Assembly (NCBI GenBank): GCA_937967325.1
Contig: CALBSQ010000053.1
Coordinates: 255 to 64,254, forward strand
DNA: 64,000 bases
From: an uncultured Chloroflexota bacterium
GTDB lineage: Bacteria; Chloroflexota; UBA4733
Direction of reading: 5' to 3'
A program made the translations under genes and the position numbers. Under the pieces are notes generated by a model, which did not search any database, was not told where the DNA came from, and saw nothing but the letters and a program-made list of their open reading frames with translations. Below are positions 1-64,000 of this stretch, in pieces (the first letter of the stretch is position 1; each line of letters starts with the position of its first letter).

Positions 1-10
1 GATGATGGTG

Positions 11-37
11 TAGACATTATATGCAATATTGTATGAT
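11..37 (+). promoter_or_regulatory. possible sigma70-type promoter for the first SBP gene
   Basis: AT-rich patch with TAGACA (11-16), a 15-nt spacer and TATGAT (32-37), upstream of GGGAGG and GTG 66. The spacer is short and the site lies at the window edge. Confidence 0.25.
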
Positions 38-65
38 CGCCGCGTGTGAAAAGGGAGGTAGCAGA

Positions 66-1550
66 GTGACCTCGGTGGCAGAAATATCAAGGCGGAGTGT
101 CCTGCGCGCGATCGTCGTCTTGGGCGCGAGCGCCGGGAGCAGCGCGCTCCTTGCGGCCTGCGGCAGCACAGGAGTGTCGGACACGGCAGCACCGACCGCC
201 GCGTCGTCAAGCGCATCGGCGATCAGCATTGCGTCCACGGCCTCGGTGGAGCAGAAGTCCACATCGACGGCAGCGGCCAGCCCAACTTCAGCGGCCAGCG
301 CTATTGCCGCAAGCACCCAGGCGCCCAAGGCCGGCGGCCAGGCGGTCAACATCTCAGTGCTCGCCCAGAACTTCCAACCGACGATCGACGCGCTCAAGCA
401 TGCGGTGACGACCTTCAAGGCAAAACAACCGCAAGTGACGGTGACGATCGTGCCCGTCGACTACGGCGACATGGCAACCAAGGTGAAGGTCGAAATGGCT
501 GCCGGAACCGGGCCGGAAGTCGTGGGCAGCTACAGCGACTTCTGGCGCGCGGTCGACGCTTCCTCGGTTCTTCTGGCACTGACGCCGGAGCTCTTCTCGC
601 GGGATGAGCTGCAGAAGATCTTTTTCCCATCATTGCTCAATTCCGTGCCTTCGACGCGCAAGGAGGTGTATCTCTTACCGACGTCTACCGGACTCAACGG
701 TGATGCGCTCCTGTACAACCCGGCGTTGCTCACGAAAGCGGGTATCGATCCAGAGAGCCTGACGACGATCGACGATATCATCAGTGCCGGCGCCAAGCTC
801 ACCGTCTCCCAGGGCGGCGCCATCACCAACGAGGGCATCTGGTTTTCCGACACGTCCGATCCCGTACGCAATTGGATATTGGATCAGGGCGACACCTTCT
901 ACAATGAGCAGAACCACCAGTGGACCTGGCAGACGAACGCGGCCGAGCAGGCCATGCAGAAGGTCGTGGACGTCTACAAGCAAGGCACGTCCTGGACCAA
1001 GGCTCCGACAGGTGTGAAGAACCCACTTGGTGAGTCGCGCGCCGCCATGGAGATGGGCGCAGGCTTCTACGAGCTGTCCGGAGACGCCTCGAGCTTCCCG
1101 CACCTCGAGCTCGCCGATATGCCCATGCCGAGCTTCGTGCCGGGCAAGTCGCCGCACTACTTCCAGACGGCGATTTCGGGCTGGGCCCTGTCGGCCTTGC
1201 TTAAGCCGGGCGATGAGAAGACGAAGATGGGCGCCGAATTCCTTCGACACATCGTCTCGTCGGAAGAGGCCATAGCCAAAGCCGACGTGTACAGCGGCGC
1301 CATCTTGATCCAGGGTGTCTACACGAGTCCGGCCTTCAAGGGCACGAAGTTCGGCCCGGTGCGTGCGAACCTGCCCGACCAGGTCATCGCCCATACTCTG
1401 ACGATGGACATGGCCGTCGAGCCGGGGTTCAGCATGCAGATGAACCAGGTCATCGCGGGGACGATGTCGATCCAGACGGCACTGGCCGAGATGCAGCAGG
1501 TCTACAGCGGCAAAGAAGAGGAAGCGCGCAAGCAGATGGCGCAAGGCTGA
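66..1550 (+). CDS. ABC transporter substrate-binding lipoprotein (family-1 solute-binding protein), orphan
   Basis: ORF 21..1550. GGGAGG lies 7 nt upstream of the in-frame GTG at 66. The N-terminus SRRSVLRAIVVLGASAGSSALLAACGS is a twin-arginine-like signal plus lipobox Cys, followed by a Ser/Ala/Thr linker and an SBP-sized body. No permease or ATPase gene is adjacent. Confidence 0.8.
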   Translation: MTSVAEISRRSVLRAIVVLGASAGSSALLAACGSTGVSDTAAPTAASSSASAISIASTASVEQKSTSTAAASPTSAASAIAASTQAPKAGGQAVNISVLAQNFQPTIDALKHAVTTFKAKQPQVTVTIVPVDYGDMATKVKVEMAAGTGPEVVGSYSDFWRAVDASSVLLALTPELFSRDELQKIFFPSLLNSVPSTRKEVYLLPTSTGLNGDALLYNPALLTKAGIDPESLTTIDDIISAGAKLTVSQGGAITNEGIWFSDTSDPVRNWILDQGDTFYNEQNHQWTWQTNAAEQAMQKVVDVYKQGTSWTKAPTGVKNPLGESRAAMEMGAGFYELSGDASSFPHLELADMPMPSFVPGKSPHYFQTAISGWALSALLKPGDEKTKMGAEFLRHIVSSEEAIAKADVYSGAILIQGVYTSPAFKGTKFGPVRANLPDQVIAHTLTMDMAVEPGFSMQMNQVIAGTMSIQTALAEMQQVYSGKEEEARKQMAQG

Positions 1551-1695
1551 GTGGGGTATCCACCAAGTTCGGGGGCTTCCGGTGGCGATGGGACACCCGG
1601 CGAACATATTCGCCAGGGGCCAGTACGCGAGATCGTTACCGAATTCGTACGACGCACCACCAGGTAGCATTCGGGAGCAAAGGAGCAAGGAACAC

Positions 1696-2853
1696 ATGGG
1701 ACTCAAGCTGGCCATCGTTGGCACTGGGTCGTTTGCGCGCAGCTTCATCCCGTCCTACAAGGTTCACCCGCTGGTGGATGAAATCGCGCTCTGCGACCTC
1801 GACGCGGCCAAGCTGGAGCAGGCGTCGCGGGAGTACGACATCCCCAAGACCTACCCGTCGCTGGACGCCGTGTGCGGGAGCGACGTCGACGCCGTCGTGC
1901 TCATCACCCAGAACTGGATGCATGGCCCGCAAGCCGTGCAGGCGCTGCGCGCGGGCAAGCATGTCTATTCCGCCGTGCCCACCGGCATCACCGTGGAGGA
2001 GATCGCTGCGCTGGTGCGCACGGTAGAGGAGACCGGCCCGATCTACATGCTGGGCGAGACCAGCTACTATCGCTCCGAGGACATCTACTGCCGCCAGCGC
2101 TTCGCCAAGGGCGACTTCGGGCAGATCGTCTACGCCGAAGCCGAGTACTACCACGACTTCTCCCACGGCCTCTACGAGGTCTCGCAGCGGCGTGGCGGCG
2201 AGCGCTGGAAAGAATTCGCCGGGAAGCCTCCCATGCACTACCCGACCCACTCCACCAGCCAGATCGTCTCGGTCACCCACGCGCACATGACCCACGTGTC
2301 CTGTCAAGGGGTGGTGGACCGGCACGAGGACGGGCTCTTCCAGGTGGGTGTGAATCGCTGGGACAACACCTTCAGCAATGAGTCGGCGCTGTTCAAGATG
2401 TCGGACGGCAGCGCCTGCCGCATCAACGAGTTCCGCCGCGTCGGCCACCCCGAGGTGGAGCGGCTCGCCCAGCTCGCCGGGACCGAGGCCACCTACGAGG
2501 CGAGCGCGGCGGGACGGCGCTGGCTGACCAAGGACCGCCGGCAGACCATCGACCTCGACGACCTGCTCGGCGTCGGCGAGGTGGCAGTCGACGGCGCAAC
2601 CTTCCACGGCGTGTCCAAGATGCACGACGTGACGCGCCTGCCCAAGGCGTTCGCCACCTTGCACACCGGTCACGGCGGCTCGCACCAGTTCCTGGTGGAC
2701 GACTTCGTGCAGGCCTGTGTCAACCGCACCCACCCACCCAACAACGTCTGGCTGGCCGCCCGCTATGCCCTGCCGGGCATCGTCGCCCACGAGTCAGCCG
2801 TACGGGGTGGGGAGCTGCTGGCGATACCAGACTTCGGCGACCCGCCCGCATGA
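1696..2853 (+). CDS. Gfo/Idh/MocA family oxidoreductase
   Basis: Within ORF 1582..2853. ATG 1696 gives MGLKLAIVGTGSFARSF (N-terminal Rossmann GxGxxA) preceded by AAGGAG. Length and layout are typical of the family. Confidence 0.85.
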   Translation: MGLKLAIVGTGSFARSFIPSYKVHPLVDEIALCDLDAAKLEQASREYDIPKTYPSLDAVCGSDVDAVVLITQNWMHGPQAVQALRAGKHVYSAVPTGITVEEIAALVRTVEETGPIYMLGETSYYRSEDIYCRQRFAKGDFGQIVYAEAEYYHDFSHGLYEVSQRRGGERWKEFAGKPPMHYPTHSTSQIVSVTHAHMTHVSCQGVVDRHEDGLFQVGVNRWDNTFSNESALFKMSDGSACRINEFRRVGHPEVERLAQLAGTEATYEASAAGRRWLTKDRRQTIDLDDLLGVGEVAVDGATFHGVSKMHDVTRLPKAFATLHTGHGGSHQFLVDDFVQACVNRTHPPNNVWLAARYALPGIVAHESAVRGGELLAIPDFGDPPA

Positions 2854-2932
2854 ACCGACAGTATGCACCGCGTCGCAACGCGATCCTTTTTGGTCAACTG
2901 CCGGTAAATCACCGCCTGAGAAGGGTACACGC

Positions 2933-3196
2933 GTGAGTACGACAACGGTTGTCACGCCAACACCACGGCTGTCCTTTGGCCACGCTCGCGGTGACATCAC
3001 ACCGCCGGTCGGTGTCTATCACGGCATGTGGGGAGCGGCTCGGCACGACCGAGCCACCGGCGTCCACCGCCCGCTTGTGGGCGACGTCATGGCATTCGGA
3101 CCGATCGATGGAACCACGCCGGCCAGCATCAGCTACTCCGCGGGCTATTGCGATCTAGCTGCCAATCGCGACTACTCGATAAAGAGATTGCTTTGA
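2933..3196 (+). pseudogene. N-terminal fragment of a neutral/alkaline ceramidase-like gene
   Basis: The tail of ORF 2717..3196 reads VSTTTVVTPTPRLSFGHARGDITPPVGVYHGMWGAARHD. This parallels the N-terminus of the intact paralogue at 32827 (KAGFHVTDITPPIGMEVPGGYG). The reading frame degenerates where GC drops, around 3150. Confidence 0.5.
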
Positions 3197-3678
3197 ATTT
3201 ACAGATTCGGCCTGTTGTTAATGGCGATATAGAAGACTTGGTTCGATTGTCATTGCTAGCATGGGGCCCGGTCTTTGGCTCTTTCGAGCGGGTGTTGGGT
3301 CCCGAGATTTATGCGATCGTATATCCGGATTGGCGAAGACAGCAAAGAGAGGTGGTCGAGAGTGCGTGTAACGATGGTGGGAAGACCACAATCTTGGTCG
3401 CAGAAGTCGATGGAATAGTTGCCGGATATATAGCGTATACGTTCGATAACGAGGCTAAAACCGGAGAGGTTGAATTGCTCGCCGTGCATCCCGACTATCA
3501 AAATCGTGGCATAGGCGCCAATTTGAACAACTTTGCGCTTAAGAAGCTGAAGGAGCACGGGATGTTATTGGCCGTAGTGGCTACGGGTGGAGATCCGGGC
3601 CATGCGCCGGCCAGGAGATCCTATGAGAAGGCCGGGTATACCGCCTTACCTTTGGTCCGGTATTACAAGAATTTATAG
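3193..3678 (+). CDS. GNAT family N-acetyltransferase
   Basis: In-frame TTG at 3193 (LNLQIRPVVNGDIEDL). Acetyl-CoA motif LAVHPDYQNRGIGANL. GC is visibly lower than in the flanks. Confidence 0.85.
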   Translation: MNLQIRPVVNGDIEDLVRLSLLAWGPVFGSFERVLGPEIYAIVYPDWRRQQREVVESACNDGGKTTILVAEVDGIVAGYIAYTFDNEAKTGEVELLAVHPDYQNRGIGANLNNFALKKLKEHGMLLAVVATGGDPGHAPARRSYEKAGYTALPLVRYYKNL

Positions 3679-3955
3679 GGACCGCGCGCAAACGCGCCCG
3701 CCGGCTTCGCGCATGCGCGCAGGGAAGCGCCACGACGACATGCACGGCCCGCCTGTATCCGGGAAACTAATGCCGGTTCGGTACGCTGCCCATCCCCAAG
3801 GCGCGCCAGGCGGCTACCATTGGACGGGCCCAAGCAGAGCCATCAGTCCTGATGACTGGATGCCACCGTCGGTCTCGGCGGAAACGATCCGCTCCGTGGC
3901 GTCATCGCCCATCCCATCCCTCCCACTTGGGCATCGCTGCGGAGGCGCGCGACGC

Positions 3956-4735
3956 TCAGCGCAGCCCGGGCCCTCCTTCCTCGACCACGTCCCCGCTGGT
4001 CACCGTCGGGCACCAGAATTTCTCGATGTACTCGACCACGAGCCGCGTCCCCTCCTCATGGCTCACGTAGGGCGGACAGGCGGGGTCATACATGGTGTCG
4101 GTCAGGTCGCGGATGAGGGCGACGTCGAGGCCCCAGCGCACGAGCTGCTTGATGGCGAAGCTGCGATTGAGCACGCACATGTTGGTGTGGACGCCCATGA
4201 TCAGCACCTGCTCGATCCCGCGCTGGCGGTACAGGGCATAGAGCTCGCGACCGTTGTCGGAGACGGCGTCCGCCGCCTCGTCGATGACAATAGCCGGATG
4301 CTCGCGCGTCCACGGCCAGGGAGGTCCAGGCCGCTGGTTGTCCGCATCGCACCCGCCGTTCGTGGCGTCGATGGGCAGGGGTGGGTCGTCGTGCTCTCGC
4401 GCTGGTGGCGGATCTACGGCAGGCGAGGTGAGGACGCGCTGGCGGGCCGGCGATCCCGCGTAGAAGGCCATGGTGTCGGAGGGGGCGTGGACAACGAGCG
4501 TCCCGCGAGCGCGCAGCGCCGTCACCACCGCCTGCATGCGAGGCAGGAGCAGCTCGAGTCGCCGCTCGGCCGCGGGGCATGTGTGGCGATCCCAGACGTC
4601 GCAGAGGACAAGCGCCGTGGTCTGCGCCGGCCACTGGACGGTGGTCGACTCCGTCTGCCAGCAGCGCCAGCCTTCGGCGCTGCGACTCAGCGTCTGCCTG
4701 CGCATCGGGAGCCTGAGGTCTGTCTCGTTCGTCAT
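3956..4735 (-). CDS. isochorismatase-family (cysteine) hydrolase
   Basis: ALVLCDVWDRH near the N-terminus and LIMGVHTNMCVLNRSFAIKQL (catalytic Cys context). Confidence 0.75.
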   Translation of the reverse strand: MTNETDLRLPMRRQTLSRSAEGWRCWQTESTTVQWPAQTTALVLCDVWDRHTCPAAERRLELLLPRMQAVVTALRARGTLVVHAPSDTMAFYAGSPARQRVLTSPAVDPPPAREHDDPPLPIDATNGGCDADNQRPGPPWPWTREHPAIVIDEAADAVSDNGRELYALYRQRGIEQVLIMGVHTNMCVLNRSFAIKQLVRWGLDVALIRDLTDTMYDPACPPYVSHEEGTRLVVEYIEKFWCPTVTSGDVVEEGGPGLR

Positions 4736-4796
4736 CGCATCCTCCTTGGGAGCCAGAACCGCCCCCGGCGCGCCGGCACGCCGGAGCTGTGAGCGA

Positions 4797-5483
4797 TCAT
4801 TTGGCGTCCTCGTACTCGTCGTGGCGGCGCCACCACGCGTAGGGCGGCGTCTGTGGGTACCCGTCGGGCGAGTCCTCCCACGACTCCTGCCGGCCGAGTG
4901 GAGTCAGGTCGAGGAAGGTCCAGGTGCTGCCGAGCGCTTCGACGCCGCGTCCGGACGTGAAGTAGCTGCGATAGACGCGGTCGCCGTCGCGGAGGAAGAC
5001 GCTCAAGCCGAACGTCTCGCCATCGTCGGTCGTGACACCGAAGTCGACGTTGAAGTCGCTGCCGAATGAGGAGTACCACGGCGCCGTCCAACCCATGCGC
5101 TCCTTGTACGGCTCGATCTGCGCCAGCGGCGCCTGGGATACCAGGACAAAGGAAGTATCGCGGGTGTGGAGATGGGCGAGGTGGCCGATGTTGTCGACGA
5201 AAAACGAACAACCGGGGCAGCCCGCCGACGGCCAGCCCTCGACGCCGGGGGCGAACATGAAGTGGTAGACGATCAACTGGCGGCGCCCGTCGAACAGATC
5301 GAGCAGGCTCACCTTGCCGTCCGGTCCCTCGAAGATATAGTCCTTGTCAATCCGGGCTATCGGCAGCCGGCGGCGCTCGGCGGCCAGCGCGTCTCGCGCC
5401 CGGGTGGCTTCCTTTTCCTTGACGAGCAGGTTTTCGTGGGCCACCTGCCACTCGGCCGGTGACACGACCAGTGGAAGCTTCAT
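4797..5483 (-). CDS. DUF899 thioredoxin-fold protein
   Basis: MKLPLVVSPAEWQVAHENLLVKEKE...RRRLP...LIVYHFMF...GCPGCSFFVDNIGHLAHL matches the characteristic DUF899 pattern. Confidence 0.85.
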   Translation of the reverse strand: MKLPLVVSPAEWQVAHENLLVKEKEATRARDALAAERRRLPIARIDKDYIFEGPDGKVSLLDLFDGRRQLIVYHFMFAPGVEGWPSAGCPGCSFFVDNIGHLAHLHTRDTSFVLVSQAPLAQIEPYKERMGWTAPWYSSFGSDFNVDFGVTTDDGETFGLSVFLRDGDRVYRSYFTSGRGVEALGSTWTFLDLTPLGRQESWEDSPDGYPQTPPYAWWRRHDEYEDAK

Positions 5484-5695
5484 CGTCCCTCCTCTGTTTT
5501 ATCGTCGGGGGAGCCTAACACATAATCGGCATGAAGGGCCTATTAGCGAACTCGCGGTTGAGCGCCGATGTCGGTAGGTCAGGCGCCAGACCTCCAGGAC
5601 CTACCTAGCCCTCTGTCAGGAGCTGGCCGATCGGCTCCGCTCCCGTGCCAGGCTGCCCAAACCACCGTCAGGCGCTCCGGCGAATTCGCGCGCCG

Positions 5696-6592
5696 CTAGG
5701 GCGAATCCGGATCGTTTCGGCTCGCCGACGCAGTGAGCAGGTGCTCGCGCCAGAGGCCGCGTTGCAGCGCGAGGTACTGATTTCGCGCGCCGCGGGTGTT
5801 GCCGTCGCGCGTGTCCGAGCGCAGGCCGAGGGCGTGGGCGGCCGATGCGACCGGCCAGGCGAGTGTCGCGAGACGGTAGAGTCGGCGCAACGAGGGCCGC
5901 ACGTTGGCCGTGATGTCGAGCAGGCTCACACCGTCGAACCCTTCCTCCTCGGCCCACCGCGCCAGCTCGGCGGCGGTCGCCAGGTCGGGGATGGCCCAGC
6001 CGGACAGCCAACGACGCAGCAGGACCTCCTCGGCCTCGGCGAGCGGGCGCCCGGTGCGCGTATACTCCACCATACCCAGCCGGCCGCCGGGGCGAAGCAG
6101 CCGCCGCGCCTCCCGCAGGAAGCGGCGCTTCACGGGGGCGTGGCAGACGCTCTCGATGGCCCAGACCACGTCGAAGCTTGCCCCGGGGAAGGTGGTCGCG
6201 GTGTAGTCCTGCTGCTCGAAGGTCACGCGGTGCGCGACACCGTGGGCGCGGGCGAACTGCTGCGCCCGCGCGATCTGGCTGGCGACCGGCGTGATGCCGA
6301 CGACCTCGACGTCGTAGGTCTTGGCCAGCCAGAGGGCGCTCCCGCCTACGCCGCAGCCGGCGTCCAGGATGCGTTGCCCCGGCCGCACCCCGAGCTGATC
6401 GGCTAGCACGCGGTTCATGGTGAGCAGCGCCTGGGCGTGGCCGCGGGTGTGTCGGTCCCAGTAGCCGAAATGGATGGCGCAGTTCTGCTGGTTGAGCCAT
6501 ACCCATCGGTACTCCGACCACGTCTCGTCATAGTAGGCGCGGATGCGCGCCAGGTCGGGCAGGTCGGTGGGAGCGAGCTCACGCAGCGCCAT
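5696..6592 (-). CDS. class I SAM-dependent methyltransferase
   Basis: Motif I ILDAGCGVGGSALWLA, then VVGITPV and LRPGGRLGMVEY. Confidence 0.85.
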   Translation of the reverse strand: MALRELAPTDLPDLARIRAYYDETWSEYRWVWLNQQNCAIHFGYWDRHTRGHAQALLTMNRVLADQLGVRPGQRILDAGCGVGGSALWLAKTYDVEVVGITPVASQIARAQQFARAHGVAHRVTFEQQDYTATTFPGASFDVVWAIESVCHAPVKRRFLREARRLLRPGGRLGMVEYTRTGRPLAEAEEVLLRRWLSGWAIPDLATAAELARWAEEEGFDGVSLLDITANVRPSLRRLYRLATLAWPVASAAHALGLRSDTRDGNTRGARNQYLALQRGLWREHLLTASASRNDPDSP

Positions 6593-6922
6593 CTCGGGGA
6601 ACCCTCCGATTGTCGCCGGCGTGGGTCACGGTTTCGGGTTGCCCGCGCCGGCGCAGCGACGGTACACATGCGCAGTATGGGCCGGAGCGATGCTCAGATT
6701 CTAGTCCAATTTGCGCTCATTGTGTGTGATGTGTGCCGAGCTCACCTACCGCCAATGCTATTTACTCGTGCCGACCGTGAGAGGTCGACGAACGAAGCGA
6801 CATGGTTGCAGCCGAACGGCCAGCCCACTATACTACTGCCGGCCTGGTGGCGCGTCACCCGGACATCGGGACGGGACGGTCGTCATCGGCGCGGTGGCTA
6901 CCACCCGCGGAGGAGGCCGAGC

Positions 6923-7786
6923 ATGGACGTGCCGGCGTACCCGACGGCGGGCGTCCGCGGCGGCGCCCGTGACGACCGCATCCTGCCCGAAACGCGTCTG
7001 CTGGCGGCGATCATCGTGCCCTTTCTGCTGGTGGCATGGGGCGTCCTCTACCTCTTCCCCACCCAAACCAAGGAGCTGTTCGCCTGGACGATCAGCCCGA
7101 CGATGACGCCCCTGATGCTTGGCGCGGCCTACGTCGGCGGGGCCTACTTCTTCACGCGCGTGGCCACGGCGCCGCGCTGGCATTGGATCACGCTCGGCTT
7201 CCTCCCGGTTGCCTCGTTCGCCTCGCTGATGGGGCTGGCCACGGTCCTGCACTGGGACCGCTTCAACCACGGCCACGTCGCCTTCTTCGCTTGGGCGACG
7301 CTGTACTTCGTGACGCCCTTCCTGGTGCTGGGCGCCTGGCTGCGCAACCGGACCACCGACCCCGGCCTGCCGGACCGGCGCGACGCCATCCTGCCCGTGC
7401 CGGCGCGCTGGGGCCTCGGAGTGGTAGGGGCGATCAACGTCGCGGTGGCGCTGCTGTTATTCTTCCAACCCCAGCTCATGCTCGGCGTCTGGCCGTGGAA
7501 GCTGACGCCCCTCACCGCCCGCGTGCTGGGCGGCCTGTTCGCGCTCCCCGGGGTCCTCGGCCTGGGCATGGCGGCCGACCCCCGCTGGAGCGCGGCGCGC
7601 ATCCCGCTGCAGAGCCAGGCCATTTCCCTGGCGTTCATCCTGCTCGGCGTCGGCCGCGCCTGGGGCGACTTCGACCACGCCAACCCGCTCGCCTGGGTCT
7701 TCGCCGGCGGCTCCGGCGGCCTCCTGCTGGTGTCGCTGGCCCTGCACGTCTTCCTGGACCGCCAGCGGCGAGCGAGCAGCGCATAG
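6923..7786 (+). CDS. polytopic integral membrane protein, function unknown
   Basis: ATG 6923 preceded by GGAGGAGG, inside the longer ORF 6437..7786. About eight hydrophobic segments. GC3-rich frame. Confidence 0.6.
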   Translation: MDVPAYPTAGVRGGARDDRILPETRLLAAIIVPFLLVAWGVLYLFPTQTKELFAWTISPTMTPLMLGAAYVGGAYFFTRVATAPRWHWITLGFLPVASFASLMGLATVLHWDRFNHGHVAFFAWATLYFVTPFLVLGAWLRNRTTDPGLPDRRDAILPVPARWGLGVVGAINVAVALLLFFQPQLMLGVWPWKLTPLTARVLGGLFALPGVLGLGMAADPRWSAARIPLQSQAISLAFILLGVGRAWGDFDHANPLAWVFAGGSGGLLLVSLALHVFLDRQRRASSA

Positions 7787-7808
7787 GGGACGGCCAGCCA
7801 TAGCCGCG

Positions 7809-9350
7809 TCAGGTCGCCTGCAAGAGATTCGCGTCGATGTAGGCGCTGGCGGCCTTGCCGTAGTCGGCAGCGGTCTGCTTCCCCTGGTCGAACGCTGGGA
7901 AGTTCTGGGTCAGCCAGTCGCTCACCTTGTTCCAGCCCGGATACTTCGGCATGCCCCAGGACGAGACGTGCGAGTGCTGGGACATGAGCAGGAACGCCTG
8001 CGGGTCGACGCCGACCTGGTGCTGGTAGGTCTGCATCGCCAGATCGGAAGCGCCGACCACCGGCGAGACGGCGTAGTTGCCGCTGGGCGGGAACCGCGCC
8101 GCGTTCGCCGGCACGAGCAGCCACTGCATCAGTTGCCAGGTCAGATCGGTCCGCGGCGTTTGCACGGTGTACAGGGGCTGGGCGAATTGCCGGCCGGAGA
8201 CGTTCTGGGGGCTGCTATGGGGCAGCGCCGCCAGCCCCCACTTGAAGCTCTGCTTGAGCACATAGCCATAGATCACCTGCATCCCAATGCGACCGCTGGT
8301 GAACACGTCGCCGTGGGCGCCGATGCTCTTGATTTGCTCCGCTGTTGGAGCGACCTTGTAGCGGTCGCGCAGATCCTTGAAGAATTGCAGCCCCTGCGCG
8401 GCCAGCGGTTGGTCCATCAGCGCCTTCTGCGCCTGGTCGTCCCAGGGCCCCTGCCCGAAGTAGGTTGGCCGCTCGTCGCCGCCGGTGTCGGCGCCGCCCA
8501 CGGTACCGCCAAAACCGAACTGCGACTGGTCGGGCTTGGTGAGCCGCTGGGCATATTCTAGGAACAGCTCCATAGTCCAACTCTGATCACTCGGCTCGAC
8601 CGGAGGGTGAGGCAAGCCTGCGGAGTCGAAGAGGTCCTGGTTGTAGGCGAGGGCGTCCTGGGAGATGCCGACCAGAGGCAGCGCCCAGACCTTCCCCGCG
8701 CGATCGGTGAAGATCTGAATGGCCTGGGGAGCGAAGATCTTCTGGGGATCGAGCTTCGCCTGGGCCAGCCGGCCGGACAGCTCGACCAGCACCGATTGGA
8801 TGCTGAGCCAGTTGCCGGTGGCGTTCTGGTAGAAGTCGGGCGGCGTGCCGCCCGCCACCATGGCGGTGAGCTTGTCGGTGAGCGTCGTCCAGCTCGTGCC
8901 GCCGGAGACGATCTCGACCGCGACGCCGGGCTGCGCTTTCGTAAAGTCGTTGTAGATCGCTTGCTCCACCTCGTGGCGGCCCTGGGTATCGGGCGACATA
9001 TAGGTGAGCGTCGCCCCCTTCTGACCAGCGGCGCTCGACGCGCTGCTGGCCGGAGCGGCGCGGGTCGACGCTGCCGGCGACGAGGAGCTGCTCACGGAAA
9101 GCGCGCTGGATAACGTGGCGCTCGTTGCGGCGGCGCTGGCCCCCGCCGCGCTGGTCGACGCCAAGCTGGATGCGGCACTGCTGGGCGCAGCGCCAGTCGT
9201 CGGCGCGGCGGCACTGGACGCCGTCGACGTCCCGACCGTCCCGCCGCAGGCGGCCAGGAGTGTCGCGCCGGCCACTCCGGCCGCCACTCCGGCCACCCGT
9301 AAGATCCCTCGTCGAGTCAGCACCCGATACACCGATGCCACTCCTCTCAT
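7809..9350 (-). CDS. ABC transporter substrate-binding lipoprotein, orphan
   Basis: TRRGILRVAGVAAGVAGATLLAACGG signal/lipobox, a Ser/Ala-rich linker and an SBP-sized body. No transporter partner is adjacent. Confidence 0.85.
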   Translation of the reverse strand: MRGVASVYRVLTRRGILRVAGVAAGVAGATLLAACGGTVGTSTASSAAAPTTGAAPSSAASSLASTSAAGASAAATSATLSSALSVSSSSSPAASTRAAPASSASSAAGQKGATLTYMSPDTQGRHEVEQAIYNDFTKAQPGVAVEIVSGGTSWTTLTDKLTAMVAGGTPPDFYQNATGNWLSIQSVLVELSGRLAQAKLDPQKIFAPQAIQIFTDRAGKVWALPLVGISQDALAYNQDLFDSAGLPHPPVEPSDQSWTMELFLEYAQRLTKPDQSQFGFGGTVGGADTGGDERPTYFGQGPWDDQAQKALMDQPLAAQGLQFFKDLRDRYKVAPTAEQIKSIGAHGDVFTSGRIGMQVIYGYVLKQSFKWGLAALPHSSPQNVSGRQFAQPLYTVQTPRTDLTWQLMQWLLVPANAARFPPSGNYAVSPVVGASDLAMQTYQHQVGVDPQAFLLMSQHSHVSSWGMPKYPGWNKVSDWLTQNFPAFDQGKQTAADYGKAASAYIDANLLQAT

Positions 9351-9617
9351 ACGCTTCCGCGATACTGTACCGGTAGGGCTGATGCCCGCAACCGGGCCAT
9401 GGTATGACGCACGCCGTAGGCCATCAACCTTGGACTACGACGACGGCGCCGGACGTCGACCCCCACCAGGCGCCGCTCCCGTCGGCGCAACCATTCGACA
9501 CCTTCACGATCCCGCTGGGCCTCGGTCACTAAGGCCCGGCGCTTGGCCCGGCCTATCGCGTTGACCTTATGGGTTCGGCCGGAGGGCCGGCGCGATGTCG
9601 TAACGGGACTTCCGTTC

Positions 9618-9646
9618 TTGACGTCCCGGTCCAGCAATGATATGGT
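9618..9646 (+). promoter_or_regulatory. candidate sigma70-type promoter for the aminotransferase gene
   Basis: TTGACG (9618-9623), a 17-nt spacer and TATGGT (9641-9646), about 70 nt upstream of ATG 9715. Confidence 0.35.
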
Positions 9647-9714
9647 CGCGATATGTCATACGCTGTTCGCTTGCCGACGGCTGAGCGATCCGGCTCGCAG
9701 AAGGGGCACTGCCG

Positions 9715-11025
9715 ATGGCGACAGTGACGACGACCTCTACACGCGCGCACGAGCTCTACCTACGTGCCCAGCGCTCGCTGGCCGGCGGGGTCAGCAGCTC
9801 CTTCCGCGCCACGGTCACGCCGGAGCCGCTCTTCGTGGACCACGGCGAGGGGGCCTACCTGGTCGACGTAGATGGTGTGCGTTACCTCGACTGCATGCTG
9901 GCTTGGGGGCCGCTCATCCTGGGGCACAGCCACCCGGCCGTCGTGGCTGCCGTGCAGGCGCAGGTTGCGCGGGGCCACATGTATGGCGCGCAGCACGAGT
10001 TGGAGTCGCAGGTCGCCGAGCATATCGTGGCCGCGGTCCCTTGTGCCGACCTGATCACCTTCGCCAGTTCCGGAACCGAGGCCATGCAGGTGGCGCTGCG
10101 CCTGGCGCGATCCTTCACCGGCCGGCCAAAAGTACTTAAGTTCGAGGGCCATTATCACGGCTGGAGCGACGGCGCGCTGGTCAGCTACCATCCGACCCCG
10201 GCGGAGCTGGGGCCGCGCGATACCCCGCGTTCCGTTCCCGGCGCCGGCGGCCAGTCGACCGCCGCGCTGGCCGACGTGGTCGTGCTGCCCTGGAACGATG
10301 CCGGCGCACTGGCGAGCATGCTGGAGCAACGGGCATCGGAGCTTGCCGCCGTAGTAATGGAGCCGGTGCTCTGCAACTCCGGGGTGATCGCTCCTCTCCC
10401 CGGCTATCTGGAGACCGCGCGCACGCTCACGGCGCGACACGGCGTCGTCCTCATCTTCGACGAGGTCATTACGGGCTTCCGTCTCGCGCTCGGCGGCGCT
10501 CAGGAGGCGTTCGGCGTCGTGCCCGACCTGGCCATCTACGCCAAGGCGGTCGCGGCGGGCTTCCCCTTGAGCGTTGTCGCCGGCCGGCGGGACATCATGG
10601 ATCTCATCGCCAGACGCGTGGTTGCCCACAGTGGGACTTACAACGGCAATCCCATCAGCCTGGCGGCGGCGGCCGCCGCGCTGGAGGAGCTGAGCCGTCC
10701 CGGCGTCTACGAGCGCCTCAGCGCGCTCGGACGCGATCTTGCCGATGGCGCCCGAGTGCTGCTGGCCCAACACCGCTTGCCGGCCATCGTCCACCAGGCT
10801 GGGCCGGTGCTGCAGATCCTGTTCACGACGCGGGACGCCGTTCCCGACTACCGCGCGCTGACAGAGTGCGATACCGAGCGCAACGCCGCCTTGACGCGCG
10901 AGCTACGCAGCCACGGTGTGCTTGTTCTTCCCGATGGGCGCTGGTACCTCTCCACGGTACATACTGAGTCGGATATCGCAACGGCGCTCAAGGCGCTCGA
11001 TGCCAGTCTGGCGGCCATCGCGTAG
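9715..11025 (+). CDS. class III (PLP-dependent) aminotransferase, glutamate-1-semialdehyde aminomutase-like
   Basis: YLDCMLAWGPLILGHSHP, FASSGTEAMQVALRLAR, and the PLP-lysine context AIYAKAVAAGFPLS. Confidence 0.85.
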   Translation: MATVTTTSTRAHELYLRAQRSLAGGVSSSFRATVTPEPLFVDHGEGAYLVDVDGVRYLDCMLAWGPLILGHSHPAVVAAVQAQVARGHMYGAQHELESQVAEHIVAAVPCADLITFASSGTEAMQVALRLARSFTGRPKVLKFEGHYHGWSDGALVSYHPTPAELGPRDTPRSVPGAGGQSTAALADVVVLPWNDAGALASMLEQRASELAAVVMEPVLCNSGVIAPLPGYLETARTLTARHGVVLIFDEVITGFRLALGGAQEAFGVVPDLAIYAKAVAAGFPLSVVAGRRDIMDLIARRVVAHSGTYNGNPISLAAAAAALEELSRPGVYERLSALGRDLADGARVLLAQHRLPAIVHQAGPVLQILFTTRDAVPDYRALTECDTERNAALTRELRSHGVLVLPDGRWYLSTVHTESDIATALKALDASLAAIA

Positions 11026-11095
11026 CAAGTAGCCAGGGTGACGCGTCCGGCGCTGTGGGTCTGTCACCATAAACACTGGGCAGAAAGGAGCGCAG

Positions 11096-11488
11096 ATGCG
11101 ACCGAAGGTGCAATGGGAGGAGATGTTCCCCGACGAGCTGGACGCGGCGCTGGCGCGTTGTCCGGTAGGCTACCTGCCGCTGGGCCTGTGCGAGCCCCAC
11201 GGGCTGCATAACGCGCTGGGGCTGGACGCCCTGAAGGCGCCCGCCCAGCCCGCCAGCCGCACGCCGGGCAACCCGCTCGGCGCGCTGACCTTCGGCGAGA
11301 CCGAGCGGCTTTGGCGCGACGAGATTGAGCCGCTGCTGCCGACGTTTGTGTCCACGAATATGTGGCCGAACCAGCAGCGTGTCGACCCGACTTCGACCTG
11401 GGCGCCCAATGAGATGAGCCACCTCGACCTGCTCAAGGGGCGTAGAGCCTCGCCGGTTTACGGCCATTCCGCGAGCCGACACCTGTAG
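11096..11488 (+). pseudogene. creatininase-family fragment (probably truncated or degenerate)
   Basis: The N-terminus CPVGYLPLGLCEPHGLHNALGLDALKA resembles the creatininase metal-site motif. The ORF is only 130 aa and the remainder shows no family features. Confidence 0.35.
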
Positions 11489-11528
11489 ACATCCGGCGCG
11501 AGCGGCAGTGATGCGCTACCATGCGGCC

Positions 11529-12017
11529 ATGAAAACGCTACACGCGCTCGTCCGCTACAACGCCTGGGGCAACCGTCGCGTCTTCGACGTCGTCACCGCC
11601 CTCGAACAGCCCCTCCTGACAGAGCAGGCTAGGGGCACCATCGGCTCCATCGAGGAGACCCTCAAGCATCTCGTCGGCGTGGAAGAGGTCTACCTGCTGA
11701 TGCTTCAGGGGCGCGACTTCAACAGCCTGGAGCCGCGGGAGGCCTACTATGCCCACGAACTGACCTGGTTCCGAGTGCGATCGGCCGAGCTGGGGAGCGC
11801 CTACGAGGAGTGGGTGGCCGGCATCAATGACAGCTCTCTGGAGTGGCCGCTGAACATCACCTGGATCGATGTACCCCTCACGGCGAACGATGGCCTGGTG
11901 CAGATGCTGACCCACTCCGCGCACCACCGCGCGCAAGTGTTCTCGACGCTGGGCGACCGGGGGCGGACGGTGCCGGACCTCGACTACGTCGAAATGCTGA
12001 AGGAAGCCGCCGGCTAA
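11529..12017 (+). CDS. DinB family protein
   Basis: MKTLHALVRYNAWGNRRVFDVV...LTHSAHHRAQV is the typical DinB/YfiT four-helix pattern. Confidence 0.8.
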   Translation: MKTLHALVRYNAWGNRRVFDVVTALEQPLLTEQARGTIGSIEETLKHLVGVEEVYLLMLQGRDFNSLEPREAYYAHELTWFRVRSAELGSAYEEWVAGINDSSLEWPLNITWIDVPLTANDGLVQMLTHSAHHRAQVFSTLGDRGRTVPDLDYVEMLKEAAG

Positions 12018-12130
12018 AGCGCCGGTCAGTGCTCGACAGCCTGGACGATGATATGGCACTATGGAAGGAGTAGGCTGGGCGTCGTGTCGCGCCCGATACA
12101 GATCGACATTCTCAGGGGAAGGCAGGGGCC

Positions 12131-12499
12131 ATGGTTATCCACGCCGCGTTGCAGGATGATATTGCCCAGCTCTCCCCGTCCTACCTCGTTCGTTACCTAA
12201 TCGACGTGGTTGGCGCACCATTAGTGGCGGTCATGGCAGGAGTCCGCTCCGCTGGGGAGGTCGAGCGATGGTCCAGCGGGCAACAGGCGCCGGAGCCTGA
12301 TGCCGAACGGCGACTGCGCGACGCCTATCGCGTCGTGCAAACTCTGTTGGAAGCTGACGGGCCCGATGTGGTACGGGGCTGGCTGATAGGCATGAACCCG
12401 ATGCTAGAAGATCAAGCCCCTGGGCTGGTTCTGGCGGATGATCCGGACAGCGTCCTCTTCGCTGCTCGTGCCTACCGTTACGGGCAGATGGGCGCCTGA
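12131..12499 (+). CDS. Xre/MbcA/ParS-like antitoxin (DUF2384-type toxin-binding domain)
   Basis: C-terminal GWLIGMNPMLEDQAPGLVLADDPDSVLFAARAY. Sits immediately upstream of the RES gene with a 5-nt gap. Confidence 0.6.
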   Translation: MVIHAALQDDIAQLSPSYLVRYLIDVVGAPLVAVMAGVRSAGEVERWSSGQQAPEPDAERRLRDAYRVVQTLLEADGPDVVRGWLIGMNPMLEDQAPGLVLADDPDSVLFAARAYRYGQMGA

Positions 12500-12504
12500 G
12501 GGCC

Positions 12505-13140
12505 GTGCGCACGGCCGCGGCCCCGGCGCGGCCACGGTACCGGATTGGGCCACGCCCTGATCCCGTGCAGTGGCCACCCTGGTCCGTGGTCGGCCGAGGT
12601 CGCTTCGATGATCCGCGTTCCCGGTTCCGCGTACTCTACGCGGCTGCGCAACGCCGAGGCTGTTTCATCGAGACTCTGGCGGCCTTTCGGCCGGCGCTCG
12701 CAATGCTCATTCGCCTCGCGGACCTGGCGGGCACTTCCGCGTCTGTTCCGCTCGTCCCGCTGCCCACCGGATGGGAGCATCAACTCGCGGTCGAGCGGTT
12801 GCGCCTGGAGCCCGGTCAACATTGGCTGGACTTGCGCGATCTCGGCACACGCGAAAGGCTCCGCGTTGCGCTGGCGCCGACGTTGGTTCAACTTGGTTTG
12901 GCGGATCTGGATGCCGGCACGATCCGGGAGCCGCGACGCGCGGTCACCCAAGCCATCACGTCGTGGGCGTACGAGCACGGCTTTCAAGGGATCGTCTATC
13001 CGAGCCGCCTGGACGATCGCGTCACCTGCTGGGCGATCTTCGAAGGAGCGGCGTTTCAGCCGGTCGGCACTCCACAGTCCATTGGCCGCGATGATCCGGA
13101 TCTGCGAGCGACGGCTACCCTATTCGGTCTGTCCCTCTAG
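12505..13140 (+). CDS. RES domain toxin (MbcT/ParT-like NAD-targeting family)
   Basis: GTG start. GRGRFDDPRSRFRVLYAAAQRRGCFIETL carries the R and E, and GFQGIVYPSRLD carries the S, of the RES signature. Confidence 0.8.
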   Translation: MRTAAAPARPRYRIGPRPDPVQWPPWSVVGRGRFDDPRSRFRVLYAAAQRRGCFIETLAAFRPALAMLIRLADLAGTSASVPLVPLPTGWEHQLAVERLRLEPGQHWLDLRDLGTRERLRVALAPTLVQLGLADLDAGTIREPRRAVTQAITSWAYEHGFQGIVYPSRLDDRVTCWAIFEGAAFQPVGTPQSIGRDDPDLRATATLFGLSL

Positions 13141-13338
13141 GGGACCGTCCCATGCGGGTAATCGGTTGACTGCTCGAGCCACGGTCCAGTGAGGGATGCT
13201 GCGAAGCTACCATCTGGTCACGACTGGCAATTCACAGGTGGCGTTACGGCCGCCTTGATGACCGGCGGTCGGCATGCTCGGTGGCGGGTCTCGCGCATCG
13301 ATGGCCCGCTCGTCTGGCCGCCAATGCCTGCCGCGGTG

Positions 13339-14546
13339 TCATTCAGGGCGCGTGGACCCGCCCGGGCGGGCGATGCCGCGGCCCGGTAGAGTCTCGACAA
13401 GCCGCTCGCGCAGCGCCGCGAGATCGGCCGCCTCCACGCCGCCGGCCCGGAAGTAGGCTTCGGCACCGCCATGGCGCGCTGTGAGATAGGTGAGCGTATC
13501 CATCATCACCTCCGGGCGGGCCAACTGGAGCTGCCGTTGGCGCTCCCGCTCGTCGGGTCGTCCGGCGCTGCCTCGGCCAGCCAGCGGTCGAGCTCACGCT
13601 GCAAGCAGGTGGAGCTGAGCGCGTAGTCCGCCGCGATCACCTCGTCCGGAACACCAATGAGGCCCAGCAGGAGCGCAGCCACGATACCGGTGCGGTCCTT
13701 CCCGGCGTGGCAGTGGACGAGCACGCCGCCGGTCGGCGCCTGGGCGATGGTGGTGGCGATGCCAGCCAGCCAGCGCGGATTGGCGTCGAGCTCTAGCCGG
13801 TTGGCGTCGGCCCGCGTGCGCACCGCCGCGTTCTCGAAGTCGATCAGCACCGTCCGCGGGCCGGCGACGAGCACGTTCTCCGGGCGGACGTCCCCCGGAT
13901 CGAGTACCAGCGGCGAGGCGGCGAGGGCATCGGCGAAAGGTCCGGCCAAGTGCAGCGCCCGCTCGCGCATCATCGTCGAGAGCAGTCGGGAATGGCCGGC
14001 AAGCGCTTCCTGGTAGACGCTCAGTAGCTCTGATCGCTCGATTGGATTAGGAGTTGCCTCACCGCCCAACGCTCCCACCGCCGCGGCGCCGAGGATTTCC
14101 TGCATTGTGGCGCCGGCAAAATGACGATGGAAGCGGGCCAGCGCCGCCATCGCCCGGTCGCGGCTCGCCGGTTCGTGGCCGTCCGCGTGCGTCCCGCCGA
14201 CGTCCTCCAGCGCCAGCAGGTGGGTATCGCCTATCGTCGCGCTCGCCGCGTATCGCGGCACGAGATCGCCGGCGCGTGGCAGCGCATGGCGATAGAGCAA
14301 CGTCTCCCGGTCGCTGGTCCGGTCGTTGCGCTCCTTCACGATCAGCGTCCGGCCCGACATCAGAGTCACCCGCTCGACGACGCGGCCACGACCATCCTCA
14401 GTCCGCCGCTGCAGGACAGCGCGGCTGCGGATATGGTTATCAGCAGGGAACGCGGTGACAAGCAATGCCGCGATCACCGGGGGAGGCGCGTGCAGGTCCA
14501 ACTCGGGCCATTCCGTCTCGCGAGGAGGCTCCGACGTTCGCTTCAA
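13339..14546 (-). pseudogene. chimeric ORF: kinase-like (APH-fold) N-part fused to a truncated, frameshifted tyrosine phosphatase
   Basis: LDPGDVRPENVLVAGPRTVLIDFENAAV (APH-type catalytic and metal loops) is followed within about 35 aa by VLVHCHAGKDRTG (CX5R PTP loop). The PTP C-terminus (ARPEVMMDTLTYLTARHGGAEAYFRAGGVEAADLAALRERL) continues in another frame (13339..13524). A TTG start at 14546 overlaps the Uma2 stop (TTGA). Confidence 0.55.
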
Positions 14547-15109
14547 TAGGGCGCGAAGAGGTCGCCGATCTGCACCGCGAAGCCGGGGAGCAAGGGGGAC
14601 TGCAGGACATCGTCCGCCAGCAGCGTGGCGACCAGCTCCAGGCGGGCCTCCCGGCGCCGGTAGACTTGCAGCGCGCGGCGCTGCCAATCGACGATCCAGT
14701 ACTCGCGCACGCCTTGCCGCGAGTACAGGCTGAGCTTGGTCTCGCGGTCGCGCCGCTCGTTCTCGGCGCCGGGGGACAGCAGCTCCACGATCAGGTCCGG
14801 CGCGGCGTGGAGCTTGCCGTCCTCGCCCAGAACCGCGTCCAGGCGCTCGGCGCTGACCCAGACCACGTCGGGAGCCACGGCAGTGTCGTTGGCGAAGATC
14901 ACGCCGGGCGCGTCGATCACCATGCCGGCGCCGGACTGCCGGTTCCACGACCAAAGGAGGGAGATCACATTCGCTGCCCCGGACTGATGGCGCCAGTGCG
15001 GTTGGGTCGACACGTACAGTTCTCCATCGATGAGCTCGTAACGCTGGTCGTCCAGTGGCGTCGGAAAGCCTTCGAGATCGTGGATGGTCATGCCCAGTGC
15101 CGTGGCCAC
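14543..15109 (-). CDS. Uma2 family (DUF820) endonuclease
   Basis: YELIDGELYV...APDLIVELLSPGAENERRDRETKLSLYSRQGVREYWIVD carries the PD-(D/E)xK-like Uma2 signature. Confidence 0.85.
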   Translation of the reverse strand: MATALGMTIHDLEGFPTPLDDQRYELIDGELYVSTQPHWRHQSGAANVISLLWSWNRQSGAGMVIDAPGVIFANDTAVAPDVVWVSAERLDAVLGEDGKLHAAPDLIVELLSPGAENERRDRETKLSLYSRQGVREYWIVDWQRRALQVYRRREARLELVATLLADDVLQSPLLPGFAVQIGDLFAPY

Positions 15110-15168
15110 GTCGTCACCCCGTCCTATTCAGTCCTGCGATGGCAGGGCAGACGACAGTATAGCGGTCT

Positions 15169-15820
15169 CTACGCCCGCCCCGCGGCGAGCAGGGCCGCGC
15201 TCGCAGGCAGAGGCGCCGGATGGTCGAGCACTGCCGGTCCGTCCTCCGCTCCCGTGCGCGCCAAGGACAGGCCGCCGGACCAGGCGCCGTTGCTGCCGCC
15301 GCTCGGATAGGGGCAGGGACCGCCCCAGAACTGGAAGGAGTTGGAGGCTTGCTTGAAGCCCACCATGGCGCCGTCCCAGGAGCTCATCATGGCGATCTTC
15401 TGGTCCGCCGCGAACTCCTTGGTGTCGCCGTCCTTCCAGCCGGCATCGGTGAACGCCTTGGGCGTGCCGTACTGCTTGGCGTAGCCCGCGATCCAGTCGA
15501 AGGCCTTGACGTTCTCAGGGCGGTTGAGCGTCGGCTTGGAGGTCTTGTCGTCGAAGTAGTCGCCGCCGAAGATCCAGATCCAGCCGTAGGTGTACCAGTT
15601 GCCCGTCCAGGGGAGCAGGCCGACGTGGTCAGGCGGCGCTCGAGGCCGTCGTCGCGGCTAAGGCTGCAGCGGTCGTCGCCGGCGCGCTCGTGTCGGCGGA
15701 CGAGCTGGTGGCGGAGGAGCCGCTGGCGCCGCACGCGGCGAGCAACGCCGCCAGCGCGGTGCCGCCGGCGGCCGCGCCGGTCAGGCGCAGGAGGTGACGG
15801 CGAGTCAGGAAATGAGCCAT
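15169..15820 (-). pseudogene. remnant of an ABC substrate-binding lipoprotein gene
   Basis: A signal, lipobox and linker (TRRHLLRLTGAAAGGTALAALLAACGAS..., 15629..15820) is followed in a different frame by an internal SBP segment (DHVGLLPWTGNWYTYGWIWIFGGDYFDDKTSKPTLNRPENVKAFDWIAGYAKQYG...). Most of the N-lobe and the C-terminus are missing. Confidence 0.6.
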
Positions 15821-16138
15821 GGAGCCTTGCCCTCTCTTATCGCTCGCAGCCAGTTCCCGGCGGCTGCCGCCATGCCCGACTCGGCTCGCACACCGTTCAG
15901 CCGCGCCGGGCGGTTGGTATGCACCGATCGTATCCGCCGTGGAGCGCCGCGTGATCCTGCCGTGAACGACCGAGCGATCAACATCTGTGGCAACTCCTGT
16001 GCCAACGCCGCGGAGACCGCTTTAGCGGCTACCGCCGCTCACACTCTCCACTCCGCATGCCCCGCCAGGGTTGGCAGGGCGTGCCGGCCCTGGCGGGCAA
16101 TCATCAAGCGCCAATCTCCTCCCGATTTCGGGCCATCC

Positions 16139-16690
16139 ATGGCCGATAATGGCATTGAGCTCAAGTACCAGAGGAAGGATGAGCCGGGTATGACGCCAGT
16201 GCCGAAATCACCTCCCATCTCCCAAGAGCTAGCCGCGCGTCTGCGGCTGGACGTATATCCCCGCTCCGCGACCTACGACCCAGTCTGGATGCTCGAGAAC
16301 TTGATGGGGCCGAACGCCGTCTGGCTGGCCGAGGCGCTGAGCCAGGTGATGGACCTCCAGCCGGGCATGCGCGTGCTCGACATGGGCTGCGGGCGCGCCA
16401 TCAGCTCCATCTTCTTTGCCAAGGAGTTCGGGCTGCAGGTTTGGGCGACGGACCTGTGGATCGGCGCAGCGACAACTGGGAGCGCATCTGCGCGGCGGGG
16501 CTGCGGGAGCGTATCCTCCCGATCCACGCAGAGGCGCACGCCCTCCCCTTCGCCGATGGCTTCTTCGACGCACTGGTCAGTCTCGACGCCTACCACTACT
16601 TCGGCACCGACGACCTCTACCTGAGCCGCTACGCCCGGCTGGTGCAGCCCGGTGGTCAGATCGGCATTATCGTGCCCGGCCTGCGCGCTG
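16139..16690 (+). pseudogene. class I SAM methyltransferase, frameshifted and 3'-truncated
   Basis: MRVLDMGCGRAISSIFFAKEFGLQVWATDLWI lies in one frame. DNWERICAAGLRERILPIHAEAHALPFADGFFDALVSLDAYHYFG...LVQPGGQIGIIVPGL lies in another, with the shift near 16458-16470. The 3' end runs into the antisense of the next fragment. Confidence 0.6.
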
Positions 16691-16694
16691 ACCT

Positions 16695-17247
16695 CATGGG
16701 TCATGAAGCCGTAGGCGTAGCGCATCCCGGGCATGTCGCTCTCCACCTTGCCCGTCGTGACCAGGTCGGTAGTGGCGGGGTTGAGCAGCTGGTGGGTTTG
16801 CAAGGCGACGGCAAAACGTAGCAGGTCACTCACGGTACCGTAGCCGCCGCCCGCCGGCCCGCCCTTCATTTGGAGTAATGCCCAGTTGTTCCGGCGCGGT
16901 CCGGCCAGGGACTGTCCCTGCTCATCCCGTGTGGTGTAGCCGACTGCCCGGTTGGCAACATCGCTATCAGGGTCGTAGCAGTTGGTATCGGCCATGCCCG
17001 CCCGCTCGAAGACGTGCTCGCGGATGTAGTCGAAATAGCCCTGGCCGCTGGCGCGTTGGACGATGAGGCCCAGCACCAGGAATCCGGCGTTACTGTAGGC
17101 CCACCCCGAACCCGGCGGAAATGCCGGCGGCCTATCGATGAACTGCGAAAGGTAGTCCTCGGGCGCCCGGAGCCGGCTCCTGGCGGCGGTCGCGGAGCTG
17201 GATGTCGGCCTCCATTTCGCTGGCGCTCATGCAGTACTCCCACCTCC
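16695..17247 (-). pseudogene. C-terminal fragment of a beta-lactamase-family serine hydrolase
   Basis: EDYLSQFIDRPPAFPPGSGWAYSNAGFLVLGLIVQRASGQGYFDYIREHVFERAGM...GGGYGTVSDLLRF. The N-terminal SxxK region is absent. An upstream in-frame stop lies near 17250 and there is no proper 3' end. Confidence 0.6.
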
Positions 17248-17301
17248 GTACGGACTCGATCATACACGCGGTATACCTGTAGTTGTGTTGGGAGAGGACT
17301 G

Positions 17302-18315
17302 ATGCTGGACCAGGCCGCGCACGAGCCATGGCTGAGGCAGGACTGGCTGGCCCACGCCACTGCCTGGATTGACGGCGCGCTGGAGCACAACGGACTCCGC
17401 GTCAGCGGCGCGATTGAGCGACTGCACGCGGGTCGCTGGTCCACGGTCCTGCGGGCGCCAACGCGCGATGGCGACGTCTACTTCAAGGCGAGCGTACCAC
17501 TCCCCACCTACGAGCCGGCCCTCACCGCGGCGCTCGCACGCCGGCGGCCCGACTGCATCGTGCGCGTGCTCGCTGCCGACGCGCAGCGCGGCTGGTTGCT
17601 GACGGCCCACGGCGGGATGAGACTCCGCGAGGTCATCCGGTCCGACCGCGATCTCGGGCACTGGCTTCGGTTGCTGCCGATGTATGCGGCGCTACAGCTC
17701 GAGATGGGCGGCCGCGTCGATGAGCTGCTGGCGCTTGGCGTGCCGGATCGGCGCCTGGCGCTGCTACCGGCCGGGTATGAGCGGTTGCTTGCCGACCGTG
17801 CCGCGCTGCACCTCGGTCAACCCTGGGGTCTCACGCTTGAGGAGCAGCAGGGCCTGCGGATGCTCATATCCCGCTTTACCGCGCTCTGCTCAGAGCTAGC
17901 CGGCTATCAGCTTCCCGCGACGCTCCACCACGGCGACCTCCACGATGGCAACGTCCTCGTCCACGGTGGCCGCTATCGCTTTTTCGACTGGGGCAACAGC
18001 GTGGTGGCGCATCCCTTCTTCAGCCTGCGCACCACGCTCAAGAGCGCGCGCTACACCTTCGATCTCGGCGATGATGCCGGAGAGCTCGCGCGGCTTCGGG
18101 ATTGTTACCTGGAGCCGTGGCTGCGCTATGCCTCACGGCGTGACCTGCTGGTGGCGCTCGAACTAGCCCATAGCGTGGGGATGGTGAGCAACGCGCTGAC
18201 TTGGTACGACGTCCTGTCGCGTCCCGCCATCCCGCACCGCGAAGACGATGATGAGCCGGTCCCACGATTGCTACGCGAGTTCCTGCATGCGCAGACCAAT
18301 ATGGCTGCTCGGTAA
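17302..18315 (+). CDS. aminoglycoside/choline-kinase-like phosphotransferase (APH family)
   Basis: ATG 17302 after GGAGAGG. LHHGDLHDGNVLVHGGRYRFFDWGNS carries the HxDxxxxN and DxG-type loops. Confidence 0.8.
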   Translation: MLDQAAHEPWLRQDWLAHATAWIDGALEHNGLRVSGAIERLHAGRWSTVLRAPTRDGDVYFKASVPLPTYEPALTAALARRRPDCIVRVLAADAQRGWLLTAHGGMRLREVIRSDRDLGHWLRLLPMYAALQLEMGGRVDELLALGVPDRRLALLPAGYERLLADRAALHLGQPWGLTLEEQQGLRMLISRFTALCSELAGYQLPATLHHGDLHDGNVLVHGGRYRFFDWGNSVVAHPFFSLRTTLKSARYTFDLGDDAGELARLRDCYLEPWLRYASRRDLLVALELAHSVGMVSNALTWYDVLSRPAIPHREDDDEPVPRLLREFLHAQTNMAAR

Positions 18316-18442
18316 CAGGGTGGCCGGCGCATTGCTTGGGCGCCCTCTGCGTATAATGGTCGCGCTCGTCACTAGGAGTATTCCGATTGCCCTGAGTGGG
18401 CTCGCGGGCCAGTCCAGATTCATCGTTTCGCAAAGGAGAAGG

Positions 18443-19876
18443 ATGGTGCAAGTCCCGCGTTCGCGCCGGCAGTTCCTAGTTGCCCTGAAGTCGGCCATGA
18501 GTATCGGCCTGCTCACGGCGTGCGGTGGGTCCCCGCAGAACGGCGCGGCGAGCGTCCCGGTTACGAGCGCCGCCAGCACACCCGCCAGGAGCGCCGCGAC
18601 CAGGTCGTCCGGCAGCGCGGTGACCGCGAGCCAGCTCGCGAGCTCATCCGCTGCCGCCCAGGCGCCCGCGGCGGGGCAGACCACCATCCGCCTGGCCCAC
18701 TGGCAGAGCGGGTTGAGCGCGCAGCTCTTCGACAAGGTGTACACGCGCTTCCAACAGCTCACCCCGGCGATCAAGATCACGCAGGAGGTCACCCCCTTCG
18801 CCCAGTTCTTTCAGCGCCTCTTGACCGGCTTCGCCGGCGGGACCGCGCCGGACTGCTTCCACAGCAGCGGCAACTACGTGGTCGAGTTTGCCCAAAAAGG
18901 GACGCTCCTTGATCTCAGCTCCATCATCACTTCGAACAAGGTGGACTTCAGTGGCATCTGGGTCGAGGACAGCGAGATGAAGTACCAGGGGAAGTGGTAC
19001 GCGGTGCCGACCTGGAACACGGACGACATCCTGTACTACAACAAAACGGCCTTCCAGAACGCCGGGGTCGCCGAGCCGACCGACGACTGGACCTGGAATG
19101 ACATGCTGGCGGCGGCGCAGAAGCTGACCACGCGTGGGTCCGACGGCACGGTAAGCCTGTGGGGCGTCCAGATTCCTAACAGCGTCCAGGGTGGCTGGGC
19201 CTCGATGATCTATGCCAATGGCGGCGACTACATGAACGCCGAACAGACCAAGACGACGCTCGACCAGCCCGGGGCGCTCGGCGCCTTGCAGTTCATCTAC
19301 GAGCTCATGCAGATACACCGCGTGATGCCCACGGCGGTCGATACCGCTGAGCTTGCCAAGGCCGGCGTGACCGATCCACTCACCGCCGGCCGGTTTGCGA
19401 TGTATACAGCCATCACGTCCAATGTGCCCAACTACACCGCGAGCGCGAAGTTCGATTGGGACATTGCCCTGATCCCGAAGAGCCCCACCACGGGCAAGAA
19501 CGGCTCCGCCTACATCGTGCAACCGTCGAGCATCACCGGCACTACCAAAAATGCCGATAAGTGCTTCCAGCTCCTCCAGTTCACGATGAATGCCGAGGCG
19601 CAGCAGATCCTGGCGACCGACAAGGTGAAGTTCCCCGTCAACATCGCGGCCGCGTCGGACGCGCACGGCGGATACAGCACGCCGCCGCCGGCCCACATCG
19701 GCCGAGCGGTGGAGACGATGAGCTTCGCCAAGCCGTTCCACTTCTTCGCCACGGGCGCCGACTTCCAGACGAAACTGCAGAACGAGCTCAACAAAGCCTA
19801 TCTCGGCCAGACCACGATGGACCAGGCGGCGAAGCAGGCTGTTACCGCCGGCGACGGGGTGCTTGCTCAGGGCTGA
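18443..19876 (+). CDS. ABC transporter substrate-binding lipoprotein, orphan
   Basis: ATG 18443 after AAGGAGAAGG. SRRQFLVALKSAMSIGLLTACGGS, a Ser/Ala linker and an SBP body. TATAAT lies at 18352-18357 upstream. Confidence 0.85.
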   Translation: MVQVPRSRRQFLVALKSAMSIGLLTACGGSPQNGAASVPVTSAASTPARSAATRSSGSAVTASQLASSSAAAQAPAAGQTTIRLAHWQSGLSAQLFDKVYTRFQQLTPAIKITQEVTPFAQFFQRLLTGFAGGTAPDCFHSSGNYVVEFAQKGTLLDLSSIITSNKVDFSGIWVEDSEMKYQGKWYAVPTWNTDDILYYNKTAFQNAGVAEPTDDWTWNDMLAAAQKLTTRGSDGTVSLWGVQIPNSVQGGWASMIYANGGDYMNAEQTKTTLDQPGALGALQFIYELMQIHRVMPTAVDTAELAKAGVTDPLTAGRFAMYTAITSNVPNYTASAKFDWDIALIPKSPTTGKNGSAYIVQPSSITGTTKNADKCFQLLQFTMNAEAQQILATDKVKFPVNIAAASDAHGGYSTPPPAHIGRAVETMSFAKPFHFFATGADFQTKLQNELNKAYLGQTTMDQAAKQAVTAGDGVLAQG

Positions 19877-19899
19877 GGCTGTCGCCACGGGCCGACCGT

Positions 19900-20925
19900 T
19901 CATTGGCCAGGCGCCACCGCCGCTCGCATGGCGCTGCGCTGGGCCTCGTTCAAGAAAGCGATCTCAATGGCGTTCTCCTGCGCCTGCCGGACCTGCCCTG
20001 CAGACAATCCGGCCGCGGAGGCAGCGACTGTCAGCTCGTGCTCGAGGGTGATGCCGCTGGTGACGGGGTCGTCGGTGTTGATCGTGGCGAGCAGGCCGCG
20101 CTCCAGGAACTGTCGCAGCGGGTGGTGGGCGTAGTCAGGCGCCGCTCCCGTTTGCACATTGCTGGTGAGGCAGGCTTCGATGCCGATGCGGTGTTCCAGC
20201 ATGTGGTCCAGTAGGCGCTCGTCCTGGACAGCGCGTGTGGCGTGGCCGATGCGCTCGGCGCCCAGCTCGCGGATGGCCGCCCAGACGCTCTCCGCCCCAG
20301 CCGCCTCGCCAGCGTGGGCGGTGACGCGCCAGCCGGCGTCGCGAGCGCGTCGGAAGTGCTCGCGGTACAGCGCGGCCGGCCAGCGCGCCTCATCCCCGGC
20401 CAGGTCGAGGCCGGCAATCTGGTCGCGGTAGGCCAGTAGTACCTCCAGCGCCTGCCAAGCCAGGTCCGGCTCCGTTCGGCCCGTCCCGCCGATCAGGTTG
20501 GTCCGAACGCCGAAGTCGCGCTGGCCGCGACGAGCGCCGTCGATCGTCGCCTCCACCACGCCCTCTGGAGGGAGTCTGTGCTGCGCGTACGTCCCCGGGC
20601 CGAAGCGCAGCTCGAGGTACGCAATCCCCTCTCGCGACGCGTCCTCAACGCACTCATAAGCCACCCGCGCGCAAACGTCCAGGTCGACCAGCGCCAATGA
20701 TGCCGGTGCAAGCCTGGTGAGGAAGGTCGGGAGGTCAGGCAACGGTGTCGTGACCTGGGCGAGCGGGCGCAGCGCGTCGAGCGTGCGCGGCAACGGCAGG
20801 TCGTGCTGCGTCGCGATCTCCAGGATGGTCTCCAAGCGCACACTGCCGGTGAGATGGCGGTGCAGATCGACGCGCGGGAGTATCACGGGAGGATCGGCAG
20901 CGAGGAGCCCGGTGTTATGCGTCAT
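19900..20925 (-). CDS. add: adenosine deaminase
   Basis: DLHRHLTGSV, TAHAGEAAG, ERIGHATR and INTDDPVTSG are the metal-binding and catalytic motifs of adenosine/AMP deaminases. Confidence 0.85.
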   Translation of the reverse strand: MTHNTGLLAADPPVILPRVDLHRHLTGSVRLETILEIATQHDLPLPRTLDALRPLAQVTTPLPDLPTFLTRLAPASLALVDLDVCARVAYECVEDASREGIAYLELRFGPGTYAQHRLPPEGVVEATIDGARRGQRDFGVRTNLIGGTGRTEPDLAWQALEVLLAYRDQIAGLDLAGDEARWPAALYREHFRRARDAGWRVTAHAGEAAGAESVWAAIRELGAERIGHATRAVQDERLLDHMLEHRIGIEACLTSNVQTGAAPDYAHHPLRQFLERGLLATINTDDPVTSGITLEHELTVAASAAGLSAGQVRQAQENAIEIAFLNEAQRSAMRAAVAPGQ

Positions 20926-21259
20926 TGGAGCGGGATTGTAGTGTCACGTCAGGCTGCGCGCATTGGCGACCCGGACATGAACAGGCGTGGTCAACAAGCA
21001 CGCATGAGCGGTCGATGTGGCATCTTCGATGGAGTTCCCGGCGACCCCGGTCGCCGGGGGATCGCCGCGACCACCTGAAGCGCCCTGAGCGTCGTGGCTC
21101 ATTGGAGGAGCCACACATGCTGCTACACTCCGGGCGTGGACGACGAGCGGGGCCGGCTGCTGGGCAGCGTCGAGCGGTGGTTCGGGGCGGGCGATCAGGT
21201 CGCGCACTACGGCAACGAGGCAGCGCAAGGAGCGACGCCGGCCGAGCTCTCAGTGAACG

Positions 21260-21670
21260 TTACCCCCTCGGTGCGAGCAGCACCTTCAGATCAGGCACCC
21301 GCTGAAAGTCCTGATCGGTCGTGACCAAGGTGAGCCCAAACTCCAAAGCCGTACCAGCAATCAACGTGTCGATATCGCCGATCAATCCTAGACCGTAGGG
21401 AGGACGGAGTGCTCGCCGGATATCAGCATAGCGATCGAGGATGGAGAACGTAAGCATGTACGGCTGCACCACCTCGATCAGATCCCGGAGCGCGCTGTGG
21501 TGCCGCGGGAAGTTCGGCTTGCCCTTGAGGTGCTCAACCATCTCGCCATAGACTATGATGCTCGTTGCCGCCTCTTGATTGCTAATCCAGGGCGAGATGA
21601 GCGTCACCGCGAACTGTCGATGAGCAAGATATGCCGCTAACAGGGTAGTGTCAAGCAGGTAACGGATCAC
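21260..21670 (-). CDS. vapC: PIN-domain toxin (VapC-like)
   Basis: MIRYLLDTTLL (N-terminal Asp) and LVTTDQDFQRV. 4-nt overlap with the upstream small gene. Lower GC. Confidence 0.8.
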   Translation of the reverse strand: MIRYLLDTTLLAAYLAHRQFAVTLISPWISNQEAATSIIVYGEMVEHLKGKPNFPRHHSALRDLIEVVQPYMLTFSILDRYADIRRALRPPYGLGLIGDIDTLIAGTALEFGLTLVTTDQDFQRVPDLKVLLAPRG

Positions 21671-21933
21671 TCGTCGAGCGATATTGGTGGCGTCGGCGGA
21701 TTGGCACGGCGGATCTCGTGCAGATTAGCTTCCATATCCCCCCAGTCCATGTCGCTCCACGCACCTGGCAGATTCAGTGCCGTCTGGATCGCTTCCTGGG
21801 TAACGCTCGCTCTTGCTTCTGCCTCTGAAGTGACGTATCGCACTACCTCTTGGTCGCCACATCGACTAATAACGGCAATGAGCGGTTGACCTCTCTCCAA
21901 CAGTACATTACTTGTCGCGCCGATTCTCGCCAT
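21667..21933 (-). CDS. putative antitoxin partner of VapC
   Basis: An 88-aa ORF translationally coupled to the PIN gene by a 4-nt overlap. The family was not recognised. Confidence 0.5.
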   Translation of the reverse strand: MARIGATSNVLLERGQPLIAVISRCGDQEVVRYVTSEAEARASVTQEAIQTALNLPGAWSDMDWGDMEANLHEIRRANPPTPPISLDE

Positions 21934-22151
21934 TCGACCCTACCATTGCTGATGCCTAGCAGACGCCACCATTGTAGCACGGCTACCTACGATGCCTCGC
22001 CTGCTCCCATCAGCTCCTTTTGCTCCACGAGGTGAACCGAACTGCCAGCCCGCTGCCAATCTGAGCAATCAAGCTCAGAAACTCTACCCGTCTTTGGGCG
22101 ACGCACCCCGGGGCGGCCCGGTCTATCCGGCCGCCGAAAAGAGTTCCCCGT

Positions 22152-23051
22152 TCACGTCCACCTCGACAACCCGCCGTCGTTGCGCGCCTTGGCGAGGCCG
22201 GCGGCGAAAAGCGCCGCCCCCAGCGCGGGCAGGATAAGGGCTGCGCAAGCGAGGGCGATCGGGTCGGCCTGTACCGCACTCAGGCTGCCGATCTCTAGCA
22301 GTGGCGGCGAGCCGGCGTTCGCCAACAGCAGTCGCCGGGCGGCATCGATGGCGTAGGTCTGGGGCAACAGCATGGCCAGCGCATGCAGCCAACCGGGCAG
22401 CAGCGTGATCGGGAAGTAGACGCCGGTCACCAGCCCCTGGAGGATGCCGACGATCCAGGAGATGGGGTCGTTCCAGCCCTTGGCGTTGATCAGCATGAAC
22501 ATCGCCGCCGACATCAACCCGAAGCCGAGCACGGCCACGGCCGCCAGCAGGAGCGCCAGGAGGGTAAGCAGCCCGTTGACTCCTGTCGTCTGCACGTGCG
22601 CGCCGAAGGCCCAGCCCACCGCCGCCAGGATCAGCACGTTGAGGAGCGTGCGCGCGTAGCTCCAGCCGACCTGCGACAGCACCGATAGGCCCACGGGGCA
22701 GGGTGAGAGCAGGATGGTCTCCAGGCGCTGCATCCAGTAGTCCATGGACAGCGCCTGGTAGGGGCCGCTCAAGCTCGCGCTCATCACCGAGTTGAAGACG
22801 ATGCCGATGGCCAGGAAGGCGGTGTAGTTGGTCTGCCAGGCTTGCTGCCCGCTCGCCACGAGCGTTGTACCGAGGAAGAAGAAGACACTCGCCTGCGCCG
22901 CGCCGCCTAATAGGTCCATGACCATGCTGACCCGAAAGCGCAGCCAGAGCCGCGCGTTGCGACCGAGCAGGACGGACAGGATGCGCAGCATGTAGCCGGG
23001 GCCGCCCAGCGGCGCCTGCTCGAGCCCTGAGGAGAGTGCTTGGCTCGCCAT
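22152..23051 (-). CDS. ABC-2 type transporter permease
   Basis: Six-TM hydrophobic profile. Start overlaps the stop of the upstream ATPase remnant. Typical ABC-2 length. Confidence 0.75.
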   Translation of the reverse strand: MASQALSSGLEQAPLGGPGYMLRILSVLLGRNARLWLRFRVSMVMDLLGGAAQASVFFFLGTTLVASGQQAWQTNYTAFLAIGIVFNSVMSASLSGPYQALSMDYWMQRLETILLSPCPVGLSVLSQVGWSYARTLLNVLILAAVGWAFGAHVQTTGVNGLLTLLALLLAAVAVLGFGLMSAAMFMLINAKGWNDPISWIVGILQGLVTGVYFPITLLPGWLHALAMLLPQTYAIDAARRLLLANAGSPPLLEIGSLSAVQADPIALACAALILPALGAALFAAGLAKARNDGGLSRWT

Positions 23052-23871
23052 CAGTCCAGACTCCTTCCCGTCCGTCGCAGGAAGACATCCTCCAGCGTCG
23101 CCCCGGCCGGGGTGATGCTCACGACGGCGCTGCCGGCCGCTTCTAGCGCGGCGCGGACATCCGCGGCTTGGACGCCCGGCCGCAGGTGGACGCGCAGCCG
23201 GCCGGCTCCTTGGCGATCGAGTGACTCGACGTGGTGCAGTGTTAGCTTGCGCTCCTGTAGGGAGCGGATCGCTTCCGGCGAACAGGAGGACAGGGCGAGC
23301 TCCAGGACGCAGTCGCCGAGACCGGAAGCCAGCGCCGCCGGGCGGTCGCAGGCGATGACCTGGCCGCGATCGACGATGGCGACGCGGTCGGCCAGTTGTT
23401 CGGCTTCGGCCATGTTGTGCGTAGTCAGGATCACCGTCTGGCCCAGCCGGCGGTTCAGCTCGTTACGGATGAAGTCGCGGATCTGGTAGGCCCCGGCCGG
23501 ATCGACGTTCGCGGTCGGCTCATCCAGCATGAAGACGGGCGTGCGCAGAAGCAGGCCCTTGGCGATGGCCAGCCGGGCGCGCATGCCGCTGGAGAGGTGC
23601 TCCGGCTTCTCCTCCAGCCACGCCCCCAGGCCGACCACGTCGAGGGCCTCGCGGATGCGCTGCTGCGCCGTCCGGCGGTCGGCCGCAGCGTCGTCGCCAG
23701 GATCTTGATCAGGGTCGTCTTCCCTGCGCCGTTCGGCCCCAGGATGGCGAAGAACTCGCCGGGCCGAACGCTCACGCTGACGCCGTCGAGCGCGACGATG
23801 GCGGCGCGCTTCGAGCCAAGATCGACCGCCCGCACCAGCAGGCGTGGCTCCCCCCTTCGCGGCTCAGGCAT
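23051..23871 (-). pseudogene. ABC transporter ATP-binding gene with internal out-of-frame deletion
   Basis: Walker A GPNGAGKTTLIKILATTLRPTAG (frame of 23455..23901) abuts directly on DRRTAQQRIREALDVVGLGAWLEEKPEHLSSGMRARL...MLDEPTANVD (frame of 23051..23638). The roughly 50-60 aa segment that normally carries the Q-loop is absent. Confidence 0.65.
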
Positions 23872-24968
23872 TGCGATTCGATCAGCAGACGCGACGAGCA
23901 CTCCCAGAAGGCCCGCCAGGCGGGCAGCGTGGAGTCAACGGCGGTGACGGAGGATTGCCATGCCGTTTCGGCGCAGTCGCGGCAGTGCCACTTGACCTCG
24001 TACCCGGCCCGGTCCCAGAAGCGCGCATGCACCAGCGGCGCTCCACACCGCTCACAAGTAGGCGCCGGCGTGCGCAAGAGACGGCGGACCTGACCGTCCA
24101 GCAGCTCGCTGCCGCGGCGCAGCGCACCGTCGAGCGAGGCATGCCGTTGCAGCGGCAGGGGATAGCTGATCCAGTAAAGGTTCCCCGGACAACAGACCGG
24201 GCAGGTTGCGTACAGATGCAACGGCCGGTCCGGGCTTATCCCCGGCTGCAAGCGACCGCGGAGACGCTGCCGGCCACAGACCGAGCACCAGCTCAGGAGC
24301 TCCTCCGTCTCGTCGCTGCATTGCGCCGCTACGTCCCGCAAGCGCCGCGTTGCGCGATAGACGGTTCCCTCGACGGCCCTCGGCGAGAGACCAAGCCGCC
24401 GGCCAATCTCCTGCTGGGACTGTCTGGCCTCGTGGTACAGCAGCAGGACCGCGCGCTCTCGGGGTGACAGGAGGCGCAACAACCGGCTGAGGAGGTCACG
24501 CGCCTCGACATCCCCAAAGGCGCCAGCAGCGGCAACGTTTTCCAGCAGCGGCAAGTCCTCGAATCCGGCGTGCCCCGTGACCTCCAGCGAGCGCTCCCGC
24601 TGCCGCGCTCGCTCGCGGCGCAGCCACTGGCGGGCGGCATTCTGGACCACCGTGGCGATCCAGTGCGGGAAGGCGGCGGAGTGCTGCAGCGTCGCCAGCC
24701 CGCGCGCCGCCTGCCACAGAGCCTCCTGAACGACGTCCGCCGCGTCGGCCTCATTGGCCACGTACGTCCGGGCGATCCGCCAGACCAGCGGGCGGCAGCG
24801 CTCGATCAACTGCTCCAGCGACGCCGCAGCCACCGCCGCGTCCTGCTGAGCCCCAGCGCACTGCTCCACAAGCGCAGCGACCTCCTCATCGCCGGCAAAC
24901 GCCCTCCAGGTCGCCCTGGTGGCGCGGTGCGCCTCCACCTCGACCCCCAGCTCGCTGCTCCCGACCAT
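23772..24968 (-). CDS. ECF (sigma-70 group IV) sigma factor with long Cys-rich C-terminal extension
   Basis: Region 2 VVQEALWQAARG...FPHWIATVVQNAARQWLRRE. Region 4 LSPRERAVLLLYHEARQSQQEIGRRLGLSPRAVEGTVYRATRRL. The tail carries WCSVCG, TCPVCCPG, TCERCG and HCRDCA. ATG 24968 is preceded by GGGGGGAG. Confidence 0.8.
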   Translation of the reverse strand: MVGSSELGVEVEAHRATRATWRAFAGDEEVAALVEQCAGAQQDAAVAAASLEQLIERCRPLVWRIARTYVANEADAADVVQEALWQAARGLATLQHSAAFPHWIATVVQNAARQWLRRERARQRERSLEVTGHAGFEDLPLLENVAAAGAFGDVEARDLLSRLLRLLSPRERAVLLLYHEARQSQQEIGRRLGLSPRAVEGTVYRATRRLRDVAAQCSDETEELLSWCSVCGRQRLRGRLQPGISPDRPLHLYATCPVCCPGNLYWISYPLPLQRHASLDGALRRGSELLDGQVRRLLRTPAPTCERCGAPLVHARFWDRAGYEVKWHCRDCAETAWQSSVTAVDSTLPAWRAFWECSSRLLIESQCLSREGGSHACWCGRSILARSAPPSSRSTASA

Positions 24969-25221
24969 CGACGCTCCCCCCTTCAATTGCGACTCTACAT
25001 CATGAGATGCACGGTTCAGGCGAGATCCCACGTGCAGCCGGACGCCCCTCCATGGCGCGCCGAAAACGGGAGCGTGGTAGCATCGAGATGCACGGGCTGT
25101 TCCTCGGCCTTGCCACCTATGGCCTGTTCATGCTCGGGCTGGTGCTGATCTCCTTCACTGTTGGGAAGGGAGCGGCGAACTGATACCGCTTCAGACAAGG
25201 GAGCGTCGAATCTGTCTGCTC

Positions 25222-25740
25222 ATGGGCATGCTCGTCGCGATATTCCTCCTCGCGCTGGTCGCATGCACCCGGCCTTTCGGTGCGGCATCTCCGCCGAGTC
25301 GCTGCGGCCCGCCCAGTCCGATCGATCCGCGTTTCCACGTGGCGGTGGCCGGGCCGCTGGTCTTCTATGGCGGTCTAGACACCACCCATGCGATTGTCGG
25401 GGACTTCGCTCCGGGCATTCCAGCCAAGGTGGGCATCTCGGCCCTCCACCCCATCACCACGCCGCTCACGCTGGAAGGCTGGGACTGCGCGAGCGGAAAG
25501 CGGCTGCGCTTCTGGTACCATCCGGGCAGCCCATTCGACTCCGTGCCGGTCACCGCGGCACAGCTTGCTGCCGCGGGGGACCTGACGGCGGTCCTGCCGC
25601 CGGACGATCGGGGGTTCTACCCGGGCTATATACTGTTCACTCATCCCGGCAACTGGAAGGTCGAGGTACGCCAGGGCGATCAGATGCTCGGCTCCGTGGT
25701 CTTCGACGTGCTGGACCCGAACGACCGGGGGAGCGACTAA
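25222..25740 (+). CDS. putative secreted lipoprotein, function unknown
   Basis: MGMLVAIFLLALVACT is a signal peptide with a lipobox Cys. GC3-rich frame. Confidence 0.55.
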   Translation: MGMLVAIFLLALVACTRPFGAASPPSRCGPPSPIDPRFHVAVAGPLVFYGGLDTTHAIVGDFAPGIPAKVGISALHPITTPLTLEGWDCASGKRLRFWYHPGSPFDSVPVTAAQLAAAGDLTAVLPPDDRGFYPGYILFTHPGNWKVEVRQGDQMLGSVVFDVLDPNDRGSD

Positions 25741-25792
25741 CCCGGAATGTGTGATCGTGCGCTGCGAAAGTTACGCTCTGAGGAGGCAGACA

Positions 25793-26092
25793 ATGTTCGT
25801 CGTGATCCGCGAGAATACGTTCGATCCCAAGAAGCTGGTGAGGGGACAGGCTCAGCTTGAGGAGTTCGCTGCGCTGCACGCCCGGCAGCCGGGATACAAG
25901 GGCAACCTGGTGGTGGATGCCGGCAACGGCCGCGCTATCGCGGTAACGCTCTGGGACTCCGAGGAGCAAGGGGCCGCCGCCCGCGCCGTCGTGGAGCCCG
26001 CTGCTGTCCGCCTGCTCCAACCGCTACTGACCGTCCCGTCGCGCCTGCTGGGCAGTGGTAACGTCGTGAGCCAGGACCTCGTGACGGAGTAA
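25793..26092 (+). CDS. small ABM-like (antibiotic biosynthesis monooxygenase fold) protein
   Basis: ATG 25793 after AGGAGG. MFVVIRENTF...AIAVTLWDSEEQGAAA resembles dimeric alpha-beta barrel proteins. Confidence 0.5.
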   Translation: MFVVIRENTFDPKKLVRGQAQLEEFAALHARQPGYKGNLVVDAGNGRAIAVTLWDSEEQGAAARAVVEPAAVRLLQPLLTVPSRLLGSGNVVSQDLVTE

Positions 26093-26540
26093 ACGACGCG
26101 CGGGCGATCCGAGGAGATACCTCGTGGATGGGCGTGCTCCTCCGTTCCACGACCGAGTTTTGCACGGCCAGCGCGCAGCGTAGTGCTATTCGGGCGCTTC
26201 CTGCCAGTCCACCACCATATCACGCGATGCCTCGGTCAGGATGACGCGGTCCTAGGACGCGGCCGGCGCGTACCCGAGCGCACTATCGGCGAGGAGCAGC
26301 GTGACGTTGCCAATGCCTCCGGAGGCTGCCCTCGGCCTTCAGTTGCTTGATGAGGGCTTCAGCCAGAGCCGGCGCGTCATGCCCGGCCATTAGGTCTCCT
26401 CGGCGCCAGTCACTCAAGATAGCGGGGTACGCCATCCCATGCTGCCTGCGCGGTCGTGAGAGCATTGCCCAAGGTGCAGGTGCTGCGAGGAGCCAGCGGT
26501 TTCCCGGCGGTACAATTCCATACATCAGAGACGGGGACGC

Positions 26541-27020
26541 ATGATGACCGACACCCAGCTCGAGTCAACCTGCGGAACTTGCCGCGCCAATCGCGGCGAG
26601 CTGCCGGCGCCGGGCGGGGTGATCTACCAGGATGCGTCCTGGCGCCTGGAGCACATCCTGGCGCCGATTCCGCTGGCCGGCTGGCTGGTCCTCAAGCCGC
26701 TGCGCCACGTCGAGGCCATGGCCGACCTGTCGTCCGAGGAGGCGGCCGCCTTCGGGCCGCTCGTTCGGCGGATCACGAGGGCCATGCGCGAGGTGCTCCA
26801 GCCGGCCAAGGTCTATCTGTGCCAGTTCTCCGAGGCGGAGCACTTCGCGCACATCCACTTCCACCTGATCCCACGCTCCGCCGATATACCGAAGGAGCGG
26901 CGAGGCCCCGCCGTGTTTGATCTCCTCAGCGCCGCCGCGCAGGGCGGTCGCAAGCTGGCGCCGCTGGAGGAGGCCGAGCGGATCGCGGCGGCAGTGCGGG
27001 AGCGGCTGCTCACCGAGTAA
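26541..27020 (+). CDS. HIT (histidine triad) family hydrolase
   Basis: HFAHIHFHLIPR histidine triad. N-terminal CGTCRAN zinc-binding-like motif. Confidence 0.85.
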   Translation: MMTDTQLESTCGTCRANRGELPAPGGVIYQDASWRLEHILAPIPLAGWLVLKPLRHVEAMADLSSEEAAAFGPLVRRITRAMREVLQPAKVYLCQFSEAEHFAHIHFHLIPRSADIPKERRGPAVFDLLSAAAQGGRKLAPLEEAERIAAAVRERLLTE

Positions 27021-27027
27021 GGAATGC

Positions 27028-27291
27028 ATGCGTTCTATTCCTGGTTGCGGTGCATGCCCGCCGGTCTGCGCGGTACTGGTCGACATCGGTAGCGGCTTCC
27101 CTTGGCTGCAGCCTTTTTCATTCGCCCCTTGGGAAGCGCTTCTGAGGATTGCCTCCGGTAAGCCAACCCAACTCTCCATTGGTACATTTGTGGAGGGCAT
27201 GTGGGCTACTGATTGGGCCGGGATTCCGCTGGCAGCATCGAACGCCGATAGCCTTGATGGAGTGAATTGCCGTACACTGGCATTTGGGTGA
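27028..27291 (+). CDS. possible small hypothetical protein (low-GC ORF)
   Basis: ATG 27028 after TAAGGA. MRSIPGCGACPPVCAVLVDIGSG... Sub-ORF of 26917..27291. Atypical codon usage and no recognised family. Confidence 0.25.
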   Translation: MRSIPGCGACPPVCAVLVDIGSGFPWLQPFSFAPWEALLRIASGKPTQLSIGTFVEGMWATDWAGIPLAASNADSLDGVNCRTLAFG

Positions 27292-27318
27292 ATCACATCA
27301 GGAATCGATGGCTGGCCG

Positions 27319-27663
27319 ATGGTTGCCACGCGAAGTGCCGATGAGACCAATGTTGCTGACGCGATCGCCCTCATCACCGACCGCGTCGTGCGCGAGTTCG
27401 CTCCGCGGCGGATCATCCTCTTCGGCTCGCAAGCCCGCGGTGACGCGGATGCGCGGAGCGATGTGGATTTGCTCGTCGTGCTGGACGGAGTGACCAACCG
27501 ACGAGATGCCAGCGTAGCGATCTTGCGATCCTTGGCCGACCTCACGGTTCCGGCCGACATTGTGGTCACAACCCCGGAGGAAATCGCGCGGCGGGGCCAC
27601 GTCGTCGGGACGGTGCTGCGATCCGCGCTGCGCGAAGGCAGGGTGCTCTATGAGCGATCCTGA
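27319..27663 (+). CDS. MNT-type nucleotidyltransferase (antitoxin of HEPN/MNT modules)
   Basis: ILFGSQARGDADARSDVDLLVV carries the GSxxRG...DxD minimal nucleotidyltransferase motif. Confidence 0.8.
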   Translation: MVATRSADETNVADAIALITDRVVREFAPRRIILFGSQARGDADARSDVDLLVVLDGVTNRRDASVAILRSLADLTVPADIVVTTPEEIARRGHVVGTVLRSALREGRVLYERS

Positions 27664-27724
27664 GACGATCGGGGAGGCTCGCCGCTGGCTACGATTCGCC
27701 GATGAGCTACTGATAAGCAACTGA
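27650..27724 (+). pseudogene. 24-codon stub of the cognate HEPN toxin gene
   Basis: An ATG overlaps the MNT 3' end. MSDPETIGEARRWLRFADELLISN then stops. This is the usual N-terminal helix of HEPN partners, but the RxxxxH part is missing. Confidence 0.4.
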
Positions 27725-27735
27725 ACGAGGTCCGG

Positions 27736-28584
27736 TTGGACAGGGATACGAGGGTCGTGACCGCACACGACATCCGCGCTGCGACGAGAGAGATTGGCCT
27801 GGTCGGTCGGCCGATCTGTGTGCATGTGTCGCTGTGCTCCTTCGGCTGGATTGAGGGTGGGGCGGCGAGCGTCGTAGAGGGGCTGTTGGCCGAGGGCTGT
27901 ACCGTGCTGGCGCCGACGTTCTCCTACCGCTTCGGCAACATGCCGTCGCCGGGCATGCGGCGCTGGGCGCAAAACGCCTGGCAGGAAGAACGAAGCTGGG
28001 ACGACACGGAAGCTCGCGCCCTGGTGTATCGGCCCGATAGCCAGGATATCGACCAGCGCGACATGGGCGCGATCGCTACGGCCTTGCTCGGCATGCCCGG
28101 CCGCGGCCGCGGCGATCACCCGCTCAACTCCTTCGCGGCAGTCGGTCCGTTGGCAGCGGAGCTGATCGCCGGCCAGACGCCGATGGACGTGTACGCTCCC
28201 TTGAAAGCGCTTGTGGAGCGTGACGGTGCCGTCGTACTGATGGGGGTGGGGCTAGACAAGATGACCCTTCTGCATCTGGCGGAGGAGCGGGCTGGTCGGC
28301 GGATGTTCCGGCGCTGGGCGAACGGTCCGAATGGCCAGCCGATGGAGGTTGCGGCGGGCGGCGATTCTGCCGGCTTCCCGAACTTGGGGCCGGCGCTCGA
28401 TCCCTTCGCCTCAGAACGCCGGGTCGGCGCGAGCCGCTGGCGCGCGTTCCCAGCGGGCGCGACGCTGGACGCGGCAACCCGCGCCATCCGGGCGCATCCG
28501 GCCGTCACTCGTTGTGCGGCGGATTGCTTGGAGTGTCGCGATGCCATCGCCGGCGGGCCCGTCCCGCTCGCTGGCGTGACCTGA
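27736..28584 (+). CDS. AAC(3)-family aminoglycoside N-acetyltransferase-like protein
   Basis: ICVHVSLCSFGWIEGGAASVVEGLLAEGCTVLAPTFSY and VVLMGVGLDKMTLLHLAEE match the AAC(3) fold pattern. The start is uncertain (TTG 27736 or GTG 27757). Confidence 0.7.
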   Translation: MDRDTRVVTAHDIRAATREIGLVGRPICVHVSLCSFGWIEGGAASVVEGLLAEGCTVLAPTFSYRFGNMPSPGMRRWAQNAWQEERSWDDTEARALVYRPDSQDIDQRDMGAIATALLGMPGRGRGDHPLNSFAAVGPLAAELIAGQTPMDVYAPLKALVERDGAVVLMGVGLDKMTLLHLAEERAGRRMFRRWANGPNGQPMEVAAGGDSAGFPNLGPALDPFASERRVGASRWRAFPAGATLDAATRAIRAHPAVTRCAADCLECRDAIAGGPVPLAGVT

Positions 28585-28782
28585 CGGTAGAGTGCCTAAA
28601 GTCACCGGTGCGTGTCGGCGCGGAAGTAGTCTGCCCGCTTGAACGTAGACTTCCTCCTACGTCCCGTTCAGGTGACTTCATATCCGGTTTCAGGACCCAT
28701 CTACATGCGAACCCAGCGAGTGGGCTCTGTCAGGGCGCCCCGGCGCCCGGCTGCGCGACTGCCGGCCTCAGGCCGGTGTTCG

Positions 28783-29553
28783 TCACAGGGTCGCAGGCGG
28801 CTCGCGCTTGCGGGCGCCGAGCACCAGGAAGGAAGGAGCGACGAGCTGCCGCTGATAGGTGGCAGGCCGTGCAACTGCGAAGACCTCATCGGGTAATGGC
28901 TCGTCCAGTGTGTCGATCAGCAAGCCGGCATCCCGCAGATGGCGGGCATACCATTCTAGCGGGCGGTGGTAGCGCATGATCGGGGCGGGCTGGTCACGAT
29001 GGAGCCGGTCAGCGACGGAGTACGCCGTCCGGTAGCGCCACACTCGACGGATCGTGCGGCGCTCACCGTCCACCGTCTCCTCCGTCCAGGCGGAGGCGAG
29101 CGGAGGCTCGAAACAGGGATGCAGCAGCGTGGCGACGAAGCGCCCGCCCGGCCGCACGACGCGCCCCGCTTCACGTAGGATGCCTGCTCCGTCGGCCGCG
29201 TCCATGAGCACCATGTGCGCGGTCACCAAGTCGAAGCGGTCCGGCGGGAAGGGGAGGTGAGCAGCGTCGGCGACGAGGGCGTCGATCCCGAGCGGATTGC
29301 TCGCTTCCCGCGCCCTGGCTCGCGCCACCAGGGTGTGGGACAGGTCGATGCCGATCACCCGCGCACCGTGCTCAGCCAGGAGCCGGCTGGCCAGACCGTT
29401 GCCGCAACCCAGGTCGAGCGCCGACTTCCCGGCAACATCGCCGAGGGCTTGCAACAGGGCGGGGAGCAGCCAATGTCGGTGCGTACGATCGCCTTGCTCG
29501 CCCATCGTCTGGTCGTACCACTCCGCGATGGCCTCGAAGCTGCCGTGCTCCAT
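28783..29553 (-). CDS. class I SAM-dependent methyltransferase
   Basis: ALDLGCGNGLASRLLAEHGARVIGIDLS and VVRPGGRFV. Confidence 0.85.
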   Translation of the reverse strand: MEHGSFEAIAEWYDQTMGEQGDRTHRHWLLPALLQALGDVAGKSALDLGCGNGLASRLLAEHGARVIGIDLSHTLVARARAREASNPLGIDALVADAAHLPFPPDRFDLVTAHMVLMDAADGAGILREAGRVVRPGGRFVATLLHPCFEPPLASAWTEETVDGERRTIRRVWRYRTAYSVADRLHRDQPAPIMRYHRPLEWYARHLRDAGLLIDTLDEPLPDEVFAVARPATYQRQLVAPSFLVLGARKREPPATL

Positions 29554-29687
29554 CGTCCTCCCATATTCCGGTGCGCCGTGGGCGACAGTGCGCCCGGCCG
29601 CGTCTCAGTGGCAGGAGCGATTAAACAGTAAGACGACTCATCAGGACCGCCTACCTACAAGGATGTAACTGCAGAGGATCTTCTTGC

Positions 29688-30065
29688 ATGGATGTGACCC
29701 TCGATCTCGCCTTTACGCCTCGCTGCCCGCTGCCCGGCAAGCCGTTCACAGAGAGCAGCTTCGTTCGCACCACGGCTCGGCATACTTTCGCTTTTGCGGA
29801 TCTCGCGGTCGCGTTGGTCGACGTCTGGAACTTTGGCTGGGAGGATACACCCATCGGGCCAACGCTGGGTCCAGAGCTCAGCCTGGAGCGCGGCCACTCG
29901 CATGCCCAACGCAAGCGCCGGCTCTTGGGGACGTGCCTGGCCCTTGCCGTCGACGAGTTGCGGGCCTTTGGTGTGCCGATCTTTCACTGCACCCGCGCCG
30001 ACGTCCTTGCCAGCTACCCACAGTGGCAGGACTCCACGACGCCTGTGGAGCGCGAGCGGTTCCTC
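29688..30065 (+). pseudogene. N-terminal fragment of an isochorismatase-like hydrolase gene
   Basis: VALVDVWNFGW...DELRAFGVPIFHCTRAD parallels LVLCDVWDRH...ALRARGTLVVHAPSD of the intact gene at 3956..4735. Family features are lost after about 125 codons, where the antisense fragment begins. Confidence 0.5.
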
Positions 30066-30072
30066 GGGGCGC

Positions 30073-30690
30073 TCATCGCACTGCCGCTTCTTCCAGCGCG
30101 AAGCGATCTGCTCCGGCATCGAGCGCGGCGCGCACGCCCAGCGGCAGTATCAGCCGGGGATCGGTGTGACCGAAGGTTAGGATCGGAAAGTCCCAGGATG
30201 CCGTGTGACGCAGCAGGAGGTCGTCTACCTGCCGGTGCTCGGCGTCGGACAGCCCCCAAATCTTGCCGACCACCATCCCAGCTAACGGGTCGAACACGCC
30301 GAGCAGGCCGAGATGCGTCAGCGCCTCATCGATGGCATGCACCGGCGCGGACTCCAGCTTGACTTCCTCCCAGAACAGGATTGCCCCGATGAAGGAGGGC
30401 CGGTAGACCGTGCCGGCCAGTGAGCGCAGGGTACCCAGGTTGCCGCCCACTAGTGGACCGCTTGCGAGACCCGGCCGCAGCCAGCGCCAGCCGTCGTTCG
30501 GGTACATCGGCCGGGGGGCGTCATCGCTCGGCGCGGCGTCGGTCCACGCCTCCGGTGGAAGCAGCCGGCCGACAGCGTGCCTCGACGAAGATCACCGGGA
30601 ATCCGGCGAAGAGTGGGTGATAATGCTCCAACCAGCACGGTGTGACCATAGTCTCCGCGATGATGCTGTGCCAGGAAGGATCAGGTCGCC
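30073..30690 (-). pseudogene. LD-carboxypeptidase (peptidase S66) remnant: C-domain intact, N-part frameshifted and truncated
   Basis: 30073..30507 reads GPLVGGNLGTLRSLAGTVYRPSFIGAILFWEEV...LGLLGVFDPLAGMVVGKI...FGHTDP. An upstream in-frame stop is present. A possible degenerate nucleophile region lies in another frame. There is no N-terminus. Confidence 0.55.
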
Positions 30691-31032
30691 TTGCTTTCCA
30701 TTGTTCTCGCGGTCCACCGCGTGCTGCCAGACCGTGCCGCGACACCAGGCGCCATCGCCACCCTAACCAAAAAAGCCGCCGATCGGGGTGCGGAGTTGAT
30801 ACTTTTCGCCGAGACGGCCGTCACCGGCTTTGTCGCGACCGGCGACCCGGCTCACGATCTGCCACTGGGCGAGCCGGTACCAGGACCGTCGACGCTGGCA
30901 CTGGCGGAGGTCGCTCGGCAGCGGTGCATCTGGCTCGGACTGGGTCTTTACCAGCGGGATGGTGGCCGGCTCTATGATTCCGCGGTGCTGCTCTCGCCCG
31001 ATGGTCAGGTCGTAAACGTTCCACAACGATGA
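30691..31032 (+). pseudogene. N-terminal fragment of a carbon-nitrogen hydrolase (nitrilase superfamily) gene
   Basis: KKAADRGAELILFAETAVTGF (catalytic Glu context) and YDSAVLLSPDGQVV. It stops after 113 codons, against roughly 260-280 expected. Confidence 0.6.
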
Positions 31033-31046
31033 AGCTTGCTCCGGCG

Positions 31047-31075
31047 TTGACACGCCGACGCTTCATTGGTATATT
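31047..31075 (+). promoter_or_regulatory. near-consensus sigma70-type promoter for the SBP gene at 31151
   Basis: TTGACA (31047-31052), a 17-nt spacer and TATATT (31070-31075). Confidence 0.45.
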
Positions 31076-31150
31076 ACCGGCATATCATGCTGCCTGCCGC
31101 CCCTGGCTCTCGCGCGGGGTAGCCGCCGGGGATGGCGACACCCTCCCTTA

Positions 31151-32779
31151 GTGAGTGGTTTTGCAGGAGGGTTGACCATGGCTCTTGAGTTATCCCAGCC
31201 AACGACCCGTCGCCGGCTTCTCCGCAGTGCTGGCATGGTGAGCGTCATGTGCTCCCTGCTGCTCGCCGCGTGCGGTGGCGCCGCTGCTGTCAGCACCGGA
31301 AGCTCCGTCGGGAGTGCCGCCTCCTCCGCCAACACCGGCGCGGCTTCCAGCAGCCCGGCTAGCTCCGGCGCAGCGGCGGTCACGACTTCCAGCGCGGTCG
31401 CCAGTACCAGTGCCGCGTCCAGCAGCGCCGTCGTGTCCAGCAGTAGCGCTGCCCCGGTCAGCAGTGTCGTCACCAGCACGACCGCCAGCGCCACGAGCGC
31501 GGCTGCCCTCAGCGCGAGCACCGCGGCTGCTTCCGCTCCAGCCGCGGCCGGACTCAAGATCAGCTTCCTCAACTGGTACACCACCTCGGTCGTTGGCGCA
31601 GATACCGCCAAGGTGCTGGGTGGTCTGCTGGATACGTATAAGCAACGAACCGGGGTGACGGTGGAGAATGTCGGGGCAGGCTTTTCCGACGTCAGCCAGA
31701 AGCTCCTGGCCGGCGTGGCTGCGAATGACCCTCCGGACGCCTCCTTCAGCTCGATTATCTGGGGCCGCGACTGGTATGACCAGGGTATCCTGGCCGACAT
31801 CGATTCTTTCGTGGCCCAGGCCGCGGATGTGCAGGGCGACAAGTTCTTCGCGGCCTCCAAGCAGTTTCGCCAGACGTGCGGTCACACCTTCGGCCTGCCG
31901 GTCATGGGGCCGGAGTCGCTGATCTTCTGGGTGGATCAGAACAAGCTCCAGGCGGCCGGCTTCGACCCCATGGGCAAGGACCTGAAGACCTGGGACGACC
32001 TGGCGCGCGGCGCGCAGAAGCTGACCAAGACGGGTCCCGACGGCAAGATCACCCTGGCCGGGCTGGCCACCACGGGCAGTCTGGGCATCGCCTGGCTCAC
32101 CGCCTGGACTGAGACCACCGGCCACTCGCTGTTCGACGCCGAGCAGAACGCCGCCTACTACAACGCCCCCGAGACCGTTTCTGCCGTTCAGTTCCTCGTC
32201 GATCTGGCCAACAAGGACAACGTAGCGCCGCCTCTAGCTGAGAAGGGCAGACCAGCCAACCTAGCCGCGATCGGGACGGGCAAGGCGGCGATGGCCCTGG
32301 ACGAGACCGAGCCGGGCGACCAGTTCCAATACGTCAACTCCAACTTGTGGATGGCTCCGCTGCCCGCCGCGCCGACAGCCCAGGGCCAGGCGGCGACGGC
32401 CACCTGGCTCAACTTCATGGTGATGCCCAAGAACGGCAAGCATATCCCCGAGGCCTTCCAGCCTATTCGCTTCCTCGCCGGCTTCGAGGCGCAAGTGCAG
32501 CTGGAGCTCTTCCCGCCCGGCGCACCGCCGTCGCTGGCGCCGCGTTTCGACTTCTACGACTCGCCGCAGTGGAAACAGGCGCTTAAGGATCACCCGAATC
32601 TGCAAGGGGCGGTCGATATCGCCAAGCTGCCCGGCGTCTACCCCTACCACCGCTTCACCGACCAGAACAAGCAGATCGCCCCGCTGTTACAAAAGGCCTG
32701 CACAGCCCAGATGGACGTCAAGACCGCGCTGGACCAGGCGCAGCAGTTCGCCACCCAGATCCTGGCGCCCAAGCAGTAG
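31151..32779 (+). CDS. ABC transporter substrate-binding lipoprotein, orphan
   Basis: TRRRLLRSAGMVSVMCSLLLAACGG, a roughly 100-aa Ser/Ala/Thr linker and an SBP body. The start could be GTG 31151 or ATG 31178. Confidence 0.85.
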   Translation: MSGFAGGLTMALELSQPTTRRRLLRSAGMVSVMCSLLLAACGGAAAVSTGSSVGSAASSANTGAASSSPASSGAAAVTTSSAVASTSAASSSAVVSSSSAAPVSSVVTSTTASATSAAALSASTAAASAPAAAGLKISFLNWYTTSVVGADTAKVLGGLLDTYKQRTGVTVENVGAGFSDVSQKLLAGVAANDPPDASFSSIIWGRDWYDQGILADIDSFVAQAADVQGDKFFAASKQFRQTCGHTFGLPVMGPESLIFWVDQNKLQAAGFDPMGKDLKTWDDLARGAQKLTKTGPDGKITLAGLATTGSLGIAWLTAWTETTGHSLFDAEQNAAYYNAPETVSAVQFLVDLANKDNVAPPLAEKGRPANLAAIGTGKAAMALDETEPGDQFQYVNSNLWMAPLPAAPTAQGQAATATWLNFMVMPKNGKHIPEAFQPIRFLAGFEAQVQLELFPPGAPPSLAPRFDFYDSPQWKQALKDHPNLQGAVDIAKLPGVYPYHRFTDQNKQIAPLLQKACTAQMDVKTALDQAQQFATQILAPKQ

Positions 32780-32826
32780 CGCCCGTCGGCGGCGCGCAAT
32801 GCCTCTGAGGAAAAGGACATGGCATC

Positions 32827-34269
32827 GTGAAAGCAGGATTCCACGTCACCGACATCACGCCACCCATCGGCATGGAGGTGCCGGGCGGCTATGGCAAGAG
32901 CTACAGCCGGCAGATCCACGACCCGCTGAAGGCGCGAGCGGCGGTGTTCGAGCAGGACGGTACGGCGCTAGCTCTCGTCGGCGTGGACACCTGCGACCTG
33001 CCGCTCTCCAACCGGCTGCTTGCCCAGGTGCGACAGGAGATCGAGCGCCGCTGCGGCATTCCCGGCGACAATGTCATGGTCGGCGCTTCGCACACCCATA
33101 GTGGCGGACCGCTGAGCTGGTACGAGCTGAACGCCTTCGCGGAAGCGCCGGAGCTGGTGCGGACGCTGGTGCGGGAGCATTCCACCAACCCTGATCCGCT
33201 GTACGTGGAGTGGGCCGGCCGGCAGATCGTCAGCGCCGTACACGAAGCGTACCGGGCGCGGCAGGAGGCGCGTCTGGCCGTCGGTCGTGGGGTGGAGGAC
33301 CAATCAGGGTTCAATCGTCGCTTCCGGATGGCCAACGGCCGCGTCTACACCCACCCCGGCAAGGGCAATCCCGACATCGTCGCACCGGCTGGTCCGGTGG
33401 ACCCCGAGGTTGGCGTACTCGCCGCCTGGAGTTTGGGCGGTGAGTTGCTCGGCTGCGTGGTCAACTTCGGCTGCCACTGCACCACCTTCTCCGGTGGCAT
33501 TTCCGCCGACTATGTCTGCTACCTCGAGCGGACCATCCAGGGCGCCATGGGCCAGCAGGCGGGAGTGGTCTTTCTGCAGGGCGCCTCCGGTGACGTCACG
33601 CAGGTGGATAACCGGTCGTTGCGGGCGCGTGAGTTCGGCGAGGCCTGGAGCCGCCGCGTTGGCACGCGCGTCGGCGCGGAGGCGGTGAAGGCGCTGGCTT
33701 CTGCCGAGCCGGGTGACCTGGCGCCGCTGACCGCCGCGACGCAGGTACTCCACATCCAGCGCCGCCGGCCCAGCGCGACGCGCCTGGAGCAGAGCAGGCG
33801 TATCGTCGAGGAGGGGCTGCGCTCCGGCCAGCGCGACACCGCCTGGACCTTCGCCAAGGAGATCGTGCTGCTGGACTACTTGCTGCGGGTCGATCCGATC
33901 GCCGAAGTAGAGGTCCAGGCGCTCCAGGTGGGTCCGGCGATATTTCTGTCCAACCCGGCGGAGTACTTCGCCGAATCCGGGCTGCGGATCAAGCGGGCCT
34001 CACCGTTTCCGTATACCTTCGTGGTGACGCTGGCTAACGGCTGCGTCGGCTACGTGCCACCAGCCGCGGCCTTCGCCCCCGATGGCGGAGGCTATGAGAC
34101 CGTCCTGTGCTCGTATTCCAACCTGGAGATCACGGCCGAGGAGCAGATCGCCACCGCAAGCTTGCACCTGGCGCATCAGCTCACGCCGGGGATCGTGCCC
34201 CAGCCGGCACAGATCGAAGGGCCGCAGGAGCCCTGGAGCTACGGGGTACTGGGTCCGGACGTGGAGTGA
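32827..34269 (+). CDS. neutral/alkaline ceramidase-like hydrolase
   Basis: FHVTDITPPIGMEVPGGYG and VMVGASHTHSGGP are N-terminal ceramidase-domain motifs. About 480 aa. Confidence 0.7.
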   Translation: MKAGFHVTDITPPIGMEVPGGYGKSYSRQIHDPLKARAAVFEQDGTALALVGVDTCDLPLSNRLLAQVRQEIERRCGIPGDNVMVGASHTHSGGPLSWYELNAFAEAPELVRTLVREHSTNPDPLYVEWAGRQIVSAVHEAYRARQEARLAVGRGVEDQSGFNRRFRMANGRVYTHPGKGNPDIVAPAGPVDPEVGVLAAWSLGGELLGCVVNFGCHCTTFSGGISADYVCYLERTIQGAMGQQAGVVFLQGASGDVTQVDNRSLRAREFGEAWSRRVGTRVGAEAVKALASAEPGDLAPLTAATQVLHIQRRRPSATRLEQSRRIVEEGLRSGQRDTAWTFAKEIVLLDYLLRVDPIAEVEVQALQVGPAIFLSNPAEYFAESGLRIKRASPFPYTFVVTLANGCVGYVPPAAAFAPDGGGYETVLCSYSNLEITAEEQIATASLHLAHQLTPGIVPQPAQIEGPQEPWSYGVLGPDVE

Positions 34270-34364
34270 GCGGCTTTCCCGTACAACCTATCCTAAAACC
34301 CGGGAGCGTCGTATGACTAGCCCTCTGGTTGCCGTACTCCTTTCCTCGGAGCCTTCGTCCGGCA

Positions 34365-35051
34365 CTACTCGGGCGCCCCATCGAGGCGGGCACGCAAGCG
34401 GGCAACCTCCGCCTCCAATGCAACGGCGCGTTCGGCTTCCTCCTCCGGAGAAGGCAGGCGCTCCCTGTGCTCGTCCACGACGCGCAGCCAGGGGTGGTCG
34501 CCCAGCTGTAGTCCCAATCCGCCCAGCACTCCGCTGCGCAGCACCCCGTCGCTCTCGATGGCCCACTCACCCCAGGCGTCCTCACTGTCACGGCGATAGC
34601 CGAAGAGCTTTGGTCCCCCATCCTTGCGGTCGGGCCAGTAGAGGATGTACTCCTCCACGCCCATCGCCTGGTAGTACTCCGGCTTCTGGACGGTGTCCCG
34701 GTAGACGCTGTCCTTGGTCACGATCTCCAGCACCAGGCGCGGCGGTCTGCCCTCCTGACGCACATCCCAGGATTCGCGCAGGCGATCGTCCGCCTCCGCC
34801 ACGAACACGTCCGGTCCCAACGTCAGCGTGCCGCCCTCTGGCTTTGGCGCGGTGACGCTCAGCTCGCCGGAGACGTGCCAGCCCAGGTTGCGCCGCTGTG
34901 CGTGCAGGCGTAGGATGCCAACCAGCAAGCGCCCAACGAAGTATTGGAACTCCGGCATCGTCATCCAAGGCGCCTCATTCGTGTCATCCACTGCCGCCTG
35001 CACCAGCGGCGTCGTCAGGTTTACCGTCTCCCCAAGATTGGCGATGGCCAT
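34365..35051 (-). CDS. Uma2 family (DUF820) endonuclease with C-terminal coiled-coil tail
   Basis: LGPDVFVAEADD...PRLVLEIVTKDSVYRDTVQKPEYYQAMGVEEYILYWP. Confidence 0.8.
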   Translation of the reverse strand: MAIANLGETVNLTTPLVQAAVDDTNEAPWMTMPEFQYFVGRLLVGILRLHAQRRNLGWHVSGELSVTAPKPEGGTLTLGPDVFVAEADDRLRESWDVRQEGRPPRLVLEIVTKDSVYRDTVQKPEYYQAMGVEEYILYWPDRKDGGPKLFGYRRDSEDAWGEWAIESDGVLRSGVLGGLGLQLGDHPWLRVVDEHRERLPSPEEEAERAVALEAEVARLRARLDGAPE

Positions 35052-35100
35052 CTGCGCCTCCTTTGCCGGGTACCAGACTCATTCTAGCGCAGCACCGCGT

Positions 35101-35376
35101 TCAGGCCGACTGGCCGATGCGGCGTACTTCGCGCAGGCGCTCCAGCACCCAGATCCGCATCAAGGTTGTCGGACCGATGTCCAGGTCGCGCGCCTCGGCC
35201 ACGAGCTGCTTCCAGTGCTCGTCGCTCAGCCGGATCGGCGCCACTTTGTCGAGCGGCTGCTTCACCTTCAGCTCGACCGCCTCGCCCGACGGCAGCACCG
35301 TTTCCCCGGTGTCGATCCGATCAATCAATTGCTGACGCGCCTGCTCCCGCTCGTCCTGGTTATTCTCGTCGTCCAT
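35101..35376 (-). CDS. ribbon-helix-helix (CopG/BrnA-like) antitoxin-type protein, no toxin adjacent
   Basis: ATG 35376 after GGAGGGA. APIRLSDEHWKQLVAEARDLDIGPTTLMRIWVLERL is the typical RHH antitoxin C-terminus. Confidence 0.55.
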   Translation of the reverse strand: MDDENNQDEREQARQQLIDRIDTGETVLPSGEAVELKVKQPLDKVAPIRLSDEHWKQLVAEARDLDIGPTTLMRIWVLERLREVRRIGQSA

Positions 35377-35439
35377 CACTTCCCTCCGTGACTGTGATAC
35401 CAGCGACGCTCCGCCGGTGGCATTCATCGTGCCGTCGCC

Positions 35440-35650
35440 ACACGCCAGGCGCCGCCGCCCTCGGCAGCATCCCTGTGGCCTGGTGGCTCCGCCACCTCTC
35501 CCTGGCGCAACTCTATGCCGCGACCGTCATCGAGGGTGCGTTGTTCGTCTTCCATCACATCGTCCACCAGTCCGTCCTGCCGAGCATCGTCTCCAGGGAG
35601 CAGCTCGCCGCCCCCATCGCCCTACTGGCGGCTCTCGCCGTCACCCTGAA
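35440..35650 (+). pseudogene. internal fragment of an MFS transporter gene
   Basis: GSIPVAWWLRHLSLAQLYAATVIEGALFVFHHIVHQSVLPSIVSREQLAAPIAL resembles the TM4-loop-TM5 region of EntS-type MFS proteins. There is no start and no remainder. Confidence 0.4.
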
Positions 35651-35795
35651 TGGAGACATCCGGAACGCTCCCTCAACGCGCACGTTAGGGCGAATGCCGT
35701 AGCCACATCCCCCAACATTGGCGGCGTATCGTCCCTCGGTGTCGCCCCGGCTGAACTGGCTAGCTACAGAAGTCGCCAGCTTTGAGACGGCACAC

Positions 35796-37367
35796 CTATG
35801 ACGTAGGTGGCGACGGTCCGCTTACCGCCGGGCTCCTGCCGTAGGTCGTTCGATAGATCTCCAGTAGGGAATACACGGTGGTGCGGGACAGCCCGCCGAG
35901 TACGAAGTGCTCGCTGCCGGTGAAAGTGTCCAAGGCACGCAGTGTGCCGGAGTCGGCATCACCCATCTGGTAGCCCTGCTGCGCATAGAGCTCGCGACCA
36001 CCTCCTCCCAGCATGATGGCCGAGATTGGCGTGTCGGGGAGCCAGTCCGCCGTGACCCTCCAGCGTGCCGTGTCAATTACCCAGATGCCATGGGCCTGGG
36101 TAGAGCTGCCGGCTCCAAAGGCGCCGACCGCGTACAAGCGGCACCCATCCGGCGAGAGCTGCATCTCACCGGGGAAGGAGACTTTGGCCTCGGCTTCCTG
36201 AAGGAAGAGGCCGCGCACCGCTACCCAGGCGCCACTCACGGAGGGTTGGCTGCGCGCCGCCTTGACCGCGCCGACATCCAGCGTCACGAGGCGCTCGAGG
36301 CGGCGCTTGGTGAGATCAACAATGGCGAGTTGCCCGAGCGTGGGCGCCAGTACGTAGAGGCGCCTGCCATCCGGGGATACGGCTTGCTCGCGCGGCAACA
36401 GGTCAGTCTGCTCCCGGAACGGGAGATCGAGCACCGGCAGCGCCGCGCCGATGGACAGATCGAAAAACTCCACCTCGAGCGCCTGCCCATTCGTGCCGGG
36501 CTGGTAGCTCAGGCCGTAGAGCGCAGCGCCATCCGGAGTGAGCCAGCGACCGCTAAAGAAGGACACAGTGGCCGAGCCGGCCTGCCTGATCGGGTAGCGC
36601 CGCAGCTCCAGCTTGCCATCGGGGAGGTGGAGACGATAGTAAGCGGTATAGAGGTCGGCGCCAGCCGATCCCGGGGCAAAGGTCACCAGGAGGTACAGAT
36701 GCTTGCCGTCCGGAGCGCCCACGATCCTGGTGTCGTTGACCTTGTACCCACCTAGGTCCACCTTCCAGGATGCCGCCTTCCGTCCGCTCGCCAGGTCCAG
36801 CGCGACGACGCTCAGCGGCGGGGACGATTGCCAGGGCTGGCTGGCCACATAGACCCGATCCCCGGCCACCGCAAGGGCCGAGTTCAGAAATGGCACGTGG
36901 TCCTTGCCGCCAATTACCGGCTGCGAGGCAATCTGTGCCGACCAAAGGCGCCGGAGCGACCGGCTGTCGAAGGCAACGACGTTCTCGCTCTGTCCCCCGC
37001 TGTCGACGCTGGTCTGGGTGAAGAGCAATTGCCGGCCATCCGGCGAGGGCGCCGGGGCGCCGGCCCCCTCGATCAGCAGCCGCCGCGTCTGGGTCGTGGG
37101 CAAGAAGAGCGAGGCCTGAGCGCCCCGCGGCGAGCCGATGAGCAGCAGATCGTCGGGTATGGCCGCGGTCGGCCGCATTGCGGCGCGAATGGCCGGCTGG
37201 GCGATCGTGGCGGCGGTCACCAGCGGGCCGAGGAGGACCACGATCAATATCGCGCTGAGCAGCGGGCGCAGTGGCAAGGGCGCGCGGCCCAGCTCACGTC
37301 TGACTGGATCCTCCGGCGCCACGGCGGCTGTCTCCTTACTCGGCGCCCGGTCGGTCAGCGGTCTCAT
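35796..37367 (-). CDS. membrane-anchored beta-propeller repeat protein (YVTN/lactonase-like repeats)
   Basis: N-terminal TM segment ILIVVLLGPLVTAATIA. Recurrent SPDGRQLLF, APDGKHLYLL, TPDGAALYGL, SPDGRRLYVL and SPDGCRLYAV blades. Confidence 0.7.
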   Translation of the reverse strand: MRPLTDRAPSKETAAVAPEDPVRRELGRAPLPLRPLLSAILIVVLLGPLVTAATIAQPAIRAAMRPTAAIPDDLLLIGSPRGAQASLFLPTTQTRRLLIEGAGAPAPSPDGRQLLFTQTSVDSGGQSENVVAFDSRSLRRLWSAQIASQPVIGGKDHVPFLNSALAVAGDRVYVASQPWQSSPPLSVVALDLASGRKAASWKVDLGGYKVNDTRIVGAPDGKHLYLLVTFAPGSAGADLYTAYYRLHLPDGKLELRRYPIRQAGSATVSFFSGRWLTPDGAALYGLSYQPGTNGQALEVEFFDLSIGAALPVLDLPFREQTDLLPREQAVSPDGRRLYVLAPTLGQLAIVDLTKRRLERLVTLDVGAVKAARSQPSVSGAWVAVRGLFLQEAEAKVSFPGEMQLSPDGCRLYAVGAFGAGSSTQAHGIWVIDTARWRVTADWLPDTPISAIMLGGGGRELYAQQGYQMGDADSGTLRALDTFTGSEHFVLGGLSRTTVYSLLEIYRTTYGRSPAVSGPSPPTS

Positions 37368-37530
37368 GGCGTCCCTCCGCGTACATGCCCGGCTCCATAG
37401 TATCTACAATCGACCCAACCAGCGGGTTCCCCGATGCCCCGATGTCCAGCGGGTCACCAAGGCGGACCCTCATGTGGGTGTGACGCGATTCGTTACCGCT
37501 TGCGCATGTCCTGTGGCGCCGCGTCCGCCG

Positions 37531-37670
37531 GCTGCCCGACGCTGAACCGGCGGGCTCACAGTTTCAACCCTGCTGCAGCAGGCTAAGCTCGCCGACCGGT
37601 TGCGCTTGAAACGCTAGCCGCCTTCAGGCGGGTTGAAATTGTTAGCCTGCCGGTTCAGCGGCAGGCGCGC
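37531..37670. repeat. ~140-bp imperfect nested palindrome in a ~930-bp noncoding gap
   Basis: Concentric inverted repeats centred near 37600. GCTGAACCGG (37541-50) pairs with CCGGTTCAGC (37651-60). TTTCAACCC (37562-70) pairs with GGGTTGAAA (37631-39). Each arm also holds a local hairpin (CTGCTGCAGCAG; CCGCCTTCAGGCGG). Confidence 0.5.
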
Positions 37671-38096
37671 GTCGCAGGCAATGCCCCATGGTTTGCGCCA
37701 GTGGTAACGCCTCGGCAGCGCCCCTCACATTGCTCGTGGGAGGCGGTTCTCCGCGTCGTGCTACACTCCGGAGGAGTTGGCCCGTGCCCTTGGCGGGCCG
37801 TGGGACGGGAAGACGGAGACACCGGCACGTTTGAGCGACGCGTCTGCATGCCCCCAGCTCGTGTCGATCTGTTGGGCTATCAGGGTGCTGCTCGTCCCGG
37901 TCCCGCTGAGTCACCATCGCTTACCTCTGCTGCAAGGAAAGCGCGTCTCCCAGCCGGTCGGCAAGCAGCGATTCGCTCGTCCCAGCAGTGGTAGACAACC
38001 TCTCCGTTCTCCGCGACTCCTCGCTTCCAACGATCACCACCCCGTCCATTCGGGCCCGCGCCGACGATATGCATATAGAATAGGAGGCCACTGCAC

Positions 38097-38297
38097 ATGG
38101 CGGATCAGCGGATCAGCAGCCGATGCCATCCGCGGATGCGCATGCTACGCTCCTACCGGCCTCCGGAGGTCGAGGCCGCGGGCGTGCCGGCGGTGGTGGT
38201 CGAGCACGAGAGCCTGCTGGACGGCGCCCGGTTCGAGGCCGTCTATGCTCGGGACAGCCTCCGGCTGCTCGGCATCCACGGTGCGCCGAAGGAGTAG
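38097..38297 (+). CDS. small hypothetical protein translationally coupled to the ABC exporter pair
   Basis: AGGAGG lies 9 nt upstream of ATG 38097. GC3-rich 66-codon frame. The stop lies 3 nt before the exporter GTG 38301. An AT-rich patch (GATATGCATATAGAAT) lies upstream. No family was recognised. Confidence 0.5.
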   Translation: MADQRISSRCHPRMRMLRSYRPPEVEAAGVPAVVVEHESLLDGARFEAVYARDSLRLLGIHGAPKE

Positions 38298-38300
38298 CCG

Positions 38301-40394
38301 GTGCTTCGGTCACTGCGCCGGCGCCACGACGACCCGCGCCTGGCGCTGGCGCTGCTGCTGCCAAGGGTGAGCGCGGGCCTCACGCTCTCGCTGACGCTGC
38401 TCACCGTGCTCGGCGTGCTGGTGGGGATGCTGTTCACGCTGGCTTCCGGCGCCCTCGTCGGCAGCGTCCCGGCGGCGGTCAGCGGCGGTTTCAGCTCGCC
38501 TGCCGGCGAGAGACTGATCGCCGCGCTCGTCGCGGTCGTCGCCCTCTTCGTCCTGCGACAGTCGCTGGACCCGCTAGAGGACTTGCTGACCACGACGCTC
38601 GGTCGCCAGGTGGAAGGGAACCTCCAGTTGCGCGCCATGCGCGCCGCCCTCGGCCCCGCCGGCATCGCCCATCTGGAGGACCCCGCCGTGGTCGACCTGC
38701 TCTCCCGCGCCAGGGGCGTGGCGACGGGCCGCTATACTCCCAGCCAGGCGGTGCGCGGCCTGTTCAACTTGCTGCTCAAGCTCGCCCAGACTGTCGTCTC
38801 CACGGCGCTCATCTGGCGTTACGAGCGCTGGTGGCTGGCGCTGGGGCTTATGGCGGTGCTGGTCGTCACTCGCACCATCGCCCGGCGCAACGTGCTGCAA
38901 GAAGTGGCGGTCGCCACCGGCGCCACCCCGGTGCATCGGCGCACCGAGTACTTCCTGGGGCTCGCCTTGGAGCCTGGAGCGGCCAAGGAGACGCGGGTAT
39001 TCGGGCTGGAGCAGTGGATCGTGGGCCGTTTTCGGGCGCACTGGCTGGAGGCGATGCAGCAGGTCTGGACCGAGCGCGCCCGGTCGGCGCGGACGCTGGC
39101 GCCGTGGGTGATCGCGGTGGTGTTCGCCTGCGTGCTGGCGGCCATCGGGCTGACCGGCCGCGACGCCGCCACTGGCCGCATCGGCCTTGCCGCCCTCACC
39201 ATCGCCGCGCAGTCGATCGTGACGCTCGCCGCCTACCTATTCAGCATCAACCTCCCCGAGCTCTGGCTGGAGCACGGGGCGACCGCGGTGCCGGCGGTGC
39301 TGGAGTTGGAGGGAACCTCACCCCCGGCCCCTGCGCGGCGAGGGCGATTGTTCGTCATTCGCGAGGATGACGCCGACGGAAAGAGCAGGGCGTATAGCAA
39401 TACGCCCCTACCGGTATCGGCGTCCTCTGGTAGGGGCGTATTGCTATACGCCCCGGTCACCGCACCGGCCCAATCTCGTCCAGGCCCAACAGCATCTTTC
39501 GCCGATGAAGGGCGGGGGGTGAGGTCCCCTCCCGCCATCCGCTTCGAGAACGTCAACTTCTGCTACCCGGGCAGCGACTGCAACGTCTTCTCGGGGCTGG
39601 ACCTCATCATCCCGGCGGGGCGTTCGCTAGCGATCGTGGGCGCCAACGGGGCCGGCAAGACGACCCTGATCAAGCTGCTCTGCCGCCTCTACGACACCAC
39701 GGCGGGCCGGATCGTCGCGGACGGGGTGGATCTCCGCGAGGTTGATGCGGCGCGCTGGCGGCAGCATGTCGCCGTGATCTTCCAGGACTTCCTGCGCTAC
39801 AAGCTGACGGCCGCCGAGAACGTTGGCTTCGGCGCTCCAGCGCTGGCCGGGGACCGTGCGGCTCTGGAGAGGGCCGCAAACCGGGCGGGCGCCGATGAGA
39901 TCATCGCGGCGCTGCCGCACGGCTGGGACACCGTGCTGTCGCGGGAGTACGAGCGCGGCGCGGACCTCTCCGGCGGCCAGTGGCAGCGCATCGCCTTGGC
40001 GCGGGCGTTGTTCGCCGTCGAGGCTGGCGCCGGGGTGCTGGTGCTGGACGAGCCGACCGCCAACCTGGACGTGCGCGCGGAGGCTGAGCTGTTCGATCGC
40101 TTCCTGGAGCTGACCGCGGGGCTCACCACCATCCTGATCTCCCACCGCTTCCCTAGCGTCCGCCGTGCCGACGCCATCTGCGTGCTGGAGGACGGCCGCG
40201 TGGCGGAGCGCGGCACGCACGAGGAGCTGCTGGCTGCCGGCGGCCGGTACGCCCGGCTGTTCCGCTTGCAGGCGGCGCGCTTCACGGACACTCCACCGGA
40301 TGCCGTGGAGGAAGAGGCAGACCGTGCTGCCGACGCGAAGCCCGGGGCGGCTCGCGCCAGCGAGGATGGGTCGGGGGAGACGACCGGTGGGTAA
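38301..40394 (+). CDS. ABC exporter, fused permease/ATPase (type I exporter half-transporter)
   Basis: Six-TM N-domain. Walker A GANGAGKTTLIKLL, signature LSGGQWQRIALARAL, Walker B VLVLDEPTANLD. The interdomain linker is unusually long (see the element at 39307-39531). Confidence 0.9.
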   Translation: MLRSLRRRHDDPRLALALLLPRVSAGLTLSLTLLTVLGVLVGMLFTLASGALVGSVPAAVSGGFSSPAGERLIAALVAVVALFVLRQSLDPLEDLLTTTLGRQVEGNLQLRAMRAALGPAGIAHLEDPAVVDLLSRARGVATGRYTPSQAVRGLFNLLLKLAQTVVSTALIWRYERWWLALGLMAVLVVTRTIARRNVLQEVAVATGATPVHRRTEYFLGLALEPGAAKETRVFGLEQWIVGRFRAHWLEAMQQVWTERARSARTLAPWVIAVVFACVLAAIGLTGRDAATGRIGLAALTIAAQSIVTLAAYLFSINLPELWLEHGATAVPAVLELEGTSPPAPARRGRLFVIREDDADGKSRAYSNTPLPVSASSGRGVLLYAPVTAPAQSRPGPTASFADEGRGVRSPPAIRFENVNFCYPGSDCNVFSGLDLIIPAGRSLAIVGANGAGKTTLIKLLCRLYDTTAGRIVADGVDLREVDAARWRQHVAVIFQDFLRYKLTAAENVGFGAPALAGDRAALERAANRAGADEIIAALPHGWDTVLSREYERGADLSGGQWQRIALARALFAVEAGAGVLVLDEPTANLDVRAEAELFDRFLELTAGLTTILISHRFPSVRRADAICVLEDGRVAERGTHEELLAAGGRYARLFRLQAARFTDTPPDAVEEEADRAADAKPGAARASEDGSGETTGG
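39307..39531. mobile_element. 225-bp nested palindromic MITE/RPE-like insertion, in frame within the exporter gene
   Basis: Terminal inverted repeats GGAGGGAACCTCACCCCC (39307-24) and GGGGGTGAGGTCCCCTCC (39514-31) match at 17/18. A perfect 25-bp inner inverted repeat (39387-39411 with 39428-39452) has a 16-nt loop. All repeats are concentric on about 39419. Length is 75 codons. Confidence 0.6.
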
Positions 40395-42174
40395 GCATCT
40401 GCATGCTGTCGCTCTTATCTTGGGCACGGCCTTCCGCGCCGATCCGCGGCGGGCCGTGATTGTCGTCGTGCGGTCACTGGTCAGCTCATTCCTCTTCGCG
40501 ACCATGCCCTTCTGGCTGAAGGTGCTAGCCAACGGCGCGGTCGCCCATAGCACGCGGCAGGCGCTCCTGGCCGCCGGCGCTGCCGCGGCGTCGGTTACCG
40601 TGACGGTCTTCCTGGGCTGGATCGGGACGAACGCCACGCAGCTGCTCCAGGAGCGCACCAACCTCTCGATCGACGAGCAGTTGGCAAGGCTCAGCCTGGA
40701 GGTCCCCGGACTGGAGCACTTCGAGCGGCCCGACTACGCCAACCAGATAGCGCTGCTGCGGGAACAGCGCGGCGCACTGGCGGGGGCGCTCGACGCCATC
40801 ACCACAACGCTGCAAGCGGTGGTGCTGTGGACGACGACCCTGGCGCTGCTGGTGAGCATCCACCCCTTACTGCTGCTCATGCCGGCGTTCGGGCTGGCGA
40901 CGCTTTGGAGCGAAGAGCGCGCGCAGCGGATCCAGCAGCGCACCAGCGAAGTCACCGCCGAGCGCGGCCGGACGCTGCGGTACCTCTTCGACCTCGCCAC
41001 GGATGCCCAGGCGGGCAAGGAGCTCCGCGTCTTCGGACTCAGCGGCGAGATCGTCGGGCGCTACGAACAGTTGTGGCGGGAGATCGACCGCGAGCGCCGT
41101 CGCGCCGGGCTGCAGGCGGTCCTGCTGACGGCGCCCGGCTGGTTGCTCTTCACCATCGGCTACGCCGGAGCGATCGTCGTCGCCGTCTGGCTGGCGGTCT
41201 ACGGCCAGACTTCAGTCGGCGCAGTGCTGATGACACTGACCCTCGCCGCCGAGGTACACCGCTACGTGGGGACGGCGACCTACCTGTTCTCCTGGCTGCT
41301 GGGCGCGCTGGCGGCGGTGGGCCGGCTGCTCTGGTTGATGGACTACGCCGCATCGGCGCGGAAGGTCTCCGGCGATCCTCAGCCCGTGCCGGGGAGGCTC
41401 GATCGGGGCATCCGGCTGGAACACGTGTCCTTCTGCTATCCGGGCGCCGGGACCGAGGTGCTCGGCGACGTCAACCTCGACCTGCCCGCCGGGTCGACCG
41501 TGGCGCTGGTGGGCGAGAACGGCGCCGGCAAGACCACGCTCGTCAAGCTGCTCTGCGGCCTCTACCAGCCCACCTCGGGCCGGATCACGGTGGATGACGT
41601 GGAACTCCATCGGTTCGACGTCGCCACCTGGCGTGCCCAAACCGCGGCCGCCTTCCAAGACTTTGCCCGCTTCGAGCTCCTCGCGCGCGAGACGGTGGGC
41701 GTGGGCGACCTGGCCAGGATCGAAGATCCGGCGGCAGTCGGGATTGCGCTCCGGCGCGCCGGAGCCGAGGAGCTACCGGCGGCGCTGGCCAATGGGCTGG
41801 AGACGCAGCTCGGCAAGGACTGGGAGGGCGGCGTCGAGCTTTCCGGCGGGCAGTGGCAGAAGCTGGCGCTCGGGCGGGCGCTGCTGCGGGAACAGCCGCT
41901 CCTGCTGATTCTGGACGAGCCCACCGCCAGCCTGGACGCGCAGACCGAGCACGCGCTGTTCGAGCGATACGCCGAAGCAACCCATCGAAGCGCCGCCGCC
42001 AGCGGCGCGATCACGATCCTCGTGTCCCACCGCTTCTCCACGATGCGGATGGCCGACTTGATCGTGGTACTGGACCACGGAAGGGTAACGGAGGTCGGTA
42101 GCCACCGCGAGCTGCTGGCGCGCCGCGGGCTGTACGCCGAGCTGTATGAGCTGCAAGCGGGGCAGTACCGGTAG
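40387..42174 (+). CDS. ABC exporter, fused permease/ATPase (partner half-transporter)
   Basis: GTG 40387 overlaps the upstream stop (GTGGGTAA). Walker A GENGAGKTTLVKLL, signature LSGGQWQKLALGRAL, Walker B LLILDEPTASLD. Confidence 0.9.
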   Translation: MGKHLHAVALILGTAFRADPRRAVIVVVRSLVSSFLFATMPFWLKVLANGAVAHSTRQALLAAGAAAASVTVTVFLGWIGTNATQLLQERTNLSIDEQLARLSLEVPGLEHFERPDYANQIALLREQRGALAGALDAITTTLQAVVLWTTTLALLVSIHPLLLLMPAFGLATLWSEERAQRIQQRTSEVTAERGRTLRYLFDLATDAQAGKELRVFGLSGEIVGRYEQLWREIDRERRRAGLQAVLLTAPGWLLFTIGYAGAIVVAVWLAVYGQTSVGAVLMTLTLAAEVHRYVGTATYLFSWLLGALAAVGRLLWLMDYAASARKVSGDPQPVPGRLDRGIRLEHVSFCYPGAGTEVLGDVNLDLPAGSTVALVGENGAGKTTLVKLLCGLYQPTSGRITVDDVELHRFDVATWRAQTAAAFQDFARFELLARETVGVGDLARIEDPAAVGIALRRAGAEELPAALANGLETQLGKDWEGGVELSGGQWQKLALGRALLREQPLLLILDEPTASLDAQTEHALFERYAEATHRSAAASGAITILVSHRFSTMRMADLIVVLDHGRVTEVGSHRELLARRGLYAELYELQAGQYR

Positions 42175-42296
42175 ACTGCCGGCGGGAGCTAGAGCACGAC
42201 CATTATCTGTGCGGCACTCCCAAGCGCCACCACCGAGGCTAGCGATGGCTGCCGATCGGCTGTTTCTCGATACTGCCTCCGACCAGCCTCGAACGC

Positions 42297-44090
42297 TCAC
42301 AGTCGCTCGATGGCGGTGCGCAGGCGGCCCATCTCGCTGTCCAGCGCATTAAACTTGTCTCGCGTTTCTTGCAGCTTGCCGCGCTCGGCTCGGACGAAGC
42401 GCACGTAGGGGGCGATCGTTTGGCGGATGCGCTCGAGTGACCGGGCGAGCGCGGCGACGAACTGCCCCTCCACACCGGCACGGAGCTGACGACGCAGCTC
42501 GTCGCTTTGCTGGTGAAAGCGGCGCTGGGCGGACCGCTTGCGGGCCGGAATGATGAAGAGTCCCAGCCCGGCGATCACGCTGGCGGCCAGGATGCCGGTG
42601 ACGTCCATGGCCGCGGTACCCGCGATCAAGGCGATCGCCGCGCCCAGCGTCACGCCGCTCACTGCGACCAGCGCCGTTTGCGCCACGCCGTCGCGCATGG
42701 AGCCCGCGAGCTGGGCCGCTTGGGACTGCTCGTCGTAGCGATCGACGACGTCGCGGGCGGCCCGGGCAACGGAGCCGATCAGCTCCCGTCGACTGGAGGT
42801 GAACTCCCCACCGATCTGCCCGACGAGTGCTTCGTCGATTCGGGCCTGCCGGCGCCGGTTGAGATAGTCCACTACTTGCTGCCAGAGACGGAGCTCCCGC
42901 TCGGCCATCCAGTCCACCAGCTCCTGCATCTGGGCATCGATGTGCTCGGCCGTATCGGCGACGACCGTGCGCTCGAACTCGGCGCGCACCTTGCTGGAGT
43001 TGAAGAGGTCGAACAGACGCCCGACTCGCAGGGTCTCATCGAAGAAAGCGTCCGCGCGCTTGTCCAGCGCGTATACGGTTGCATCCACCTGGCTAAGCCG
43101 GCTGGCGAAGTCGCGGCGCATATCCCGCTCGTGTTCGGTGAGCTGACCTTCGATCACCTCGTTTGTATGCGTGTCTTCATCGAGCAGGGCCATACGGGCG
43201 TCGGCAGCTTGCTGGTAGCGCTCCAGCAGGCGTGCTGCTACCCCCAACGGATTAGCAAGCTTGAGCTTCAGTCTGCTCCGCTCATCGAGCGCCGCCCGCA
43301 GGTAGCGCTCGACCGCGGTCATACCGCTAGCTTCGCGCGCGACATCTCCTTCGGATTGGTCTGGGAGCTTTGCCGCCGCCAAGGCGTCGCGCGCCGACAC
43401 CGCCAACACATCCGGCTGGAAACCGAGCAGGGCATTGGCGTTGCCCTCGATAAAGCCGAGGACGCGCGGGAGGTCGCTGTCCGCCAGGAGGTCGCGCTTA
43501 TTCAGGATGATGACGGTCTTCTTGCCCCACTCGCGGATCGTCTCCATGAACTGGCGCTCGCTCTCGGAGAAAGGGCGGTCGGCGGAGGTGACAAACAGCA
43601 CCAGGTCGCTGCGTGGCACAAAGCTGCGGGTGATCTGCTCGTGACGCCGGATCACGGCATTGGTGCCGGGGGTGTCGACTATGGCCAGATCCCGCAGGAA
43701 GGCTGCCGGGATGGTTCGCTCGATCAGCGCTTCACCAGAAACGCGCTCGTCCGGTTGGTCGCCATAGCGCAGCACGGATACGGCGTCGGTAGTCGGAGTC
43801 ACCCCTTCCGGTAGGACGGAGCTACCGAGCAGGGCGTTGATGAACGCGGACTTACCCGAGTTGAATTCGCCGACCACCACGAGCAGGAACAGATCTTCCA
43901 GGTCGCGAATAGCCTGGCCGAGTGTCTCGAGATCGTCGGGAGTTGCCGCGAATGCCGCCAGCGCCAGGCGTAGGTTTTCCAGGATTGCGCGCTCGGTCCG
44001 CAGGAGCTGCTCCTGGTCTGCCGCCAGCAGCCCTTCCGGCATTCGATCGTCCTCCACGCGCGGGATACCCCGCCGCTCGCAGCTTAACAC
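42297..44090 (-). CDS. bacterial dynamin-like GTPase with membrane hairpin
   Basis: P-loop VVVGEFNSGKSAFINALLG, DTPGTNA and ILNKRD (G1, G3, G4). Long helical stalk. Hydrophobic paddle VAVSGVTLGAAIALIAGTAAMDVTGILAASVIAGLGLFII. Confidence 0.85.
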   Translation of the reverse strand: MLSCERRGIPRVEDDRMPEGLLAADQEQLLRTERAILENLRLALAAFAATPDDLETLGQAIRDLEDLFLLVVVGEFNSGKSAFINALLGSSVLPEGVTPTTDAVSVLRYGDQPDERVSGEALIERTIPAAFLRDLAIVDTPGTNAVIRRHEQITRSFVPRSDLVLFVTSADRPFSESERQFMETIREWGKKTVIILNKRDLLADSDLPRVLGFIEGNANALLGFQPDVLAVSARDALAAAKLPDQSEGDVAREASGMTAVERYLRAALDERSRLKLKLANPLGVAARLLERYQQAADARMALLDEDTHTNEVIEGQLTEHERDMRRDFASRLSQVDATVYALDKRADAFFDETLRVGRLFDLFNSSKVRAEFERTVVADTAEHIDAQMQELVDWMAERELRLWQQVVDYLNRRRQARIDEALVGQIGGEFTSSRRELIGSVARAARDVVDRYDEQSQAAQLAGSMRDGVAQTALVAVSGVTLGAAIALIAGTAAMDVTGILAASVIAGLGLFIIPARKRSAQRRFHQQSDELRRQLRAGVEGQFVAALARSLERIRQTIAPYVRFVRAERGKLQETRDKFNALDSEMGRLRTAIERL

Positions 44091-44185
44091 GCCGGCTGCG
44101 CGGTGATCGTGGAGGATACGCCGGTAGCACTGCCATCATGGTGCGCACGGCGGCGCCGAGGGGCAACGCGCCCCGTCAACTGGCC

Positions 44186-44866
44186 TCAACGCCCCGGATA
44201 CGATGGGTAGGCGCGCTCCACCAGAGTGACATGCTTCGCGGTAAACAACGAGAAGTCGTTGTCCAGGATGACAATGTAGGGCCCGGCCTCCTGCGCCACA
44301 TAGTGGAAGTCGTAGTGACCGGACACCCGCCGTACGTCGATCGGCAGGGACCCATCCGGCGCCTGGAGTCGGAAGGTCAAGTCATTAGCGCCGCCGCTCA
44401 CCGTGACGGAGCCTTCGAAGACGGTGTCGGGGGCCCAGTGGGCGAACGACAGCGTCTGGCTCTGGTGGGGACCGACCACCAACGATTCCGACTGATAGGA
44501 CGGGAGGACGGGAGTTGACGTCGGTTGTGGTGTCGCCGTCGGCTGGGGCGTGGGCGTTGCCGGCGCCAGCGTCGGTGTCGGCACTGGCGTTGCTGTCGGT
44601 TGCGGCGTGGGCGCTGCCAGCACCAATGCCGGCGGGGGCGAGCCTACGCCAAGGCTGCGGGCAAGCACACCTAAGGTGAGCGTGACGGCCACGAACGCCA
44701 CAATCCCTAGGACCACGATGCGTGCAGTGGAGGAGGCCGGCGCCTCACCTACGCTGCGTGGCCGGGGAGCAAGGCCGTCTCGCGAGGATGAACTCCTCGT
44801 CCCACAGTTGGGACAGTATGGCGTCAGACGTTCCTGATGGTGGCCACAGTTTGGACAATACGCCAT
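44186..44866 (-). CDS. zinc-ribbon / single-TM / Pro-Thr linker / beta-sandwich (GOLD-like) protein
   Basis: MAYCPNCGHHQERLTPYCPNCG, TM segment IVVLGIVAFVAVTLTLGVLA, repeated PTPQPTATP, and a C-terminal domain of about 100 aa. Confidence 0.7.
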   Translation of the reverse strand: MAYCPNCGHHQERLTPYCPNCGTRSSSSRDGLAPRPRSVGEAPASSTARIVVLGIVAFVAVTLTLGVLARSLGVGSPPPALVLAAPTPQPTATPVPTPTLAPATPTPQPTATPQPTSTPVLPSYQSESLVVGPHQSQTLSFAHWAPDTVFEGSVTVSGGANDLTFRLQAPDGSLPIDVRRVSGHYDFHYVAQEAGPYIVILDNDFSLFTAKHVTLVERAYPSYPGR

Positions 44867-44887
44867 GGTTGAGCATAGTAGCGCAAG

Positions 44888-45046
44888 CTACTTGCAGGTG
44901 CAACCCGTGCCGATCGCGCAACCCTGGCAGCAGTAGGTCTGCCCACCCATCGCGAACCCCTGGCCGTTGTTGCCGCGCCACTCCGGCTTGCGCATCCCGC
45001 AGTTTGGGCATTTCTCTTCCTGCTGCGCGTGAGGGACGTTTTCCAT
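44888..45046 (-). CDS. 52-aa Cys-rich protein, bacterial metallothionein (SmtA/BmtA)-like motif; not in the supplied ORF track
   Basis: AAGGAG lies 8 nt upstream of the ATG (45046). MENVPHAQQEEKCPNCGMRKPEWRGNNGQGFAMGGQTYCCQGCAIGTGCTCK has 7 Cys. The GxxYCCxxCAxGxGCxC tail resembles SmtA GLYYCSEACADGH...GCNC. It ends 21 nt upstream of the zinc-ribbon gene. Confidence 0.5.
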   Translation of the reverse strand: MENVPHAQQEEKCPNCGMRKPEWRGNNGQGFAMGGQTYCCQGCAIGTGCTCK

Positions 45047-45290
45047 TGCTGGTGCTCCTTGCTGCCGCGCCGAGCGCCGGCGCCTTCAGCGCACCTCAGG
45101 TAGCAACCTCTGTGCCAGGCGCAACTGGTCGCCTGCCGGCGCGGCGCTCGGACTCGATTGAGGCTGCCCAGGGATGCGCGCGGCAGTCGTGGCCGGGCAG
45201 CTCACCCTTTCGTAGTACGATAGCGTGATGGGGCACGCTTGCCCCCAGCAACTTGGCCTCCCGGCCAGTCGAGCGTGAAAGGATCAGCCA

Positions 45291-46880
45291 ATGACTCGTG
45301 CGCGCTTCTCGGAGCCTCTCGCGCCTTCACCGCAGTCCCTTTCTCGTCGTCGAGTACTGTCTTTGCTCGGCGCCGGCGCGGCGCTGCCCCTACTCGCCGC
45401 CTGCGGAGGGAGCGTAACCGCCACCACCAGCGCCACCGCTTCTAGCTCGGTTGCCACGTCCGCCGCTCCCAGTTCGGCTGTCACATCCTCCGCCGCTCCC
45501 AGCAGTGCTGGCTCAGCCACGAGCCAGGCGGCTACCAGCTCGGCCACGCAGGTGTCCTCCTCTCCGACTTCAGCCGCCAGCGCTGCCGCGACTTCGGCGA
45601 GTACCACGTCGGCCGCACCATCCGCGGCGGCGGCGACGCCGGCGCCGACGGCGGTCGTCATCCGACCGGGCGTGACGCCGGTCCGGCTGTGGGTCCACTG
45701 GGGTGGGCAGACGCAGGCTACCCTCCAGAAGCAAGTGATCGAGCCATACAACAACGGGCAGGGCGCGCAAGACAAGATTCAGTTGGTGGTGGAGCAGAAG
45801 GACGACTCCAAGTGGGTCGAGGAGATGACGGCGGCCAAGCTCGGCGGGGACCCGCCGGACATCTACCATTCCTGGATCAGCAGCAAGGTGCTCTCCAAGA
45901 ACCAATTCACCGACCCGCTGCCCGCGGACGAGGCGCAGTACGTGAAGACGAGCTACTACCCCGGCGCGGTGGAGCGGCTGACCGTCGGGGGCAAGGTCTG
46001 GGGCTACCCGACGGAGTTCCAGCCGCTCGGCTACATCTACCGCAAGTCGTACTACCAGGAGGCCGGCATCAGCGCGCCACCGACGACGGTCGAAGAGGAG
46101 CTCGACATCGCCCAGAAGTTGAATCGGCAGCAAGCTGGATTGAACAGCCGTATCGGCTTCATCATCTATAATAGCCGCCTCCCGCAGAATCTCGCCGCCT
46201 TCATCGCCCGCTTTGGTGGGCAGATGTACACGCTCGACGGCGATCATCCCGTGAAGATCGACGTGGCATCGCCACAAGCTATCGACGCGGTTACCTTCTG
46301 GAAGAAGATGATCGACGCCGGGGTAACAGAGGGGAAGACCTCGACCTCGATGGCCTGGCAGCAGGGGCAGGCCGCGACGGGGGAAATCGAGGTGTGGTTC
46401 CCGCTCCTCAGCATCAAGGCCGCCGGCAAGACCGACGTATTCAATGACCTTGGCGCCACGGCGGTGCCGCCGCACCAGGGTGTGCAGCCCACCTGTTTCT
46501 TCTATGGCTATGGTCTGCTGCCCGCCAACGGCTCGAAGCACCCCGATGAGCGCCTCCAGATGTTGAAGGCGCTGATGCACAAACCGGCCATGCCGTGGTC
46601 GCATTTCATCGTCGAGACGGTCGGCTCGCCGCCGGCGCCCCTGGACTATCCGACCCCGATTCCGGGCTGGACACCAGACTTGACCAAAGGCTATGCGCAA
46701 GAGGCCACCAAGATCGCCCAGGCCAACCCAGAGGAGAAAGTGCTGGGACTGGACGAGATCTCTAAGGCGTACGGCGCCGCCTTGCAGGACATCCTGGCGA
46801 ACAAGATATCGGTGCAGTCCGGTCTTTCTCAGTTGAACGGCCAGCTTAACCAGATCCTGCAGCGCACTGATCCGGCATGA
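45291..46880 (+). CDS. ABC transporter substrate-binding lipoprotein, orphan
   Basis: SRRRVLSLLGAGAALPLLAACGGS, a Ser/Ala/Thr linker and an SBP body. Confidence 0.85.
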   Translation: MTRARFSEPLAPSPQSLSRRRVLSLLGAGAALPLLAACGGSVTATTSATASSSVATSAAPSSAVTSSAAPSSAGSATSQAATSSATQVSSSPTSAASAAATSASTTSAAPSAAAATPAPTAVVIRPGVTPVRLWVHWGGQTQATLQKQVIEPYNNGQGAQDKIQLVVEQKDDSKWVEEMTAAKLGGDPPDIYHSWISSKVLSKNQFTDPLPADEAQYVKTSYYPGAVERLTVGGKVWGYPTEFQPLGYIYRKSYYQEAGISAPPTTVEEELDIAQKLNRQQAGLNSRIGFIIYNSRLPQNLAAFIARFGGQMYTLDGDHPVKIDVASPQAIDAVTFWKKMIDAGVTEGKTSTSMAWQQGQAATGEIEVWFPLLSIKAAGKTDVFNDLGATAVPPHQGVQPTCFFYGYGLLPANGSKHPDERLQMLKALMHKPAMPWSHFIVETVGSPPAPLDYPTPIPGWTPDLTKGYAQEATKIAQANPEEKVLGLDEISKAYGAALQDILANKISVQSGLSQLNGQLNQILQRTDPA

Positions 46881-46945
46881 GCGGGACATCCCTTCAACTT
46901 CGTGTCGGCTGAAGATGGTGGTCTGGCTGCGCGAGCGCTGGTAAC

Positions 46946-48382
46946 GTGGCAGGAATCCAGGCGCGGGAGTACGACGCCGTCGTCGTCGGCTCTGGACCAA
47001 ACGGGCTCGCCGCGGCGGTCACGCTGGCGCGCGCCGGGCGCTCCGTCGTCGTGCTGGAGGCCGGGGACACGCCCGGCGGGGGTGCGCGTACCGAGCCTCT
47101 GACGTTGCCCGGCTTCCTGCACGACGTGTGCTCGGCGATCCATCCCCTTGGCGTGTCGTCGCCCTTTTTTCGGCAGCTCCCGCTTGCCGACTTCGGCTTG
47201 CAATGGGTTCAGCCGCCGGCGCCGCTGGCGCACCCGTTCGACGATGGCTCGGCCGTCCTACTAGAGCGTTCGTTGTCCGCCACGGCGCGCCGTCTGGGGC
47301 CCGATGGGAGCAGGTATCGGGCCCTATTCGGTCCGTTGGTCGCCAGGTGGGAGCAGCTCTGTCCGGAGATACTGGGACCCGTGGCGCACGTCCCGCGACA
47401 TCCCTTGCTCCTGGCCCGCTTCGGGCTGCGCGCCCTCTGGCCGGCGACTCTGCTCGCCAAGCGACTGTTCGAGCAAGAGGAGGCCAGGGCGCTCTTCGGC
47501 GGCATCGCGGCGCACGCCACCCTCTCGCTCGACCGATCGCCGAGCGCCGCCTTCGGGCTCATGCTCGGGGCTGCCGGCCACGCGGCCGGCTGGCCGCTGG
47601 CGAGTGGAGGTTCGAGCGCGATCAGCGCCGCCCTCGTCGCCTATCTGCAATCGCTCGGCGGGGAGGTCCGAACGAGGACGCCGGTCCACTCGCTGGATGA
47701 GCTTCCGCCATCACGACTGATCCTGCTGGACGTGACGCCGCGGCAATTCTTGCGCCTCAGTCGCGACCGCTTGCCTCAGCGCTATCGGGCGCAACTGGCG
47801 CGCTATCAATACGGGCTCGGCACCTTCAAAGTGGATTGGGCGTTGGATGGGCCAATCCCCTGGCGAGCGACGGAGTGCGCCCGCGCCGGCACCGTCCACC
47901 TGGGCGGTACGCTGGAAGAAATCGCCGCCGCCCGAAGTACGGAATGGCTGGGCCAGCCGGCGAGGCGCCCGTTCGTCCTCCTGGCGCAGCCGACGTTGTT
48001 CGATCCTTCTCGAGCGCCGGCCGGAAAGCAGGTCGCCTGGGGCTACTGTCACGTTCCGAACGGCAGCTCCGTGGACATGACCGAGCGGATCGAGGCGCAG
48101 ATCGAGCGCTTCGCTCCCGGCTTCCGCGAGCGCATCATCGCGCGCCACAGCATGGGCCCCGCGGCCTTGGAGGCGCACAACGCCAACCTCGTAGGCGGCG
48201 ACATCAATGGCGGCGAAGCGACGCTGCGCCAACTGCTCTTCCGCCCTTCCGTTCAGCCGGTGTCGTATGTCACGCCACTGGTCAACGTCTACCTCTGCTC
48301 CTCCTCCACGCCACCGGGCGGCGCGGTCCATGGTATGTGCGGCTATCACGCCGCCCGCACAGCCCTGCGCTCCAGCGCGTGA
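46946..48382 (+). CDS. NAD(P)/FAD-dependent oxidoreductase, phytoene-desaturase (CrtI)-like
   Basis: YDAVVVGSGPNGLAAAVTLARAGRSVVVLEAGDTPGG dinucleotide-binding motif. About 478 aa. Confidence 0.8.
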   Translation: MAGIQAREYDAVVVGSGPNGLAAAVTLARAGRSVVVLEAGDTPGGGARTEPLTLPGFLHDVCSAIHPLGVSSPFFRQLPLADFGLQWVQPPAPLAHPFDDGSAVLLERSLSATARRLGPDGSRYRALFGPLVARWEQLCPEILGPVAHVPRHPLLLARFGLRALWPATLLAKRLFEQEEARALFGGIAAHATLSLDRSPSAAFGLMLGAAGHAAGWPLASGGSSAISAALVAYLQSLGGEVRTRTPVHSLDELPPSRLILLDVTPRQFLRLSRDRLPQRYRAQLARYQYGLGTFKVDWALDGPIPWRATECARAGTVHLGGTLEEIAAARSTEWLGQPARRPFVLLAQPTLFDPSRAPAGKQVAWGYCHVPNGSSVDMTERIEAQIERFAPGFRERIIARHSMGPAALEAHNANLVGGDINGGEATLRQLLFRPSVQPVSYVTPLVNVYLCSSSTPPGGAVHGMCGYHAARTALRSSA

Positions 48383-48474
48383 GCCGGGGGGCCGGTCGCG
48401 GCGATCAGGCAGAACGACGCGTGACGCAACGCATGCCGGGTATCCCAGCGAGGGCGTCGATCCGCCCATCGTAG

Positions 48475-49038
48475 TCAGGCGCCGGCGATGCTGTTCAGGT
48501 CGCCGCCGCTCGTGACCTGCCGTCGCGCTGCCGCGCGGATCAGGCCATCTTGGGCGCGGACCGCCGCTTGCAGACTCTCATACGGTCCGTGCGACCGGGC
48601 ATGCGCTAATATCCACCTGCCGTCGGCGGCGTATCGCTGATGCTCTTCCCAGATCTGCCAGCCGAACGGCCCAGCCAGCACTTCGAAGCGGAGACGCACA
48701 TCGTTGCCCGCCCGCACGTAACGCAGCCGCGGCGTCGCGGCGGGGTCCCTTGTTGCCTGCCAGACCGGTCCGGGATACTCCGATGCGGCCAGTAACGCCA
48801 TCAGCACGCCGGCGTCGATCCCGGAATGCTCGGCGACGGCTTCGACGTCCGCTTGCCAATGTTGCGGGCGCGGCGCTCGGCACAGGCACAGCCGGAGCGC
48901 CGCTTCAGCGGAACAGCCGAGCACCTTCTGGATGGTGGCGACATCGAAGTCGCCTTTGCCGATCAGGTGGGCGAGAAAGCCCGCACGGTTCATCAGCCGC
49001 GCGGCGGCCAGCGGGACATCCTGCATGCGGGCAGACAC
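48475..49038 (-). CDS. hypothetical protein
   Basis: GC3-rich 187-codon ORF. No family was recognised. Confidence 0.45.
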   Translation of the reverse strand: MSARMQDVPLAAARLMNRAGFLAHLIGKGDFDVATIQKVLGCSAEAALRLCLCRAPRPQHWQADVEAVAEHSGIDAGVLMALLAASEYPGPVWQATRDPAATPRLRYVRAGNDVRLRFEVLAGPFGWQIWEEHQRYAADGRWILAHARSHGPYESLQAAVRAQDGLIRAAARRQVTSGGDLNSIAGA

Positions 49039-49110
49039 TCCAATCTGCCTCTAGTATGACTGATCTCTGATCGTAGCGGAAGTACCGGGCCGGGGTGAGG
49101 CGCGTGGCCC

Positions 49111-49521
49111 TCAACCGTGCCTGGCCGGTACCAGCTCATCGCTATCGAAGAACTCCTTCAGCGCGGCAGCGTTGCTGATGTCGCTCGCCTTGCTGGCGTA
49201 CACGAGCGTTACCGTCCCCAGGCGCGCCCGGTCCGCCAGGTTGGCCAACTCCTCTTCTCGTCCCGGCTCCGACAGCTCCTGGCGGTAGCGTGCGCGGAAT
49301 TCGTCCCACTTCTCCGGATCGTGGTTGTACCAGCGGCGCAACTCGTCCGATGGCGCGAGGTCTTTGCTCCAGGCGTCCAGGTTCGCCCGCTCCTTGCTCA
49401 CGCCGCGCGGCCAGAGCCGCTCCACCAGCACGCGATAGCCGTCGTCGGGGCTTGCCGGCTCGTAGACACGCTTGAGCTTCAGCACGGATGCCTCATTGCT
49501 GCAGTCGCGCGCCGCCCGCAT
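49111..49521 (-). CDS. DUF488 (YeaO-like) protein
   Basis: LKRVYEPASPDDGYRVLVERLWPRGVSKE...DAWSKDLAPSDELRRWYNHDPEKWDEFRARY. The true start is probably a few codons inside the ORF. Confidence 0.85.
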   Translation of the reverse strand: MRAARDCSNEASVLKLKRVYEPASPDDGYRVLVERLWPRGVSKERANLDAWSKDLAPSDELRRWYNHDPEKWDEFRARYRQELSEPGREEELANLADRARLGTVTLVYASKASDISNAAALKEFFDSDELVPARHG

Positions 49522-49542
49522 GGCGCCGTGCGGCTAGCCGGT

Positions 49543-50742
49543 TTACGACCCTGCCGGGAGCCGGCCCTTCAGGTCGGCCGCTCGGAAAGGGCCAGGTTCG
49601 GCGATCAGGCGGCGCGCCGCCTCGACCTGGTCCCAGACGTTCCAGAGCAGCACCCCGCGCACCCGCCCATCGCGAAGGTAGTACACCACGCCCTCGTGGA
49701 AGGGATCCTTCCAATCGGCGACCGTCTCCAGCCTGGCGTCCATCTCGCCGACCGCTTCGTAGCCGAGGTCGAACAGGTCGGAGTAGAAGGAGGGTAGGTA
49801 GTCATAGGGCTGGGCGCGCCCAGCCATGGTGTGCCCAGCCCGCAGCCCCATCGTGTTGGCATTGTCCTCGTGCTCCACCCGCATGCGCTGGCCCAGCGTG
49901 GGGTTGGTGAACGCTGCCACGTCGCCGGCGGCGTAGACGTTTGGATGACTGGTCCGCATGAGCGCATCCACGACCACGCCGTTGTCGACCGCCAGCCCGG
50001 CGGTCTGGGCGAGCTCGACGTTCGGTCGGATGCCCAGACCGGCCACCACGCCATCGACTTCGTGCTCTCGACCGGCCGAGGCGGAGGCGTCGCGCTCCTG
50101 CACCGCCATACGCTCCCCGCGGGTCTCGATGCCGACCACGGAGGCGCCCGCCCGCACGTCCACCCCCTTCTCGCGGTAGTAGTCGTTTAGGAAGCGAGCC
50201 AGATCCTCCGGGAACACCCGCGCGCCGATCCCCGCCTCGGGGAAGAGCATGGTCACCTGCTTGCCGTTCATCGCCAGCGCGGCGGCCACCTCCGAGCCGA
50301 TGAACCCGCCGCCGATCACCGCGAACTGTTGGCGCTGGTCGGCCAGCGCGCGCAGCCGCCGGTACGTCTCTACCGTGCGATAGTAGATTATCCGGTCTCC
50401 GCCAAATGGCAGCGTGCGCGGTGTGCCACCCGTCGCCAATAGACACTGCTCAAAGGCGAAGGCGGTCCCCTGATCGTCGACCGCCTGCTTGTTGACGGGA
50501 TCGAGGGACCGAACTTGGCGGCCGAGATGCCGGGTCACCCCCTCGTCGGTGCTGTGACGCCAGACGCTCTCCAGCGCGTCACCCTTCCACAACCCTTTCG
50601 AGAGGGGCGGGCGATTGTAGGGCGGATCGGGTTCCGCGCCGATCAGCCCGATGGCGCCATCGGGGTCGACCTCCCGGATACCACCGGCCGCCGCGTCCGC
50701 GGACATGCCGCCACCAATGATGAGATAGTGATAGTGTGGCAT
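49543..50742 (-). CDS. FAD-dependent pyridine nucleotide-disulfide oxidoreductase (AIF/ferredoxin-reductase-like)
   Basis: MPHYHYLIIGGGMSADAA (FAD Rossmann) and FAVIGGGFIGSEVAAAL (NAD Rossmann). Start moved to ATG 50742. Confidence 0.85.
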   Translation of the reverse strand: MPHYHYLIIGGGMSADAAAGGIREVDPDGAIGLIGAEPDPPYNRPPLSKGLWKGDALESVWRHSTDEGVTRHLGRQVRSLDPVNKQAVDDQGTAFAFEQCLLATGGTPRTLPFGGDRIIYYRTVETYRRLRALADQRQQFAVIGGGFIGSEVAAALAMNGKQVTMLFPEAGIGARVFPEDLARFLNDYYREKGVDVRAGASVVGIETRGERMAVQERDASASAGREHEVDGVVAGLGIRPNVELAQTAGLAVDNGVVVDALMRTSHPNVYAAGDVAAFTNPTLGQRMRVEHEDNANTMGLRAGHTMAGRAQPYDYLPSFYSDLFDLGYEAVGEMDARLETVADWKDPFHEGVVYYLRDGRVRGVLLWNVWDQVEAARRLIAEPGPFRAADLKGRLPAGS

Positions 50743-50980
50743 CGTGACGTTCCTCTCCCGCCGCCTGAGCCGGGCAGTGGCGCTCAGGCGGCGCCAGCCA
50801 GCCCGGACAAGGCGCGACACACGCACCTACACGCTGAAAGTGTAGTCTACGGCGCGATGTCTCGTGGTGTTGCACACTCCGCTGATGCGTTCCTACGATG
50901 CTCGCACGGGCTGCTGGCCGATGGAGTCGGCTGCCATTGCATGGCATGCTTGTCGCGGTCGATCCGCGACGGTCGAATCG

Positions 50981-51283
50981 TTAGCCGCCCGGCTCCGAGG
51001 ATGCACTATCGGCAAGCCTGGCGCCGCCGGATATGGCCGGCGTGATGTGCAGCTCACTCTCTAGGCCCACTGGCTGGAGCAGGCCCTGCGTCCCCACGAC
51101 GCCGTCGACGGCGACCGCGATGCCGGGCTGCAAGCGGTCACCATCGCAGACCCGCTGGCGGATACCGGGATACTGCCGATCGAGCGCGGCGATCACCTCG
51201 CCCACCGTAGCGCCCGGCGCCGTTACCTGTTTTTGGCCGGACGTGAGTGGTCGCAGCAGCGACGGGATCCAAACGGTTGCCAT
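50981..51283 (-). CDS. MoaD/ThiS-family ubiquitin-like sulfur-carrier protein with C-terminal extension
   Basis: MATVWIPSLLRPLTSGQKQV...ELHITPAISGG, followed by a 13-aa tail ARLADSASSEPGG. Confidence 0.65.
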   Translation of the reverse strand: MATVWIPSLLRPLTSGQKQVTAPGATVGEVIAALDRQYPGIRQRVCDGDRLQPGIAVAVDGVVGTQGLLQPVGLESELHITPAISGGARLADSASSEPGG

Positions 51284-51293
51284 GGCGCCAGCC

Positions 51294-53585
51294 TCAGATC
51301 TTGCCCAGGGCCTCTAGGACCACGGCGGGTGACATTGGCAGTTGGCGGATGCGCGTGCCGGTGGCGTGAGCAATGGCGTTGGCGATGGCGGCCATCGGTG
51401 GCACGATCGGCACCTCGCCGACGCCGCGCACGCCGTAGGGGTGGCCGGGATTGGGGACTTCGACGATGAGAGCCTCGATCATCGGCACGTCCAGCGCGGT
51501 GGGCAGGCGATAGTCCAGCAGGGTTGGGTTGCGCATGCGGCCTTGGGCGTCGTAGTCGTAGGCTTCGTTGAGCGCCCAGCCGATCCCTTGCGCGGCGCCG
51601 CCCTGCATTTGTCCCTCGACGTAGCTCGGGTGGATGGCGGTGCCGGCATCCTGGACCGCCGTATAGCGCAGAATCTCCGTCTTACCGGTATCGGGGTCGA
51701 CCTCCACGTCGACGATGTGGGTGGCAAAGGCGCCGCCGACGCCCTCCGGCTTGGCGGTACCACGCCCGACGACCGGCCCACCCGTATCGTCGAGCTTGTC
51801 GGCGATCTCGCGAAACGTCATCCGCATGCTCGGGTCGCTCGTGTTGCGCAGCGCTCCGCCAACGTAGACCACCTGGTCCGGCAGCACGCCCCAGACCAGC
51901 GCTGCCCGCTCGATGAGCTGGCGGCGGATGTCCAGGCCGGCCAGGTAGGCGGCCCAGCCGGTGGCGAAGGTGACGCGACTGCCGCCGGTTACGTCGGTGT
52001 GGCCGACGGAGTCGGTGTCGCCGACCGAAGGATGGATATCCTCGACCGGTATTCCCAGCGTTTCGGCGAGCTGCATGGCGATCGACGTCCGTGTGCCGCC
52101 GATATCGGTGGAGCCCTCGATCAGGGTGACGGTGCCGTCGGCGTTGACATGGGCGGAGGCGCTGGACTTGAGGCCGACGTTGAACCAGAAGCCCGAAGCC
52201 ACGCCGCGGCCGCGGTACGGGCCGGTCAGCGGCGACTGCCAGTGCTCCGACTGCTCGGCGGTTTCCAGGCACTCCAAGTTGCCGACGCGCGGGAAGGGCT
52301 TGCCGTCGACCTGGCGCGTGCCTTCCTTGGAGGCGTTCAGCCTGCGGAAGGCGATGGGGTCCATGCCGAGCTGTTCGGCCAGCTCGTCGACCAGCGTCTC
52401 CATGGCAAAAGCGGCGGCCGGGGCCCCTGGAGCGCGGTAGGCGAAGACACGCGGTTTGTTGACCACCACGTCATAGCCATCGATGCGTAGGTTCGGCACG
52501 TCGTAGGGGGCCAGGATGCACTCCGTAGCGGCGCCGACGGGCGAGCCGGGGTAGGCGCCGGCCTCGTAGGCCAGGTAGGCCTGCACGGCGGTGAGGCGGC
52601 CATCTGTGGTGGCGCCTACCTTCAGCTTGATGTAGGTCCCGGAGGTAGGCCCGGTACCCTCGAACACCTCCGACCTGGACATCGCCATCTTGACGGGACG
52701 GCCGGACTTCTTGGACAGCAGCGCGGCGACCGGCTCCAGGTAGACGGGGATCTTGCCGCCGAAGCCGCCGCCGATCTCCATCGGCACGACCTTGATCTGG
52801 GACAGCGGCAGGCGCAGCAGCTTGGCCAGCTCCTCGCGAGCGCTGAAGGCGCCCTGGGTGCTGGTCCAGACGGTCAGAAAGCCCTCGGGCGACCAGAGGG
52901 CCGAACCGTTCTGCGGCTCGATGTAGCCCTGATGAACCATGGTCGTGGTGTACTCGCGCTCCAACACAACGTCCGCCTTGGCGAAGCCCTCGTCGACGTC
53001 GCCCTGCTCGTGCTGCTGCCACTCGGCAACATTGCTGGGCCGCTTCGACGGACCGGCCAGCGATTTGGTGTGGCGGGTGTCGTCCAGCAGTGGCGCGTCT
53101 TCCTGCATCGCGGCACGCACATCGAGGACGGGTGGCAGCTCCTCGTACTCCACCTTGATCAGCGCCAGGGCCTCCTCGGCGGTGTGGGGGTCAGTGGCGG
53201 CCACGGCCGCGATGGCGTGACCACGATAGAGTGCCTTGTGCGAGGCCAGGATGTTGTCACGCAAGTCACTGAGCGTGCCGCCGCCCTCACCAAGGTCCAC
53301 GTGCTCATCGCCCACTTCGGGGAGGTCGGCGGTGGTAACGACCGCTTTCACGCCCGGCAGCTTCTCGGCGGCGCTGGTGTCGATGTCCTTGATCACCGCG
53401 TGGGCAAAAGGACTGCGCAGCACCTTGCCATGCAGCATGGCCGGCAGGATGACGTCGGCGCCGTACTTGGCGCGTCCCGTCACCTTATCCACGCCATCGT
53501 GGCGGATTGGCCGGGTGCCGATCACCTGATATTCCGACTGCTTGGGCGATTGCACCCGCGTACGGGGCCGATCCTCGACGACCAT
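51294..53585 (-). CDS. xanthine dehydrogenase/aldehyde oxidase family molybdopterin-binding large subunit
   Basis: 763 aa. IGTRPIRHDGVDKVTGRAKYGAD N-terminus, GGGFGGK, and the tail PYGVRGVGEVPIVPPMAAIANAI. Confidence 0.9.
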   Translation of the reverse strand: MVVEDRPRTRVQSPKQSEYQVIGTRPIRHDGVDKVTGRAKYGADVILPAMLHGKVLRSPFAHAVIKDIDTSAAEKLPGVKAVVTTADLPEVGDEHVDLGEGGGTLSDLRDNILASHKALYRGHAIAAVAATDPHTAEEALALIKVEYEELPPVLDVRAAMQEDAPLLDDTRHTKSLAGPSKRPSNVAEWQQHEQGDVDEGFAKADVVLEREYTTTMVHQGYIEPQNGSALWSPEGFLTVWTSTQGAFSAREELAKLLRLPLSQIKVVPMEIGGGFGGKIPVYLEPVAALLSKKSGRPVKMAMSRSEVFEGTGPTSGTYIKLKVGATTDGRLTAVQAYLAYEAGAYPGSPVGAATECILAPYDVPNLRIDGYDVVVNKPRVFAYRAPGAPAAAFAMETLVDELAEQLGMDPIAFRRLNASKEGTRQVDGKPFPRVGNLECLETAEQSEHWQSPLTGPYRGRGVASGFWFNVGLKSSASAHVNADGTVTLIEGSTDIGGTRTSIAMQLAETLGIPVEDIHPSVGDTDSVGHTDVTGGSRVTFATGWAAYLAGLDIRRQLIERAALVWGVLPDQVVYVGGALRNTSDPSMRMTFREIADKLDDTGGPVVGRGTAKPEGVGGAFATHIVDVEVDPDTGKTEILRYTAVQDAGTAIHPSYVEGQMQGGAAQGIGWALNEAYDYDAQGRMRNPTLLDYRLPTALDVPMIEALIVEVPNPGHPYGVRGVGEVPIVPPMAAIANAIAHATGTRIRQLPMSPAVVLEALGKI

Positions 53586-53707
53586 GGGTTTGCTCCCTCC
53601 ACTGGCGCCAGCTGCTCACCGCCATCCGGTTGCGGCACTCATGGTGGGATGTGTCGGGGCGGGCGTCAAGTGCGGTTAGAGTTGTCGCTGCCGTCACCAT
53701 GCCGTAA

Positions 53708-54415
53708 GGGCGGCTCCCCGTGGCCGCCACGTCGGACGAAGCAACGGCGCTGCGCGCCCGCCTCGGTTTCCACCAGGCCGTGCGCGCCCGCCTGCGCAAG
53801 GTCAGCGTCGATGCCGAGCAGGAGCGCGAGGATCTCGACGTCGCGATCCGGCAGATTGTCTCCGGCGTCGTGTACTCGGAGGAGGTCGTAGACATCTTCG
53901 GCGCGGCGGGACTGCAGACGCCGGACATCTCCATCCTCTCCGATGAGTTCCTTGCCCAGGCGCAGCGACTGCCGCACCGCAACCTGGCGCTGGAGCTGCT
54001 GCGCAAGGTGCTCACCGACGAGATCGCCGTCCGCTCCCGGACCAGCCTGGTGCAGTCGCGCACCTTCTCGGAGATGCTGGCCCAAACGATCCGGCGCTAC
54101 CAGGACCGCTCCATCGAGACTGCACAGGTAATCGTGGAATTGATTGACCTGGCCAAGGAGATGCGCTCCGCGCAACGACGCGGCGAGGCGCTGGGCCTGA
54201 GTGACGACGAGCTCGCCTTCTACGATGCGCTGTCAAGTACCAGCGGCACGGTAATCACGCTCAGCGAGGAGCAGCTCAAGGCGCTGGCCCGCGCCGTTAC
54301 CGACGCTGTGCGCCGTAACGCCTCCATCGACTGGACCATGCGGGAGAGCGCACGCGCGAAGCTGCGTCGGTCGGTGCGCATGGTGCTGCGTCGCCACGGC
54401 TACCCGCCGGCCGCG
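53708..54415 (+). pseudogene. C-terminal fragment of a type I restriction enzyme R subunit (HsdR, DUF3387 region)
   Basis: VYSEEVVDIFGAAGLQTPDISILSDEFLAQAQRLPHRNLALELLRKVL...RYQDRSIETAQVIVELIDLAKEM...LGLSDDELAFYDAL...RESARAKLRRSVRMVLRRHGYPP. No helicase or nuclease part is present. The ORF then runs antisense into the next gene. Confidence 0.7.
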
Positions 54416-54418
54416 CCG

Positions 54419-55552
54419 CTAACAAGGATGCAGAGACGCGCCATACGGGTGCTCGCGCCGCTGGAGTGGCAGCTCCACTCGCCCACCGGCGGCGTGCGCC
54501 GCGGCCACTGCCTGGATCAACTCGAGAGCCGCGCGCGCCGCGTCACCGCTGGTGATGGGCTCACGGCCCTGTTCGACGGCGGTAAGCAGATCGCGGACGA
54601 CACGCTGGTTCGCCCGCAGGGTCAGCTCGCCCGCGCTCAACGGCGCTGCACCCGGCGCCTCTCCGGGTCCGGCGTCGGGCACGTCGACCGGTTCCCAGTG
54701 ATCTCCCGTCGCGCCTGGCGCCGCATAGGGAAACGGGTAACGGCATAGCCGCTTGGTGAAGCCGCCGCTCAGCGAGAGCTGGCCGCGCTCGCCCACGAGG
54801 ATGATCCCATAGGGACCCTCGTCGTTGCCCAGGTTAGCGAAGGTCTCGAAAAGGCCGAGCACGTCATCGGCGAATCCGTAGGTGGCGCGCAAGCCATCGC
54901 CCGCAATGGGTCCGATCTCCTCGTCCCCTGGGCGGAAGTCGGTTGGCTCCGCCTGGCGAGAGCCGACGAGGATCTCCCCGGCTGCCCAGGAAGCATCGCC
55001 TGCGAAGTAGCGCATCAAGTCGAGGACATGTGTGCCCAGCACCATGAGATCCTGCCCGCCGCCGCGATGATCCATCTTGCCGAAGGCGCGGACCAGGCGC
55101 AGGCGGCCGATGGAGCCTTCCTGGGCGAGGCGACCAGCGTGGAGGGTGGCCGGGTGCAGGCGGGTCTGGTGGGCGACTGCCACCTTCACCCCGGCGCGGC
55201 CCGAGGCGTCAAGGATCGTGTCGGCCTCCGCCACTGTCGCCGCCAACGGCTTCTCGATGAGGAGGTGCGCCCCCACCTCCGCCGCCGCTGTCGCCATCGC
55301 CACCCGCTCGCCGACCCAGCGCGGCGCGATCACCGTCAGGTCGGGGCGCTCCCGCGTCAGCATCTCCCGGTAATCGGCATAGACACCGTGGGCGCCAGTG
55401 CGAGTTTGCGCCGCCTGGCGGCCGGCCTCGTCGGGATCGGCCACGGCCACGATCTCGACCCCGGGAAGTCCAACGAGGGCAACATCCAATCCATGGCCAT
55501 AGTTTCCGCGGCCGGTGTGGCCAATGATCGCCGCTCGGTATCGGCCTGCCAT
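54419..55552 (-). CDS. Gfo/Idh/MocA family oxidoreductase
   Basis: YRAAIIGHTGRGNYGHG N-terminal Rossmann motif and EKPLA motif. Confidence 0.85.
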   Translation of the reverse strand: MAGRYRAAIIGHTGRGNYGHGLDVALVGLPGVEIVAVADPDEAGRQAAQTRTGAHGVYADYREMLTRERPDLTVIAPRWVGERVAMATAAAEVGAHLLIEKPLAATVAEADTILDASGRAGVKVAVAHQTRLHPATLHAGRLAQEGSIGRLRLVRAFGKMDHRGGGQDLMVLGTHVLDLMRYFAGDASWAAGEILVGSRQAEPTDFRPGDEEIGPIAGDGLRATYGFADDVLGLFETFANLGNDEGPYGIILVGERGQLSLSGGFTKRLCRYPFPYAAPGATGDHWEPVDVPDAGPGEAPGAAPLSAGELTLRANQRVVRDLLTAVEQGREPITSGDAARAALELIQAVAAAHAAGGRVELPLQRREHPYGASLHPC

Positions 55553-56625
55553 CAGTAGTCCTCCACGGGGAAACGCACCGGCGCCCCACCCGCCGCGCTG
55601 GATTGCAAGATGCCCAGCAGGATCGACAGCGTCCGGCGGCCGTCTTCACCGGTGGAGGAGCCGGTGCCGCCGCGCTCGATCAGGCCGATCAGCTCGTCGA
55701 TGGCGGCGGACATGTCGCTCTGCGTGGTGTGCGGTGAGGCAAGGCGGTAGGTGGCGGACTGACCACTATCCAGCGTGCGCCAGACCTCGCCGGCGTTGGC
55801 GCCGACGCGGATGCGGCCACGCTCGCCCACCAGATCCAGCTCGAAGTTGCCCATGGTTCGCTTGGAGGCGTTGATGAAGGCGCGCACGCCATTCTCGAAG
55901 TGGAGGTAGGCGCTGCCGCCGGGATCGGTCGCTGGGTCGCGGCCGCCGTCGCCGGCATAGCGCGGACCGTAGGCGCGGTGCTCGTCGTCCAGCTCGCCTG
56001 TGACCCAGGCGAGATCGGACTCCGCAAAGAAGCAGACCGTGTCCACCAGGTGCGTGCCATTCCGGAACAGCATGGCACGAGGTCCGCCCAGCGTGGCGAC
56101 GACCGTGCGCAGGGGGCCGATCTCGCCGGCTCGTACCAGCCGGCGCGCCTCCAGGAAGTCGGGGTACCAGCGCCGCGTGTGGTCGATCAGCAGCGGCACG
56201 CCGCGCTCGCGACAAGCGGCGAGCATGCGGTCGGCATCCGCCAGCGTCGTGGCGATCGGCTTCTCGCAGAAGATGCCCTTGACGCCCGACGCGACGGCGT
56301 CCACCACGATCTGCGCGTGCCGGTGATCGGACGTGACGACGCTGAGCAGGTCGATTCGCTCCTGAGCCAGCATCTCATGAACATCGGTGTAGCCCCGCGC
56401 CTCGGGGAACGCGGCCTTCCAGGAGTCCTGGAATTTGTCCAACAGCGCCGGCAGCAGGTCGCACACGGCGACGACGCTGGTCCGCGGATCCCTCGCGTAA
56501 GCGTGGGCGTGTGAGTGGGGCATACTGCTGCCCAGCACCGCGTCGGGCGCGCGCCCGGGCGCGGATGCGCCAATGCCGGTGAGGCCGACAATGGCTGCAT
56601 GGTAGGTTTGAGTTTGGTCAGGCAT
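55552..56625 (-). CDS. Gfo/Idh/MocA family oxidoreductase
   Basis: YHAAIVGLTGIGAS and CEKPIATTLADADRM. Its stop overlaps the start of the downstream paralogue. Confidence 0.85.
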   Translation of the reverse strand: MPDQTQTYHAAIVGLTGIGASAPGRAPDAVLGSSMPHSHAHAYARDPRTSVVAVCDLLPALLDKFQDSWKAAFPEARGYTDVHEMLAQERIDLLSVVTSDHRHAQIVVDAVASGVKGIFCEKPIATTLADADRMLAACRERGVPLLIDHTRRWYPDFLEARRLVRAGEIGPLRTVVATLGGPRAMLFRNGTHLVDTVCFFAESDLAWVTGELDDEHRAYGPRYAGDGGRDPATDPGGSAYLHFENGVRAFINASKRTMGNFELDLVGERGRIRVGANAGEVWRTLDSGQSATYRLASPHTTQSDMSAAIDELIGLIERGGTGSSTGEDGRRTLSILLGILQSSAAGGAPVRFPVEDY

Positions 56626-56699
56626 TGTTCCTCCTTATCCTGCCCGACTGTACGGACGCCGGCATCCGCCGTCAATGCCAAGGTCGCTTTGAGCGCCGC

Positions 56700-57761
56700 T
56701 CAGCGAGATTCAGGCCGAGGAACGCCTGTTGATACTGGCGGCGCCGCCAGCGCCCGGCGCGCCACCGTTTCTGCCGGCAGGGAGAAGCGGTCGAAGGCCT
56801 CGCGCAGGTGCTGCTTGGTGTACTGGGCGTAGATCTTCTTGGTCGTCTCGGGCGAGGCGTGGCCCAGGATGTCCTGCACCTCGGAGAGCTGGGCGCCGTT
56901 ATTTAACATAACACGAGCCTTCAAGTGGCGCAGGTGGTGGGTCTTGACCTCGACGCCGGCGAGCCGACCGTACTTGCGCACGACGCCCCAGACCGACTGC
57001 GGTGATAGCCGCCAGCGCTCCCCGCGTGAACCCGGTAGGCCGCGCCCGTCGTCGTGGCGGAGAAACAGGGGCAGGTAGGAGTCGCCGCGCTCGCGCAGGT
57101 AGGAGCGGATGGCGGCGAGAGAGGGGGCATCGAAGAAGACGGTGCGCTCCTTGTCGCCTTTGCCGGTAATCAAGCCCTCATCCACCCGACCGTCATGCAC
57201 GTCGGTGCGATTCAGACGCGAGAGCTCGTCGCGGCGCAGCGCGGTGGCGTAGAGCGTGGTCAGCAGCGCGCGGTCGCGCAGGAGGGCGAGCCGCGCTTGG
57301 GTGTTGGCGCCATCGGAGAGGGGTACGTCGATATTATTGACATAAGTCACCGAGAGCGCCACGGCGTCGTCCACCCGCGGCGTCTTGTAGGGGACGCGGC
57401 CGATCAGCTCGCGCAGTCCGTCCTTGATACGCTCGAAGGAGAGATCGGGCGGCAGCCAGCGCTGGCGGTCCAGGTAGCGGAAGAAGGCCCGGACGGACGT
57501 GACATAAGCGACGCATGTAGCCCGATGGTCGCGTCCGCGCTCGCGCAGCAGCCAGGCGTAGAAGCGCTCCAGTGCGTCGGCCGGTAGCTGGTCGGTGGAG
57601 GCGGTCGCCAGATCGACGCCGAGCGCGGGCAGGAACTCGCCGAAACGTCGGAGCGCGGAGGCGTAGTTGGTGGCCGTGCGCGGTGACTTGGCGATGAGGG
57701 TCGCCTGGAAGGCGGCGATGGCGTCGGAGAGGAGGGGGGCGGTCGGCACGGCAAGGGTCAT
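56700..57761 (-). CDS. tyrosine recombinase / phage-type integrase (XerC/D-like)
   Basis: ATALRRDELSRL (Arg I), HHLRHLKARVMLNNGAQLSEVQDILGHASPETTKKIY (HxxR, His, Tyr). Confidence 0.9.
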   Translation of the reverse strand: MTLAVPTAPLLSDAIAAFQATLIAKSPRTATNYASALRRFGEFLPALGVDLATASTDQLPADALERFYAWLLRERGRDHRATCVAYVTSVRAFFRYLDRQRWLPPDLSFERIKDGLRELIGRVPYKTPRVDDAVALSVTYVNNIDVPLSDGANTQARLALLRDRALLTTLYATALRRDELSRLNRTDVHDGRVDEGLITGKGDKERTVFFDAPSLAAIRSYLRERGDSYLPLFLRHDDGRGLPGSRGERWRLSPQSVWGVVRKYGRLAGVEVKTHHLRHLKARVMLNNGAQLSEVQDILGHASPETTKKIYAQYTKQHLREAFDRFSLPAETVARRALAAPPVSTGVPRPESR

Positions 57762-57901
57762 ACGTCGCCTCCCCGGTTGTGGTAGATATTATTCACCTAA
57801 TAGCTACCACATGGTCCGGATTGCTCGAACGCCAAGTGGACATAAGTGCCGCCGGGCGCCGCTTTCCGCCGCGTGTCGGACGCACCACGGCGATGCTCGC
57901 A

Positions 57902-59176
57902 TCACGATGCCTCACCCAGCTCGGCGTCCATCCGCTCCTGCAAACCCGTTGCCCACGCCACCAATTCGGTCAGCGCCTCAGCCACCCGCTTTCGGGCCGC
58001 ATCATCGCCAATCACCACCCCGTCATACCGGCTGCGCTGCGCGATCCACTCCAACAGGCGTGCGCCCCGGTCCGGCTCGGACGCCGCCTGGCCATTGGTG
58101 GCGCCGGTGCGCGCCGCCTCGCCGGGACCCGCGTCGATCTCGTCGTTGCCGGTCAGAGGCACGTGCAGTCCGGGGACCTGGGCAGGTTCGGACCCGTTCG
58201 TTGGGATCACCGCCGCCAACGGCTCTGCCGGCTCCGGCGTGGTTGTCGGGTGGTTGTCACCCGGATAGACAAACGACGTTTGTTCTGAATGGGGTCCGGC
58301 ATCGGGCGGCTGTGCGGCTGCATCACCCGCGGTTACGCCGTGTAGAGGCGTGCTCACCGACGCCGGAACAAACGACGTTTGTTTTTTCCCGGCCGGCAGC
58401 TTGCGGCGCGGGTTGACAATGCCCGCGGCGGCGAGTCGGGCGCGCGCCACGGCGATGTCGTTGGTCTGCAGCCGCTCTCCGCGCAGCACGCGAGCGCGGA
58501 AGGCCATCAGCTCCTCGTCAGGGAGCTGCATGATGTCCCGCGCGGTCGTCGCGGAGATCTGCCGGCGCTCGACGGCGTCGGCGAGCACCTGATCGGCCAG
58601 CACGCGCAGGCGATCTCGGACGTGCTGCGCCGAGATGTGCAGCCGCGCCGCCAGCTCCGGCGGAGACAGATTTTCCAGATCGCTCAGCTCCTGATAGGCG
58701 CGCGCCTCATCCAGTGGACTCAGCTCCTGCCGCTGCAGGTTCTCGATGAGCTGCAGCACGCGCACCTGAGTCGACGGCTCGTCACGCAGCAGTACGGGCA
58801 CCGTCGCCAGTCCCGCTCGCTCCGAGGCTGTCCGCCGGCGAGCGCCGGCGATGATGACATAGCGCTGGCGGCCATCGTTGAGCGTGCCCGCCTCCCGCAC
58901 GATCAACGGCTGCAGAATGCCGAACTCGCGGATGCTGGCGGCCAGCTCCTCCAGTCGCTGGCCGCCGTCGTTGTGTCCCCAATCGCGACGAGGTTGCGCG
59001 GGATCGGCAACGACCTGCTCAATCGGCACTTCCATGGCTCCGGGGAGCCGGCGCTCGGTGGCGCCCGCTACGGCCTGATGGGCGCTGCGGGGCTGCGCCG
59101 GGCGGATGACCGCGATCTCCGCCTCGCGGGCCCTACGCGCGGGCACCGGCAGGCTCCAGAACGACAGCACGGCCAC
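57902..59176 (-). CDS. parB: ParB-family partition protein (ParB/Srx N-domain + HTH + long C-terminal region)
   Basis: GILQPLIVRE and IIAGARRRTASERAG. The ORF overlaps parA by 44 nt. The true start may be internal, for example MEVPIEQVVADPAQPR at 59035. Confidence 0.85.
   Translation of the reverse strand: MAVLSFWSLPVPARRAREAEIAVIRPAQPRSAHQAVAGATERRLPGAMEVPIEQVVADPAQPRRDWGHNDGGQRLEELAASIREFGILQPLIVREAGTLNDGRQRYVIIAGARRRTASERAGLATVPVLLRDEPSTQVRVLQLIENLQRQELSPLDEARAYQELSDLENLSPPELAARLHISAQHVRDRLRVLADQVLADAVERRQISATTARDIMQLPDEELMAFRARVLRGERLQTNDIAVARARLAAAGIVNPRRKLPAGKKQTSFVPASVSTPLHGVTAGDAAAQPPDAGPHSEQTSFVYPGDNHPTTTPEPAEPLAAVIPTNGSEPAQVPGLHVPLTGNDEIDAGPGEAARTGATNGQAASEPDRGARLLEWIAQRSRYDGVVIGDDAARKRVAEALTELVAWATGLQERMDAELGEAS
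58269..58283. promoter_or_regulatory. perfect 15-bp palindrome ACAAACGACGTTTGT, copy 1 (candidate parS)
   Basis: A 7-1-7 palindrome inside the parB ORF, AT-rich relative to its context. Confidence 0.4.
58367..58383. promoter_or_regulatory. same palindrome, copy 2, extended to 17 bp (AACAAACGACGTTTGTT)
   Basis: Identical core 99 bp from copy 1, inside the parB ORF. Confidence 0.4.
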
Positions 59177-59939
59177 CTACCGCCGCCGCGACACGCCGGG
59201 CAAGATCGCGATACGCTGCCATTGCAGGCGCCTTGGGCTCTGTCTGCGCCAAGGGCAGGCGCCGGTTGAGGGCGCGCTTGATCGCCGCCGAGTGCGGAAT
59301 GGGCGTTGCGACTAGATCGCCGTATGCCTGTTGTAAGGCGCGCAAACCACCCTCATCGGGACGATCGCGATGTACCGAGTTGGGTACGACGGCGAGCCGG
59401 CTGGCGGCGCTCAGCTCGTCCTCAGCCAGCTCGTCGATGGCAGTCAAGGTATCGACCAGCGCATCGATATCCTGCTGTGTCGTGGCCGTTGGCATGATGG
59501 CCCAGCCGGCGGCGAGGGCGGCGCTGGACACGGCGAATCCGAGCGCCGGCGGCGTATCCAGCAGCAGGACGTCATAGCCATCCACCCGCGCCAGTACCCG
59601 GCGCAGCCGCAAGAAGCCTGCCGGCGAATCGCTCAGGGCCAGCGCCGCGGCCTCAATGGAACGGTCACCCGGCAACAGGTCGATCCCCTCCAAAACGTGG
59701 CGGATCAGCGCAGTGGCCAACTGCCCCGGCGCAGAGATGCAGGAGCCGATGCCGCGGTCGACCGGGTCGCTACTGAGCAGCCGCGTCAACGACGCCTGGG
59801 CGTCCAGATCCACGATCAGCACAGCGAGCCCCAGCTCCGCCAGCGCGCCGGCAAGGTTCAGCGTGGTGGTCGACTTCCCGCTGCCGCCCTTGCGATTGAG
59901 CACGGCCACGATCTGCTCGCGCTTCATTCGGGTCGCCAC
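59133..59939 (-). CDS. parA: ParA-family partition ATPase
   Basis: Deviant Walker A LNRKGGSGKSTTTLNLA, and VLLLDTPPALG. Confidence 0.9.
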   Translation of the reverse strand: MATRMKREQIVAVLNRKGGSGKSTTTLNLAGALAELGLAVLIVDLDAQASLTRLLSSDPVDRGIGSCISAPGQLATALIRHVLEGIDLLPGDRSIEAAALALSDSPAGFLRLRRVLARVDGYDVLLLDTPPALGFAVSSAALAAGWAIMPTATTQQDIDALVDTLTAIDELAEDELSAASRLAVVPNSVHRDRPDEGGLRALQQAYGDLVATPIPHSAAIKRALNRRLPLAQTEPKAPAMAAYRDLARRVAAAVGGRAVVLEPAGARA

Positions 59940-60257
59940 CTCGCCACGAACGGGGCTGTGTTAGGAAACCATAGAGGGTCGCGTGGCATCGCGTCTCCCG
60001 TATATGCCGGTAAATCTAGTCATGCACTATAGAGGCTGATGCAGGCGCTGTCGATGAGGATAGCCGAACTAGCGGTCCACTGGACGGCCGATGCGAAGCC
60101 TGTCCGCGGTCGAGAATTATGTCTGGTAGCCGATCTTACCGCTGCACACAAGCGGCGAAGGAGGCGGCCGGCCACTCCCGTGGCGGACGCGGTATGCTTG
60201 CCCGGGCGCCGGCGACTCGCCCGACGCGGCCGGCAATTTTCGGAGAGGACAGCACAG

Positions 60258-61016
60258 ATGCCTTCCAACGGCAATCAGGGGATCGTAGCGCTCGTCACCG
60301 GTGGCGGGACGGGCGTCGGTCGCGCTGTGTGTCTGCAACTCGCGGAGCGCGGCGGGCGCGTGGCCATCAACTACTCTCGCTCCGAATCCGAGGCATCCCA
60401 GACGGCGGCGGACGTTCGGGCGGCGGGCGGCGAGGCCGTCGCGCTGCGTGCCGACGTGGCGAGCGCCGCCGCTGCCGATAGCCTGGTCGCGGCCGCGGTG
60501 GAGCGGTTCGGGCGGCTGGACCTGCTGGTCAACAATGCCGGCACGACCCAGTTCATCGACTATGCCAACCTCGACGCGCTCGACGACGCCGTGTGGGACC
60601 GCATCTACGCGGTCAACGTCAAAGGGGCCTTCTACTGCGCCCGCGCCGCCGCCAGGGCCATGCGCGGCAATGGCGGTGGGAGCATCGTCAACGTCGCCTC
60701 CGTGTCGGGCTTGACGGGCAGCGGGAGCAGCATCCCCTATGCCGCTTCCAAAGCGGCGATGATCGGCCTGACCAAGGCATTGGCGATTGCGCTCGCGCCC
60801 GACATCCGCGTCAACGCCGTTGCGCCCGGCTACATCCACACTCGCTGGCACGCCGGGCACCCCGACGAGTGGTACGAGCAGCGCCGGCGCGGGACGCGGC
60901 TACAGCGATTAGGGACCGCCGAAGATATGGCGGCCGCGGTCCTCTCTTTGGGGCTCGACCTTCACCACGCCACCGGCCAGACGCTCGTCGTGGACGGCGG
61001 CCAGTTGCTGCACTGA
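60258..61016 (+). CDS. SDR family oxidoreductase (FabG-like)
   Basis: ATG 60258 after GGAGAGG. ALVTGGGTGVGRAV, NNAG, and YAASKAA catalytic Tyr/Lys. Confidence 0.9.
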   Translation: MPSNGNQGIVALVTGGGTGVGRAVCLQLAERGGRVAINYSRSESEASQTAADVRAAGGEAVALRADVASAAAADSLVAAAVERFGRLDLLVNNAGTTQFIDYANLDALDDAVWDRIYAVNVKGAFYCARAAARAMRGNGGGSIVNVASVSGLTGSGSSIPYAASKAAMIGLTKALAIALAPDIRVNAVAPGYIHTRWHAGHPDEWYEQRRRGTRLQRLGTAEDMAAAVLSLGLDLHHATGQTLVVDGGQLLH

Positions 61017-61179
61017 GCTTGCAGTGTGAGCTGACACCAAAGTCTCCCCAACGCACTTGGTCCGTGCATAACGTTCTATCGGCATGTATCCGGCGCCGGT
61101 GTAGCCAGGCCATTCCTCGGCTCATTGTCCGGCCCGATCACCGAAACGTGCCTCTTGAGCAACACGGAGGGCGAATCCC

Positions 61180-62670
61180 ATGTCTCCTTTCTCCGACACT
61201 GACACCACCCGTTGCCTCTGCGCCGCCGCGCACCTCGACGTTCTCTTCCGCAACCGAGCAATCAGACAGCTTGTAGAGGAGCACCACCGTGCGGCCGGAC
61301 CATCGCCCGGTGTGGATGAACAGATGGTCGTCCAGCATTGCCTTGCCGCCCGCCGCCGCAAGACGCTGCGGAATGTCCTCATCACGCTGCTGCTCCTGCT
61401 GTTGGCGCCGCGATCCGTCAGCCTCACCGCCCAAGGTCCAGCCGGGGCCAGCTCGCTCTTCCAACAGCTCAGCGGTCACGACGCCATGCTCCACATGCCA
61501 CTGTTTCCGCAAACATGGCTGGTACTGACGTGGATCGTCGTCTTGGTCGAGCTATGGATCTCCTATTACGGGATTGTGGCCAGGGGCCTCTTGCGACGGA
61601 ACTTCCAACCGCAATCCGCGCCTACGCCACTATTTCCGCATCGGATCGACGCAGCGCCGACGACCACGGACGCGAATGTCGTCATCTACCGTGGTTACTC
61701 CCCCTTTGTCGGCGCCGGATTGGCCCTCGGCGGCTGGTCATTCCCCGTCGACGTTACCAAAGCGAAGGAAGGCCAGGAGCAACAGCCAAGGCCGCTCCCG
61801 TTTGATCTCAAGGAAATCTACGACCACATCGACGCCTCACTTCTGACGAGCGGTGATCCCGGGCTCGACACGGAGAGCAAGCTTTATGTCAATGGCGAAG
61901 GGATCCGTGATGACGAGCGGTTCGTCCCGGTCAAGCTATCCCGTCCATGTCAGAAGGTAAGCTCGGCGCTCATCAATCAGTATCGAGAGTGTCGGACCGA
62001 ACGAATTCGCTACTACCATTGCTTCAGAGTGACCTCGTGGCAAGGCGATCTGATCATATCGACCTTTCTCGGCTTCGCCAGGGTCGGCAAGAGCCTGTAC
62101 ACCGAGGTGAGCCACTTTGTCCTGCCGCCGATCCACGGCAAATACCACCGTGTGGACCGTCTGCAGCCCTGGCCGACGTGGCTGAATCTGTCGCGATTGC
62201 TTGGGCTTTCCATCATTACGACGGTTGCCCTCGCCTACTTGGCCCCGATCTTCGCGGCGTATCGGCTCGGACGACCGGTGAGCCTATGGCTTGCCGAGAG
62301 GACGACACGTCGGGAAATCAAGGATAACCCGCTGTTTGACTATGGCACAGACACCAGCATACGGAGCATGGTAAGCGATACCAACTACCACCAATACCTA
62401 CAAGTGCTCGACAAAGAGATGTATATAAAGGTCGTGCAATGGCAGATCCTGGATAGCGTCGTCGCGTTCCTTGACAGCAAGAATGTTGACACCTCCGAGA
62501 TCCGACAGCGACAGTCGATGATATTGAATCAGGGCCTCATCATGTCTGGCGGTACGATCAAGGCCGAAAGTCTGGCGATTGGTAAACAAGCAACTGCCGT
62601 GAGAGATGGCGCCGCCAGGATAGCCGGTCAGGTAGCCGCTGCCGCCCAAACGGGGGCGAACGCGGCATAG
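61180..62670 (+). CDS. membrane protein of unknown function (3 predicted TM segments, lower GC)
   Basis: GGAGGG RBS. TM candidates VLITLLLLLLAP, WLVLTWIVVLVELWISYYGIVA and LLGLSIITTVALAYLAPIFAAY. No family was recognised. The C-terminus is IMSGGTIKAESLAIGKQATAV. Confidence 0.6.
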   Translation: MSPFSDTDTTRCLCAAAHLDVLFRNRAIRQLVEEHHRAAGPSPGVDEQMVVQHCLAARRRKTLRNVLITLLLLLLAPRSVSLTAQGPAGASSLFQQLSGHDAMLHMPLFPQTWLVLTWIVVLVELWISYYGIVARGLLRRNFQPQSAPTPLFPHRIDAAPTTTDANVVIYRGYSPFVGAGLALGGWSFPVDVTKAKEGQEQQPRPLPFDLKEIYDHIDASLLTSGDPGLDTESKLYVNGEGIRDDERFVPVKLSRPCQKVSSALINQYRECRTERIRYYHCFRVTSWQGDLIISTFLGFARVGKSLYTEVSHFVLPPIHGKYHRVDRLQPWPTWLNLSRLLGLSIITTVALAYLAPIFAAYRLGRPVSLWLAERTTRREIKDNPLFDYGTDTSIRSMVSDTNYHQYLQVLDKEMYIKVVQWQILDSVVAFLDSKNVDTSEIRQRQSMILNQGLIMSGGTIKAESLAIGKQATAVRDGAARIAGQVAAAAQTGANAA

Positions 62671-62752
62671 CAGCACGATTCGGCAATAGGACGGTAATTG
62701 ATGGGCGTCACTCGCCCATGGCATTGGAATTGGGCTGCACAAAGGAGGAATC

Positions 62753-63112
62753 ATGGCAAGCTATCGCCGTAATGAAGGCATCGTACAACGCGGGGGCAAG
62801 ATCTCGGCCCACAACCTGGCGGTGGGGAGAGGGGCGAGTATTCATGACGACAAGCCTGCGGGTGACATCGATCTGCGCCGCCTAGCCACCGAGCTCGCGG
62901 TGCTTCGCGGGCAGTTGAAGGCTCAAGCGACGGAGCCGGAACACGACGTTGCCGTTGGAGCAGTAGCTGCCGCTGAGCGTGCGGCGAAACAAGGTAACGC
63001 CTCGAGCGCGCTCGGGCACCTGAAAGAAGCAGGGAGCTGGGCACTCGGCGTCGCCACAAAGGTAGGCGTGCCCGTGGCCGTCGCCGCGCTGAAGCAGGCG
63101 CTGGGTGTGTGA
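62753..63112 (+). CDS. small hypothetical protein sharing a motif with the upstream membrane protein
   Basis: AAAGGAGGA RBS. The N-terminus VQRGGKISAHNLAVGRGASI resembles the C-terminus of the upstream protein. Helical Ala-rich tail LKEAGSWALGVATKVGVPVAVAALKQALGV. Confidence 0.55.
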   Translation: MASYRRNEGIVQRGGKISAHNLAVGRGASIHDDKPAGDIDLRRLATELAVLRGQLKAQATEPEHDVAVGAVAAAERAAKQGNASSALGHLKEAGSWALGVATKVGVPVAVAALKQALGV

Positions 63113-63200
63113 CCGGGCAGGGAAGACATGTCGACTCCACCCCTAGACAAGTTGCCGTTGGCCGACCATGCCCTGCGTGTCGGACACCTTAATCGTCTGT

Positions 63201-63671
63201 CTACCCTATCGCGGGCCCGCCAGTTGCTAGCAGCTCCTCGACCAAGAGCTTCAGCTTCTGAAGCCCCTCTTCCGACTGGCGGTACATCAGGCCTTCCAGC
63301 GCGCTGGGGTCGGCGGCGCTGCCGATGAAATCCGCGGGCTGGAACTCCAGCTCGCGCCGGAAGTTGGTTGTCTCTCCCTCCGCGGCGAACGCGTAGGTGA
63401 TCTGGATGCGGCCGCCCTCGACCTGCAGCACCACGCGCGACGGGCGTACGTGCTCGTCAACCGTCCAATCGCCCTCGTACTCGCGCCCGCCGATCTGGGC
63501 ACGCTCGTGGATGACGTCGCCCAGTGCGATCGGACGGTCGGTGACGCCACCGACGGCGAGCGTGGCCGGGTGCCACTGTGGCCAGTAGCGGGTGGTGGTC
63601 ACGATGTTGAACACGCGATCGATAGGACCGACGATGCCTACTTGGTTGACGACTTTTGACATGGGACTCAC
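63201..63671 (-). CDS. SRPBCC (START/polyketide-cyclase-like) family protein
   Basis: IVGPIDRVFNIVTTTRYWPQWHP is the typical N-terminal beta-alpha segment of the fold. About 150 aa. Confidence 0.7.
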   Translation of the reverse strand: MSPMSKVVNQVGIVGPIDRVFNIVTTTRYWPQWHPATLAVGGVTDRPIALGDVIHERAQIGGREYEGDWTVDEHVRPSRVVLQVEGGRIQITYAFAAEGETTNFRRELEFQPADFIGSAADPSALEGLMYRQSEEGLQKLKLLVEELLATGGPAIG

Positions 63672-63803
63672 CTTCCTAGGCGCTCACGCGCCGCGTCTGC
63701 CGGACCTCGCCTCGAATGCAGCATACGGCAAGCGAACCCGCGTGCCGCGGGACGCTCCTCATCCTTGCGGAGCACGAACTTACATAGGAGACCTACCCTA
63801 CGC

Positions 63804-64000
63804 CTAAGTCCGCTCCATTTCGATTATCTGTTCCAGCGCGGCGATTAGGGGTGGAAGATCCACCGTTGCGGTATCCCAGACTCGATTGAGATCAACGTCG
63901 AAATAGGCATGAATAAGTCTGTTTCTCATGCCCACAATGTCCTGCCAGGGCACCATTGGATACCCGTTGCGCGTCTCTATCGAGATTCTCGCGGCAGCTT
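63804..64000 (-). CDS. HepT/DUF86 HEPN-domain toxin, 5'-partial (runs off the window end)
   Basis: Reverse-strand translation ...VPWQDIVGMRNRLIHAYFDVDLNRVWDTATVDLPPLIAALEQIIEMERT with the RNxLxH HEPN motif. Stop at 63804-63806. Confidence 0.75.
   Translation of the reverse strand, partial: AAARISIETRNGYPMVPWQDIVGMRNRLIHAYFDVDLNRVWDTATVDLPPLIAALEQIIEMERT

Follow-up and report, generated by a model that had tools for sequence, protein, structure and literature searches.

REPs carrying a GTAG tag, and dimers of such REPs, have been found wholly within the ORFs of known proteins in Opitutus, Thauera, Xanthomonas and other bacteria, and GTAG REPs have been reported in Chloroflexi (Di Nocera et al. 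2013, PMC3733652). That survey defines the 'TT' dimer, in which two REPs stand tail to tail, and reports that intragenic dimers encode 20-30 amino acids and clusters 43-82. Longer palindromes enclose some of the dimers, A. variabilis GTAG-15 among them, and insertions in modular proteins are argued there to be neutral (PMC3733652). The REPs of RAYT/TnpA_REP subclass 2.4 (Quentin et al. 2018, PMC6006769; Bertels group 4) combine a 5' GTAG tag with a GC-rich hairpin whose stem base has three G-C pairs, occur in double-foot GT[AG]G...C[TC]AC forms, and are spread over Cyanobacteria, Bacteroidota and many other phyla. They lie beside or inside Y1 genes with the motifs NH[IFV]H/WQ/YIxNNP, and their in-frame insertions, which spare the ORF, are a hallmark of the subclass (PMC6006769). 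REPINs (Bertels & Rainey 2011, PMC3116915) are pairs of inverted REPs that form one long hairpin and are thought to replicate as a unit via RAYT; a genome that has them holds a population of near-identical copies, numbering in the tens to hundreds, and a single-copy RAYT. Two further repeat classes bear on the present locus. Rickettsia palindromic elements (RPEs) are palindromic repeats of ~100-200 nt that lie in frame in functional genes and are translated as an extra surface peptide; RPE-4 and RPE-6 have been assigned to CGTC families (PMC3733652). The 'TMECO' intrastrand triplex-motif repeats (Holder et al. 2015, PMC4666352) consist of a CCCTCTCCC-loop-GGGAGAGGG hairpin followed by a third GGGGTGAGGG segment.

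Here we describe a 225-nt nested palindrome in an ABC exporter gene of a GC-rich, Chloroflexota-like metagenomic bacterium. The window, that is, the whole stretch of DNA analysed, is 64 kb long. The palindrome is an intragenic REP dimer, which is a kind already described and no new kind of element. We consider it probable that it is non-coding repeat-derived DNA, a REP TT dimer capped by triplex-motif (TM)-type arms, which was absorbed into the exporter ORF and is carried as a tolerated passenger. A first-pass annotation of the DNA had suggested that in-frame insertion of this sort might be undescribed for GC-rich genomes; this did not hold, as intragenic GTAG REPs and dimers are already catalogued (PMC3733652) and in-frame insertion is characteristic of subclass 2.4 (PMC6006769). 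The particular REP sequence was not found in the main text or in five supplementary text files of PMC3733652, and a literature search with the exact REP string gave no relevant match.

The same annotation had reported an intact 697-codon exporter ORF holding the palindrome, and this ORF was confirmed. Residues 432-587 of the product match Pfam ABC_tran, and the Walker A, LSGGQ, Walker B and H-loop motifs are all invariant in an alignment with orthologues (A1). Homology of the NBD to MsbA/ABCB1 begins at residue ~400-413. The partner half-transporter gene downstream overlaps the upstream stop by 8 nt, and its own linker is short and ordinary. The coordinates of all features are collected in the table.

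Table. Features of the palindrome and of the two exporter genes (positions in the 64-kb window).
Feature	Position	Strand	Basis or remark
Whole 225-nt nested imperfect palindrome	39308..39532		hairpin statistics, composition, absence from orthologues
Left outer arm, GGAGGGAACCTCACCCCC-GGCCCCT, TM-type	39308..39332	+	25/25 with L175; common to L156 and L131
Left 'middle' arm	39333..39387	+	weakly complementary to 39454-39507 (gapped arm alignment, z = 1.8)
REP copy 1	39388..39411	-	body GGGCGTAT-AGCA-ATACGCCC at 39388-39407, tag CTAC at 39408-39411 (GTAG on the - strand)
Spacer, 18 nt, between inward-facing GTAG tags (tail-to-tail 'TT' dimer)	39412..39429		sequence
REP copy 2	39430..39453	+	tag GTAG at 39430-39433, then body GGGCGTAT-TGCT-ATACGCCC
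Right 'middle' arm	39454..39507	+	gapped arm alignment; translation kept in P0123
Right outer arm, AGGGCG-GGGGGTGAGGTCCCCTCC, inverted copy of the TM-type arm	39508..39532	+	arm complementarity; L156 ends with identical GGGGGTGAGGTCCCCTCC
ABC half-transporter (TMD + NBD), host gene	38301..40394	+	697-codon ORF, intact across the insertion
Downstream partner half-transporter, 595 aa as called	40387..42174	+	gene call in L122, Pfam, sequence

Folding of the whole stretch as RNA gave a single hairpin of -148.6 kcal/mol (z = -9.65), and none of 200 shuffled sequences did as well; the DNA fold reached -75.6 kcal/mol (z = -7.9). The symmetry is strongest at the centre, where the arms GGGCGTATAGCAATACGCCCCTACC are perfect over 25 nt (39388-39412 on the + strand against 39429-39453 on the - strand, 16 nt apart), a match of which zero are expected in shuffles. 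The 18-nt termini, 39308-39325 and 39515-39532, are complementary at 17 of 18 positions against a chance expectation of 0.08 matches, and the terminal match lengthens to ~22/24 once gaps are allowed. In the 57-nt 'middle' arms, between these two layers, complementarity is weak. The symmetry axes of the outer and inner arms fall at 39420.0 and 39420.5, respectively. The terminal repeat and the perfect central repeat with its 16-nt loop and hairpin-forming arms were as first annotated, and the axes do nearly coincide, though not exactly at 39419, near which they had been placed. The span had been given as 39307-39531; the palindrome in fact occupies 39308-39532 and begins at the third base of a codon, and its 225 nt are a multiple of three.

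No further copies of the palindrome were detected in the window by exact, 3-mismatch or low-stringency BLAST searches. A second long hairpin at 37478-37722 has no sequence similarity to it. Rfam gave no match at gathering thresholds and, in a permissive scan, generic hairpins far below threshold; a BLAST search of plasmids with the whole element gave no match.

The two central arms are inverted copies of a GTAG-tagged REP, GTAG-GGGCGTAT-N4-ATACGCCC. The tags at 39430 (+) and 39411 (-) are each followed by an 8-bp stem with a 4-nt loop, and the stem starts with GGG and ends with CCC, so that its base consists of three G-C pairs. Relatives of identical sequence occur in the double-foot form GTAGGGGCGTATTGCAATACGCCCCTAC at many loci. 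Exact matches to the REP motif come from more than 119 species representatives spread over many phyla, with unrelated flanks, as well as from 82 viral contigs, and hundreds of unrelated contigs contain building blocks of the palindrome. Three other loci have TT dimers whose spacers are about as short: L083 and L097, with 14 nt between the tags, and L117.

In four lineages this REP adjoins or sits inside small HUH-Y1 genes: on both sides of the gene in L043, once upstream and once inside in L003, downstream in L103 and inside the gene in L044. These genes match Pfam Y1_Tnp and carry NH[IMV]H, WQ and Y[IV]xNNP motifs; their best NCBIfam match is 'REP-associated tyrosine transposase' (REP_Tyr_transpos; E = 4e-22), at 78.7 bits against a cut-off of 80. 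The REP and its Y1 neighbours match the published subclass 2.4 (PMC6006769) in the Y1 motifs, in the GGG/CCC base of the stem, in having double-foot GTAG...CTAC forms and in the presence of in-frame REPs within transposase genes. REP copy 2 of the palindrome is translated as GRGVLLYAP, in the same frame as the in-frame REPs of the L044 and L003 RAYT genes (RGVLQYAPT). Unlike the published subclass 2.4 cases, the host gene here is an ABC exporter and not a transposase gene, and the REP is present as an inverted dimer buried in a 225-nt palindrome. The 64-kb window contains no RAYT gene, cognate or other, and no GTAG hairpin other than this one dimer, and any activity of the REP in the source genome is for that reason putative. 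The two inverted REPs, with arms matching at 25/25 positions, form one long hairpin as in REPINs, and a second copy of the unit, diverged in sequence, is known (P0123, see below); they differ from REPINs in lying at the centre of the unit with an 18-nt spacer rather than near its ends.

Alignment with orthologous exporters showed that the stretches flanking the palindrome are collinear, while the interval between the anchors ...ELE and IRFE... comprises 75 residues here as against 19-26 in orthologues of 47-65% identity. The first-pass annotation had supposed that orthologues lack exactly 75 codons; the net gain is instead ~54 codons (range 50-56). The difference between the 225-nt length and this net gain requires loss of native linker, itself unobserved. 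Among orthologues free of the insertion, the closest has no more than 61-65% identity and does not amount to a genuine empty site. Inside the insert GC1/2/3 is 0.66/0.68/0.62, compared with 0.73/0.51/0.905 in the rest of the gene; there is a local GC dip, and the insert has no codon-position GC periodicity. Only one of the three sense frames across it is free of stops. In the AlphaFold2 model the TMD helices extend to residue 339 and the NBD starts at residue 412, and pLDDT values of 29-46 at residues 340-411, flanked by confident domains, predict that the insert is a disordered loop joining the last TMD helix to the NBD.

Amplification and assembly errors can create long perfect palindromes, and a fold-back chimera or mis-joined repeat was considered as a source of the structure. 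The probability of such an artefact is negligible here: the insert is identical in three assemblies, among them a strain of 99.8% identity, and it recurs unchanged in contigs from two different JGI samples as well as in an ENA assembly with 28 differences elsewhere; the reading frame is preserved, and the flanks align with orthologues. The contig is listed as Ga0212123_10000904 in JGI 3300022557 and is also in ENA ERZ27245795.

The 18-25-nt termini correspond to another repeat class already described, the CCTCACCCC/GGGGTGAGG triplex-motif units. The left-arm 18-mer with seven more bases matches L175 at 25/25 positions, and in 24 of 68 distinct metagenome contexts the 18-mer is directly followed by a hairpin with polypyrimidine arms, CCCCTCTCC...GGAGAGGGG, as in the published TMECO consensus (PMC4666352). 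The evidence is this common downstream hairpin and not the raw count of 86 18-mers, since a rough estimate from the size of the collection gives a few tens of matches by chance. Complete triplex-motif units with the same 18-mer are present in L190, L154, L142 and L156. The palindrome itself does not have the TMECO structure of hairpin and third segment: the inner polypyrimidine/polypurine hairpin is missing, with only GGCCCCT and AGGGCG left of it, the arms are of the third-segment type (CCTCACCCCC / GGGGGTGAGG), and they enclose 189 nt of other sequence. No CCCTCTCC...GGAGAGGG is present in the 64-kb window. This triplex-motif-type shell also sets the palindrome apart from the REPs catalogued by Di Nocera et al. 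(PMC3733652).

The terminal repeats could be taken for the transposase-binding TIRs of a single 225-nt cut-and-paste element, a MITE or an RPE-like element in which the central hairpins are incidental, as the first-pass annotation had proposed. The near-complete complementarity of the termini is in keeping with this, L156 has the same inverted termini around a different interior at a comparable overall size of 184 nt, and RPEs sit in frame in ORFs (PMC3733652). We nevertheless regard such an element as decidedly unlikely. There is no TSD, the flanks ...GGAGTT| and |CGCCAT... sharing no direct repeat. The best conserved part is the centre, at 25/25, rather than the ends or the weak middle, and what lies there is a genuine GTAG REP whose association with RAYTs is documented, whereas RPE-4 and RPE-6 belong to a CGTC-tagged super-family. 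In addition, the termini usually accompany the CCCCTCTCC/GGAGAGGGG hairpin as short units and are not the ends of 200-nt elements. What stands of the proposal is that repeat-derived palindromic DNA, absent from orthologues and non-coding in composition, lies in frame in the TMD-NBD linker. The likeness to RPEs in behaviour holds too; there is no sequence relationship to RPEs, and the host lineage and associated enzyme differ.

The unit is not confined to this gene. Among 1.84 billion representatives one further, distant copy was found, P0123, which is known as a translated 66-aa ORF alone and shares 54% amino acid identity over 53 residues. The match spans the REP dimer and both middle arms, whose translations RLFVIRE...GKS (left) and VTAPAQ...ASF (right) are conserved, and it defines a unit of at least 175 nt. 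A profile search for more relatives recovered P0123 itself only, and at the DNA level the left middle arm has no match elsewhere among more than 200 loci examined. In a homologous exporter (L001), the corresponding linker contains this REP once. Two long linkers of homologues considered as candidate long hairpins were rejected: P0073 (L001), with z = -0.3, contains one REP only, and P0105 (L002), with z = +1.2, shows depressed GC3 only.

A REP dimer alone might have been inserted, and the longer palindrome might then have formed in place, one flank being copied onto the other through hairpin-templated strand switching, whether as quasi-palindrome correction or as inverted duplication. Such local growth would explain why the outer arms are far less perfect than the core; the residues G-T-S after ELE are loosely like the x-x-T-S of several orthologues, and the left arm is weakly similar to the linker DNA of P0002. 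REPs of this family are not usually found inside longer palindromes, and the nested architecture is atypical for a REP of this type. Complementary flanks (at least 12/20) were seen in none of 38 single double-foot REPs. Of ~40 adjacent REP pairs in other genomes, the simple TT dimers (L083, L097, L117) lack them likewise and only a few array-embedded pairs come near the flank score of the 225-nt element (z = 4.5), which also fits local growth. We still judge local growth to be unlikely. The 25/25 identity of the left arm to a repeat unit in unrelated contigs outweighs its weak similarity to P0002, and a native-linker origin of this arm was rejected; both middle arms are kept in P0123 at another locus, indicating that they travelled with the REP dimer; and GC3 is depressed already in the outermost codons.

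On the reading we prefer, repeat-derived passenger DNA, the core is two GTAG-tagged REPs set tail to tail in inverted orientation, of the type recognised by subclass 2.4 HUH-Y1 enzymes, which cut single-stranded DNA beside the GTAG-plus-hairpin. The dimer lies within longer imperfect arms of ~80 nt that end in the triplex-motif-class arms, the parts together making up a REPIN-like non-autonomous unit, which would have been mobilised by a RAYT acting in trans in the source genome. This unit, or its parts successively, would have inserted into the TMD-NBD linker, which is poorly conserved, at the cost of a native linker of ~21 residues that was replaced or obliterated. Its survival would be due to a length divisible by three, to its lying in the only stop-free sense frame, and to the extra ~54 residues forming a disordered surface loop between independently folding domains. 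Most likely it is a tolerated passenger without selected function, neutrality being assumed.

A selected function could nevertheless be imagined. The element might act as a pause in translation that keeps TMD insertion apart from NBD folding, as an mRNA-stability or RNase site through which the proportion of the two half-transporters is set, or as a loop that serves for flexible tethering or for interactions. The first-pass annotation had likewise proposed that the stem might stall transcription or translation, or serve in recombination. In E. coli, REPs influence both the stability and the translation of mRNAs. The hairpin described here is highly stable, the insert is fixed and identical in all three assemblies, and the same linker was independently struck in L001. 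However, the insert is missing from all orthologues, its composition is non-coding with no sign of codon adaptation, there is no terminator-like site, and the peptide is predicted to be disordered, the 66-aa ORF being its only detectable relative. Identity over 241 nt is uninformative at a strain divergence of 0.2%, and the L001 insert is structurally different, with a single REP and no long hairpin. We regard selection for any of these functions as very improbable. A bolder version holds that the 175-225-nt composite of subclass 2.4 REP dimer, long arms and triplex-motif ends is a distinct mobile element, active to this day in GC-rich Chloroflexota, with a preference for entering or persisting in the inter-domain linkers of this exporter family, and that its mRNA hairpin has been co-opted as a translation pause between TMD and NBD. 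The supposed linker preference derives from the two independent insertions, the palindrome and L001; we consider this version improbable as well.

The locus provides a well-resolved case in which a functional protein has taken up REP-type selfish DNA as a disordered extension of its linker. REP absorption had not been pointed out before in this phylum and gene family, and the case illustrates one way in which inter-domain linkers lengthen. It may also be of use in annotation: the peptides RAYSNTPL, GRGVLLYAP, GRMQYAPT and RGVLQYAPT are markers of translated REPs, and triplex-motif repeats can be recognised by GEG.GVR-type tails.

REP-RAYT systems are generally described as lineage-specific and vertically inherited. 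As a separate observation, this REP does not vary in sequence across more than 12 phyla or on viral contigs, yet the RAYTs beside it share only 43-49% identity. Such cross-phylum invariance beside diverged RAYTs would be unusual for REP-RAYT systems and, if the base-for-base conservation holds, bears on whether their inheritance is strictly vertical.

The exporter ORF carries, in the linker between its transmembrane domain (TMD) and nucleotide-binding domain (NBD), a nested imperfect palindrome that was borne out by direct reading, shuffles and folds as the first-pass annotation had described it, minor coordinate details being off. Folded as RNA, the 225-nt stretch forms a single hairpin of -148.6 kcal/mol (z = -9.65), and the DNA fold reaches -75.6 kcal/mol (z = -7.9). 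Gapped arm-to-arm alignment resolved three tiers, with termini paired at ~22/24 positions, a weakly paired middle of 57 nt (z = 1.8) and a core free of mismatches (25/25), the inner and outer symmetry axes lying at 39420.5 and 39420.0. Each core arm contains a hairpin of 8 bp with a 4-nt loop, and shuffled sequences yielded no match to the inverted pair of GGGCGTATAGCAATACGCCCCTACC.

Coordinates of the palindrome, its host gene and related features in the window and in fetched DNA loci (L-numbers).
Feature	Sequence	Position	Strand	Details
ABC half-transporter ORF	window	38301..40394	+	697 aa, intact
Nested imperfect palindrome	window	39308-39532		225 nt, inside exporter ORF
18-mer termini	window	39308-39325 and 39515-39532		17/18 complementary; 0.08 matches expected
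Core 25-mer GGGCGTATAGCAATACGCCCCTACC	window	39388-39412 and 39429-39453	+ and -	16 nt between arms
REP at small HUH-Y1 gene	L003	2799-3404	+	position is that of the gene; one REP upstream, one within it
REP at small HUH-Y1 gene	L043			REPs flank gene on both sides
REP at small HUH-Y1 gene	L044	5879-6391	-	position is that of the gene; one REP within it
REP at small HUH-Y1 gene	L103			one REP downstream
Element with triplex-motif ends	L156	2530-2713		184 nt; 45-bp perfect arms, unrelated ~96-nt interior, RNA -153 kcal/mol
Single REP in linker of homologous exporter P0073; triplex-motif-type hairpin at gene end	L001	1858-1880 and 2838-2886

In the exporter, Pfam ABC_tran covers residues 432-587, and the motifs Walker A, LSGGQ, Walker B and H-loop are conserved throughout. 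Almost all of the 120 homologues listed are 590-655 aa long. Alignment of 22 homologues, the closest ordinary-length orthologues being 61-65% identical, showed that the interval from ELE to IRFE... spans 75 residues in the window exporter versus 19-26 in ordinary-length orthologues, which upholds the earlier view of an in-frame insert accounting for the extra linker length of an intact 697-aa ORF. The figure of exactly 75 extra codons has to be lowered to a net gain of ~50-56, since the orthologue interval already holds 19-26 residues, and the native linker must therefore have been lost or overwritten. GC at codon positions 1/2/3 is 0.66/0.68/0.62 within 39309-39530 versus 0.73/0.51/0.905 elsewhere in the gene; sliding GC3 drops to 0.48-0.68 precisely across the palindrome and is back to 0.96 at 39516, and local GC dips to 0.58 at the element. 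This codon-position composition is decisive: the insert is foreign to the exporter gene. In an AlphaFold2 model (mean pLDDT 77.7), the TMD helices are confident as far as residue 339 and the NBD starts at residue 412, leaving residues 340-411 as coil (pLDDT 29-46), and MsbA/ABCB1 homology of the NBD starts at residues ~400-413. An assembly artefact was ruled out by the unchanged element sequence in contigs of two JGI samples (99.98% over 11.7 kb) and in an ENA assembly 99.80% identical across 17.7 kb.

Each central arm consists of the tetranucleotide GTAG followed by a GC-rich stem-loop, GGGCGTAT-N4-ATACGCCC, the form of a GTAG-tagged short hairpin repeat (REP). With each species represented by one genome, GGGCGTAT-N3-4-ATACGCCCCTAC was found in at least 119 stretches, and the matches listed came from Bacteroidota, Cyanobacteria, Chloroflexota, Planctomycetota, candidate phyla radiation (CPR) lineages, Proteobacteria, Atribacterota, Zixibacteria and others. 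The exact REP thereby counts more than 119 species representatives of more than 12 phyla (L003-L121), AT-rich CPR genomes included. It is also found on 82 IMG/VR viral contigs (L214-L293 among the viral matches). The flanks of the REP matches are unrelated to one another, sibling REP variants frequently lie close by, and the 28-mer 'double-foot' palindrome GTAGGGGCGTATTGCAATACGCCCCTAC is complete in many of them. Dense arrays occur in L051, L063, L072 and L100; the last, an 8-kb locus, has more than 20 copies in both orientations, spaced at about 130 and 260 nt, a layout like that of the REP clusters reported in certain GTAG families.

In four lineages the REP adjoins or lies within a small HUH-Y1 gene. 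The encoded proteins match Pfam Y1_Tnp, contain NH[IMV]H, WQ and Y[IV]xNNP motifs, and have 'REP-associated tyrosine transposase' (RAYT) as their top NCBIfam match (E = 4e-22; 78.7 bits versus a cut-off of 80). TnpA_REP subclass 2.4 is common in Cyanobacteria and Bacteroidetes, with scattered members in other phyla; its REPs have a stem base of three G-C pairs, exist in 'double-foot' forms and sit in frame within tnpA_REP genes (PMC6006769). The REP-adjoining genes are members of this published subclass. The in-frame REPs of L044 and L003, translated as RGVLQYAPT, agree with its published peculiarity. RAYTs adjoining the invariant REP share just 43-49% identity among themselves. The searchable literature yielded neither the exact REP string nor a statement of REP invariance across many phyla and viral contigs against RAYT divergence; we regard this pairing as the most interesting by-product of the analysis.

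A scan of metagenome contigs found the terminal 18-mer GGAGGGRACCTCACCCCC in 86 stretches, among which, on a rough estimate, a few tens of chance matches are possible. In 24 of 68 distinct contexts a hairpin with polypyrimidine arms (CCCCTCTCC...GGAGAGGGG type) comes directly after it, a shared context that is not due to chance, and some of these units (L190, L154, L142) are closed by GGGGGTGAGG. They belong to the 'TMECO' class of intrastrand triplex-motif repeats, CCCTCTCCC-loop-GGGAGAGGG-NN-GGGGTGAGGG (PMC4666352). The left arm of the window element is identical to the L175 unit at 25/25 nt, 7 nt beyond the search pattern, and the L156 element is bounded by identical 18-mers, likewise inverted, so the outer arms of the window element are also repeat-derived. 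Each L156 arm is a complete triplex-motif unit, which suggests that such units can serve as ends of MITE-like elements. The window element itself was rejected as a complete unit because the inner polypyrimidine/polypurine hairpin is missing from the window.

At the DNA level the middle arms matched nothing among more than 200 fetched loci. When the insertion peptide was run in full by HMMER against 1.84 billion representatives, a single genuine relative emerged, P0123 (66 aa), with 54% identity over 53 residues in a match that takes in the REP dimer as well as the two middle arms. At least one copying event of a unit of ~175 nt or more (about 39345-39520) has therefore occurred. Complementary flanks are absent from the simple TT dimers at L083, L097 and L117, no longer palindrome surrounds any of 38 single REPs, and among ~40 adjacent REP pairs the one in the window is the extreme case (z = 4.5). 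Relative to these REPs, its nested architecture is atypical.

The element behaves as an intragenic REP or Rickettsia palindromic element (RPE). An RPE identity fails on tag and lineage, and a classical MITE on the absence of any target-site duplication at the element. Judged by its sequence, the element is by membership a GTAG REP of the subclass 2.4 type, with tag, stem base, double-foot relatives and RAYT association all positive. Two REPs with inward-facing GTAG tags form a 'TT' dimer in the terms of Di Nocera et al., who report GTAG REPs in Chloroflexi, described REPs and dimers wholly within ORFs (dimers encoding 20-30 aa, clusters 43-82 aa) and found dimers nested inside longer palindromes (PMC3733652). 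All components and the in-frame behaviour are thus already in the literature; the nested architecture and the host gene are somewhat unusual.

The likeliest reading is a non-autonomous, REPIN-like element built on REPs, or else two repeat insertions nested one in the other. REPIN-like elements are thought to move as single-stranded hairpin DNA via a RAYT supplied in trans. The 64-kb window holds no further GTAG hairpin and no RAYT gene. The element would have been mobilised in this genome by a RAYT in trans and come to rest where the exporter is least constrained; we infer mobilisation here, neutrality and the succession of events. Only one of its three sense frames is stop-free, and its persistence would follow jointly from a length that is a multiple of three, the use of the only open frame and the disordered inter-domain loop. 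By inspection, the REP is open in 5/6 frames and closed solely where the TAG of GTAG is read, a paucity of stops that helps explain the repeated in-frame finds of this family. A selected function is unlikely, and no terminator-like or promoter-like site is tied to the element.

In the homologous exporter P0073 of another organism, 48% identical, the corresponding linker also contains this REP, as a single copy. Because closer orthologues are without any insert, this is most simply read as an independent event. The L001 hairpin CCCCTCTCCC...GGGAGAGGGG-GGGGGGTGAGGGG supplies the last ~15 codons and the stop codon of P0073. In a third homologue, P0105, the linker is ~35 aa longer (L002 1472-1648) and its GC3 is depressed (0.68 versus 0.89); it has no significant hairpin (z = +1.2) and no repeat that could be recognised.

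Upstream of the exporter operon, in an intergenic region of 930 nt, lies a second imperfect hairpin of ~245 nt (window 37478-37722; 100-nt arms 72% complementary; RNA -149 kcal/mol, z = -7.5), which has the same sequence in both other assemblies and no similarity to the element, any fetched locus or Rfam. A JGI-called 66-aa ORF (38097-38297, +) without a Pfam domain ends 3 nt ahead of the exporter start codon; it may encode a small leader or upstream peptide, or be called spuriously. The host is probably a GC-rich member of the Chloroflexota: for a 762-aa molybdopterin enzyme, the best-matching named relatives, at 67-77% identity, are from Chloroflexi, Limnocylindria, Tepidiformaceae and Dehalococcoidia.
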